Shown here one piece after another: positions 1 to 64,000 of a stretch of DNA of 64,000 nt; position 1 is the first letter of the stretch; every line of letters begins with the position of its first letter. Below the pieces are notes generated by a model. That model ran no database searches and was not told the DNA's origin. It was given only the letters and a program-made list of their open reading frames with translations. The stretch covers positions 434,001 through 498,000 of the forward strand of contig NW_026858036.1 in NCBI RefSeq assembly GCF_026571515.1, given 5' to 3'. Made by a program: the position numbers and the translations under genes. This DNA is from Ruditapes philippinarum. Taxonomy: Eukaryota.

Positions 1-903
1 GTATATATTTCATTTGTTTAAGATATATTAATGGCTTTAACTACATTTTAATGTTATGGTATTACTTAGCAATTGAGAACATCGCGGCGTGTAGTGTCCG
101 AATGGTTTTACGCCGATGTTTCTTTTCTTTTTTTACAGCAAATTAATGTTTTTTTCAGACGCCTTTCATTAAATCAATTTGCTTAGTTAATTATAGCGTT
201 TTAAAGGCAAATGCGTCTAAACACATATCCTTTTATGATCTGTTTAAATAAATAAACCACTAAAAATATTCTTAAATATATATTATTACTATTATATAAA
301 GAATATGTTTAAGTCGTAAACTCAAGCACGCACAAACTTTTAGTATTCGTCTTATTATGGTATTCGTCTTTTTATGGAAACACTTTGTCATTTTTGCACA
401 TCAAAACCTCGATATTTAGAAAATTAATCAAGAGACGTAAGTAGTTATATTATCATAAGGTATGATCTATAATATGATTAGAACTGTACTTTCCGTTAAT
501 TTCATTTCTTTAATTAAATATAACTAAGAGAAACGTAACTGTACGTGATATCAGCCACGCGACGAGAGGTTACAATTAAGTCCGATATCAAAAGGTGAAC
601 AGCTGCGTTACTTGACATTTCGATCTTACGCATGAAAAGATTGTACTAAATATAGATATATTTGCGTTCGTCGTATTCCGAAGCGAGAGTATATAAGTAC
701 TCGCGTTGCAATATATCGGCATATTCTCTCTAGCGAGTTCAAACAGTTCATACTTTACGTTCACTGAAAAGAGACTGTTATATAATTAAAAAGTTAAATT
801 AAATAGAACTTTCAAGTTCGGTGTTTATAATATCATACATTTCTTTTAATTATCATTGTAATTTTAGTTATTTTATCGGGATATAATACTATCGTTTATT
901 GAT

Positions 904-2999
904 ATGGGACATAAAATAGCGGCACATCTAGAACAGAGCGTTTGTGTTACAAAATCATCATGGTATGTAAGAATGCATTTGTTTTTATGTTGTTAAAAGT
1001 GGCTTTTACCAATGATGAAGTTTAAGTTAAAATCAAGTTTTAATCGAAAGTAATCATATTTATTTTGTTGTTTTATATCATTATTTTCTGAATGTTTTTT
1101 CCTTCCTCTTCGAGGAAATGATGCCGTATCCCTTTTTATTGCGTTTCTTTTAATCTACGATGAAGTTAAACAATATAATATTGTATGTTTTTGTCTTTTT
1201 TTCTATTTATTCATTCATTTTCTTTATTTATTATTTATTTGTTGGTTGTTTTTGTTTGTGTGTGCGTGTTTTTGTGTGCGTTTGTATGGTTATTTTTATG
1301 TTTTTGCTGTTTTGGTTTTTTGTTTATTTTTTAATTTAATTTAATTTTATCTCTTCATTTTTAATGATTTATTTGGTAGCTTTAAAATATGAATGTACCG
1401 CTATGAATGTTTCTAAATCAATATATTTTATGTTAACATATATCTTATAATTTCATATAGCTCGAAGTTTGGACGCTACTGTTCATTGCTATCGATTGTG
1501 GTACTAATAGCAGCCATCGTAACTGGGGCAACTAAATCATCAGCAAACAAGTCTTCACATATCGCATTTCTACATCTACTTTCATTTGCCGCACATTTCG
1601 GGGCACAATGCTGGGTCACATTTGTAGCAGGTAGTTTATTGTTATCTTTTATTTAACAAATAAAAACATTATAATTTATTTCTCGTCCATTATAAACCAA
1701 TTTAGAATTTTGAAACGTAAAGATTGATGTATATTTGAGCAACGGAAACATACGACAACGGAAGCATATGACAAACTCGCTTTTTAGCAGTTATTTAGTG
1801 TCGATATTTTTGTTTTGTTTTTGAAAATGTTTTATTAATACAACTAATATCAATTGCTTACAGATAATACACTTTATACTATCATTTTATATGTGTATTT
1901 TGTGCTCATTACTAACAGAAAGCAAATTGCATCGGTATCTCGTTATAAAAGGTTGTTTATGCTATCAGTAGTTTTTATGTTATTTTTCAATCTTTTATTC
2001 CAGGATTCGCGATGTTTTTCAGTCTACCAAGAATTATGTTCGGGCATTTACAGAGTAGAATGTTTCCTCTGTACTTCACAACAACCTTGATTCTTTCATG
2101 CATCACTCTGCTAACATTTGTTGTACGACATCCGTTTTCTACTTTATCGTCATCAGAATCGAAACAGGTAAACATTAGGAAAATCAATTGAAAATTGAAT
2201 AATTTCAGAGTCAATTTTTGACCATTGGCTTATTAACATTCTTAAAGAAGGCATTTTGCTTATATAGCTTAACGCAGACAAAGCATATAGATGGCATGTT
2301 TAGTGTTAACAATAGTTTAATTATATATAAAAATACTTATTGTAAATACGGCTTTATTAGAAATATCAAAAATTAGATAAATATGTTGATTAAAGAAAAG
2401 AACACTTGTAGTGACATTGCATTACATGACATACTGTAACGTAGTAATCTATGTGATGTTAATTTGTTTAGCACTCAAATGCGATCGGGATATTTTTTAA
2501 TATGTAAACAACAACGTTATATCAGCAATAAGGTTTCCTGACATCTGCTTTACATAAATATAATTTTTTGCTATATCTAAACATATTTTCTTCACATTAT
2601 ACCAAGCGGTATTCTTGTATTTTTAGAATTTCTTTTGCAGCTATATAAACATCTATGTGAATTGATAATCATCATTATAATTCTATGTTTCAGTTGCTGG
2701 GACTATGCATATGTGTAGTATCAACATTCGTCAACAGTTTTTACATTGCCCCAAGGATCGTTGAAGCCATGATAAGTGTTTTTGAAATAGAAAAATCTTC
2801 AGGTGTTGCCTATGTTGTCGGATATTGTGATAAAACAGAGCTGAAGAAAGATCCAAAGTACGCAAAACATTACAGAACATTTAGACTTTTTCATAGTGTT
2901 TCTGGTGTCGCTAATGTCATCACACTTATATGTAATATTGTGTATTTACATTATTTAGCAAGTTTATTTGTTAAGTTAGATAGTACGTGTTGCTTATGA
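904..2999 (+). CDS. TMEM205: Transmembrane protein 205-like (DUF4149), copy a; 4 coding exons, ~232 aa
   Basis: Exons 904-962, 1461-1630, 2004-2167, 2694-2999 with GT-AG boundaries and compatible phases (699 nt). Translation contains HLLSFAAHFGAQCWVTFVAG-FAMFFSLPRIMFGHLQSRMFPLYF and FRLFHSVSGVANVITLICN, matching the TMEM205 signature (GxQxWVTFVxG..LPRxxFGxxQSxxFPxYF..FxxxHxxS). Confidence 0.93.
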
Positions 3000-5900
3000 T
3001 CTTGTCGTATTATTATATGCCGCATGCAAGATATTGTGTTGCAAATGATCCTTAACGTCTAGTCTACAGGTCTGTTTGGCCTAATATTTATACTGATCTC
3101 AAAAATAATTTCATCGGTGTTAGCTAGGTGATTATCTAGCTCGTCAAAAGATGTTTGACTTGCTACCGAAAGGCATGCGTAAATTTGATGTGGCTATACA
3201 AATTTATTGAAAGTTGCCACAAAATAATTTTGATTAAGTAAACGCCATCCATGACATGTTTCCTATTAACAAATTACATGACAGAATCGAATTAAATATT
3301 TCATATTGAAATAAGTAATAAACGATGTAGAATCTTTCTTAAAAGAATTGAAGAGAAAACATATCAAAATGATACTTTAAAGAATAATAACGTTGTAGAA
3401 TAAATCTAGCTGAAGGTTTGTTAATTTTGCCGCTTGTTGTTATATTACTATTTTAAGATACTAGTTATACATTCATTTATTTTAAATCTGCTCATAGAAT
3501 GACATATACATTTGTACACCTTTATGCAATGTCTACCTTGTCGAAATATACGGATACGTCCATTGTTTGATATTTTATCTATGTAAGAATTGATAATGTT
3601 TTTATAATATATAAAATATATATTGTTTTCTACTTTGCTTTTTTATTATTATTTTAAAAAGATGATTGCCTTAAATTATAACAAACAACTAAATCTTATA
3701 ATCTCCATGACAAGTCCCAGGTGCCATTAAACTTAAATTACTCCCAGTTCAATTACAAGAATAAACAATATAATTGCAAAAGTTTGTTATCTTCAATTCA
3801 TGATCACATATTTGTTCTTATTAGTTAAATATTACTTTAGCATTTGTATCTTTATCATTTCGTTTTATAAGTGTTTTGTCGATCAATAATAATGATAAGT
3901 TGAAGACAAAAAAATGCTTATATGTCTCAATAAAGCATTTTATATTTATATGGCCACAATAATAAGTAAAACATGCCGTTTCAATTATAGCGAGTCAGCG
4001 TTTGTCATCCGTCTGACTTTAAAATAACTTTTCTCCGAAATTTTTCAACGCGTGATTTTTTCCGGATTGCAGCTGATGCAGACAGCAATAAATCACTGAA
4101 AGAATAAATCCTGCAATAAGCGGAAGATACGACCAGTGCAGTGGTGGAAACATGAATTCAATCAATGGTAGCATTATTTATATTGGCATTGTAATAAGGA
4201 ACAGTCGCGACTGACTTCCATTGAACATTAAGCATAAAGAATTGATTTCAATTTATTCAACTACTGCCGCCATTTCTTTGTTTGCCAATATTCTTTGCAA
4301 AGTTCCGATCCAAAATAATCTTACGATTATTATACAAGTAGCTCGTAACAGGAAAATGCTAACGCATCAAAAAATATCCCGCCGTGGCTTGGATTCAAGC
4401 TTTGTCCATCAGAATCGGATCGAAATAACACCGCCATAGACAGCTATTCCTAAGAATTTTTTCTCTCTTACAGTTGTCAGAGGTTGTACTAATAGTTATG
4501 AATATAGATGCGCACTCAATCATAACAACGCTAATACATACCAATTAGAATGTGCGAATCCCTGTTGAGCCTCTAGCGACAGCACAAAAACAACAATTAA
4601 CTAAAATATACAAAATAGATATCATTTCACGTAACAAAGATAACTTTGCAAACAAGTTTTTAAGGTCCAGTTATGAATGTACTACTCACGAAACGAATTT
4701 TTGTGACTTAAAATGAAACAGTGCTGAGACAACCGTTTAAGCATTCCCTTTTCTTGAGTTTGAATATACACAATTTTAATTAGTCACATAAATGATAAGA
4801 AATACCTCAGTTGAAGTATTCAAATACAACACGTACGTAAGGTGGATGGCAATGAAAAGGTAAAGGTAAAGGGTTAAATTATTTTTTCAGAACATGTGTT
4901 GGCTATATATAGGTAAATACATTTTAAAATAAGATATGATATAGACATTAAAAGATGCAATTATTATGTTGGGTTATGTCGTGTGAAGAAAGCAATAGAA
5001 GTTGTTCAGTCATAATGTCGAATTAATTTGACAGATCATTTGATTAATAACTTCATTTTCCATACATTTCACACAATGCTTTTAACGAAATCGCCTGTCT
5101 TCTGTTGTGTAATACATATCACGTACAGGTTGATGACATTTAAGTATAAATGGCCCGCTTGTTTCTTAAATAGATTAGGAAATAACTTATTATTTTTTAC
5201 TAATGTAAATTGAAGATCGGGGATAGTGAACGTGACAACATAATGAAAAAATAAATAAAAGGGAAGGTTTAAAATCTTGACGGCAAGCCAACAACATTTT
5301 ATGAATATTATAGAGAGAGACATTATGTGGTGCTTTTTTGTTAGTTGACAGGGACACATACAGCAACACTTTCAGTTGAGTGACACACTAGATTTTAACA
5401 GTCAACTAACCCAATAACAAAAGAAGTATAACAGCTGTTAGGTACTGTCGTTAAAAAGTGTGCAATTAAGTAGGTCAGTAAATTTATAAATCTTTGTGAA
5501 GTATAAATTAATATAACTTGTCAAATGAAATCGTATATTTTCGAGTTTAAATTGAGCATCATAAATTGTCTGAACTATAACTTACGTTCTTGTAAAGTGA
5601 ATGCAATAATATGTCAGCTGCAAATTAAACCATATTCCTTAAATGAACTTGATTGTTTAGTGCCAAGGGTAGTTCGACAACACGCAATTGCATTAAAGAA
5701 TTAAATCTAATTTGCATTACACATAGCACATAAACTGTTACGTTAACTATTTATAGAATTAATGTAAAACGGATTATTGTTCACAATAAAGTTATAGCTA
5801 TGTGATCTTCGTATATATAAATTAATGCGCATAAGTACATACATACTAAGGACGCACTCGTTTAAAGCAGTTCTAAATATGATTGTGATATCCAAATACA

Positions 5901-6729
5901 TTGTATAGGTTAATTTTGACAAAAAGATCATAAAAGGACGGATGGCAGCAATTTTCACATCCACGACGCAATGTTTAACAATTCCTACACACCACAACAA
6001 TTGAGATTGATTCAAAGTAGACGATGAATTAATTGCCACAGAGAATACGAGTATTATGATGTTTGTCTAAAAATGCTTACATTACAATCAGAATAATACA
6101 AAGTGATATGATTATTTTCTCACCTTAAATATGTATAAGCAATATAGTATTTTCATTTAAATTAAATTTCGTGAAATAGATTATTGTTAAAAATGTTACA
6201 ACATAATTTGTTTGTGACGAGCAAAAGAGCCTTTAGTTTTATTTTTCAGAACTACTGTTAATCCTTTGGAGTAATGAATAACACTTGCAACGAAATGGCA
6301 TGTTAATGTTTGCGTCATGTATTTGGACTGATCGTAATGGTACGATGGACAATTAACACATAGTCACGTTGGTGTATGTAAATTAATGATCACAATGAAC
6401 CAACTCAGACTATGATCTTATTATATTATCTTATTGTTTGATATATAGTTTAAAGACTTCATATTTCATAAAGTAAAAATTTAACAAAATGAAAATGTTA
6501 TTCAAGCACCAACGGAATTATTTAATGTAGCCAATTCATCACATTTCAAAGTAAACCGCGATCCTTTTTTATGACATATGGAAATTACATATTCACTATA
6601 TTCTTAATATGTGTCCATGTAAGCAGTTGTTTCAACAATTGTTTTTAACTTATTATACTTGAAACGGAATAAAAACGGATATATCAGTTTGGAAACACAA
6701 CAAAAAAGGATTTTAAGGTGACAGAAGGT

Positions 6730-9294
6730 ATGAAGCAGAAAATGGACAGTTCCCTGGTGAATGAAACATCTTATCTAATTGTAGACAAGGAACTTAGAGA
6801 TAATGGGTAAATGCATTATATTTAAAACAAATACAGATGAGCACTCTGCATGCAGAATTATATGAATTCATTTTCATTAAAAACTGATACTTAAAAGGAA
6901 TATGTATTAGTGTTAAAAAGATAACAAAAACGTAATTGCAATTTTTTTTTCTTTGTATGATATCTTAAGAGTTTACTAGGTTCTAGATAAACAAAAATGA
7001 GTGCCTGTAACATTTATATTTTTTATCAGAGTTCACCGAAATCCATCCAGAGAAAGGAAACTGTTTCTTTTGGTATCATGTATAATACAACAACTCATTT
7101 TTGCCGGCATAGGCTACGGACTGAGTGTAATGTATGCAGAACTTATCATAGTGTTTGAAGCAAAGAGATCTGAAACTGCCCTAATACAAAGTATATTCAT
7201 GGCTATAGCAACAGGCGGCGGTAAGGTTATATACATAAGTATAAACTATTGATTACGACAAAAACGGAACATCCGTTCATCCATCTATCTAAAAAAAAAC
7301 AGACACAATTTTTATTTTCTAGACTTATGCACATTTTCATCGTCTTTATGACATGCAATGAACACCGTACAACATAATTACTTCAAGATATGTATGTCGC
7401 GTGTAAATATACAGCCTCAACTTTCAAAGAGGATAAACTACAGTTGAGCATCATAGGTCTTACATTTAAAAAAGATTGTTTGCAATTTTTTTAATTAATT
7501 CTTTTTACTTCCTAACATTTTGTGTAGCCACATATTTCAGAACCATATCCAAAAATAAAGAAAAAAAACTTGTATAATGTTCACATATATTATTACATGT
7601 ATGATATAGCAAATTTATCTGCAATTACATTTTTCACGGACTCGGTGTGATGTAAGCCAAACCTGTATTTTACTTTCATAAAGCGCATAAATACAATGTC
7701 ATATGTTTTTTAAATTAATAAAATATTTTACAGGGATATTATTTACCGGAGTTATAACTAAAATAGGACCTGGAAATAGTATGATTATTGGTGGAACTGT
7801 TGGTTGTATCGGACTGTTTTTGAGTTCTTTCAGTAAGGGATTAACTGCAATAATTTTATGTACCGGTGTACTTTCTGGTAAGTAAAATGTTACTGATTCC
7901 GAAATCAAATGTGTTTAAAATATTATTGCACATTCTTAATTGTGATCTTAAGATGTAATTTTAGAACATAGATTCGGCATTAAAGGGATACTCAGGCAAA
8001 TTATTGACAAAATATGAAAATAATCTTATGTACTCAAATGACGCTAAAATGACATTTTTCAAAGTCCCAGCATGAATTTCTGTATAAATTCTTTATATTT
8101 TGCGTTTGAAGCGTAAATATATCTATACTTGTTGGACATAATTAAGACGCCGACAAAATCACCGCGTTGTATTAAAACAAGTCATGTAACTTGCACAAAA
8201 TCTGGGAGCTACAGTAACATATATTGTGGATATTGTATGATTGAAACAAGTCTAAATCACTCATTTGACATGTCCTTTAACGTTTCTAGAGTTCACTGTG
8301 ACAACTATTGTGAAATCTCAAAATCTAACCTGACCCGCGTGGGTCAGGTTAGGAAACCGCCATTTTATTCTTAATACGAAGAAAAGTTTTGTTCCTGTGA
8401 CTGCTTAGTGCATTTATTTTGAGGACATTTACAGAATAATGAATGAAAAATTCAAAACGAAGAAATAAAAATTTTGCCTCTTTCCATTTCAGAAAACAAT
8501 CAAAGTCTTTGACACGACTTAATTGAAGCATTTGTTCACATAATTACATGGTTTATTAAATTATTACATTTTGAGCTGCAAACGCACTACCACATTTCTA
8601 ACTGGCAAGCATTAAATATTTCTATCCAATGTAATTATGATTAAAAAAAACAAATGTAACTGAATATCAAAATGTTATGACGGTTGTATTAAAATAGATG
8701 TTTTTATCATATTGATTTCAAAGTGCAAATTAACTGCTATTTTAAAACGATATTTTCAGCTCTTGGGATGTGTATGTGTTACCTGGCTGCCTTTATAGCC
8801 GTAAGTCGGATGTTCCATGAAAATGCTGGACCCTATCTTGTTATACTCTCTCTCGGTTCAAGTATTGGACAGTTTGTAGTTCCTATGTTCTACGAAATGT
8901 TCATTGAGCAGTATACTTGGTCGGGAGCATTCATTCTGATGTCAGGAATAGCTTTACAAAATGTACCGTTCGGTGTTATTGTGCATTATTCTAAACGGTT
9001 TTATAAATCAAATGAAGAAACAGGGAAGTCTACAGTGGCAACTTTATGTGATTTTTCAGTTTTAAAAGATTGGCTTATGTGGGTTGTATATATTAATTTT
9101 CATTTGCTTGCATTAACAGGTAATTTCATCATTCATTATAAAATATATGATTGGTCGTTAAAAATATTTATAAGCTATCGACTAAAATGAATTCTCATAA
9201 TGTGTTATGTATAAATAACTAGCCCATCATGTGAAATATAACGAAACACACATTTGTATAAAAGTATTTTACTAAGTAACTGACAAACTAAATC

Positions 9295-9325
<31 letters not shown>

Positions 9326-12300
9326 TGCAAAATGTGCGTTTTGTGATTATTCGGATACTTTAATTAAAAATGTACGTATCATGATTTTCACGTGTTAGAT
9401 ACATTGTATTAAGAGAACGTAATTGACTAAATCATTTATCAATCTTTTTCAATATCAAAGCATTCCTGAAATCATATTGTTATATTATAGGTAATTTTGA
9501 GGCGTGGTTTCTTGTCGACTTTGCAATATCACGAGGCTTTAGCAGAGAATCAGGGTCACTGTTAATAACTGCACTTGGATTTGCAAATGTTGTGGGTCGG
9601 ATTTTTGGAGGTTTCGTTAGATTCAAATGCACGTACGTATCAACTTACATAAAGTATCTTATTTAGAATTATCTTTTGCCTTACGATTGTTTTAATAAAA
9701 ACATTGCTTTCAGTTATCAGTGCTTGCATCACTCATTTTTTCTTTGTACACCGTAGAAAGTCCTCAGATTTGACGTTTTTTTGTGTGGCAATGTGTCCGT
9801 TCTCATACGTTCGACGGTCGTCGTTATCTATAATCATTTAAACAACACCTTCGTGACAAATATGATTTTGATCAAACTTCGAGAGATTTTTTTTTTGTGT
9901 GTGTGATTATTGCATTTTCTAGTACCGCCACTGCACAGACGCAATTTTTCAATTTTGCCAGATATGACATTTTTTTCAAGGACTCTTTTTCTCTTTATTT
10001 TTGTTGCCACATCAAGTTGTTTGTGCCAAGTTGCACCCGCCTCCATTCAATCAGAGATGTTATTTTGAGGTTCATTAAACATCGTTTAGCAAGATATTGT
10101 ATTGTTTGTGAAACTCTTTCTACTTAGCATTTTCTTAGCATTGGTTGATAACCTGTTTTCATTTCTTGAAAAATGTATTTAAGCCCTTGGAATGTTCTAT
10201 TGGTTTCCTATGTATATTTTGTGTACATGTATTACATCATTAAGCCACCATGCGCCGCTTTTCTCCATTGAATTGTAATGTTGTGTCACATTGAAGACTA
10301 CATGTTAACCACCATATCAACACATCTGCAGATGTTTCTAAATTCAAAACATATCGAGATTTGTTAATTGTTGACCTCTGCTTTAGCTTGTGCTAGGAGG
10401 CCGCATGAACGGTATCTTGCACTTTCAAATACCTTTTATGAACCGTTTAGCCATAATGCCAAGCTCTGAATGTCAGTGTCTTTATATACAAGAATTAGTA
10501 AACTTGTCTGAAAATCGTCACTGAGCGTCTTTAAATCTTCCAATTCTTAGCTACAATGCTCATGACATAATTTGACATGCAATATCACCTTTTTATCCTC
10601 TACAAATTCATAAATAATGTCCTTAGACCAGACTTGACGTCATCCTGGGAGTCACTATGCAGATATAGACTTATATAGGTAAACATATTAATAATGGCGT
10701 TACTTTGTGAATCTTCATGTATAATGCCAAGAACTTAGATAAATGCATATAGTATCACCGTGTAGCGTCTACAAATGTTATTTTAAGCATGCCCCTGGGG
10801 GTATTGGTCCGACATTAATTTGTATAGATCTATATTGGACAACACATTTCCTTCTATTGAACGACACTATAATGCCAAGTACTGGAATTTTTCGCATGTT
10901 TCACTTCAAAATGGACACGTACAAATACTAAATTAACAACTTAGTATCAAGCCGTATCTACTATGGTACCCGTAATGTGTTCCGATTACTTCTGCACCAA
11001 AGGCTTCTGTCATTCTCTGGCAAAGTAGCGCAGGTGAGAATGAGGATATAAGAACGTCAAATTATTCACAAAATTAGAATTAGTAAAGATATGGATCGTA
11101 TTAACATTTTATGTTATTTTTCGCTTTGAACGAAAAAAAAGAAAGAAAGACAATTAAACAGATACAAATGTATATTTATCACGACTTAAATGAATGTGAC
11201 CCTATATCGCAACTGTTTCTTTTACCTTGATCCACGAAAAAAAGTTCATATATGTATTTCTTATAATATTTTCATACTTTAATTTAAGGAACATGCCGTC
11301 TCTGAACCACTGGATATATCTTAGCCCACTACTTGCTATCGGACATGTTCTAGTAGTTAATGTAAATGACTATTGGGGACTATTTGCTGTTTGTATACTG
11401 TATGGCTTTCCATTTGGTGCAATGGCGGCACAACCTGCAGCGATTATGCTCGAGGTTACCAGTTTAAAAAAGTACCCACAAGCAATGGCCATAGCAAATC
11501 TCTCGTTTGGTCTTGCTAATTTAATCAGTGGGCAGCTTGGAGGTATATCATTAGAACAAAAATATATTTAACATAAGTATGCGATGTTATCAATACATAC
11601 ATATTACAAATGTAATCTGGTTTAAAGCTGCATGCCTCCAGATGGACCAAAAATACGAAAAAAGGAAAAAAAGAAGAAAACCAAACTTTTCAAAGTTTCA
11701 AACTTTCCAAACCAAATGAAAACCAAACTTACAAATGTAGATTTTTAATCTTTTGATTCAAGAGTCATGTAATATTTTAATGTTCTGTGTGAGAAATGAC
11801 TGATTTAAAAAATGCTGTTTTAAATGTGTAAATCACTTTCTATGTTCATTTCACAATATGTTATTTCAAAATACAGTTTCAATTTTGTCATGAAAATTTG
11901 CATAAGTCAATCTGCAGGAAGGCCGCTTTAAAACGTAATTAGTCTAGAAAGTATAATGCATCTGTATAAATGAGTATTCAATAACCAATTTTGAATATAA
12001 AAGATGAGAACGAACGAAAGACGAGTCTACTTCTACTTTAGCAAAATATATGTTCTTTATATGTTTCTAACAGACGATAAACATATTTGAAATAATTTCC
12101 TTTACATTAGAAAATGATAATAATTATAATGGTCTCATATTTGTAGCTGATTTTAAATTATGGAATTTCAAAGTACATTTAACACTTTTTTATGTTTTTA
12201 CAAATTATCTACCTTCATTTAATAAAAGATATTTTTGTTTTTGATAATCTATGCAACATGCAATATGAAAGATGTCATTATGTTTTAACACGTTAAATGT

Positions 12301-12491
12301 TTTGTAATAATTCAGGATATATAAAAGATACACTAGGGGATTACGTTCTTGCTTTCTACATAGCAGCAGGGGTGAGTATATACATAAGTCTGACTACAGG
12401 GGTTGTTGCGCTTGTCATTAAGAAAAGAAAGGAGCGGCATAGACGTATGATGCATGGTCAAACAAATGTCCCATACGAGAAGCTGAAATGA
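6730..12491 (+). CDS. Divergent monocarboxylate transporter (SLC16/MFS) family protein, copy a; 7 coding exons, ~447 aa
   Basis: Exons 6730-6806, 7030-7220, 7734-7877, 8760-9119, 9491-9632, 11289-11542, 12316-12491 splice in frame (1344 nt). About 12 hydrophobic segments with SLC16-like motifs: GLSVMYAELIIVFEAKRSETALIQS, IILCTGVLSALG, IEQYTWSGAFILMSGIALQ, GFANVVGRIFGG, GGYIKDTLGDYVLAFYIAAG. First exon is the least certain. Confidence 0.88.
11622..11931. mobile_element. MITE with TTAA ends (Kolobok-like)
   Basis: TTAA-AGCTGCATGCCTCCAGAT ... ATCTGCAGGAAGGCCGCT-TTAA imperfect TIRs; a similar left end occurs at ~58908. Confidence 0.55.
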
Positions 12492-15400
12492 TGTAAAAAA
12501 AATCTACTACAGTCATGAAATCAACAACGATGACAACGGTGGAGCCTTTGAGATGCATTGTGTTATTGTGTTTAGATGTATATAAACATTCATTAATGAT
12601 CATTAAAAACCTATTAAGAACCGATTTAAATGAATATGGTGCGACTGAAAAGCATGAAATCGTAGCACAAATTGTTTAATTTATTACAAGGATGACTGCA
12701 AAAAGTGAAATATACAATACTGCGACATAATGTGTTTCTACTTGCTAGAAGAGGAACTTTCGGTTACTTAATAGCAAATTTTAAAGTAAAATACAATTCT
12801 TAATGAATCAGACACAATTTTGACATTCAACTAAAATGCTTTGATATAAACAGTTTTAAGGAACGAAAAATAATGAAAAACCGTATATTTCTTGAAGTAA
12901 TGTTGATTATTAGTTATATACGTTGCTGACCAAATATAAGGGAAATTTAAAATAGAAGATATATATGACTTATATATCAAGTCAGTTCTTGTAAAATGGA
13001 TTTAAAATAACACAAATTGTTATTGAAGACAAATTCTTAAGAAAAGTATAGAAACTAAAGAAGCGTATTTTGCCATGATTATATGTGTTATGTTTTATAA
13101 TGCACGTGGTCCATGGATATTTTTATAAATGTCTTTCGGAATGTATCGATAACATTCATTTTTTAAAGAGAGTGAAGCAGTTTTCGTTTTTTTAAAAGGT
13201 CTTGTTTATTATAGTATCACCCCTACTGAAAGAGTCATCCATTTCTGACTTATGAGACATATTTTGCTTGGATACCACGTACCTATCATCTCCTACCACT
13301 ATGGCAGGCGCCAGGCGGATATAATACGGAAACCATTTATTTTAACTATCTCGAGGCTTTACAAGTATTGAACTGATTTTGATATGAATGTAAAAAATGG
13401 TCACACTTGTTCCGCAATTATCTTATTAGTTAAGTACACACAGGGTTTGCTATGAATTATTAACAATGTTTAACAATTTCTCTGATTTAAACAGTTACTT
13501 TGTTCTGTTAGAGTTCGTGTCGAGCAAGTATTAAAATTTAATTAACAGAGGGCATTGCAAGATTTTTTTCTTAATTACTACAAGTTGGTTATTTTATAAT
13601 ATTGTCATGATTTTATGTGCTATATAATGCAAATGAACGATAGTTTGCACAATTGAAGCCAGATATTTATAACGTTTACAATCTGAAAATTGCGTGGCTA
13701 GAATCACGAATATCCATCTACCTGAAAGCAGATGCGTTAGGACTCACGAATACACTTTTATTTTGGAGATAGTGTACGCGAGTGAATTTGTCTACAATGG
13801 AAGGTCTGCAATACAATGTACTATACATAAACTACCTTGATTGTATTTAGTATGAAACATAACATTTAACATTGAAACAATTATCTTTTGATGTTGTTGT
13901 AAAGTGTGCGATATATTATCCGATATAACGTAAAATTATTTAGCAGATAATAAAATGTTCTGGAACAAAATATAAATATTTCGCATATAAGTGTTCATAC
14001 TAAATAAACTAGAACGTATCATCATTCTTTCCAAGCAATTTTTATTTGTTTGGGTCGTCAGACCAAACAAATAATGGTAGCGAAATTTCAGAGTCTAATG
14101 CTGTTAATTGCAAATGCCGAAAGAAGTCCACTTTTTTGAAGCGGTTACTTCCCTTTATATGTACACTAACGCCGAAAAATTCAGGGGAGATCACTGCGTA
14201 AAGATGGTCAAAGACAGGCACATTAATTTTCAAGCAAAATAATTCCCGAATGGTCGAAGATTTCTAATATTGTTTTATTGTATTTTCTGATCGAAAATAA
14301 GTAAATACAAAGCGGACATTCAATCTCTGACACAGAAGTTTACGACAAACCTAACAACAAGTAGTTCTCAAAACAGCTTAAAACTAGCGATTTAAAAGAA
14401 AGAAATATTTTTATTTTGTTACAAGTATCCAACAAATTACAACGCATTCAAAGTTTAAAAATAGCGTTGGCTTATAGAATTGTCAATAAATGCACAATCA
14501 CAAATTACGCGGATGAATATGATTTTATCAATGAAAATACTATTTTTAGCGATGTCGATTACCGAATACTACACAACCGAGTAGTGGAATATATAGATTC
14601 GACATGTCGGACTGTTTGGGCGAGAAGATTTTCGCTAAATTATCTACTTTTAGTCTTATAGCCAATTTACTACAATTAAAACGCTGGAAAGCATTGGTGG
14701 CACTATACATATAATCTCACAACATGTACCTTTCTTACATTCTGAGACCCAAACAAATTCAGCGCCTTCTGTGCTTTGATTAATAAGAGTGACCAAATAA
14801 TACAAATCTGTTGTCACCAATATCTGGAAAATGTATAGAAAATGTCCACATTGTAGCTCAATCCACTTTAATATATTCATTGAATATGTGATAAGGAAAT
14901 AATAAAGACCTTTTTATATTTATTCGCTAATGCATGACATTGTGATTGGAACAACCATTTGTATATTCATATGTTTTTGAAAGAACAACAGTTACTATTT
15001 TATTTGCCAATAACTGCATTGACTTGCACTCACTACTTGTTTTCTGTTAAGCGCATCAATATTTTTTGTTATTTATTTATCCCTCTCTTTCACTTTTTTT
15101 AATTTTCAAACAGATATTACAAAATATAATATTTCGAAATTCTCGTACTTTCTTTCATTTTGTTATTGGTTTAAACCCTTTAGCGGAAGGATTAATTACG
15201 TACTCAATGCACTTATCTCATTCGCTGTAATATAAACTGTCTTAATATCTTCCTTAAACATGTCAAGTTTACAAATACAACAAAAGGGATTGATAGCTAG
15301 ACAGAAAGTAATCAGTCTCTTAATCAAGCTTAAATTTTTAACCTCGATGTATACGTGAGTTGTTGCACAGCGTGTAAGGTCAACAGCTGCGTTAATATTT

Positions 15401-15646
15401 CATCATCACATCTAATAATAGCACAGTTTTATTTAAAGTCTTTGCTATTTAATCGCTTGAACTGGTTTGATATTCAGCACTTATTCAACTGTTATCGCAA
15501 TCGCTTATAAGCGTTATATTATTTAACTATTAATCTATTAAATCTTAATATCGTTTCAAAATCAAAACGTTGTTTAGTTTCATTTATATTTAATGTAAGA
15601 AAAACTTGTAAGCTATTTAATAAAGTGAAATACGACAGTGGTTGGA

Positions 15647-18133
15647 ATGGTTTTAAAAGTGACAGCTTCAACACAAGTAAATCGACAACAGAGTATATGT
15701 GCTCCACGAAAGTCATGGTTAGTATAATTTGCATTTTTTTCTTAATAATATTTATATACTCGTCTAACATATTATATTAATATGATATATGTAAAACAAT
15801 TAATGTGTGGGTCGTCAATACTGCCAACCATCATACACTACAGTTTGTGCAATGTGATATATAAAATCGTAGTAACGGCACACATATCTTGACATTTAAT
15901 TAATAATTCATACGGTTAAGTAATATATAAACGCAGGAAATAAAACATTTATCTGCACGAAAGTTGAAGGAACAAATATGCAACAAATAGCAGAACAAGT
16001 ATATTGTACTTAAATGCATAAATGCGTATCAAATACAACCATTTGAAAATAGGTTCGTTAAATTATTCGGAATAACGGAAGTAAAGCAAAATACGGGCAT
16101 TAGTGTTTTTGTTGTTTTTCTTTTAAGTTGTTCTCTGTTTTTTTACAGTTCAAATATTGGAAAGTACTTATCGCTATTAGTAGTTGTAGTGCTGATAGCT
16201 TCGATTGTGGTAGGAACAAGTAATCCCCAGGGAACAAAAACTACAACCGTTGTATTTGTACATCTCCTTAGTTTTGCCGCGCACTTTGGGGCACAATGCT
16301 GGGTAACATTTATTGCAGGTAAATTAAGCTAATGTTACTTAGTCTTATGACAAATTCATGAAATCTGTATTTGTGAGATAGTTTGTGTCTGTATGCTTTG
16401 TGTGTAATGTGTGTTTCAATTGCAAGACAATCAAACATTAAATTGAGAAAACTGAAATAATGAAATCCTTGTACATGCATTTAAAACCTAACTTTAGCAT
16501 ATCTGATAACTTTATTATGATAAAATAAATTTGTTTAAAAATCATAACTAGATTGCGCGGGTCATCGCATAATTTATTTATAGAACCTTTTATACATGGG
16601 CGTAATCGAAAACCCAGACATTAAAGATTATGTTATTTCTGTGGTTATGACATAGAAGACGAATTTCATTTTCTTATCACATGCAAAAAGTATTCCTACT
16701 TGAGAAACATATTCATACCAAAATATTATGTTAAAGACACGAGCATGTACAAATATATCGATTTATTAAGATAAAAAAGAAGAAAAAGGTCTTGTTAGAG
16801 TTTGAAAATTTTATATCACAAGCAATTAAACGCAGGTAATAAAATCAACCGAATCATCAGATATAATTATAAAAAAAAATGCTATCTTGTTTGTGATATT
16901 ACTTTATTTCCATTCATTCTCTATGTACTGATACTACAGTCCAAATATGTATTTGTATCATCGTATGACACTTTGCTACTATTGCTAATAAATATTGTAA
17001 ACTTTGATGATTTTGTTTATGTATTTTGTGACCATGTGTATTTTGTACACGTCTTATATGAATAGATTATCTATCTATCTTTCAATTTTTAGACAAATCA
17101 AAAATATTGTAAAGAAAAATCTGAATTTTCTTAATTCTCTTCTTTTCAGGGTTTGCAATGTTCTTCAGTTTGCCCAGAATAATGTTTGGTCATCTACAAA
17201 GCAGGATGTTTCCACTTTATTTTGCTATAACATTGGTTTTGTCGTGTGTAACTTTAATAACGTATGTTATATTACACCCCTATGCAACGATGAAAACATC
17301 AGAGACAAAACAGGTAATCGTTTTATTTGACACTCTTAATGCACTAAATAATTTGAAGTGTATATCGTATGTATATCCTTTTCAACTAAAAACAAAACAA
17401 TATTATTTTTATTCTAGCTTATCATATACAGGTAGATAAAGTTAGCTTATGTAATTGGAACGCGTTTCTGAATATTGAATATTGATTCTTGACCAAATCC
17501 TTGTGTTTCAATAGCATTTGCAGCGCATGCTCATGTGACAAGCCATAATTCGTTGACAGTATTTGTCCGAATGATCGTGTTGTTCCCAAAATTAGAAACT
17601 GTATTCAAAATGGCTAACACTGCTCCGGGATTTATAACGAGTTGATAGTTAGGAATGTATATTAAGCGTGTATAAAATGTTATACAAGTTTCCTTTTTAG
17701 CATTGATATTTTTTCTTAATTCATAATCGAAATATTTTAATCACAATTTGTAAACATTTCACTGTTAGCACATATATTATAATGTCTACATAACTTATGA
17801 TTATTTTGCTCTTTCAACAGTTTATCGGGCTTTGTGTTTGTGTGGCATCAACTTTCATCAACAGTTTTTTTTCTAGCACCAGAAATTGTCGATGCTATGA
17901 TCAGTGTATTTGATATCGAGAAATCGTCGGGAGTAGCTTATGTTATTGGATATTGTGATAAAACTGAATTAAAGAAAGATCCAGAATATTCAGAACATTA
18001 CAGGAGATTTAGACTTAATCACAGTATATCTGGTGTCGCTAACGTAATAACTTTGATGTGTAACATTTTCTACGTGTATCAATTAGCGATCAACAACGAG
18101 AATGTCAGTTTTTATAACCTCAACATTGTGTAG
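15647..18133 (+). CDS. TMEM205: TMEM205-like copy b; 4 coding exons, with a +1 frameshift in a T8 run in the last exon (pseudogene or sequencing error)
   Basis: Exons 15647-15717, 16149-16318, 17150-17313, 17821-18133. Middle exons have the same lengths (170, 164 nt) and phases as copy a. HLLSFAAHFGAQCWVTFIAG-FAMFFSLPRIMFGHLQSRMFPLYF is near identical. Total 718 nt, one more than a multiple of three; the extra T lies in 17865-17872. Confidence 0.88.
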
Positions 18134-19529
18134 TTATTATTCAATTTTTTACTCAGTATTATTTGCAAATAATCAGCATTGTTGTCGGTAAAACGGTAAA
18201 ATATAACGTGATAGTTAATTATTACGACAATATTTTTTACCAAATTGATATAAACCATTTATCTCTCCTCTTTGTGTCTTGTTTGTTTTGTTGTGATGAT
18301 TTCGTAAATATTTCATTCAATTTAACCTGTCGGCTTGTGTCAGTACTATGTTGGTATTTTAAATAACGTTTACATACATGATGTGTGAACTTTCCTCATA
18401 TATGACACATTTCCTAAAAATACAATTTAAATCATAACCTGTATCATACATTATCTATTTTAACTGGACAATTTGAGTTTACAAATAATTCAAAATCTAT
18501 TTTACTTTATATAGTAAAATTGAGCTTGATATCAAACATTTAAGATTTTGTTGTCCATGGTGATGTTAAAAGCCTGTAAACGGACTAAAATCATTTTGTT
18601 TTATACTTGTAAAAGAATATATGTTTTCATTAAAATGATTAAACAAACAAAATTAAGTGAATACCAGCTCTGTGTTCTTTATTCCGTATATCATTTAAAG
18701 GCAATTAACATAACGTAAAGAAAAAATATTAATATTTATTTCAATCAATACTTCAAATGTTTAAATGTTTTAAAAAGACCTATGTACACAATAATGATGT
18801 CATAAACACGTGTATACATTGTTACAGATAAATCTAACCACCATTAAAACTACAGACGTCTTGAAAATTGTTAATTAAATAAAACAAAACACCAATGGTT
18901 AATGTAATTTAATTAAGAATAATGATGCAAATCAAGATCACACCTGTATATATAGATATACATAAAATCATCTTTACCACTCTTATACTGAGAGTCATCT
19001 CTAAAAGAAATAAAGGAATCAAAGACTGACCTATTATCATACATTTTATAAACAATTTCGAATCATTTCTCTCCTAATATTATGACAAAAACCGGCAGCC
19101 ATGAACTGCTATATTAAGATATGATATGTTGCACACATTTATTTAAAAGAAAATGTTGTCTTTCAAATGGTTTCCTATTGGTTTTGGGTTATATTAAAAA
19201 GTTTGGACTTAGTAATTGTTTAAAAACAAATCGGGATTTTTATAAAGCTAAAAACATCATGTGACTAGTTCAAACTTAAACGTGTTGTAATTTTCTACAT
19301 ATAAAACGTGTATCCGTTATTTGTTAGGAATAATTACAAAATCACACTTGAGATTTGCTCAAATACATAGTTTTTAATTTGAAGTTTGGTTTGTTTTTTT
19401 GTTTTTGTTTTTTTTTTTTTTTGTTTTTTTTTTGGGGGGGGGGGTGTTTTTTTTTTGTTAATCTACGAAATGTGATTTGTGTAAAGAAAATAATTGTCAA
19501 GACCTCGGGGAATTACAAAATCAGACTAA

Positions 19530-19930
19530 TACATTATTTTATTCTTTATTATAGTCTCATCTATACACATATATACATGTAAAACATTTAAAACATTGCA
19601 ATTGCATATAGCAATTCTCGAAAGAATTACAATAGACTTGTATAATAGCTAATACTAAGAGGGATAACTCCACAATCCATATTATAGAAATGTATAATAT
19701 ATACTGAAGTTTTACCTCCCTTATTTACGTATTCACATTCTCAACATTTACATCATATAAATCATTTGCAATAGGATGACATGATTGTACATTGTCATTA
19801 TTTAAAAAATTATTTGAGACATTTGATTGCAAAATTATAATATACTTTTTACATTCTAAAAGTTTGATAGCCTCTACTGACTTCGTCTTAAAAACTGCCA
19901 TAAGCAATTATATTGTAAAATACTAAATTT
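19530..19930 (-). mobile_element. LINE 3' fragment, copy 1
   Basis: LLECKKY..LNNDNVQSCHPIANDLYD plus 3'UTR ending AATAAAGAATAAAATAA on minus; clear nucleotide match to 63000-63325. Confidence 0.65.
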
Positions 19931-20874
19931 TGTAATAGAAGCACTATCACGCAATATAAAAATGGTTTTACAAAATCATTTATCACTTATGGTCAGACCA
20001 TGGGTGAACTGGTCAGTAGTGGTTATCAAAACATTGGGATAAAACAACTTATTTATGCGTCTATTCTGGGTCTATATACAAAGCTTTCTTAGCGCTGAAG
20101 GGAAACAATTATGTTTATTGAGTAACACTTGTTTCGATACGAGTTGTCTCCCATATTAAATTAAAATTCAAATGTACTACATCGATCATTTCTAAATCAG
20201 TGGGAAAACATGTGTGTCTGATAATAAAATACGGTAAAAAAATATTATTTGAATATTTTTTCTTTCTTATATTTGTTCTTTTGTGAACTTAATCTTAATG
20301 AAAAGCTTAAATTGACTACATAACTACATGAATAAACGTTATTTAAAAAACTATATAAACATGGCAGTAAACATCGCATTGTTTTAAAACTGAATCTATG
20401 TAAGATATAATTTGTATCGGAATAGATATAGGTAGGGCTAATATAATACATCACGGAATGAATAACTTGAAAAACGAACACATTAGTTTATTCGTTACAT
20501 TTAAAATAGAAAAAATAATATTATATCTTATTTTCATAGATATATTTATAAATTACATATATTCAAAAGAAAAGAAAGTAGTTATCTTTGCATTTTTTAA
20601 AATTTATATATATTTATATTACCAACATATCAACATATTTTACCTGTAAATGTAATCTATAAAACCTTATATTCATTGTACAAATATATTTCATTTATTA
20701 GTTTCCTTAGATAAGCGGCAAAGCCTTTTCAACAGTATCAATACAAAACGTGATTTTAAAATGCTATATAACGCAATCATACCATACAAGAATGTAAAAG
20801 GTGTTTCTTTTTAAACAAAAGCAATAAAATGAATATGAAAAGTGATTTCATGAAAAATTTATGTTTTAAATACT

Positions 20875-23800
20875 TTAATCAAATGATTTATACTGTGCAC
20901 ATTGTGAATCATATGTAATAAAACACCTTCTCTCCTTGTCTCGTTTTCTCAACACATAGACAATAATTATAAAACCAAATGTTACTAGAACAGATACAAC
21001 AATTCCAAGCTCATATGCAATGTCATATTCTCCGTAGGAATCTCTTAAACTACCTGGAATATAAGTAAACTCGGAGGTTTAACTCAATAGAAATTACTAA
21101 ATAACTCAATGGAAAGTTATTCTGAAGGATTAAATTTTCAGTTGCTTGAAATAACAGAAGGAATAAATTTTCAGTAGCTTGAAATAACAGGTACAAATTG
21201 TTAAACAGAGTCAGCCTGGATATACTTTTGTTTGAAAAATTTGTTAACAGTCGACAGATTATTACAATGTCTTTCATAAACACTAGGACAAAATACTACA
21301 AGACAGTCTGAAGGACAGTTAAATCCCCTTCGCAGCGTAAATAATGTGCACTTCTTCACCTATAACCAACCATGACGCTAATGTTGTACCATTCATACCA
21401 TAAGCACATTTGCTCATCACAAATTGACCGATTACCATCCATATTTAGAAGGTAGATACCTTTGTAGATCCTCTTATTTTGTTTGAAATTTGAGGTTAAG
21501 GTCTTGGTAACCATGGGTATTTTGGACTTCACATATTGACAAGTTTCTTGCATATTTGGTTGTATCAGGCTTTAGTTTTATATTAACTAACAATACTTTG
21601 ATTGTGACTCTATTGTATTATTTGTTATTGTTCTCATGTTTTACAAATCATTCAAGTGAGAATTACAAGACTGCTTGTTATATTATAACCTTGATCTTGG
21701 GAATAGCCAACTGGTTGCCCTCTGTAGGTTATGATGGTGATCATGTGAGCCAATATTATTAAGAAAATTCATTAGTTTAAAACTTATTAAGAACATACAA
21801 AATTTAAACATTTGACCATTATGTTTGACCTAGACCTTGGGTATAACAACCTGAAAGTGCTCTTTTCAGTAAATCAAAAGTAAATAAAAAGTTAAGGAGC
21901 GGACAGGAAAATATGGACTCTATCATTTGACTTTTAAGTGTGACCTTGACCTTAGTGTAAGCATACCTGATGTAACTTTGGGGTAGTAACCTAGATGCTG
22001 TGCTCTGCAGATTGTATCATGGTGGTAATCATTTGTGCCAAGTAATTTTAAATCTTTTCATTGAGCGGACATGAAAAATAGATGTTTAAACATTAAACCC
22101 ATGAGTGTGACCCTGACCTTGATTGTAATGACTTGATAGTGGTGCTCTGCACATGTTTGTCATAACGGATGATCACTAGTGTGCCAAGTTATTATAAAAC
22201 TAGAACTCCGCGAGTCGGATGTGTCGCCTTGTGAACAATGTAGTTTAGGGGAAATGGCCAGGACAAAAATGAAATATGAAAAATAACAAAGGGCAATAAC
22301 TAAAAAAATAATAAGTGCAGATCAGCAGTTTCTGTACACTGCACTTCTTATCAATAAGATCTATCATTCTATGATGTTTCAAGTCCATAGCTTTCATACT
22401 TGAGGAGAAATGACCAGGACAAAAATAAAGTAAGAAAATCAACAAAGGGCAATAACTCAAAAATAAGAAATGCAGAGTATCAGTTCTTATGCACTGCACT
22501 TCTTTTTAATGAGATCTATCATCCTATGAAGTTTCAAGTCCATAACTTTTATACTTTCGGAGAAATGGCCTGGACAAAAATTAGGTATGAAAATTAACAA
22601 AGGGCCATAACTCAAAAATTAAGAAATGCAGAGTACCGATTCTTGTGCACTGCACTTCTTAATAATGAGATCTATCATCCTATGAAGTTTCAAGTCCATA
22701 GCTTTTATACTTAAGGAGAAATGGCCCGGACAAAATTAAAGTATGAAAATAAACAAAGGGCAATAACTCAAAAAATAAGAAATGCAGAGTACCAGTTCTT
22801 GTGTACTGCACTTCTTCTTAATGAGACCTATCATCCTATGAAGTTTCAAGTCCATAGCTTTTTTAGTTGAAGAGAAATGGCCCGGACAAAATTAAAGTAT
22901 GAAAATTAACAAAGGGCAATAACTCAAAAATAAGAACTGCAGAGTACCGGTCCTTGTGCACTGCACTTCGGGTTATTGAAAGAAGCATGCATACCAAGTT
23001 TGAAGTAAATCAGACTTATAGTGACTGAGTTATGCTCCGGACAAGCTTTAAGGGACGCCGACGCCGACAACGACAACGACGCCGACACAGACGCCGCCGC
23101 CGCCGACACCGCCGACAAAAGTAACCCCTATATGTCACCTTTTCAAGGCGACACAAAAATAAGCAGTTTAAAAGTTATTAAGCAGATACGAAAGTGTTAC
23201 GGACTGACGGACTGAAGGAAAGACGGACTGACAGACGGAGGCCATTGCTATAATCCCCTTCTTCCTTTGTGGAAGGTGGTTTAAAATATAAAAATATATC
23301 TATCAACCAAAATTAACAAAAAACGGTAAGTTATTTAACTTTCGAAATAGCTTGAATTCAAAAATAATACTAGTAATGAAGAATTATACAGAATAATGAA
23401 AAGTAGTATCTTACCTCCTACAAAATTGCTTATCAGAGTTCCTGTCCCTAGAGCCAAGTTTTGTTGTAAAACTGCTTGTTGAAACATATCATTGTCTACT
23501 AAATCGTACATAATGACCGGTAAAAAGACATTAATAAGGCCAAATGCGACACCATACACTGTACAAGCAGCATACATCCAATTGTGAAGTGTCTGTAGTA
23601 ATATGAACAAAGCATGCCCTACTGCCAGAATAGGACAGACGTAAAACATGTAATATACGGCTGGAAATGAATGTTTTCTCATTTTCACCATTATACCTAT
23701 TATACGCCCTACAAGATTTGCAAATCCTAACACAGACAGTAATGATGTTGCAAAGTTTTTAGTATAACCTCTAGACGTCATCTGATCTACAAGGAACCAT

Positions 23801-26800
23801 ATCTCAAAGGTCGCTGGAGAAAAAAAAATAAACATAACGAAAAATAATAAGTCTAAAAATATAACTTTTACCAGACAATTTACTTGTAATAATATTTTTC
23901 CAACTAAAAAGACTCTAATATTTGCCTCAGAAAAATTCATGTTTAAGATTGGATATGAATAAGTTCTTAAAAGAGCTTATTTCCTGATCCGTTGCTAACA
24001 CCTTTTAAAAAAATGGTTTTAAACAACTGCTATATACCTGTGGTTTCAATAAGAACGATAATAGTTAGGTACAGCCAAATCACTGGATCCTTGTTCAGCC
24101 TTTTGTGAACTTTTACTTTTACTTCTGACTCCTCTCCATTCATCAGAAGTTCCTTTGAGTAATGAATAAAAAGTCCACAAGGCAGCCCTTGGAGAGCAAT
24201 ACCAGCTAGAATAATGAAAGTCCCAGACCAGTGATAGTAGTTAAGAAGACCTCCATAGACCTGTGATAATACCATATGTCCTAAACTCCCTGCAACTGTC
24301 AGCAAGGCTATCGGTAACCCTGCATCTATTTTGTATAACGAACCTACCACTGCAAACGGTGCCATATAGCCAATGGAAAGACCAATACCTAAATGTTTTT
24401 TTTAATACAAAACTATTTTGTTAATGTAATTGTATTGTTTTGATTACAATTTCCGTGCATATTGAACAAGAATCTTCATTTTCTAATGTTTAAATAATTG
24501 AACACAAAACAATCAGCGATTATTATTTTCACTTTTCTAGCAAATCACTTTCATCGTTAATACAATATAATCTTGTTGATATTGGCTAAATCGATTTAAA
24601 TTTTCGAAAGAAAAAAAAACAAACAAACAAAAAAAAAACAAAAAAAACCAACAACATTAAAACAAATTTCTTGAATCATTAACACATGTTATTAGCAATA
24701 GTTTAACGATAGTTTTTATTGGTTAAATATTTTACCAGAAACTAGTCCCGTTGAAAATATGATTGTTTCAGAATTACGAGCTAATGAACTTGCGGCAAAT
24801 CCAACACATGAGAGTACCGCGCCACAAGACATTGACAAACCAAGTCCTAGATGTCGGATAGGCCATGTCCACAATAAACCTTGAACATATAATATAACTC
24901 TAAATCGAATAGTTATATATGTTTTGATATCACAAATGCAAAGAAAAATGAATCTCTTAAGAATGCCAAAAGAACAAATAGGAGAAGAAAAAACAAAAAC
25001 ATCCCGCAAATACATTGAAATGTCATAATGGTCTTTAGCGTTTTTTGAAAAATTTCGTCGCAAACAAGGATCGTGTAAAAATCAGATATTTTTTGACAAT
25101 TAAATGCTGTAAGTACACACGATTTCTAATACCAGAAAAAACTGTATTTTCAACTTAAATTACTTTCGGAACCATTTTCCAAAGAAAAAAGAAAGAGATT
25201 CCGTGAAAATTGACAGATATTCGGTGAAACTATTAACAAGAGGTCGACCGTATAGAGGTACGATACTTTATTCAAAAATTATTACTTAAGGAACATATTT
25301 CATATTAAGGAGTTATTTGTTACTTCCAATGCCAACGTTAACATGACATACATATTAAAAGAATATCCCTCTAGAGTCCAATGTAGCAGATATGCCACAC
25401 AACCTAAATCATATATATACTCGTATATATATTTTTTATGTTAAGAACAATCCTTTCAAATGTTATGTTAAAACTATCCTTCATATGCAGTGGTGGACTT
25501 ACACAGTTACTTACCCTTTAGTAAAAACACGCCATTTGTACAATTGAAAAAGAAGTCAAAATGGCCTCACAAATATAAAATTTTAACAGGTGTTGTATTA
25601 TCTGTTTGTTGTTTTCATAAAATTTAAGAATTTATCTATGCATCTGCTGATGAGTTTTACTATAGAAAAATCAGAAATGCTCTATACATAGCAAATATGC
25701 TTCTTAGGGCTATAATAGTTTGCCACGCAACTTTAGCACATATTTTATTTCCAGTAATAAACCGAAGTATCATTACATATACTAAGGACTGAGATACTAT
25801 TTCTTATTTATAATATATTGTAGTGTTTTTTTTATAGTTTTTTAATAATTTTGAAATAGAGATTTCACCGAATACTTTGATGGCAAAAAATGCAATCCTT
25901 AGATATAACAGAATTAAGTAAAATCGTCTGCTATTGTTATATGATCCAGCTAGATATACATTTCACCCACTTCATTAATTATTTCTAGTCCGTTCGTATT
26001 GAAGTACATTATATTACGTTCAAATATCACTAAAATTCATTTTTTTGAATTATTTTATGACCCCAAAGTACGGTCGTTTGTCTGATGTTACAAATTGCAC
26101 ATATATCTGTGTAACGCACTATGGTGTCCAATATTGACCTCAAAGTACATAAAGCACTTTGGGTTCGGATCCCATATTAGGTAAGGTACTGTTGGGTCGG
26201 ACCCCAAAGTGCGTTGGACCCCAACGTGCGGTGTTGATACATGTTTGTATTGTTTTATATGCCATGTATGCATATCTCGTCTTTAAATGATCAGCAGTTC
26301 CCCACTGATATCCGTGAGCCTAACCAGGCGCTTTACTGTTGGCTGACTTAAAGGCCCATTATGCAGAAGAAATGCTTGTATGTCTATTTCTTAAAATCTT
26401 TTTATTTTTGGTGTTTTGTTATAGTTCAAGAAAAGTCACTCATTTTCAATTTTAGTGGATAATACTTTGCCTCTTTTACCCTTGGCAATACGTAAATTGA
26501 TTAATTAATTAATTAGCTTATTTATTTAAAGATTTTAGCAATTCCATCATCTTATCTAGTGATATGTAACTACAATATTTAAGCAAAGATTTAAGCACTT
26601 GATCTCGTTTCATATCTTGTGTGAACTTGTTTTTTTCTTTTATTATAGATTGGTTTTTTTTTCTTATAAAATTGATAATGAAAATTTGTTAATAAAAAAT
26701 GAAGATAAGTAAGTTTTATTTACTTATTTTGACATAAGTTTTCCATAGCATTGTATCTTTTTTGTAGCAGATCTGCTACAATTTCATGAAAGTCCACCGT

Positions 26801-27871
26801 CTCAGAGCTGCTACAAAATAAATATTTCTATAACTATAGTAACCAGGTACATGATTTTAGTTTTACAAGGTCAGAGTAAAATATTCAATTATCGAATATT
26901 CTTCCTTTCCTAAGTGTTATTGTTTTTAGAGGGATACAGTAACAGATATATTGAAACAAATATTGGTAAGTTATATCACAAACATGTTTACTATTAATAG
27001 CAAAACTAAATGCAAAAATGCAAGAAAAAAAAAACCCGAATTATTTACATATATCCATAACATATATCCACATTTCTCACTGTACGCATGGTGATTTGCT
27101 AAAAAAACTAACTGTACGCAAAAGTTTACCTGGGGTTTATCCGTATCGTACCGTTTTAACACGTTTAAAAAGTATCGTACCTCTATAAGTTCAACCCGTT
27201 GATTTAGATCGGATCTATATCAATATACACGCCGAGTTACTGCAACCACCTTTTTTAAAGTCAAAACATATCAACATATAAGCGTATTTTTTCAGTATGT
27301 TGGAAATGACCAGATGTTAATATTTGGCACATATAAAGGTGGTTGCTCTTTAATAAAGAAAATGCGACAGTACCGTATTTTCTGATAATATGAACATTGT
27401 TTATTATCAAAATTGGCAAATCACGTAAACTGCAAAACATGTCTTACACAAAATAAGCATAAACCTGAATCACATCAAGACAAATATAAATGACAGTTTA
27501 ATATTCATTACTCATGTAAGCGACAGCAAACCAAAACATGATAAACAATGAATCAATGCTATGGAACAAGGTTTCGGCGTTGTGTTTGCTGCCCCCTCGC
27601 ACCAACACCTTTCATCCACAAAAGATACGCAATTGTAATGAGACCATAATATGATGGATAATGAAGAGTAAAAAAACTATGATTTACCTGCTCCTAAAGC
27701 AACGAAATTGAAAATGCCTTGAATGAAAGCGCTGATAAGTCTTGAGGTACTGAAAACGCTTATAAGTTCAGCATACATTACACTGAATCCATTAATTAAT
27801 CCAAGACTGAGAAGTGACTGAAATAAACATGCCAATGTAATGAAAAACGGTTTTCCAATGTGGAGGTCCAT
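20875..27871 (-). CDS. Divergent SLC16/MCT-like transporter, copy b; at least 5 coding exons, ~418 aa from first ATG seen
   Basis: Minus-strand exons 27871(acceptor at 27886)-27688, 24879-24736, 24388-24038, 23813-23415, 21053-20875 splice in frame (1257 nt). Motifs GFSVMYAELISVFSTSR, YYHWSGTFIILAGIALQ, FEIWFLVD, GFANLVGRIIG, GSLRDSYGEYDIAY parallel copy a. The last exon is absent from the ORF track. An upstream exon may exist but was not identified. Confidence 0.87.
21298..23284 (-). mobile_element. Older degenerate Helentron-associated non-autonomous element (HINE/pearl-like), interrupted by a younger one
   Basis: AATCCCCTT subterminal motif at both ends (~21322 and ~23252), terminal stem-loop 23251-23282, (GGAC/GACA)n microsatellite 23200-23239, decayed TGACCTTGACCTT tandem units 21820-22190. 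Sequence resumes logically across the 22199-23155 insertion. Confidence 0.65.
22199..23155 (-). mobile_element. HINE (non-autonomous Helentron/Helitron2) with internal ~156-bp tandem array
   Basis: TGTGTCGCCT at 22220 and its inverse AGGCGACACA at 23146-23155, stem-loop 23131-23155, (GACGCC/GACAAC)n microsatellite 23054-23117, CTAG-TTTT 3' end on minus strand. Unit starts at 22251, 22407, 22562, 22718, 22874 (period 155-156). A/T-run target without TSD. Confidence 0.85.
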
Positions 27872-30712
27872 CGCCTTATCTCCAAACTGTATCTAACATA
27901 AAGGTATGTTTTAAAACTATCGTTGCAGTTTTGATATTTTCATTTTCATAAATTAAGTATCATTTGCAATTAAAATATTAATTAAATTTCACTTTATTAT
28001 ATAATTAGAGTGTATGCAAATTATAAAACGAAAATACGTATGTGTTGGTATAATAATGCTGCAGCTGCTTAAAGTAAATAACAGTGATCTCAACATGTTG
28101 AAAATCCATGATTGTGACGTGCAAAATATAACCGACAAAGCTTGCACATTTTAACGCTCGTACTGCCAAATGCACGTATGTCTATAACACTCGGGACATT
28201 TTAGCATGTACCTAGGAATATCAGAAATTTGTCTTAATAATTATCTAAACCCTGGTACAAGTACGTAAGCCCTGTTGCGTCATCAAGATGTTAAATTCCC
28301 GTAAACTGGCTGCTCAGGGCTTTATTTTGGTGCCATAACTTTAACTGTTTTTATCAGGCAGTAAATAAATCTCATGTTTCCCTGTAACCCTTACACTGCC
28401 GATCTGTTTAGGGCTAAATATTAAATGTTAGTGAAGTTACTGAAATTAATTAGGTTTTTACAATACATAAGAGTAGTAAGAACTTTGTCGTCAATTGTTT
28501 TTAATTCAATACTAGTAAATGTATGAGTGAAATGCTCGAGTCATTTGTAACCCTGTCTCACAATCCCTTGAACTAGATATTCACAGTATATAAACATATC
28601 TACTTCCTGTACTCGCAAGAAAGACACAACATAAAATATATAGACTCCCAAGAAGGATACAGTGATCAGAAGTAACATGTGCTTGTACTCGCAAGACATG
28701 GTACATATATTTGATATTTGATGATTGATACTCGATCCAGGTCCTAGCAACTGGCACAGTCACAAATACGTAAAATTATAATTCAAAAATAACAAATTTC
28801 TGTGTACGTGTTTCACAACTTGTATTTTTTTTGTGATTTTTTAAAAAATATTTGATAAGCAGAGTATGAATGTTGAAAATATTACTTTACCAGCTAAGAT
28901 ATATTGGTGTGAAGAACGATTTTTTTGAGAGTGCATTTTTTGCCGATACAAATAGTATACAGTCATGTACATTCAAAATAATTTTTACTTTTTATGCCTT
29001 TCCATATTTATTTTTGTTGAAATTACATAGATTTATATTGTTGTATCTCTTTGTCATAGTAATGCTTAAATCAAAATGATTTTTAATAAACCAGTATCTT
29101 GCAATTATTTATCGAAACTACAGAATATCTTTTGGGTATTGTATATTAGCAGAGACATAGATACATTATCTATATCTCTGGTATTAGCAAGTTAGTACGA
29201 TTTAACTACCTGGTAAAATTTTCATTATTAAGAATCATCATGATCAGTTACCCAGCAATATGGTCTACTATTAAAACAAATCGTTAACTTTATTATAGTA
29301 AACATTTTATTCATTTCACCATCCTTTTTATGTAATAACTTATTCAATTACACAAAGTTTTGGCAATTTTAATATGCCGATCTTACAAGAGAAAGAATTA
29401 AGATCTTTATATCCCTCTATTAGTGTACTTAATCGTATCGGCATTGTCCACAGTATCCCCCAATGACGTCATCCAAGGGCGACAACTTGAATACGGTCTT
29501 AAATGAAATGGTCTATACTAAAACAAATAATGAAACTTGAAATTTATGAATAAGACGTGTATTCAGTGTACGTACTTTAATTAAAGGTAGTGCTTTTGTA
29601 TTTTTATTACGCTAAGGCTTGAAATACTTCCTTCAGTAGTTAATGAAAAATTATACATTATATTTATTTTTTAAGAAGAATAAACTCAGAAATTTTAATA
29701 AGTTAAATCTTTAAGAACTATTGAACGGTAAAAATAACGAACATAGAAACGCTTATAAATTCTAAAAAAAATAATGAAAAGAATCAATCAATAATCCTGT
29801 CAACATGCTTAAATTCATAGATGAAAATTGTAGCAAAACTATGTTTTTATAACATACACATATTAGGCATGTAACCAATTATTAAACATAGCAAATATTA
29901 AAAAAGCAAAAACTTTCTTCGATTTCGATTAATTTTATTGCAGCTCTGGCAGAAGAATTATTTAAGTTATATATGATTCGTGATTTTGTGTTCTGTTTTG
30001 TTTTCTTTAGGAGACAATAGTCATGTTTGTAAACAAAGCACTATTTTTTAACTAAACTATTTTTCAAAATGACTGGAATGGAAGGGGCGCCACATGTGCC
30101 GTTCTCGTCTTTCAATTAACATGACACATCGGTATATTAAACACTCTAATGATACTTGAAGTGGTCAATACACTAATTGAGATCATGTTGTGATCTATTT
30201 CTTATACGTCCAGTAGATCAAATAGTTTAAGAACTTTTTATCCTGAATAAGTCTTACATCAGCAACAATATAATTTATGCTACATGTAAAATGTATGACC
30301 AACAAACATAAATGTTTATCTGTTTGGCACTGACCGAACAGTCAAAAATATGAACTTGCAATGGTTAGATTACAATTGAACAATAGTATTTACATTATAT
30401 TTAGTAAATTCAGGAAGGATTTGCTATCATTTCTAACACAGTATATACAATATTAGAAATAGAATTTGCTACAGTTCATGTTTGCTTTCTATAACGTATA
30501 AAAATTTAGTTCATGATTATTATGGAGTTATCAATAAAATACAAATGCATATCATCTATCATCAATTTTATACGTTACACTATAACTGTCATAAAAATTT
30601 ATATAAACTTCAGACTCCTAATAAAGGTGAAGTACACATATTTTAAATATAGGCCATAAAAATATTTTATTTTTTATATCATTTCCGGGATCCTCATTAA
30701 GCGATCACCACC

Positions 30713-31698
30713 GGTCGGTCGATTTACCCCAAGACACCCCCAGACTACGCCAAGACACCCCAAGACTACGTCAAGACACCCCAAGACAACGTCGAGACAT
30801 CCCCAAGACTTCGCCAAGACTATGTCAAGACACCCCAAGACTACATCGAGACACCCCCAGACTACCCCATGACTACGCCAAGACACTCCAAGACTATGTC
30901 AAGACACCCCAAGACTACGTCAAGACACCCAAAAGACAACGTCGAGACACACAAAGACAACGTCGAGACATCCAAAGACAAAGTCGAGACACTCCAAGAC
31001 TATGTCAAGACACCCCAAGACTACGTCAAGACACCCCAAGACTACGTCAAGACACCCAAAGACAACGTCGAGACACACAAAGACACTTTTACTGACATGT
31101 AAATATGTCTCAATTTTACCTTTTTTGTCACATAAAATCTCTCTTCATTTATTTCACTGTATTTTTAATGTAAGATTATAAATATATTCTTTTTTTTGTG
31201 CAAAATAGTTTACAACAATGAAATAATGCCAATGTTGCGGGATTTGGGTGAAGTGCAACTCAGCAAGTTAAATTCTGCGATAATGTCATTTTATGAGTGA
31301 CACAATGTTGATGCCTGATTATTAAATCGATCATATTTTGTTTCATAATATTGATTTTTTTTATTTCATCTGACCCACTTTTTATTAGATTAACAGATTA
31401 AAATAGTCTTGTTGTTTCAGTAAAGTTAGTTTTAATTTACATATTTCTTTTTCTATATTAAAGAGCATATCAATAAATATTTTAGTGATGAAAGAAGTCC
31501 ATACATAATTAACAATATTTGATATATAAGACAGTAATTAACAAGATGACACATAAGTAATCAGTTGTCGTATATAATAACACTTTCCCAATATACACAA
31601 TATATAAGTTTAACAAAAATGTGCATCTTTCTGTCCCAGAGTAGTCTTGGGGTGTCTTGGGGGTATCTTGGGGTGTCTTGGGGTAAATAGACCGACCC
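30713..31698. mobile_element. Non-autonomous TIR (foldback/Mutator-like) element with modular repeat arms and 8-9 bp TSD
   Basis: ATCACCACC duplicated at 30704-30712 and 31699-31707. TIR GGTCGGTC(G/T)ATTTACCCCAAGACACCCC at both ends. Left arm holds ~17 copies of 21-bp CAAGACACCCCAAGACTACGT (30728-31086). Confidence 0.85.
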
Positions 31699-31709
31699 AT
31701 CACCACCGC

Positions 31710-31749
<40 letters not shown>

Positions 31750-31803
31750 TAATAATAAATATAATAATAATAATAATAAAAATAATATTAAAAAATAATA
31801 ATA
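31710..31803. repeat. (AAT)n microsatellite
   Basis: Imperfect AAT run directly after the right TSD of the foldback element. Confidence 0.95.
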
Positions 31804-34299
31804 TAAATGTTACATACTTAACATCCGTAGAAGGTAGAAGGAATATCCGTAATATCTTCATGATGGAGTTGGTGAACCATCACGCAGTCTTTTTAAATTT
31901 ATTGATTTTTCATCTTCCTTATCTCCACCAATCACAGGGAGGGTACTGTGTCGCCTGACTAATTAGTTATCGGCGCGGCACAGACATACACAGAAAAGAT
32001 AATGAGATAAGCAATGCGTCTCCGCTTCCATCTTATCAGTGTCGAATCAACGGGGGATGACTTGGACGACGAAAGGCATAGATATTAAAGTAGGTTATGT
32101 TGGGTAGCTGAACTGAATTAAACGCCTGGTTCTTACATTATAATGCTTATTTAATTCCAGTTTACTTAACTAAGATGTTAAGAAAGAATCAGTTACTTCA
32201 AATATCAATGTCAGTTAGTACAATCACAGATTTATATTACATCCGTGTAATATAAATCCTTGATACAATTTATAAAATGAACGTTTACATGTATATGCTA
32301 AAATACTTATGCATTGTGGCAACATACGTCGCCCCTGTTTGAAAAAATACCGCTTTGTTGACAAAATCAGAAAATCACCGGAAGAAAGAAGAAAACTAAA
32401 TGTATATATAAATATATCGCTAAATATTGTTAAAATTTTTTTTCGAGATCAACATGTTTATTAAATACAATTAAATCTCGTGTAGAACTATTTAATACGT
32501 ATTTATTTAAATTTTATTAAAAAATCGTATAGACCCCTAATGTTTAAATCCAGATAAAAGTTGTGAAAGTGTGACTGCCCGCGGCGATTACATGTCAATT
32601 TGTCGCCAATTTGCCTTCCACATGCTGGGAGATTTACTCGCCGTTCGGAAAGGGATTTGAAATTTGAACACATCAGATTACCAAAGCCTAAAAATGAAGT
32701 TTTGTCTGCAGTAACATATTAGTCAATATGCGTAGCAAAATTATTTTATCATGTCTCGGGTAAAATTTTCCTCGTAATAAGACGAACAGTTTTCTTATTC
32801 CGCAATCCTGCTCCACTGTTTGTTTCTTACAAATAAGAAGATAAAAAGTTCGTCATTAGTCTTGACAAATAGAATACTTAAAGATGTATGTGTGTGTTCG
32901 TAAGCGAAGTTGTCGTGTTTCGGTAAGTGAATTTGAAATCTAACACTAACATCTACGCAGTCAAGAGGCTATTATATTTATATCTATACTTGATTAATAT
33001 GCCAAGATATATTCAAATTATAATTCAATTATATGATATATGCATGAGTAAATTTACAGGACCCTGAACTTTTTTTTCAATTTTATGGTTTAGTTTTTTT
33101 ACAAAATTTAAAACGAGTTAGTTCTTGTGTAAAATAGACACTACAAAATGTAATGAGATCAAAACGCTTTGCAAACTGTTCTGCGGGAGAAATTATGGTT
33201 AAACAGAACTTAGATATCTAAGCAATTAAGTACTGTTTTGTACATCCTATTTTAGAACTTTACATTTTATCTTAATATGGCAAGAACTAAACTATCTTAT
33301 ACACTTTTGTTATAACTATCGTTAAAGATATTTTAGAATTGCAATAACATTCCTTTACATATAATTTAAAATGACCAATGCGATTCCGATATTTCTATTT
33401 ATAATTTAATAAATATGACAAATGGAAAATTGTTTTTATTCAGTTCTTCCCTTTACGTATTACAGGAAGTCAAACCTGTTTTAGATGGTCTTCGGCCAAA
33501 TAGCTAAGTAGCAACATAATTACACTCCAGTAAAGATAGTGGTGGGATGGCTGTTAAAGGCAGCCTCCATTAGTCAAGTGTATCCTATGTAAAATGTCCA
33601 TTAGCAAAGAAACCAACAACAGTGACTTACAATTTTCATGTTATTTTGTTGGATTAATGCTTCAGAGGGATCACATTTTATACAGATTGTTTTACTAAGT
33701 AGGCGTATAGGATTTATAAAAAATATGCAACAGAACAATTAAATTTACCCCAGCTTGTATTAATAGTGATTCAACAGAACATTTCTTTAGCCAGCAAAGA
33801 ACATTGTGAAGTGGGTCCAATAACAATCCAACTGTTCATTGGTACAAATATGGCATTAATGCAACCTATTTGGTCAAAAGACAATTTCATAGAAAAGTTA
33901 TGCCTACAGCAAGAGAAAGTCAGTGCAACTTCGGTCTATAATAATATTTGCATTTGCTCATTTCTGAGTAGACAAATGTAGCACGTCATATTTTGTTAAT
34001 AAGGATTAATTCCATGAAATGACGCCCACTTGTTTTCTGAAATTTATTTCTGTAATAAGTGTACAATTCATTTCATAATGAAAAATGAACTAGAAATATT
34101 ATTTACATAATTTAACCTCTTCTTGCATTTTGTGTACGCTTAATGTTTTGCAATGTTTCATCATGAATGTTATTTAATGACCAATCCACAATCTTTTGTT
34201 TAATATCGTCACCTTTTCACTTGCTTTTATAACATAAATTGCGCACAACTATTTGAAGTTATCTGTTTTGCAATCACAATGTTCATTATAATGATTCAT

Positions 34300-35450
34300 C
34301 AATTTTGCTACATACATTCCTGACTTTTGCTTTACCGCAGAATAATTTCAGCACTAAAACATGTTACAGCTTCGGAATTTATACCTTATGTGACTCGAGA
34401 ATTATCACTACATCTATAGGGTATCTCTGCCTTTTAAAGTCTGCGCTTATAATTGATATTTTGATGAGACAACATAATTTTGCTCAATAGAGATGTTACA
34501 ACCAACAAATAATGCAAACATATCCATTCACTATTCAATATCATGTCAGATGCAAAACCCTTTATCCATTTAAACTAAACTTTACAAAAATAGGTCCATG
34601 GTATTTCATACTTTCCTGGTAGCAGGTACTGCCTTAAAACAGGACGTTTTAAGACAATTTAACACCCTGTAACGTTACACTTATATAATCTGGCATTTCT
34701 TCTTGAGATTGTATTACCTCCACACCATGGTATTATTGCATAGAATTCCTGAGCTGCATTATCTATATCAGCTTTATTTATACACTTAAAAATAATCATT
34801 GCGGTGCTGGAACTCTTCTCAGGTACTTTTGACCCCTCTGTTTTTATTACTATGTAAATTCTAACCTGAGTTTAAGTTGTACAAGTCTTGAATAAACTGT
34901 TTGTTCTTTTCTAAACAATGATTATCCAAAGCTGCTGGATCATAGTTTCTTAGTTTCGTGGAAACAAATGCTAAACATTCTGCACTCATTTTTCAAGGGG
35001 TCATTGCAGGATGTTACAGAAAGTGACACACACGAAATGTTGTTTCTTGAGCATATTTTACAAAAAAGTCTTCATTTTTGCGAATCTATATTTTATGTAC
35101 TTTTTTGTGAGTATTTTATTTTTGAATATAAAGCAAAACCGTCCATTATTATCATATTAAAGAGGACTTGACGCTAGTGGTAAGTGATAAAACTCTATAT
35201 AACTTGAATACCTCCAAATATATTGCAACTATTGTGAAGAATTCTACATAACAGCTCTAACTATTCAAACTCCCTCTCGAATAGCATAGACATTTCATCT
35301 CAAGTCAATGTTTCAAGACTTGCTACAGTGTCATGAGCTTTGTCGAAATTGTCATCATATTTGGCAAAGTCAGTAGATCATATTTACTATTTTTATGTTG
35401 AGAATTATATTTTATGTGGTCTGGAAGAATTATTTGGCTGTTATAAATAT
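34300..35450 (-). mobile_element. Highly decayed non-LTR reverse transcriptase remnant
   Basis: Minus strand reads NFDKAHDTV (~35350-35325; cf. DFxKAFDxV) and SG*NLHSNK (~34870; cf. SGLxxNxxK). No continuous frame; boundaries approximate. Confidence 0.35.
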
Positions 35451-36126
35451 ACTTAAAACAAGAGACGCAAATTTATCTGAGTATTTCATCAAGTGTACAT
35501 ATAACAGCATTATACATGTAGGATAATTAACCGTCCACGCCCCCTAGCGCCGGCTTAAGCTGATTTCAACATCCAAACATGAAAATGGTGACTTTTTGAA
35601 TTTAAAACATCTGCAGATGTGTTCATACAGCGGTTATCATGGAACATTCAATGTGACACGTTAGTGCCATTCCATGACATTTGGCGTATGGTCCCAAAAT
35701 TTAAAAAAAATGCGTGTGCTCTAAACAGAAAACAATGGGCAAAACTAAATAAAATTGAATTTTTGTAAGAGAACCTGAGGTTTGAAGACTGCATATTACA
35801 AACAAGACATTAAAATATAAATTCAAAAAGCAGGCAAAATATCCTAAGTTAACGGTGATTATACAATATCCAAGTAGGAATACATGTTTGTATCGTCTCT
35901 TTTTATTGCATAATCATATGTTTTTAATATATAAGTTATAAACATAGTTGCTATCAAATAATTATGTTATTTCGTTGTTTTTTCTCAAAATAAAAGAAGT
36001 TTTGCTGTATCAAATTTTTTATAAAGATTAAGACAGGCTATTATGGCCCATAAAATTTGTTATTTTGCAATATTACTTAGACTGCTACTCCAGTTATTGC
36101 ACTTGTACAGAAACCATTCATATTAC

Positions 36127-36407
36127 AAGTTAAAAATATTTTGACATGTTATATGGCCTTGTATGTTTGCTTTTATATCCCGAGTCTGCAAGGTGATGTA
36201 TATATTGCACACAACCTTTTATATACGGCCATATAACCTGTCAAGAATCTGTATCAAGAATTCATTCCTTTATTACAGAACAAAATAATTGACTGTATTA
36301 ATTGACAACAGTTATAAATATATATGATATTAACTTCATAGTTATCCTATAATAAACATGCAGTATTATAAAGGTCCAAATAACTTGTCAAAAATCTTTG
36401 TAACTTA
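36127..36407. mobile_element. MITE-like inverted-repeat element
   Basis: AAGTTAAAAATATTTTGACATGTTATATGGCC vs GGTCCAAATAACTTGTCAAAAATCTTTGTAACTT; a third partial copy at 36225-36250. Confidence 0.5.
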
Positions 36408-36859
36408 TTAAATCCTTGCGTATATAAAGCTAGCATGGAAAAAAACAACACGTTTTAAACCCCTGTCACTCTATGGGTGGGGGCGTTCTCACGGCGTCAA
36501 AGGAAAATTAAGAATGCCGAGGTTAGCGCAGATAGATCGCAAACATCGCCGCAGCATGGCATAGCTTATACCGTTTAAACGCTGGTTTGTGATAATCCGT
36601 TTGAATGGATTCCTTTTTTCTGCACACCATGCCAATCTTTAGAGTTCATATTGCACGCTTTGCAAACAAATCTTTTTCATTCATAACAATCATTATTCGT
36701 CGGTAATTTTTACATAAATCTTATGTTTTTTTATTCGAAACTATTCCTAACAATCGACACGAGCATCAGTCGGGATTTCAGGGAAAGGCGATTTCATTCT
36801 TCCGTTGTGACGTTTTCCAGATCAGTTTATATCTCATAGTTGCTTAATTAAGTGTTTAT

Positions 36860-37515
36860 TCACTACCTTAACCTTTCCCTTATAAAAAGCGTTTTTCGAC
36901 GGCCTTTTTGCCCCACCCCCCTTTTCTGCAGGCCTCAAACAGTGAAAAAATGCCCTATTTAGGCCCCAAACACTGTTTTTCGTTTAGAAATGTTGTTAAA
37001 AAAGTGACAACTTTTTCGGCACCGCCCCAATTCAAATGTTACATCAGGGGTTGCCAGATAAGGGGGATGTGCTCCCTTTTGTTAGGGGGGTTTGAAGGGG
37101 GCGGCAGTTGCCCTCATCGCAATAAGAAAAATTGCGGGACAAGTGACAGGCTAAAAATGACCTCAGGTCGATCTTAGGGTAACTAGTAACCGACGCTGAA
37201 AAGCCTTTTACTCTATCTCAATTCATTGAGAAGTTGCAGCACTTTGAAATCAGTTTTGATGGAAAAAACAATGCAAAATAGTGATTTTTTGGCAATTTTG
37301 AGACGTCCCCCCTTTGCCATGCAAACAGGAAATTTACGATTGAGCATGCTGTTACAGAGCGGTCTGGATAACATTTGTGCCTAGTTTCATCAGTATTGAA
37401 GCATTTTTCATAGTTTCATAGCAGTTTGAACTTGTTACAGGAGGCTTTTCAATGAAAACGGCCATTTTTTGCAATATGCTCAAGGGGTAAAAGGTTAAAG
37501 AGGTAGGGAGTGACG
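36860..37515. repeat. GC-richer island, probable DNA-transposon remnant
   Basis: Composition shift with loose inverted ends CTACCTTAACCTTTCCCTT / AAGGGGTAAAAGGTTAAAGAGGTAG; no coding similarity recognised. Confidence 0.35.
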
Positions 37516-40500
37516 TGAAGACGGGATATGACCGATGTGCCATTGAAGATGCTCACAAAATTAATGTCAAGTAGAGAAAGTCTTCAAGAAGACATTTCAA
37601 TAGGACGTGCGCACCATGCTTAATGCAACGGTTGAATCAAAAGCAAAAGGCATATCGATGGGTTGCATTTAAAATCTAATGTCCGTCAAAAGAACAGCGA
37701 GGACATCGAAGCGACAAACCAAGCCTTATCTAGCCGTATTGACGTGATTATACTGTTACCCGCCGCTCAATCTGTGTATCATCTGAACTACAGAAAATGT
37801 ATTTCTAAGTAAAACACCAACCAGATCATAATTGAAATTACGTATTGGCATTAAAATTCTTATTATAAAGCTGTTTGAGTTCCGCCTATTGTTTGCAGTT
37901 TAGGGCACATGCCTTCTTTTCATTGGAGACAATACGCCGCTTTTATGAAAATCAAAGTGTCACATTGAAGGTTCCATAATAGCCGCCATATCAACACATC
38001 TGCGGATGTGTAAAAAATATAAAAAAAATCGTTCTAATGGTTATTTTTTAATTCTGCTTCAGCCGGTGTTAGGGGTGATAAGATAGTTTGCACTTGACTG
38101 TACCGTCCATGAACAGACTCAGTGCAAGTGAACCTGCATTGCCTGTTTTTGGAATTTTTTTAGGGATTATTTAATCTACTTTCACACAAACCACTCGCAC
38201 GTTTAATTTTTCCAATTATGATACCTTTACCACTTGATTTAAGATTGATTCATCATTTGTGAATATATTAACCAAAAGAAGTAAAAGGAAACAATCCTAA
38301 AATGAGTCACAATTTACATCAAATCAGCCTGTTTAAAGATGGTTAACTCTACACCACATGACTAAATTGATATATACAAATATGAAACTGTCAAGCAATA
38401 ACTGATAAAGATAATTTAAACATAAATTTTTATTCAGTCATATGTTTATCAAATTATATGTTATTATTGTGGTTAAATGTAAACACGGTGTTAAAATGAC
38501 TACCATATTAAAAACCGAATCAAGGAAATTAAATATTTTGATTGCAAAAGACGTAAAGATATCTCAGCTGTTATTTAGTCAATGTTTATCTATCTGGGAC
38601 CTGTAACAGGAAGCGAAAAATATTTTTTTTAAAGTTTTATCCGTATCAAGTGCGTCTTATTTTTTTGTAGAGTAGACAAGTGTACATCGGTCAATTTTGT
38701 ATTGATTATTAAGATTAAATATAAGATACTTATCTGCTTTTATTAAATTCACAAGAGTATTTTATTATAAGAGTGAATATCACATTTATTCAGATCAAAT
38801 CTGGCTTTGGTGATGGAAATACCGACAAAGAGAATGATATAAAGTAAGTTAATAGTATTGATATATATAAGATAATGTTATGATTAAAACAATGTTTTTT
38901 TTCACTTTTCTTTCTTTTCTGTATAAAGAGAACACGTGATTTTCAATTTCATTATCATTTTTTATTTATTTCTAATATAATATGATTTTAATAGTTTTAT
39001 TTTGATTTCATTTTTCATCCTTTGTTATATATATCGTTCGTGTTGTAAAAATGTAAAAATATAACCTAAGTCACTCCGAAATTTGTAAGCACAACTACAA
39101 ATCGTCAGAATTTGAATAACAAGAGTATCATTCATGTAACATGTATGTTTAATAGTTGTTACAGTGTTGTACCGTAGGCTATGGATGGAGCAGAGCAATG
39201 AATATATAGTATGGCTGAGGAATCTTCTTATTAGTATAAAATAACTATGAATCCTTACTGTGGAAGAATATACATGAACCCTTGTATTTATAACTCGACA
39301 CAAATGTTTATGATTTAAATGCTCTACATAAGTGGAATAATTTTATAGTTTAAAGATACTGTATACTATGCTTATTTTTGAGAAAAAATCTTTATCACAG
39401 AAATTCATTGAAATCCATAAATTGTTTACTGACTTTGTGTATTTTGAACACAAGAATGAAAATGAATAAACTATGTATGGGAAGCGATCCCTTTTACAGG
39501 TCAAGTAAAATTGATATTTTCTTGAAAATAGAACTTGTGGTATTTTGTTTTAGACTGTGAACGTAGTTAAGATAAAGTAAAAACAATTGAATAGATATCT
39601 AAGGGCCAATAAGTTCAATATACTTTTTCTTTAGGATACTCATTTGGCAGGTAAATAAACAGAATATGTAAAAAGTCAATGGGAATACAAATGTCATTGA
39701 AGCAATCTTAAGTCAGTCGACCACAATGCTATTTTTTTACCTTGAATTTATTTCTGAAGAATCAGAAACTGGATGCATTTTTTATTATAAGTTGTACAAT
39801 CAGTACACTCAAAACAAGATTTGTTTTTAAGCTTGTCAGAATTATTCTAAGAAGACGCCAAAATGACGTCATTTTAAACTGATAGGTGTGGAATTTGAAG
39901 ACTGACTAATCGTTCACAATATAATCCAGTCTGACAGGTAAGTTTGAATTGTTGAAATAATGATAAAATAATTCTGGAATGATAAGGTGAATCATTTTAT
40001 CCTAATTATTTCTTTAAAAATATCTGTATACCTATGCGACAATAGAATGCGTAATAAAAAAAGCCTTATACGAAAATTGACTGCGGAAAAATCTCCGCTC
40101 GAAAACAAAAATGCGTTAGTGATCCCCCTAATTTTGATTGTCCAGTAAGAATCGATAAAACATTGGTCGTTTTGATGCGAATATTAAACATTCAGGCCTA
40201 CGGACTTCGTGGTCAATATCCACGCATAAAAACTCCAAACCGGTGTTCAATAGAATATAAACACAGCTAAGACTGAATTTATCACAGAAATTTACAACAA
40301 ATATTATACAAATTTAATGTTATTCCTCAAAAGGTATTTTATTAAAGATATGTTATACAGAACTTTAAATGTTTTTAACCTTGCAATGATTTTGTGTTCA
40401 TTGTTGAATGATATACGTTTTAACTTACTATTTCCTTACAGAACCATTTGTTTCACTTGAAAACATATGTGTTGTATATAACGAGACAACATTCTCTTGA

Positions 40501-43500
40501 ACCTTTGCATTTCATCTGTTAAACAGTTATTGAGACACAAAAATGAAATAAAATGTATCTACTTTTTTACTTAAAGTATGGCTTAATCTGATGGTCCTAT
40601 TTATGTCATAGAAAACTGTCACGTTATTTTATCTTATCTGTATTGGTATATCACTGTTATAAGCAGTAGGGGACATTCACAATAAACCGTCTATTGAATT
40701 TTTAAAAACTTAATATCATGGTGCAATCATATTTGACAAATCATATAACATATACAAGATAATAACATGTTATGCCTTATCACTGCGATAAAATGAGGTA
40801 AATTTATTTAAGTTTAACCAAAACGAATAAAAAGGGAAGTTTTTTAATAGGCACGATTTAGTGATATAATTAATCACGTACAGAGGAAAATATTAAAACA
40901 CACTGAAAATACGTAAGAAATCGTACGTTTCCTTTCTTATGTAAAAATACTTTTGTTACAATGGAGATAGTAATCAATGGTAAGATTTAAAAATGGATAT
41001 TAATCTTAAAAGATGGACCACTGTAACATATTACTATGTGTTCCTTAGTGATCCTATCTTTTACGATAAGTGAACTCGATTTCTTACACATATATCTTCG
41101 AAGTAGGCAATTATATTTATACATACTTGATGTATATACAATGTGCAAAAATATATGCAAATTATCACACATCAACTTATCGAACATCACAAACTGAGGG
41201 TACCTTTTTAAGTTCTTATTTTTAGTGTGTTTTTCGATATTTTTATGTAAACTTAATAATCTTACAGGACAAAAGTTATAAATCAGTAAGTTATTGTATA
41301 ATATAAACTGTTCACTAGAAAATGTAAATAGATTGAAACGCAGTGTAAACAATTTTGAGGGAAAAGTATGGTAATATCTTAGCAATTCAAGAACTTCCTT
41401 TTATAACTATCATTTATATTTTGTTCATGAAATGGCAAGAACCATCCTGTACATCTTTTATAAGAACTATCATTAAAGTTTTATTTTAGAATGGCAAGAA
41501 CTATCTTTTACATTTTGTTTTAGAATGACAAATGGTATTCACAGATTTCAATTTGTAATTTAAATTGACAAATGAATTTTCTTCTTATATTGAGTTCTTT
41601 CCTGTAAGTTTTACAGGAAGTCAAACTGAATTCAGATGGTCACCGCAAAAAACAGCAGAGGAAAAGCTAAAGGTCATCGCAATGCATATTTACTTATAAC
41701 CTAGCCTGATAAGATTACATCACGTTTATAATTGTAAATACAATGCATCTTGTTTAAGTTATCCAAATTCAGAAAATTAGTTTTTTTATGAAAATGTGTA
41801 GAAAATAAAACTTTGGCCATAAAACAGAACTTTACATTATAAAATCTGTATCGTTACTGATTGTAATGTTATCATTTGAATTCCATGTCGTAAATTTCAT
41901 TCAACTCTAAAACAACATGTCTAGCCGTCGTTTAAACGTGCCCGTATATCACGTACAAGTTTCTTTTAAACTGCCCATACACTACTCGTAAGCTTCGTAA
42001 TTTACAAAAAAAGGAATATCCACGTAGCTCTACATGTTTCTTAATTATTTATAGTTTTTTTTATAAAGTTAGATGAATACTGAACCTATGAACTTTCGAA
42101 TTATAAATTCACATGATTGACATTCCTCGTTATTGATTTGTATAGTTGTTTTCTCGTCTTACAAAATCTGTGAATCAATTGTTTTATTGCTTATTATCTC
42201 TAATTGTAAACGTCGTCGCATTCATCTGACTTTCGGCCTGAATATCAAGAATATATACAGAACAATCTACCACCGTTGACTTAAGTAATAGATCAAACAC
42301 CGAAACATGAGGCTATCTGATTTGTATTATCTCTTTTCCCGTTGGCATAATAAGTAAAGAGAGAAAATGTAGCCAATCACCAAGCATGTTTTTTATTGCC
42401 GGCAGACAGTGCGTCAATTTGTATTTGATTGAGTCAGTCTGTAAATATCAGAAATAAATTCTTGAGTTAACGACGATTTGTAGAATATTGAACTTCCCAA
42501 CCATTAAAATGCCATTTACTTTGGATGTTTTGTTTAAAAAGTGAGGTACAAAAATATGAAACTGTTCTCCGTGCAACATAAATTACTCCTGGAGATTTCT
42601 TTAACTTGTAAATCGATATTTTTCAAAAGTTGTGGAGCCAAAGGCCAAGAGATGAAGCGAAATGTTCGATGTTGAAAGTAAGGCGATATTTACATGTAAA
42701 AGCTATAGAAGTGAAAATAGGCATGATCAAGTGTTGAAACCGAGATATAAATACATTTTAAAGAAACTTATTAAGCGTGATAACTTTCAACGACTATAGC
42801 TTAATTAATATAATCGCAAAGGTGTAACCCATGGCTGCCGTATAGATTCAATTATTTATGTTCCAAATTTGGATGAGGTCAGAAAATTAATCATATCCAT
42901 GTCGTTAAACAGGATGCCACTTATTCGAGGTCAATCATGATTTTTGACACGGTTTGTACATTTTAAAAACGTGTGTCAGTGCAAATTCGACAAAATCGAA
43001 TATTTTTAGTTCTACCGCGTGCAAATGTTTCTGAGCAGGTACGTGTAACGCGATCGTTGTCGCCAAAATGTTATGTTTTTTTTCCGAAACTTTAGATATT
43101 CAAGTTACAGAACAGAGACAAAATTATGCAATGCACGGGGCACATTAAATGGTCACTACTACCGAGTTCATCTGTAATTAATAGCTCAAATAAGGTTGGA
43201 TATTTCCATGAAAAGTGTCAGTCGTTCTAAGGATAAAACGCGTGTTTCATTTTTTGTTTCAAGATACTTCCTCTCTTATTTAGCACTGTTGTTTATTTTA
43301 TAATTGTCCTCTCAATGTGTAAATAGAACTGTTTGTTTTATAATCAAATACTGTATATTGTTAGTACAAATCTTGGTTTAAGAAAAATATAAGTTAAACA
43401 AATATCAGTAATATTATTCACAGGGTATCTATGACAAAACGAACGTAATAAAAACGGCAGTGCTCAGTCGATGTACGGACTAAAATCATCAATAGTTGAT

Positions 43501-44611
43501 AGACCTAGTTATAGTAGAAATAAATATATATATATTATCATATTTCTCCGGCTTCACATTTTATTAAGTCTATTTCAACTTTAAAAGATTTTATTTATAG
43601 AAATTCGTAGACTACAAACTTAACACCAACTTAATATCGCCTTGCGTCCAACAATCGACCTTTCGCTCCATCTCTTGCCCTTTGGCTTCACTACTTTCGA
43701 AAGAAATGGATATACAAATTTAAGAAATCCACAAAGAGTAGTTTATTTTGCACAAATAACTAGCTCATGTTACGCGTTGATATTTTTCTAAAACACTTTT
43801 CAAGAAATCAAAAGTGTAGAGCGTGTCAATTGTTGGAAGTTTGATATTTAACCCATCGCCGATCACTTCGTCAGATGATAAAGTTTTCCCGGGTTCAATA
43901 TAATTTTCTTTTTGTAATAGCTTAGATCATTTGAAGCCTAAAACAATCCTACACAGAACTAACGTGATCGATGTTTGGAAAAATACAACTTAAATGAATT
44001 ACAAGACAAAAACATAAACCAAACTTACAAGTAGACGTTTAAATCGGCCTATCTCTGAAATGCCTTTCGCTCGCTTTACCGTACACCACAATTTTGTAGT
44101 GGAGCGACAGTTTGCCGGGCGTGATACAGAAAAGATGGCTTCTTTCTATCTTGGCAAAGCGAGTTTGAGAGTTTGCGACTGTAAAACGCTTTTAGGATAA
44201 CAATTTATCACTATATTGTTAGCATAGTTAAAGGATTTACCTTCCCAGGTCGAAGACCTGAATTTATTATGTTGAAAAATGTCTGGCGCAACGATTTCTA
44301 CCTGCATCAAACTGTCCTGCTCGCTATATGTTTATTATGTGTCAAGTGAAGCATAACAAACGTTAGGCCACAGTGTTCTCGTGGAAACTAACTGCAAACG
44401 CTACTTCTATTCATATTTAATAACTGTTTACAAAAAGGTTGATGTTTTAGACCCTTTTTTGTTTAGGAGAGTAGAATTCGTTATTCCTTTCATTATCTGT
44501 TTACATCAATATTGACAAATAGGGGTGTCGATTATTCTTATATAAAAGCATAAATATTATTTCTCGCCTAAATCTGTAACCAACTAGTCAATCATTCATT
44601 TGCTATGTGTT

Positions 44612-44690
44612 AAGCATAATGGTGTGGTGGTAAAGTGTTACCTCTGTGAGTGTAGAGACCATGGTTTGAATCCTTGAAAAGGCAGGTTTT
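44612..44690 (+). repeat. tRNA-like SINE head / Pol III promoter remnant
   Basis: TGGTGTGGTGG A box and GGTTTGAATCC B box at tRNA spacing, but acceptor and anticodon stems do not pair cleanly. Confidence 0.5.
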
Positions 44691-45020
44691 TAGGGTTTTT
44701 TAACGAATTGGATTTTAGATCTCCGTGAATTTCATTGACACAATGTTATTTGAGAACATTTAGTTATACACACATTCGCATTCAACAAGTTAAGTGTAAG
44801 ACGACACAGTCGTGATTAGGATTATAAATGAGCAAGGGAAGAACTTATACAAATGAGCCAAACTTGTTTAAAATTGAGAGTTTCAAACATAATAACATTA
44901 AATTAATATAATTTACAAAATTATACATATTTTTGACTTAAAAAATACTTATCTGTATTATTGTTTTGAAATGATTTAACGTATAATCCTACTTAAAATC
45001 GATGTTTTTATTCACTTCAG

Positions 45021-45142
45021 CTCAAACCAGAATGCTAATATCCCAAAAAGAATTATCATATTAATCGATGACTATAAGAATATCACCACAACATATTTCG
45101 TTACAAAGGTTTGTTGATAAGTTCATTGTCATTCAAATAAAG
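45021..45142 (+). other. Probable non-coding 5'UTR exon of the protease gene
   Basis: Good acceptor (ttcacttcag) and donor (AAG|gtaaga) 300 nt upstream of the acceptor at 45445 that opens the ATG-bearing exon; no transcript evidence. Confidence 0.4.
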
Positions 45143-45518
45143 GTAAGAATAGGGATCTATGTTTCCTCACAATTTCGTGTGCTGTATTGAATTTCACATG
45201 CAATTGTTATATAGTAGTAACTTTTTATCACAATGAAATATAAATTATCTTTATATGATACAATGTGTTAGTAGAGTATGGTTTATGTATATGATGAACA
45301 GTCGTTTGTTGCATACTATCTGATTCTCATTTTTCCTGTTATTTTGAAGTACGACGAACAAGAATAACTATATTTTTTCAACGCGGTTTGTGATTTGTTA
45401 CGTCAATCATTAATAATGTTTACAGATACTTGTTTAATTTTACAGATAAATCTGATCATATTTAATCGCAAGCAAACTTTACATGTTGATATATTCATAT
45501 TTTTATTAATATTTTCTC

Positions 45519-48500
45519 ATGATTTTTACAATGCAGGACAACATCATGGCACGCAACCGACTTCAAGATATAGATGTTATTAAGGTAAGCGCACCAGTGA
45601 AATGTTTTCCACGGTATCAGTACATGCTAAAGATGAGGAAAGATTTGGCCAAGCGGTATAACTGTTTGATGGAGAAATATGAATGTGACCCACTTAAAGA
45701 CGATCTCAGTGACGAAAATGTATGCATATTTATGTGCAAATCTAAGAAATCGAAAGAACCCTTTATCGACATAGAATTGATTGTTTCACCAAGACATCAG
45801 GACTCTGTTACTAAAAGAGAGTACCAAGCTGAAAATGAAAATGAATTGAAATCAGTCAAAGGCGCTTACTTCATATTTTTAGGAGATGAAGATACTTTGA
45901 CAATTTCAAAAGATTTCCATGAACGTACTATTGTGATAGGAAAAGATAAAGAGTCGGAATACATTCTTACACAGATATTAGGTAGTAAGGAAAGAATTGG
46001 TGATTGTTTATATGATGATTTATTCAAAGCTTTGTCAATCCATTTAGAAAGGTTTGCTTTGACTGGAATGAGGAGTGCATGTGAAAATTTGTATTCTGTT
46101 CTTACAGACAACGACGTGGCAGGTAATAAGTATATCTCGATAAATTAAGTAAAAAGAGATGATTTACAGGGTAATATTTACGTACCTCGGAGTCTTTATC
46201 AACATATCTGTTATGTATGTTGAATTGTTTTCAATCTAAACTGCAAATTTGGATTTATAAGGTTTTTTTGGTCACATTTGAAGAATAGTACGATGCAAAC
46301 GAAAATAACTAGGCAGGCAATGTTTAAGAGTCATTGTTTTTCAGAGTTTAAGAAGCGTTACGTACACAATGCAAGAACAGAACGCTAATATCCAATAAGT
46401 CCAAATGATTTCTACATTATGTTCATGCAAGTAAAAAGTGCATCAGCGCTATTCTATATGTCTGACTGGATAAGTTTATGATTCATTCTTTGTCATAAAA
46501 ACATGGCGACTTGAGTTTAAACAGAAGATAAAAGTAGATATCTATGCTATAATAAGCTTTGAATCCTGTTTTCGTTAATTTCCGTTACACGTTTAAACTA
46601 TTAATTGAAAAAAATAAAGATTTTGTTTTCTTTTCAGGCGAGCTTTCCTTGAATTCTCGAAGTACCGAGTCAACGAAACAACGACCTAAATCAGACGGAG
46701 TCGACAGTATTTTTTTTTAATTTTTATACAATTATTTTGCTGCAAAGCAGACGAGTCTTTTTTTTAATTTTTATACAATTATTTTGCTGCAAAGCAGCCG
46801 AGTCTTTCATGATTTTGAAAAAGACGCATGATTTACTGTCGAATGACGCGATTTTTTGCGGATCGTCAATAAAAAAACAAGTACATATAAACATTCGCAT
46901 ATCAGTTTTACACTTCAGGACCAAATTCAAATTTCTGGCTTTGTTGCAAAACATTTTAAGTTATATTTTCTTCAAATGGAAATACTATGTTTTCTTATCT
47001 CCATATACAAATAATGGACTGTCTGTATTTTACCGAGATTTAATATCGTGAAACCAGGCTGAAATTAAATCAACGTAAATTCCTTGTCTCTACCTATGGG
47101 GGAACTGTTTCGCACATGGATTAACACATCGTTGTAAGAGCTGTTGTGCTGCGCTTTCATAAAACATCTGCCTTTCTAATCATTTGTTGTCTTTAAGAAA
47201 ATAGGAAACATGTTCATTTTGGAGAAATTTACATTTCATTGAAGTTTTGTATTCTTCCTTTCAGATGATTTGGTTTCAAAACCTTAAATATTATAGTCGT
47301 CTTTTACATAGTAAAGCGAGGTCACATGTTTTATTTTGGTTAAATTTGGTAACGGGTCTGATGCCTTTCATGTCTTATATACTACGTTTATGCTCAAATT
47401 TGATGTTGTAATTAATAAATGTTCAAGACATTATGATAAACCATTACGTGCAACACTGTCTATATATAATTACGACACACGGTGTCGGATTCCTGGCACA
47501 TAACGACATTAACTGAAACCTATCCGTCCTGACATGTTATAAAAAGAGTACGGGCGTAATGGAATGTTCGTGTCGTAACGCTTTCCCTTAAATTTCAACA
47601 ATTGCGCAGATCTAAACAGTCATCCGTTTGGGTAGCACTTTACCCGGCTCTTCTAAATGTTTGCAGTGTACAGTTGACCATGTCTTCCCAGCCATTCAAT
47701 GCGTGCGTAAAACAGCGCTTGTTCCCAATATTAATAACTCCTAAAAGGATAACATAAACCAATATTTTATATATATATATTTTAATAGAGTTATTCATTA
47801 CTGCATGATTAATGTATTTACGATATTTCAGTTAAAGCTAATTCAGCGGAACGAACACCCCGACCACAGTCTGAAGACATTAAACAATCATTAGAAGTTA
47901 AAAATAGTCAAGGTAAATTATTTTTTGTTTGGTTTACGTCGAACTAACATTTTAAAAGTCTACATGGTGACAACCTGCCAAAACTGGTAGAGCAAGGGAT
48001 CAGCTACATCACTGCATTATTTGCAGCTGAGTAGAACCATTGACATTTTGTGAGCTAGATGGATAGCTTCCTAACACAAAAATAATCAAATTCCCTAGCA
48101 TGATTCGAAATCGCAGTGGTGAAGTGCTAGTGATTCGTTGTCAACGACCCTTACCACTCGGCTAAGGATACTACAAAGTTATTGAACTAGACCGAATCTT
48201 AAGTTATCAATCATACATTCTAAGCTGTATATAAGGGTGCATAAGAAAGTGTGCTAGAATTTGTTTTGCGGGAGAGCATTACCGAAAGACTATCTTAAAG
48301 GTATGATGTTCGACGGTTTTAACCTAAATTTAAGACTTAACAAAGCATCAAACAATCAATAAACACATACATATGTTAAGGTCAGAATGTTATTATTATA
48401 TGGTAGTTATGTCATAAAGATAACGGTTTTCTTCTAACACATACAAATTTAGAAGCAAAGTCGTATTTTAATGCGATCTAAGTCCGACTTTGTGACATTC

Positions 48501-50905
48501 CAACATTTCTTACCTATGCATAAAGTAAGACTGTTTTGATTTCAACAAAGAACGTCACAAGTTTGATTCCTAATTACAAATTCAATCGTTAGGCATTGCA
48601 AAAATTCATGATCTAAATGAAAGTAATTACCATTCGATTATTATCAAGGCGTGTATTTGTTGTTGTTTTCACAACTTTAGTTCTAAAACAATATGTCGAA
48701 AAATGGATCCACTAAATCCAGTGAAACTATCAACTTGCTCTTGTTATGTATGCAACATATTACATGTATATAGTTTGTATCTGGCCAGTTGGTATTTCCA
48801 ATATTATCATTGTTCTATTTTTAGAACATAAACGACATGTATGTACTAGAACGTTCTTAATTGTTGTAGAAAACTCATGCATAATATTTAGATAGAAATT
48901 TCTGGAATGATCTTTATTGTTGAAGTTGCTAGATTATGATTACTGTAGTAAATGGAAGACTATTCTAGAAACTTCTTAGTTAATATATATAAGGAGACAT
49001 TTTTCATTACTCTTATCTTTAAGTCATCAGTTACCTTTTAAGTCATCAGTGATCTTTTAAGTCTTCAGTTACGTTTTAAGTCATCAATATATTTGGAGTA
49101 TTATTCAACTTGGATATTAAGTGATTTATTGGAGCTTGGATTATTTCAAAATAGATTAAATTATTATTGTGGATTTTATTGTGGGAATTTATTCTAAAGT
49201 GTTCTTGGATTTAACTTGGATTTAACTGTGCTATTCAAAAAAGGATCATTCCAGGATCAGACTAGACATTTAAGATTTCATTTTTATTTGGACTTCAGGT
49301 ATTTGTAAACGTAATTTGTTATTTTATTTTTCTTTAATAATTTTTCAACAATAAATTTGTTATTGTTACAAGTTTGTTGCTGGCTTTTCTTTCTCGTTAC
49401 GCCTGGCTCGTAACACTCTTATGACATGGTTGAGCGTTTGAAGGAGTATTTGACACTTGATGACACAAAATGTCAAAAAATGTTGTTATTCGAATGTTTT
49501 ATTTGTCTTAGAAATACAAAGAAAAAAATATTTACTTACATTGTTGAAAAGATTCTATAATTATTGATCTGACGTAAATATAGTATTTTTGGTAAAAATA
49601 AATGGTAACATAAATAAAATAATTCTACAATTTTCTCGTCAAATATGTTTTCAGACAAAAGTCGCAAACGCGGCATTCATGCCAATTTTCCAGATGCAGA
49701 CAAAGAGTTGATAGAACGTCTTCACACTGAATTTGTTGGAATATTTAACAGAAGCATTCTTCCAAACAATGAGAAACCGTGTTTTGCTGAAAACCTGTAC
49801 AAGATTGATAAAACGGTTACTATTTAAATCTGTTACCCCTGTATTTTTAGTAAAGGAGACCTTTTTCAATAGTTGTGAATATTCATAAAAACATTTTTGC
49901 ATCGTACGTTTTGTAGAATGCAACAATGAATTGCTAATTGTTTTTTATCTATATAAATGTACTACAAGTCTGAATAGTTTCCAATAAAAATATTAAAAGT
50001 GTTTTCATATTTGTATATTGTGCTTTGTGTTACAGATGTTGCAGGAGTTAAAGATGATAAGTCATTTGATAAGAAGTTGCGGATATCGCTGGGGTACCTT
50101 TCAGATAAATGTCAACGATGAATACATTTCAGACGATATTAAAAAAGGCATCGATACTTTAATGAAAACACATAACATAACAAAGTACTCTTTAGTTAAA
50201 GTTGGAATAAACCAGTGTTCAACTTGCCATGTAGGTCAGGGAGTAAAAGTTGAATATGGAGCTGGAACTCTTGGGGGGTTCGCTAAAACGTCTTCGGAAG
50301 AATCAGAACGGGCTTGGGCCATACTTTCTAGACATGTTGCTCAAAGAAGTTCTGACAGGAATCTGTACATTGCTAATGACGAGAAAACGTATATTGGAAA
50401 GGTTATGAAAGAAGTTATTGAGGATGAGGCAAATAAACAATACCTTGATATTGCCGCTGCATCATTGCAGCGAGACATATCTTTTGATTCAAGGTATATT
50501 ACTGAAGAGGGGAGTCCTGTTCCAGGAAAACCTTGCGATTATGATACCGATAAGCTTAGAGGTTTGAATGTACACATTAAAGGAGCTACAACGCGACTAG
50601 GTCTTGGTACAATTACTATGCCGGAACAAATTGCAGTGCAAACTGACAATTTGGATGAGAACTATATAATTGTAGAAGACAGACATAAAGGCATTGCTTT
50701 CTGTCAAGCAGGCGATAGTGGGGCGATAGTGTGTGCCGATAATCCTGATAAATATGGAGAGGAAGTCCAGTTAATTTCAATGGTTGTTGGAGAAAATATA
50801 AACAAACCGGCATCACAGCGACAACGTTCATATACTACGGTTAGACTTGATAAGGGTTTAGAGCAGCTGAAATCATTAACAGAAAAAGATTTTCACATGT
50901 GTTAA
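45519..50905 (+). CDS. Uncharacterised ~594-aa protein with C-terminal trypsin-fold (PA clan) serine protease of Nal1/Ssy5/bacterial type
   Basis: Exons 45519-46122, 46638-46706, 47832-47912, 49655-49815, 50036-50905 splice in frame (1785 nt; phases 1,1,1,0). Last exon encodes GAGTLGGF, AILSRHV (His 50333-35), YLDIAAA (Asp 50447-49), VHIKGATTRLGLGTI, FCQAGDSGAIV (Ser 50717-19). The two small middle exons are less certain. Confidence 0.8.
47965..48170 (-). mobile_element. tRNA-derived SINE, degenerate
   Basis: Minus strand: TAGCCGAGTGGTAAGG (A box) .. ATTTCGAATC (B box) followed by a GGAAGCTATCCATCTAGCT..GGTTCTACTCAG body resembling molluscan SINE central domains. Confidence 0.7.
48742..49415 (+). 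mobile_element. Solo LTR (Ty3/Gypsy-like), 674 bp, in an intron of the protease gene
   Basis: TG...CA ends with short inverted termini TGTTATG / CGTAACA, 4-bp TSD CTCT (48738-41, 49416-19), TATATATAAG near 48985, AATAAA near 49350, internal ~20-bp repeat TTTTAAGTCATCAGT x4 (49017-49088). Confidence 0.85.
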
Positions 50906-51324
50906 ATGAACAATGATTGTTTATGTGCATTCATGTGTTTCGGGTGTCCAGTATTTTTAACAGTTTCAAGTTTTAACGTATGTTTGTCTGTAAGTAGTTC
51001 TCCGTTCAGTCAACACACTTTAACCTAGACACTCCATACCTTAAGTATATGTTAAACCTTGTATTAATTTTTACTTTCAACGTTACCAGTTTCCTTATAA
51101 TTTTGGAAGTTATGGTATTATTCTTGTAGTTGTGACGTTTCCGGTTAAAGGGGATGTGGTCTGTGTCAACTTCATTGTATGACATATTGATGTACGAGTA
51201 TGAATGCTTTCATTGATCAAGGATAACAACTTAAGAACAAATAACAAAGTCACGAAACCAGTTGTTGCATAAATATCAGATGAATGCAAATACTGTTGAA
51301 AAACCAACTGCGTACACCACATGT

Positions 51325-51770
51325 TACAATGAAATAGATTGGAAACTAATATTTAATATACCTTTGAAGAGTACAATCGACACCAATCGTCGTAATTTTC
51401 AAAACAGTTTTAATGCGTTTAGTCCCAACAAATAAATATATTTTAAATGCAACTTATCATCTGCCAATGTTTATGATTTTTGTTTATTTGAGAATATATT
51501 GAACATTTAATATAGAGATGTCAATAAACAAAAGTTTTCTGGAACATAATCCAAACATTTGTATTCTCTAAAGGTTATCTAGTGTATTTCAGTATATTAG
51601 GTATGCATAACACTTTAAATGTTATCATAATTCTGTGTAAATACTTCATATTTAAATGAAATATAGCAAAAATATACCAACTTTTGGAACATTTATGCTA
51701 TATCACTCTTATAGAAATTGGAAAATAAATATCTTTAATACAAAACAATCTATTGTGATGAACGATCGTC
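51325..51770 (+). mobile_element. Decayed L1/Tx1-like LINE 3' fragment
   Basis: Broken frame reads EIDWKLIFNIPLKSTIDTNRRNFQ..VPTNKY..KCNLSSANVYDFC..EHLI*RCQ*TKVFWN, the zf-RVT-type C-terminus, with stops and frameshifts. Confidence 0.65.
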
Positions 51771-52119
51771 AAATTTCAATGAAACTTAAATTTTACAGAC
51801 CCCAAAACCACTCAATTTAGACATATAAATATGGATATTCATACGGAACAGGATACGATCTTCTGTTCTTGTCCCCTTTAACCCATTTATTTTTACTTTT
51901 TTTTTAATATTTTTTTACTAAGTATAAGCTTTGTCAAATATCATTATACATGTAATTGTTTCAATTTGTAACCCCTTATTAATCAGTGTAATAAAATCTA
52001 ATATGAATGAGTTATGCGTTTCTTGTAAATATAAAATAAATACAAAGCTTTTACAAATAAGATATTCAATAAAGAAGTTGCTTTGCAGTCGCCTGTGACT
52101 GAATATGAATCATGTTCAT

Positions 52120-52167
52120 GGTTGTTTTTTGTTGTTGTTGTTGTTGTTGTTGTTGATGATGATGATG
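52120..52167. repeat. (GTT)n(GAT)n microsatellite
   Basis: Direct reading. Confidence 0.9.
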
Positions 52168-52843
52168 TGTGGAGATTCACACGGTCAAAATATAGTCTTT
52201 GTTTTTCATTTTACAAATGTCTTAATATATTATATTAGGATATTGAAATAGATAACAGTATTTGCAGTTTGCCCCGATGCTAGAGGTGCACATAGGGTGT
52301 TGCATCTTTCATTATCTGTAATGTGTAGAGTTTGACATATTCATCATTTCACCCTATTGTTTGGATTGCTGTCATTTAATTTGACTTGCACATCCTACTG
52401 ACCACTACTTCTTATCAATTTTGTTATCAACTTTTCAAAATCTGAACAAATCTGGCACAATTTATTCTTCTTGTCAGAGATATTTACTTAGATAAACAGC
52501 TGTTATTATATACAAAATAATGAAATAACACCAATTTGCTCTTCACACAAACATCTAATTATGACTAATTTCATAGTGAAATATGATTGTATTCTCGCAT
52601 ATCAGACAGAATTATCTATCGTTTACACCGATGCTAGAAAATCCTGCCTTACACCCCCATGTAAGACAAGTCGCATGCTTTAAATGATGTCATTGCCGCG
52701 AGCCTTTTGTTCTAACGATGACGCCACTTAACTGTTTTTAGTTCATACGCTACTATAAGTAAAAAAGTGCGTAATGAGAATATCAGTTTTCGCAATTTCT
52801 GTTCTGAAAATAAGCGATATGTAATATGTAAGCAAAATAACCA

Positions 52844-52948
52844 AACACTGGCTGTCGGCGCAGACTGGAATATCTACCAGAGCCTCGATACCACCGTAAA
52901 CAGTCACACTCGAGCTAGATATTCCAGTCTGTACCGGCAGCCGGTGTT
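52844..52948. repeat. ~105-bp hairpin (33-bp imperfect inverted repeat)
   Basis: AACACTGGCTGTCGGCGCAGACTGGAATATCTA ... TAGATATTCCAGTCTGTACCGGCAGCCGGTGTT. Confidence 0.75.
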
Positions 52949-53363
52949 ACATTCATATAATCTATGATCGCATATTCTCAACAACCTCGTATTGTATATC
53001 ACATAAGTTTTGCAGACATTTCTGAGTACAGATGAAATGTCTAATCGAGTGTATATTTCATGTTGTTACATATTTGGTAAAACGTGATTGTAAATGATGA
53101 GGTATTATTTATGTGAGATGTGCAGGTCGGGTGCGCACTTTGGCTTATTTGAGTATACGCCAATTACAGGTCCATTGGTCAAAGTGTCGTTACTACCAGG
53201 TATTCAGGGGAAATCTTAGCAAGAAAAAATGAACGAAGAAATGTCATTGAAATTTTATCTTTATCTACACTTATGAAAATTATATATAAGGTATTGAATT
53301 GACATACATTTGCATGAAGTCCGAAGATGATTGCTTTTTATTTAATAATTTAAAACTTATGAA

Positions 53364-53608
53364 CCATTAGGAAAACAAAACACAGCCAGATACCCTTATT
53401 GTGTAATCAAGATGTTTAACTTTTTTTCTTTTTCACTATACCTAAACATGAGATATAATCAAGGAAAATATTGCATAAAAAATATTTACCATTAGAAAAC
53501 AAAACATAGCAAGACATCTCTATCTTAATAAAGATGTTTAAAACAATTTTTTGTTTCATTTTTTTATTTCAACATACCTAAATATGAGATATAATCAAGG
53601 AAAATATA
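53364..53608. repeat. Two diverged tandem copies of a ~125-135 bp unit
   Basis: ACCATTAG(G)AAAACAAAACA at ~53364 and ~53488; ACCTAAAYATGAGATATAATCAAGGAAAATAT at ~53440 and ~53576. Confidence 0.75.
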
Positions 53609-54191
53609 GCTTTTAACGATCTGTTTGACCATAAAACAATCACAACATATTAAATGTTTAAGTGTAACAATTATATATAAAATCACACCACCCCTTACAT
53701 TTATAAAAACACGATCATTTAGTTTAGTTGTAGAAATTGTTTTTACAATTTTCTTCAACTTTACTCTTAATATTCATCCGATATTGTACAGTTATATTAT
53801 CACACTGTTAGAATTAATGCCTTACTTGTCCGGCAGAATGTTGGCAAAAGCTTAGATAAAAGATAAATAACATAGGATTTTATATCGCTTTCAAATATTT
53901 ACGAATGAACAGAATTTCTAGTCATAGTCGTCTTCTGTTTTTCATAATTCTTCATAGACCCCTGTTTTAAAAATAGTGATTTGCATAAATTTGCACATGC
54001 GCTTTCGTGGCACGCTTTTGTATATTAATCAAGTTAAAAATGACGTCAAAAGGCCAACCAACATGTATTGTTTTTATGGAAAAATGATATACTTGCAGTT
54101 CAGATTTAAATCTACGTCTTTGCGAAAAAGATATTGCAAGTGTAAAAATCAATTACAAATGTCAATTAATATATTTTAATTACTTATGTAG

Positions 54192-54932
54192 GATTTCAGA
54201 TTTTATTTTCAATATATGCAAAAGTCCCACAATAGCGGGAAACATAAGCAAATTGTGACATACATAAATGCATACATACAAACATAGAATCACATAACAT
54301 AATGTAGTAGAAAACGGCTATTGAGATTTCCAATAACAGAGCCTAACACATTCATATTTATTTAAGCCATAAAATTGAGCTGGGTATATATATATATGTA
54401 AGTGAAAAGAATAATTATTACAAAATTCAATCATCAAAGACACACAAAAAGAAAAAAGGTCATAAGTTATCTTTCGCATATAGTAATTTAAGACATGATT
54501 TAAAATTGTCTAGTAAAACACATCAAGTTCTAATAAAATGTTGCATTATTTTCATACAAAAAATACTAAGATTCTTTAGTTTATTGGTATTTTCCGATGT
54601 GACCAGGCTTACAAATTTAAACATACTTGGCCTATTTATGTAAAAATTATCTATGTATATTTTTCTATCATTTTCAAATTCTGGACATACAAAAAGATAA
54701 TGAAATTCATCGCCAATATCGTTACATATATTACATTTACGGTCTTGAATAGGTATATTCTGCCATCGTCCTATTTCAATTGGAAGGCGATGATTTCTTG
54801 TCAAAAATAGTAATAATTTATTAGCTAAATTGCTTGGTAGTTTATCTATGTAACAGCTTCTAGAAAAATCCTTTTTGATATATTTGTAAACGTTTGTATC
54901 AGAAGTGTTATTTAGTTCAGAACGCCAATTTT
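54192..54932 (-). mobile_element. 5'-truncated LINE (CR1/L2-group-like) 3' end
   Basis: ORF 54523-55029 contains TRNHRLPIEIGRW..DRKCNICNDIGDEFHYLFVCPEF, the C-terminal Cys/His region after non-LTR reverse transcriptase; 3' tail AATAAAATCTGAAATC on minus near 54192-54210. Confidence 0.85.
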
Positions 54933-57236
54933 GCGAGTAAAAAAGCCTTAATTTGTAGCTATCGCTCAAGTCGAAGTTTTTAATTACTGTAGAACAGCAC
55001 GGATGAACACTTACAAATGCTATTTTCATAGTAACGTAGTAATTTTTACAACCGTTCTTTCAAAAAGATAATGACGTCATCTGTGCGCATTAAAGGTTTC
55101 AGTCGGGTTTTCTGGCATGGATATATACATCGAAATCCAAATCCGATTTGAAACTTTATATTTTATAGTCAGTAAAATGTTTACTACTATAAATTAATAA
55201 GCTCTTTTATTGCTGGTACCTACAATACTTTTTTTAAAGAATTTGATTATTTTTCTTGGGGCGTTTGCTGAAAAAAAGAAAAAAAAAACAACAAAAAAAG
55301 AAAAAAAAAACACAAAAAACACCAGAATATGATAGGCAATTGCATGTTGTTGTTTCGATCAAATTATGACGTACTTTTCATTTAAAATAAAAAAAAAATG
55401 TATGGCTAGGTCGTGCAAATATCTGGCGTCAAACTGGCGCGACGTTACTTTAAATGGTAGCGTTTTAATAATAACCGCACATCAAATAAATAGGAAATTT
55501 CTAATTGACTAAATTTATTAAACTTTTTCGCATAACATTATTGAATTCAATTTAATGAATTCAATATAGAACCTACACTCATTATTGTCTGTTATGTTGT
55601 TCTTTCCATGAACGACCAGATTTAATAAACACAGACTCATCTCATCTGGATGTCACTTTTCGTCTTGTTTATGTTTGACGCGGTTCAAATATGAAGGTTT
55701 CTTTATCAGATTTTTCTTAAAGATGAGTTTAGACTTTTTCTTTGGAAAAGAAAATTTATCAAGCCGTCCGTACCTTTATAACATTTTGTCCTGATGAATG
55801 CGTTTCTTCTTTCTGATAAGGGAATAAGACAATAATTATCGCACAACACTGGCGTAATTTAATGTGAAGACAATACACAAATACTTTCTTTTCTTTCCAT
55901 TCTGCAGCTGACTGGATAAATGGAAAGTATAAAAATGCGCCGTATGTTATCATTGATATTTTATGCGCCATGCGTTATCATTTCCAGGAAATGCAACTAT
56001 TTACAGTGATTGACGAATAATTGCTAGGATGTAGAAGACAATTTAGAATGGCATGCGAAAGAAATATCACTCATAAGATATTTAAATATAAATGCAAAAA
56101 CAATGTATTACTTTATTTATAAAAATATTCTGAAAATACACGTACAGTTTTTGTTTTAGTTGGTTTTCTTAATGTGGATTTTTTTGTACACTTCTTTTTT
56201 TGTATACCGACGCGCATATGAAGGGGAAATAACAACGTGTTGATGAGCTCCTAAATATCATATTATTAGTGCGATACTGAGTCGTTTACAAAACTTTGCA
56301 AATCCTTAAAGAGACCATGAAGTTAGAATAACTAGATATTCCTTACACCTCGATGAATACAAACGTATGCGAAAGGGTATGTTAAACTTCCGTGTTTATA
56401 ATTGACAATTGTAAAACTGGCACGTTACATTGTGTACGTTAGCGATATTGTAACAGTTGAGAGACAAAATGAAAGATATTACTTGCGTTGTCGGCAATCT
56501 TTGTGAATAATATACCCCGGTATACATTATTTTCGTACCTCAACTACGCATTCATTTCCAGCCTGACGTGTTTATTCCATTCGCCCACTGCTTAAACAAA
56601 GTTGGTAAACATGTCATCTGCTGAATGTGCTATTTATACTTATAAATGTCTGTTAGAAAACACATACACGGACTATGGCTATTTGGAACACGGAAAATCC
56701 TGTTACCAACAGAACTGGTCATCATACAAATAGAATAACCCTGCCGTCTTTTGAGCATGATATCAAGGTTCCATAATAAAATGCAATTAAGTTGAAGTCA
56801 TTATGTTATTGATACATTGAATTTTAAATGAAAGAAAAAATTCAATATATGTTGAAAAATATTCACCTTCATGATTGATCTTAACATCGTTATTGTAACT
56901 CCGTTTAACGACGAAATAGATTTTATCCGAAGAGACCGTAATTTTGAAACCTTTAACAATTTACAAAAAATACATATTAAAAGCTTTAAAAGTAAGCAGT
57001 TATGTGGGCCTTACAATACGTCTTGTAAAACAAGGTTTTGTACACATGGGTCATATTATTGTTGTAATATTGTACTTGATGAAACATTAGATAAAAAGGC
57101 ACATCTACTCAGATTACTGCCGATATTTCATCTGATGTTTTCTACGTACCTTAATAAAACAATTCAACCACAAAAGGAAACTTTTAAGTACAATAACCGG
57201 AAGTTGTATCATCTTCAGATCATTCTCCGTCAATTT

Positions 57237-58636
57237 TTAGCTCACCTGACCACGAAGTGGTCATGGTGAGGTATAGTGATGGGGCTATGTCCGGCGTGCG
57301 TCGTCGTGCGTCGTGCGTCGTTCGTCGTCAACAATTGGGTTGTTAACAGTCTAGCAGTCACAGTTTTGATTGGATCATCATCAAACTTTGTCAGAATATT
57401 TGTCTCAATAAAATACAGATCGAGTTCGAAGATGGGTTATCTCGGGTCAAAAACTAGGTCACAGGAGCTAAAAATAGAAAAAAACTTGTTAACACTCTAG
57501 AGGCTGCAGTTTTCATCCAAATATTCTGGAAATTTGTCAGGAAGGTTGTTTTGATGATATCTAGGTCAAGTTCGAAGATGGCTTATCTCCCGTCAAAAAC
57601 TAGGTCACAGGAGCTAAAAATAGAAAAAGCTTGTTAACACTCTAACAATTGGGTTGATAACAGTCTAGCAGTCAAAGTTTTGATTGGACCAGAATGTTTG
57701 TCTTAATGAAATACAGATCGAGTTTGAAGATGGGTCATGTCGAGTAAAAAACTAGGTCACAGGAGCTAAAAATAGAAAAAGCTTATTAACACTCTTTTGC
57801 CTGCAGTTTTGATCCAAATTCCATGGAAATCAGTCAGGAAGGTTGTTTTGATGATTTCTAGGTCAAGTTCGAATATGGGTCATCTCAGGTAAAAAACTAG
57901 GTCACAGGAGCTAAAAATTGAATAATCTTGTAAACAGTCTACTGGCTGCAGTTTTGATCCAAAATTCCTGGAAATTTGTCAAGAAAGTTGTTTTGATGAT
58001 TTCTAGGTCAAGTTCGAAGATGGGTCATCTCCGGTTAAAAACTAGGTCACAGGAGCTAAAAATAGAAAAAGCTTGTTAACACTCTAGTGGCTGCAGTTTT
58101 CATCCAAACATTCTGGAAATTTGTCAGGAAGGTTGTTTTGGTGATTTCTAGGTCAAGTTCGAAGATGGGTCATCTCAGGTCAAAAACTAGGTCACAGGAG
58201 CTAAAAATAGAAAAAACTTGTTAACACTCTAGTGGCTGCAGTATTGAGTCAAATATTCTGTTAATTTGTCAGGAAGGTTGTTTTGATGATTTCTGGGTCA
58301 AGTTCGAAGATGGGTCATCTTAGGTCAAAAACTAGGTCACAGGAGCTAAAAATAGAAAAATCTTTTTAACACTCTAGTGGCTGCAGTTTTAATCCAAATT
58401 TCTTGGAAATTGGTCAGGAAGGTTGTTTCGATGATTTCTAGGTCAAGTTTTAATATGGGTCGTGTCCGGTCAAAAATTAGGTCACATTGCCCAAATATGG
58501 AAAAATCTTTATAACACACTAGAGGTCACATGCTTGACTCAGTTGTCATCAAACTTGGCCATGATGCTTGTTTAAGACATTGCTTGGATGCGGTTATGTC
58601 AGGTGAGCGATCCAGGGCCATCATGGCCCTCTTGTT
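57237..58636 (+). mobile_element. HINE (pearl/CvA/DINE-1-like) with internal ~145-bp tandem array, ~8 units
   Basis: 5' TTTTAGCTCACCTG..GGTGAG stem-loop, (CGT/GCGT)n microsatellite 57293-57330, 3' CAGGTGAGC (58600-58608) and hairpin AGGGCCATCATGGCCCT-CTTGTTT. The CTAGGTCAC marker recurs at 57454, 57600, 57752, 57897, 58042, 58187, 58332 and (as TTAGGTCAC) 58477. Confidence 0.9.
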
Positions 58637-61600
58637 TAATAAATGTTTATACCCCGTCCCCTGAATGAAAATAAAATAAACAAAATATTAATAAGGAACT
58701 GACATTTCTATTATCTTTATAACTTTATATTACATACTCGGACACGTTTTCTGTATTAATCTATTTTAAAATGGCAAGCGTACATAGCAACAGAAATTAT
58801 TTTGAATTGTCGTATAAATTCACGCTAGGATAGGCGTTATTTTGGTATTTTACTGCCCTTTTAGACTCTAGGACAGGCGTAGCTATACTTTTAGCAGTAT
58901 TCAACATTTAAAGCTGCATATCACAGATAAGCTGTCAAACAAAATTTGAATAAAAAGAAGAAAAACAGCGGGAGATGTGATCACACTGCGGTCCAATCAC
59001 GGACATGACTAGTAGATAATACGTTAATTTTGAATTTTGAAGTCAAACTGTTAAACTGAAAACAGCATCATTGACTGCTATTGTATATTCTGACCAGTAG
59101 TTAGACGAAACAATGCTTGCAAGTAGTGAATGGCTGATGGCAAATGGCAAACTTGTTTCTTTCATTCGTTTGATATTTTGGGGAATGAGTTTACTTATAT
59201 TACAAAATATTGCCATGACAAGGTTTTTTTTATTCTTTCAGAATATTCTTTAAGATTTTATTTTTCGTTTATTTTGTCATTTTGTGCTAAGATCCTGTTA
59301 CTACACTTAAGTTAAGTGAAAATTTATATATGTATATAATTATGCTTCTCAAACAATTTTCAAACATACAAGAATATGTAAAATATATACTGCAAATATT
59401 TCTACACATTATATGTAATCATTTAAATATGTGCATTCATTATTTATTGAAAAATTTGACCTAGACTTTATCGAAAATAAATTTCTAATTACCTCCCTTT
59501 ATTAACATGAAATGTAAATTCTATAATATCTTTACAAACTATGCTTTTTGGAACGTACAATATTGATAAATCTTCATTCGAGCATTATATTTTGTGATTT
59601 AAATCTATACAAAATTGTGTCACAGGATCTTTAAGTGTACCAAATTGCCAAGACTTCAAACAAATGGAATTTATTTTATCAGATTCAAGTGTGGTATCGA
59701 TGTGGTTTAAGATACGAAAATGTTAACCTAATGTCGATATTGACGTGTATTGACATAAGTATTTTGTTCTTTATTTAGTTCAATAAAAATTTCAATCAGA
59801 TACATGTAAGACATATCAGATTTATATTAATTTAAAATATTTATTTGAAGTTTTAAATGATTTTCAAGATTAGGGTTTAAACTGCGACAAAAAAGTAGTT
59901 GACGGATGATATCAGAAAAAATAAATCAGTAAGTTATTTATATCAAAAACGATCATTATTTCACTTTGGGTTTTTGTCTTTGTTTTTTATGTTTTTTATG
60001 TTTTTTGTTGCTGTTTGTTTTTTCAATATTAAAGATATTGTTCGTTTATCATTCATTGATAACTCTATAAGTGATAACAGTTAAGGTCTTCAAATTAATG
60101 AGCAAAAAATATAAAACAAAGTTCATGTCGTCATTACTATATCGTTCTGTACTTTTATTGCTTCTGATATTACTTTGATATTGTTTCATAAGTAGTCCTT
60201 TCTTGTCTAATTATACATTAGAACCGGTTTAACTTGTCATATCTTACTTTTATGATTTTTACATATATTTTCTATACGATTCCTAGAAATTTTACAAATA
60301 TTCTAACATTCTAACACGCTATCACCTTTACCTCAATAATTAGATAATGAACTCTCGCGCATTATTGTTAACATGTCATATGACATCAGATGTGACGGCA
60401 ATAAACTAAAGACGTTTATAATATTATTTATTCGCCAAATGCTCATTATATGGATATATAAGGATTAAGCAAACACTATGAAAACTTCTCTAATTTAAGT
60501 ACGTGCGTTTTAAATTTTTGACAATATTGTTAATTAAATATCATCTTAACTTTCGCAAATTTTCATTACATTCAACGTTAATACGTACAACAAGGAATAA
60601 GAAATATGAATTTATTTCTCACAAGAACGCACAATGACGTCCACATCATTGTATTGTATTTAAAATACCAAGTAACGCTTCCTGCGTCGTGTATTATTCC
60701 TTTTCAAAGTGTCGCCCCTTAACGCGCATATATGTTGGAATGCCCATACATCCATTCATTAAAAAATATTCTCATACCACATACTGTCTATAAGAAATAG
60801 GATGCTGTGCGTTATATCTGTAATATATCTATAACATGCAAGTGGTGGCGAATTGGCGAGTAAAGAGGGATGTTCCAGTTGAACATATTGCACACATTTC
60901 TGAGTTTTCCTCTATGCCGAGATTTTTTATGTTTTTTTTTTTTTTTAATTTTTGGCTGTTTTTTGTATTGTTTGATGACGATCACGTCGAATGAGCTAAA
61001 TTTGCAGCAATTTGGTTATCTACATATTAAGCTAACTAACAACACATATATATAGGTAACTGGTTAATTTAGAAGGTTTAACAATGTCTATACAACTATA
61101 AAAACTTTAAATATTATAATATGCATTCAATTGTTTGGGGTACTCCTGGGCTCCTGGCAACTGGTACTTGTTGCTAGGTCGTGTGGGGGTTGCGTTCATT
61201 GAACGCCGCCTTTCCTTGTTGATCTTGGCTGCCATATTATACTTATTAATTAACAATTGTTAAAGACGGAACGGCATAGCTTAGCAGCACGCCCTTGCGG
61301 ACCATAAAACATATGCGTATCAACCGATTTCTAACCATGTGCCTTCGTCGACGGTGGTGATGACGAGCGTTTTCACACAGACAACTGTACCTGCATTCTG
61401 CGTTAACTAAAGCGGTAGGACCTTAATTATCCGTCAAATCTGTTAAAATATTTCTATTTAGAAATGCGCCACATTCTCTCAGAAAATCGTAAACATCGTT
61501 TTGAATCCCTCATTTGTTTCATCTCGTGGTTAGTAGTCAAGATTAAGGTTTCTTTAAGTATTTAAGAATCTTATTGCTGTCGCCGAACACAGGGACTGTC

Positions 61601-62064
61601 GTACAAAGTTATTCGACGGTCAGTATGTATGGTATTCTTAATTTTACCGATCGGCTCTTTGTTTGTATTGGACATCACTTCTACATTCACACAATCCCTT
61701 ATGATAGAGGAAAACGAAAGGTCTGCTGACCGATTGTTACTTGCTGAAGGAGATCAAGCGTCTGTCTTTGCACTTTCGGCGGTTTACACAGAACTTGATG
61801 TAAAATCACAGATTTCCATAAACATGCTGTCCCTTGTGTGATTCAAATAACTGTCACAGTGACGGTTTACGTGGTATTGACGTAAAAACACAGACAATTA
61901 TGTTACATACGTCAAATGACGTAATTCGATTTGACAAAGGTAATAAGTAAAGTTAATGAGGAACACAAAAAAGTGATCCGACGAACCCGTCTAAGCAGTA
62001 CCAGTCTAAAGACGCGAAAATTTAAAGTTTTGACAAACAACCTTCCGAACAACCGTATGAATTG

Positions 62065-62160
62065 TAACTCTCCAGGAACGATGGTTAGGAAACTACCCGC
62101 CTATATGACTGAAATACTGTTGGAAAAAAGGCGTAAAATGAAACAAACAAACAAACAATG
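62065..62160 (+). mobile_element. SINE 3' tail fragment
   Basis: ATATGACTGAAATACTGTTGGAAAAAAGGCGTAAAA followed by an (AAAC)n tail. Confidence 0.55.
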
Positions 62161-62849
62161 TAGTACAATTATACACCGTTGAAACGCACTGGAATTTATT
62201 ACAATTAATATAGTATTTAAATACATGTAATATAGTATTTAAATACAAGTAATTGTTAAGAATATATTTCATTATTGATGTGTTGCGTAAAAAAATAAAT
62301 ACATTTTAACAGCTTTTTAAAACGCACAAGGGTATGTATAACTGAATCATCCATGCGATATATCAATTGCTTCGTAAATCCATAATAAATCTTTATTTAC
62401 CTTTTCAAATACTGAGGGCCATTAAAATCTGCTCGGTGCAAACCAATTTTCCAAATCTTTTTAAATATAAACAAACTAATTCCTTTGTGTGATTTTATCA
62501 ATGCGATCAAGAGGACGATTATTTTACTAAAAAAAAGGTAAATAGACAGTCATAACTTATTTGATAAACGTTTAACAAAATATTGAAAGAAGTGGACGTT
62601 TTGTTTATATAAACTCAGAAGCGGACAGAAGTTTCACAGTTTATGAATTAGTTACTCAGTATAATATGATTTGATTGTAATACATTATGTTAACATTTGT
62701 AAATGTCATTCATCTTGGTTTATTGAATCAAATTTGGTTAAATAAGATTTTCTAAGATAGTAAAGTAGAAGACTACTACAGTCAGTATATCAGTAAAATA
62801 ATTTGAAGAAATGAAAATAACTACATATCAAACAGATGTTAACAGTATG

Positions 62850-63325
62850 AAATATACATGTATACAATAAAACACGCGACATTGCGTAGTGTCTGTTTTA
62901 AACAGCTACATAAAGTAACACATATTAAAAAACAATACTACTTGGAATTCTACAAAACACCACGTACTCTACAAAAACGTGTATGCATTTGTTTTTATGC
63001 CATACATATGTATTATAATTTTTCAATTAAATGTTTCAAATAACGTTTTAAATAATGACAACGTGCAATTGTGTCACCCTATTGCGACTGATTTATATGA
63101 TGTAAATGTTGAGAATGTGAATACGTATATAAGGGAGGTAAATGTACAGTGTACATATTATACATTTCTATAAAATATAGACTTTAGAGTTATCCCTCTT
63201 AGTATTAGCTATAACAAGTCCCTTGTAATTCTTCCGAGAATGGCTATATACAATGTCAATGTTTTAAATGTTTTATATGTATATTTAATTGTATGGATGA
63301 GACTATAATAAAGAATAAAATAAGT
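62850..63325 (+). mobile_element. LINE 3' fragment, copy 2 (same family as 19530-19930)
   Basis: LNNDNVQLCHPIATDLYDVNVENVNT and following UTR are the reverse complement match of 19530-19850. Confidence 0.65.
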
Positions 63326-64000
63326 CATATCGTGTAATAATGCACTTTATTGCCCTATCAGATTTATAGGGCGAAAGTGTAAAGTGTGTTAGAATAATAG
63401 CTTTACACATCGTCACATTGATCTGACATAAGGCAATACAGTTTCGATCTCATTTTGCCAACACTTGCAGAACTTTAAGTTCTTATGGGGCAACTGTTTG
63501 GAGATTGCAGACGTTCTCGATGGAGCGTTATCGTTTTTAAAACACGTAGTCGATCACATGCCGTTAACTAGTAAATACAGTTTAGTAAAAGCACATTTAA
63601 GTGACGTCTCATGTATGCTTTGTCTGGGCTAAGGAGCAAAAAGACTAAACTCTGTTTCGTGTTATTTCTGTTTTTAAATGTTCGCCCTGAGGCTTCGCCT
63701 TCTTCGAGACATTTAAATTCAATAGTTTAGCCTTTTTTATAAAATAAATAAAAAGAAACTTAAATGAATTACCCCAACGGGAATATTGAATATATTCACG
63801 ACTCGGTTTGGTAACGTAACGAGATTATCGCAAACAACCGATCAAGTCTAGCAGCGGTACCACATAGTCATCTTGCGTTATTGCTTTAATCTTGAACCAG
63901 AAGCCCTTAGAACCAGAAGCCCTTAGAAATTAATTTTGACTGAAAATTGTTTGCAAAACTATTAGCCGTCCTCAAGAATTCCCGTTGTTTAGAAAAAATC

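What the first reader, a model, noticed from the sequence alone, without database searches (positions are those of the whole stretch)
50036..50905. Intracellular Nal1/Ssy5/bacterial-type serine protease in an animal genome, encoded on one exon
Seen: intact triad (SRHV, LDIAA, GDSG) with GTLG upstream of the His and KGATTxLxxG between Asp and Ser. It has no signal peptide, no IVGG activation motif and no canonical S1A cysteine pattern (no TAAHC, no GDSGGP). Knowledge: this motif set marks plant Nal1, fungal Ssy5 (S64) and many bacterial trypsin-like peptidases rather than animal trypsins or HtrA. The ~65 aa before it (IRSCGYRWGTFQINV..LMKTHNITKY) could be an alpha-lytic/Nal1-like prodomain. Inference: a poorly described cytosolic signalling protease family of molluscs. 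The single 870-nt exon fits exon shuffling or old horizontal acquisition.
Basis: partly seen in the sequence, partly recalled or inferred. Interest (0 to 1): 0.78.

Follow-up and report, generated by a model that had tools for sequence, protein, structure and literature searches.

The report
Nal1-like serine protease exon, Manila clam
The last exon of an expressed Manila clam gene encodes a complete intracellular serine protease related to the plant enzyme NAL1 and its bacterial and fungal relatives, and clams reuse this exon in dozens of genes, some carrying immune-type domains.

Summary
Window 50036-50905 (+) is one open terminal exon of 289 codons behind a ttacag acceptor. His100, Asp138 and Ser228 (SRHV, LDIAA, GDSG) are kept in all 32 own-genome copies I read.

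All four introns are spliced out in contigs of 4 of 4 runs laid, two of them recorded as RNA-Seq.

The window protein hits no Pfam, NCBIfam or PDB entry on its own. A profile of 57 relatives hits the nine rice NAL1 sequences in the PDB at E 3.8e-11 to 7e-10, with His and Ser aligned to the NAL1 catalytic residues. DegP/HtrA reach only E 0.03 or worse. hhalign to bacterial Nal1-type proteins gives probability 98.5%, E 2.6e-15, with all three triad residues aligned.

The module sits at 44 or more loci in this genome. A phase-0 acceptor lies at the same codon in 26 of 30 copies. In other bivalves it follows STAND NTPase, macro, WWE or DUF4559 domains.

The parts
45537..46122 (+). First coding exon. 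Its start is uncertain between 45535 and 45537. ATG at 45546. It encodes residues 1-192, an N-terminal alpha/beta-looking domain of unknown family.
   Evidence: Spliced contigs start here, with a loose 5' end at 45535 in 3 of 4 runs, and the joint 46119>46635 (+3) is GT..AG. The acceptor cag is at 45534-45536. tblastn of P0165 residues 1-193 is 100% identical. No Pfam or PDB hit.
46638..46706 (+). Exon 2, part of a Ser/Lys/Arg/Asp/Glu-rich linker.
   Evidence: Joints 46119>46635 (+3) and 46706>47832, both GT..AG, in 4 of 4 runs. Linker composition.
47832..47912 (+). Exon 3, linker.
   Evidence: Joints 46706>47832 and 47910>49653 (+2), both GT..AG, in 4 of 4 runs.
49655..49815 (+). Exon 4. It carries the conserved motif ELIERLxxEFVGxFNRSxLPxxEKP just upstream of the protease exon.
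   Evidence: Joints. The motif is shared with P0001, P0004 and P0007 and with the 4 closest paralogues.
50036..50905 (+). Terminal coding exon, 289 codons plus TAA. It holds the whole protease module: a family-specific extension of about 65 aa (CGYR..T.V.V) and a two-barrel catalytic core.
   Evidence: ORF. Joint 49814>50035 (+1) in 4 of 4 runs. NAL1 hits E 3.8e-11. hhalign probability 98.5%.
50264..50278 (+). GTLGG motif upstream of the catalytic His, shared with NAL1 and bacterial Nal1-type proteins.
   Evidence: Aligned to GTLGA of NAL1 and to GTLG, invariant in alignment A5.
50333..50335 (+). Catalytic His100, which is His396 of the 585-aa product.
   Evidence: Invariant in A1, A2 and A3. 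It aligns with the His of NAL1 'RHVA', which is H234 by my residue count on the alignment; the triad numbering comes from PMC12012508 passages.
50447..50449 (+). Catalytic Asp138 (LDIAAA).
   Evidence: At least 90% conserved. Present in 32 of 32 own-genome copies. It aligns with the invariant Asp of the bacterial set. It is not covered by the NAL1 PDB alignment.
50699..50722 (+). F-x3-GDSG block holding the nucleophile Ser228 (50717-50719).
   Evidence: Ser is invariant in A3. It aligns to the Ser of NAL1 'FDLEGDSGS', which is S385 by my count. Phe at -6 is shared with NAL1 and the bacterial set.
50906..51100 (+). 3' UTR. It continues beyond the stretch that was laid.
   Evidence: RNA contigs run uninterrupted from 50035 to 51100, the end of the stretch (table 8).

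Best explanation
Window 45537-50905 (+) is the expressed five-coding-exon gene LOC132751890 of the Manila clam Ruditapes philippinarum. Its last exon encodes, in one piece, a soluble intracellular chymotrypsin-fold serine endopeptidase with triad His100/Asp138/Ser228 (His396/Asp434/Ser524 of the 585-aa product). The protease belongs to the Nal1/Ssy5-like branch of PA-clan proteases. It is too diverged for the Pfam models to see the window protein itself. Shown here: the homology, the conserved triad, the splicing and expression, the soluble character, purifying selection, and the module's reuse as a phase-0 terminal exon at 44 or more loci. Also shown: in other bivalves the same module ends proteins that begin with STAND NTPases or with macro/WWE/KH(PARP14-like)/DUF4559 domains. 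Inferred: the module is the proteolytic output of sensor or adaptor proteins of a bivalve-expanded innate-immunity or conflict-type repertoire. I expect it to be switched on by oligomerisation or by release of an N-terminal inhibitory part. The analogies are NAL1, whose triad is competent only in the hexamer, and Ssy5, which is held by its prodomain (the Ssy5 mechanism is recalled, not checked here). In this gene the sensing part would be the unassigned 192-aa N-terminal domain, joined to the protease by a roughly 100-aa charged linker. The confidence given is for the identity as an expressed Nal1-type protease module; the immune-effector role alone I put at about 0.4.
For: ORF and motifs. Identity to XP_060598082.1. 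GT..AG joints for all 4 introns in 4 of 4 runs laid (X8 and X14 recorded RNA-Seq). Profile A3 against the PDB: the 9 best of 28 sequences are all rice NAL1 (E 3.8e-11 to 7e-10), in two stretches covering GTLG..HVA and F..GDSG. hhalign of A3 against bacterial Nal1_C/NAL1_N proteins: probability 98.5%, E 2.6e-15, 173 columns, with H, D and S aligned. Pfam on relatives: Nal1_C in 5 of 57 and 2 of 63, Peptidase_S64 in 2 of 57 and 2 of 63, Trypsin_2 in 1 of 57 and 2 of 63, and no PF00089. Oyster P0181 hits Nal1_C at 1.2e-4 and S64 at 2.3e-4. The Atlas's own model of P0165 resembles bacterial S1 peptidases (TM by row 0.57-0.63) and a mollusc cluster with 16% Nal1_C. H, D and S are kept in 32 of 32 own-genome copies. 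dN/dS is 0.12-0.65 in 12 paralogue pairs. A conserved in-frame xAG acceptor is present in 26 of 30 copies. Fusions: P0023 nSTAND3; P0045 nSTAND6/AAA_16; P0079 DUF4559 + KH_PARP14 + macro + WWE; P0052 DUF4559. NAL1 needs the hexamer for a competent triad: PMC12012508 passages. Trypsin-like peptidases serve as effectors of bacterial STAND/conflict systems, and bivalves show lineage-specific expansions of immune-type architectures: PMC8195603 passages.
Against: The window protein itself hits no Pfam, NCBIfam or PDB entry, even at E <= 10. The 7-sequence profile A1 also failed against the PDB. The NAL1 link therefore rests on a 57-sequence profile. The NAL1 alignment covers His and Ser but not Asp. 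No 3D model could be made, so triad geometry is untested; the Atlas model has mean pLDDT of only 0.64. No enzymatic, substrate, localisation or immune-challenge data were seen. This gene carries no recognisable immune domain: its N-terminal domain gave nothing in Pfam, the PDB or the Atlas. The immune-effector role is guilt by association with paralogues and with relatives in other species. Six of 32 copies replace the Gly of GDSG by L, S or R, so some members may be impaired.
Confidence: 0.8

Rival explanations
1. It is a catalytically dead pseudo-protease that serves as a binding or scaffold domain.
For: No activity data exist. Six of 32 own-genome copies have L, S or R in place of the first Gly of GDSG. 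The Pfam models fail on the window protein.
Against: His, Asp and Ser are kept in 32 of 32 copies read. His and Ser are invariant in the 57-sequence set and His in the 63-sequence set, where Asp and Ser are at least 90% conserved. This holds despite pairwise identities down to about 20%. The window copy has the full GDSG.
Confidence: 0.07
2. It is a protease of a transposon or virus, multi-copy because the element spreads, and not a host gene module.
For: There are 44 matches in the genome, each on one intron-less ORF. One bacterial relative gives a faint Peptidase_S3 (alphavirus core) hit at E 0.013. A retroelement-like ORF lies 3.6 kb downstream.
Against: The exon is spliced to four upstream exons of a host-type gene in RNA contigs. 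The copies share an intron position, not element ends. They are joined to differing host-type N-terminal domains. dN/dS is below 1 in all 12 pairs. Orthologue-like genes exist in Mercenaria, Mya, Dreissena and Crassostrea.
Confidence: 0.03
3. The family entered bivalves by an old horizontal transfer of a bacterial Nal1-type protease gene and then spread by exon shuffling. This concerns origin and is compatible with the best explanation.
For: The whole module is one intron-less exon. The closest non-bivalve matches seen are bacterial-looking proteins carrying PF25819/PF25608. All named animal hits are bivalves.
Against: The word search could not see plant NAL1 (about 580 aa) or Ssy5-size proteins for a 289-aa query, by the tool's length rule. 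Only the best 150 of 291 hits of the exhaustive search were listed, and most carry no name. Atlas neighbours include Ascomycota clusters too. No tree with plant, fungal and other animal sequences could be built.
Confidence: 0.3
4. It is a secreted digestive or clotting-type S1A trypsin, or an HtrA-type quality-control protease.
For: It has the GDSG motif. Profile hits to DegP/HtrA are weak, E 0.03-1.
Against: There is no signal peptide or membrane segment. There is no PF00089 hit in the window protein or in the 57 + 63 relatives. No PDZ domain is present. NAL1 outscores DegP by 9 orders of magnitude.
Confidence: 0.02

Closest known systems
Plant NARROW LEAF 1 (NAL1) serine protease (PDB 8HAU, 8PME, 8PMG, 8HAS, 7Y77; Pfam Nal1_C PF25819)
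   Same: Both are intracellular, without signal peptide. Both have triad order His-Asp-Ser, a GTLG motif before the His, 'L(S/T)xRHVA' at the His and F-x3-GDSG at the Ser. The profile hit is E 3.8e-11, with the His and Ser columns matching the NAL1 catalytic residues.
   Different: The window protein does not reach the Pfam Nal1_C threshold and gives no hit at all. The host is an animal. The module is a C-terminal exon behind unrelated N-terminal domains. A family-specific extension of about 65 aa stands in place of a demonstrable NAL1_N domain. The hexameric cage and the substrates (TPR2, FZP) are plant-specific, and I made no test of either here.
Bacterial Nal1-type proteases (NAL1_N PF25608 + Nal1_C PF25819 / Peptidase_S64-annotated, about 480-500 aa; e.g. 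Actinomycetota and Luteitalea MAG proteins)
   Same: hhalign probability 98.5%, E 2.6e-15 over 173 columns, with His, Asp (DIAAA against DaAi) and GDSG all aligned. They share the GTLG and F-x3-GDSG signatures.
   Different: Identity is about 22%. The bacterial proteins have a detectable NAL1_N domain and a long C-terminal tail. Their function is also unknown.
Fungal Ssy5 endoprotease (MEROPS S64; Pfam PF08192)
   Same: Some relatives hit PF08192 over its Ser-containing C-terminal part, profile positions about 544-660 of 692 (E 1.2e-6 for P0170, above cut-off; 2.3e-4 for oyster P0181). Atlas neighbours include Ascomycota S64 clusters. Ssy5 is a cytosolic signalling protease controlled by an attached N-terminal part (recalled).
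   Different: The window protein has no PF08192 hit. There is no counterpart of the large Ssy5 prodomain. Autoprocessing was not tested.
Alpha-lytic protease/streptogrisin-type bacterial S1 peptidases with the Pro_Al_protease prodomain
   Same: The Atlas's model of P0165 aligns 278-296 residues to such proteins, with TM by row 0.57-0.63. The aligned range starts upstream of the catalytic core.
   Different: Those enzymes are secreted and disulfide-bonded. No PF02983 or PF00089 sequence hit appears for the clam family. The comparison rests on a model of mean pLDDT 0.64.
Animal trypsin-fold families: S1A trypsins, HtrA, FAM111
   Same: They share the chymotrypsin-fold serine protease core. FAM111 and HtrA are also intracellular (recalled).
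   Different: No S1A or FAM111 chain appears among the 28 PDB sequences at E <= 10, and HtrA/DegP reach only E 0.03-1. There is no PDZ, IVGG, TAAHC or GDSGGP. I do not know whether the PDB copy holds a FAM111 chain, and no FAM111 profile was available, so FAM111 is not formally excluded.

Membership tests
Nal1-like proteases (Pfam Nal1_C PF25819; NAL1 structures) | Scores above the curated Pfam Nal1_C threshold (26.1 bits). | tested here: not met
   The window protein has no hit at E <= 10, and P0165 has none at E <= 0.1. Among relatives, 5 of 57 (best 7.8e-5) and 2 of 63 (best 1.1e-7) hit at E <= 0.01. The own-genome scan with PF25819 hits two other loci, not this one.
Nal1-like proteases (Pfam Nal1_C PF25819; NAL1 structures) | Significant sequence-profile homology to NAL1, with the catalytic His and Ser in register. 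| tested here: met
   Profile A3 against the PDB: 9 NAL1 sequences at E 3.8e-11 to 7e-10. The profile His aligns with the His of RHVA and GDSG with GDSG. By my count on chain 8pn2_A these are residues 236 and 387, which match H234 and S385 of PMC12012508 if the chain carries a 2-residue offset. That offset is my assumption.
Nal1-like proteases (Pfam Nal1_C PF25819; NAL1 structures) | Catalytic Asp in register. | tested here: inconclusive
   It is not covered by the NAL1 alignment. It does align with the invariant Asp of the bacterial Nal1_C/NAL1_N set.
Nal1-like proteases (Pfam Nal1_C PF25819; NAL1 structures) | NAL1_N domain (PF25608) before the catalytic domain. | tested here: inconclusive
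   hhalign of the 65-aa extension against the bacterial N-regions gives E 1.7e-5 with the GTLGG anchor, but E 0.066 and probability 0.8% without it; a reversed control gives 0.32. PF25608 is not among the 20 families matched by the 63 relatives at E <= 0.01.
Nal1-like proteases (Pfam Nal1_C PF25819; NAL1 structures) | Two-barrel fold with an assembled triad; hexameric cage. | not testable with these tools
Only the Atlas's own model was available (pTM 0.58, pLDDT 0.64), and its neighbours are S1-type peptidases.
Ssy5 / MEROPS S64 (Pfam PF08192) | Scores above the PF08192 threshold (23.6 bits) across the catalytic domain. | tested here: not met
   The window protein has no hit. Relatives hit in 2 of 57 and 2 of 63. 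Hits cover only profile positions about 544-660 of 692.
Ssy5 / MEROPS S64 (Pfam PF08192) | Autolytic cleavage of a large inhibitory prodomain. | not testable with these tools
   This needs recombinant wild-type protein compared with a Ser524Ala mutant.
S1A chymotrypsin/trypsin (Pfam PF00089) | PF00089 match, signal peptide, activation N-terminus (IVGG), TAAHC/GDSGGP and conserved disulfides. | tested here: not met
   No PF00089 hit in the window protein or in the 57 + 63 relatives. None of these motifs is in the sequence. The highest hydrophobic window is 0.58.
HtrA/DegP | Trypsin_2-type core plus C-terminal PDZ domain(s); strong profile match. | tested here: not met
   DegP/HtrA reach E 0.028-1.1 and cover only the His-side barrel. 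There is no PDZ hit. The protein ends 61 residues after the Ser.
FAM111 | Homology to the FAM111A/B C-terminal protease domain. | not tested
   No FAM111 sequence or profile was available. None appears among the PDB hits at E <= 10, but I do not know whether a FAM111 chain is in that copy.
Effector domain of STAND/NLR-like immune proteins | The same domain is fused to a STAND NTPase or another immune-type sensor domain. | tested here: met
   This holds for the family, not for this gene. P0023 has nSTAND3 (2.9e-11), P0045 has nSTAND6/AAA_16, and P0079 has three macro stretches + WWE + KH_PARP14 + DUF4559, each with the protease at the C-terminus. The window gene's own N-terminal domain is unassigned.

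The most novel reading that the evidence does not exclude
Bivalves run a lineage-specific intracellular proteolytic signalling or cell-death network. In it, a Nal1-type protease exon, perhaps captured from bacterial conflict systems, plays the part that caspases play in apoptosomes and inflammasomes. It would be recruited as a plug-in C-terminal effector to STAND NTPases, to ADP-ribose readers (macro/WWE) and to novel sensor domains such as the 192-aa N-terminal domain of this gene, and fired by induced oligomerisation.
Probability: 0.25. Interest if true: 0.8.

Novelty: new variant of a known kind. Interest (0 to 1): 0.58.

Why it matters
Nal1-type proteases are known from one crop-yield gene in plants, from the fungal amino-acid sensor protease Ssy5, and from uncharacterised bacterial proteins.

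Five searches of the held library looked for an animal counterpart. They covered Nal1 with Ssy5/FAM111, Nal1 with bivalve, Nal1 with protease and metazoa, the Pfam identifiers, and the LOC/XP identifiers. None returned a paper describing one. The paper supplements were closed and could hold such a listing.

This report shows an expressed family of 44 or more loci in a farmed clam with the catalytic triad conserved. The module is packaged as a reusable terminal exon, and in other bivalve species (Mercenaria and one unnamed source) it is attached to STAND NTPases and to macro/WWE domains.

That gives three things. It gives a concrete candidate for a non-caspase proteolytic effector arm in bivalve innate immunity. 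It gives a clean example of domain shuffling by a phase-0 exon. It gives animal sequences that could help root the Nal1/Ssy5 superfamily.

It also shows that current Pfam models miss most of this family: 0 hits on the window protein, and 5 of 57 and 2 of 63 relatives for Nal1_C.

Tried and rejected
Searches with the window protein alone gave nothing useful. Pfam, NCBIfam and PDB phmmer returned only noise hits: Gly_rich_SFCGS, Gp44-like and NapB.

The first 7-sequence profile A1 against the PDB also gave nothing; the best hit was prephenate dehydrogenase at E 0.88. Only the 57-sequence profile reached NAL1.

There was no Pfam hit at E <= 1 for exon 1. Seven aligned N-domains gave only noise: Mer2, DNA_pol3_chi and the like. 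The PDB profile search gave nothing below E 0.39. Atlas structural neighbours all had TM < 0.4 (DDE transposase, terminase, integrase) and none was a TIR.

The prodomain or NAL1_N identity of the 65-aa extension is not significant once the GTLGG anchor is removed.

PADLOC gave LmuA in 2 of 57 relatives (E 1.7e-4) and three single hits. I did not pursue these.

Scans of the own genome with PF25819 and PF08192 found 2 and 3 weak hits at other loci, none in the window.

I considered contamination by bacterial DNA and rejected it, because of the introns and spliced RNA contigs.

No tree with plant NAL1, fungal Ssy5 or FAM111 could be built, because no tool available here returns those sequences as stored proteins.

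I did not locate the upstream non-coding exon. Doing so would have meant typing the loose-end letters printed by read laying.

The paper supplements were closed and I did not consult them. Those of PMC8195603 may list trypsin-fused metazoan architectures.
Full report
1. The observation.

Window 50036-50905 on the + strand is a single open frame of 289 codons ending in TAA. It lies directly behind a ttacag acceptor. It holds GTLGG (50264-50278), SRHV with His100 (codon 50333-50335), LDIAAA with Asp138 (50447-50449) and AGDSGA with Ser228 (50717-50719).

There is no IVGG, TAAHC or GDSGGP. The full product has no hydrophobic N-terminus or membrane segment; the highest 19-residue Kyte-Doolittle mean is 0.58.

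2. The gene.

A profile search returned a 585-aa protein that is 100% identical over the exon: XP_060598082.1, [quoted passage not shown]. The window is therefore Manila clam DNA.

tblastn of that record onto the window gives five coding blocks. I laid Logan contigs of four runs on 45400-51100. Two runs (X8, X14) are recorded as RNA-Seq and two (X1, X5) are guessed to be RNA. All four GT..AG joints appear in 4 of 4 runs: 46119>46635 (+3), 46706>47832, 47910>49653 (+2) and 49814>50035 (+1).

The coding exons are therefore 45546-46122, 46638-46706, 47832-47912, 49655-49815 and 50036-50905. They sum to 1755 nt, which is 585 codons.

A loose 5' end at 45535 appears in 3 of 4 runs, and cag ends at 45536. 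This shows that a non-coding exon further upstream is spliced on.

These runs are contigs. They show presence and splicing, not expression level.

Each exon was searched apart, and the full-length sequence I used is the database's own record, called by its id.

3. What the exon encodes.

Alone, the 289-aa product matches nothing in Pfam, NCBIfam or the PDB.

The word-indexed search found 7 relatives, in Ruditapes, Mercenaria and unnamed contigs, at 36-65% identity. In their alignment His100, Asp138 and Ser228 are invariant.

The exhaustive HMMER search with that profile found 291 cluster representatives at E <= 1e-3, of which 160 reach <= 1e-10 and 41 reach <= 1e-30. Only the best 150 were listed.

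I built a profile of 57 domain-only relatives (A3). In it His100, Gly191 and G226-D-S-G229 are invariant, and Asp138 is at least 90% conserved. This profile hits 28 PDB sequences at E <= 10:
- The nine best are all rice NARROW LEAF 1, at E 3.8e-11 to 7e-10.
- DegP-like proteases follow at E 0.028-0.06.
- HtrA1, SplE and the rest are at 0.09 or worse.
- No S1A trypsin is listed.

The NAL1 alignment has two stretches. One pairs the profile's GTLGgF...L.skHVA with NAL1 GTLGAIVK...FLTNRHVA. The other pairs F...GDSGaiv with NAL1 FDLEGDSGSLI.

By my count on chain 8pn2_A, the aligned His and Ser are residues 236 and 387. These are H234 and S385 of the published triad (H234, D291, S385; passages of PMC12012508) if that chain has a two-residue N-terminal offset. 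The offset is my assumption. The Asp region is not covered by that alignment.

hhalign of A3 against seven bacterial-looking proteins that carry Nal1_C and/or NAL1_N (A5) gives probability 98.5% and E 2.6e-15 over 173 columns. GTLG/His, DIAAA/Asp and GDSG/Ser are all in register. The relatives of A5 include MAG proteins of Actinomycetota and Luteitalea.

Single-sequence Pfam scans of relatives give only PA-clan families repeatedly. Among the 57 they give Nal1_C in 5, Peptidase_S64 in 2 and Trypsin_2 in 1. Among 63 longer relatives each of the three is hit by 2. An oyster protein (P0181, Crassostrea gigas LOC105320676) hits Nal1_C at 1.2e-4 and S64 at 2.3e-4.

The ESM Atlas holds P0165. Its own model has pTM 0.58 and pLDDT 0.64. 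That model is nearest to mollusc clusters, to a mollusc cluster of 238 members with 16% Nal1_C, and to bacterial S1 peptidases with alpha-lytic prodomains (TM by row 0.57-0.63). By language-model features the neighbours are mollusc, Ascomycota (some S64) and bacterial Nal1_C clusters.

Together this places the domain in the Nal1/Ssy5-like branch of chymotrypsin-fold serine proteases, outside S1A and HtrA. The window protein fails the Pfam thresholds of Nal1_C and S64. I therefore file it as a diverged relative, not a member by those models.

4. The 65 residues before the core.

This stretch (LIRSCGYRWGTFQINV...HNITKY) is conserved within the family: CGYR..T..V.V in A1 to A3.

hhalign against the N-regions of 40 bacterial relatives gives E 1.7e-5 if the shared GTLGG is left on. 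With it removed the result is only E 0.066, probability 0.8%, against 0.32 for a reversed control.

The Atlas structural rows for alpha-lytic-type proteins align 278-296 residues starting upstream of the core. The question stays open.

5. A reused exon.

Searching the 1.4-Gb assembly with the exon product gives 44 matches, the window's own copy included. Five of the 44 have internal stops. Most full-length matches lie in open frames of about 300 aa.

I read 32 of these loci, the window's own copy included:
- All 32 keep His, Asp and Ser.
- 26 have GDSG, and 6 have L, S or R in place of the first Gly.
- In 26 of the 30 that could be anchored, an in-frame xAG codon lies exactly where the window exon has its acceptor. 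That is 16 codons before the Gly of CGYR, usually behind a pyrimidine-rich run.
- Two more are one codon off, two have none, and two could not be anchored.
- Nei-Gojobori dN/dS for 12 paralogue pairs is 0.12-0.65. This indicates purifying but not tight selection.

The N-terminal domain of this gene (exon 1) and the exon-4 motif each occur only 5 times in the genome. Each copy sits beside one of the 5 closest protease copies. One such copy lies in tandem just beyond the window's end, at C6523:499419-503471.

In other relatives the same C-terminal module follows different domains:
- nSTAND3/AAA_14 in P0023 (Mercenaria).
- nSTAND6/AAA_16/ATPase_2 in P0045 (Mercenaria).
- DUF4559 in P0052.
- DUF4559 + KH_PARP14 + macro (3 stretches) + WWE in P0079, which is unnamed.

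One search also lists single hits to HEPN_DZIP3 and NHL. This is what exon shuffling of a phase-0 terminal exon would produce.

6. Distribution.

Of 30 clusters looked up, 19 carried organism names, and all 19 are bivalves: Ruditapes, Mercenaria, Mya arenaria and Dreissena polymorpha. One search adds Crassostrea/Magallana gigas.

The word search cannot see proteins longer than 1.75 times the query. So "bivalves only" is not shown, and neither horizontal nor vertical origin could be tested.

7. The N-terminal domain.

Seven aligned N-domains (A4) give no Pfam hit better than E 0.033 and no PDB hit better than E 0.39. Atlas structural neighbours of residues 1-195 are all below TM 0.4 and of RNase-H-like kinds, and none is a TIR.

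Without a model it is not excluded either.

8. How it most likely works.

Shown: this is an expressed, soluble, multi-domain protein whose C-terminal exon is a Nal1-type serine protease with an intact and conserved triad.

Inferred: it is an active endopeptidase that serves as the output of a sensor or adaptor N-terminal part.

Two analogies guide the mechanism. In NAL1 the triad is competent only in the assembled hexamer (PMC12012508 passages). In Ssy5 an attached N-terminal part holds the catalytic domain until a signal removes it (recalled, not read here).

Trypsin-like peptidases are recurrent effectors of bacterial STAND and ternary conflict systems. Bivalves show large lineage-specific expansions of immune-type architectures (PMC8195603 passages).

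The fusions make induced-proximity activation in an immune or stress pathway the most likely logic for the family. For this particular gene that is association, not evidence.

9. Novelty.

RefSeq calls the gene uncharacterised. Five searches of the held library returned no paper describing an animal Nal1/Ssy5-type protease:
- Nal1 + serine protease + Ssy5 + FAM111: 0 papers.
- Pfam names and accession numbers: 3 papers, two fungal and one bacterial.
- Nal1 + bivalve: 2 irrelevant papers.
- Nal1 + protease + metazoa: 1 irrelevant paper.
- Six LOC/XP identifiers: 0 papers.

A sixth, looser search (Nal1 with any mollusc or invertebrate term) listed 10 of 12,645 papers, and none of the 10 mentions Nal1. 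The supplements were closed.

Automatic resources already tag a minority of mollusc members with Nal1_C. The kind of enzyme is therefore known. The animal family, its modular exon and its fusion partners are what is new.

Limits: I made no 3D model of my own. There is no tree with plant and fungal members, no activity data and no immune-challenge data.

Noticed in passing
window 54523-55029 (-): A 168-aa ORF with a Cys/His-rich tail (…RKCNICN…GDEFHYLFVCPEF…). From memory it looks like the C-terminal end of a non-LTR retrotransposon ORF2. It lies 3.6 kb downstream of the gene.
   Followed up: no
window 8723-9190 (+) and 23335-23940 (-): Two long hydrophobic ORFs of 155 and 201 aa. They look like exons of multi-pass membrane transporters, on opposite strands.
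   Followed up: no
window 48650-49420 (intron 3 of the gene): Contig depth is very high here in the runs laid (up to 244 in X5 and 127 in X1), with loose ends at 48742 and 49415. This is probably a repeat or a separately transcribed element inside the intron.
   Followed up: no
window 45546-46122 and 50036-50905: Differences between the assembly and the run contigs are mostly amino-acid changing. In the protease exon 4 of 5 change the residue (W19C, K36R, C61Y, A93T; R146 silent). In exon 1, 7 of 11 do. This suggests high protein polymorphism, or contigs drawn from near-identical copies.
   Followed up: partly
G000:C6523:499419-503471 (just beyond the window's end); also C9687:167686-173910 and C183:41810-51300, 89888-101410: Four paralogues have the same N-domain + exon-4 motif + protease architecture, and one is in tandem on the same strand. 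Their N-domain matches contain 1-2 stop codons, which may be introns or may mean broken genes.
   Followed up: partly
L009-L012, L020, L037 (G000:C14970, C10302, C3853): A subgroup of six copies has LDSG, SDSG or RDSG instead of GDSG. The Gly that would help form the oxyanion hole is replaced, while His, Asp and Ser are kept.
   Followed up: partly
window 49655-49815 (exon 4): The motif ELIERLxxEFVGxFNRSxLPxxEKP directly precedes the protease exon. A weaker form (RS..P..E.P) is in the consensus of the 63 longer relatives. It could be a regulatory or cleavage segment that travels with the module.
   Followed up: partly
alignment A3 (relatives, not the window protein): Two of 57 relatives hit the PADLOC model LmuA (Lamassu) at best E 1.7e-4.
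   Followed up: no
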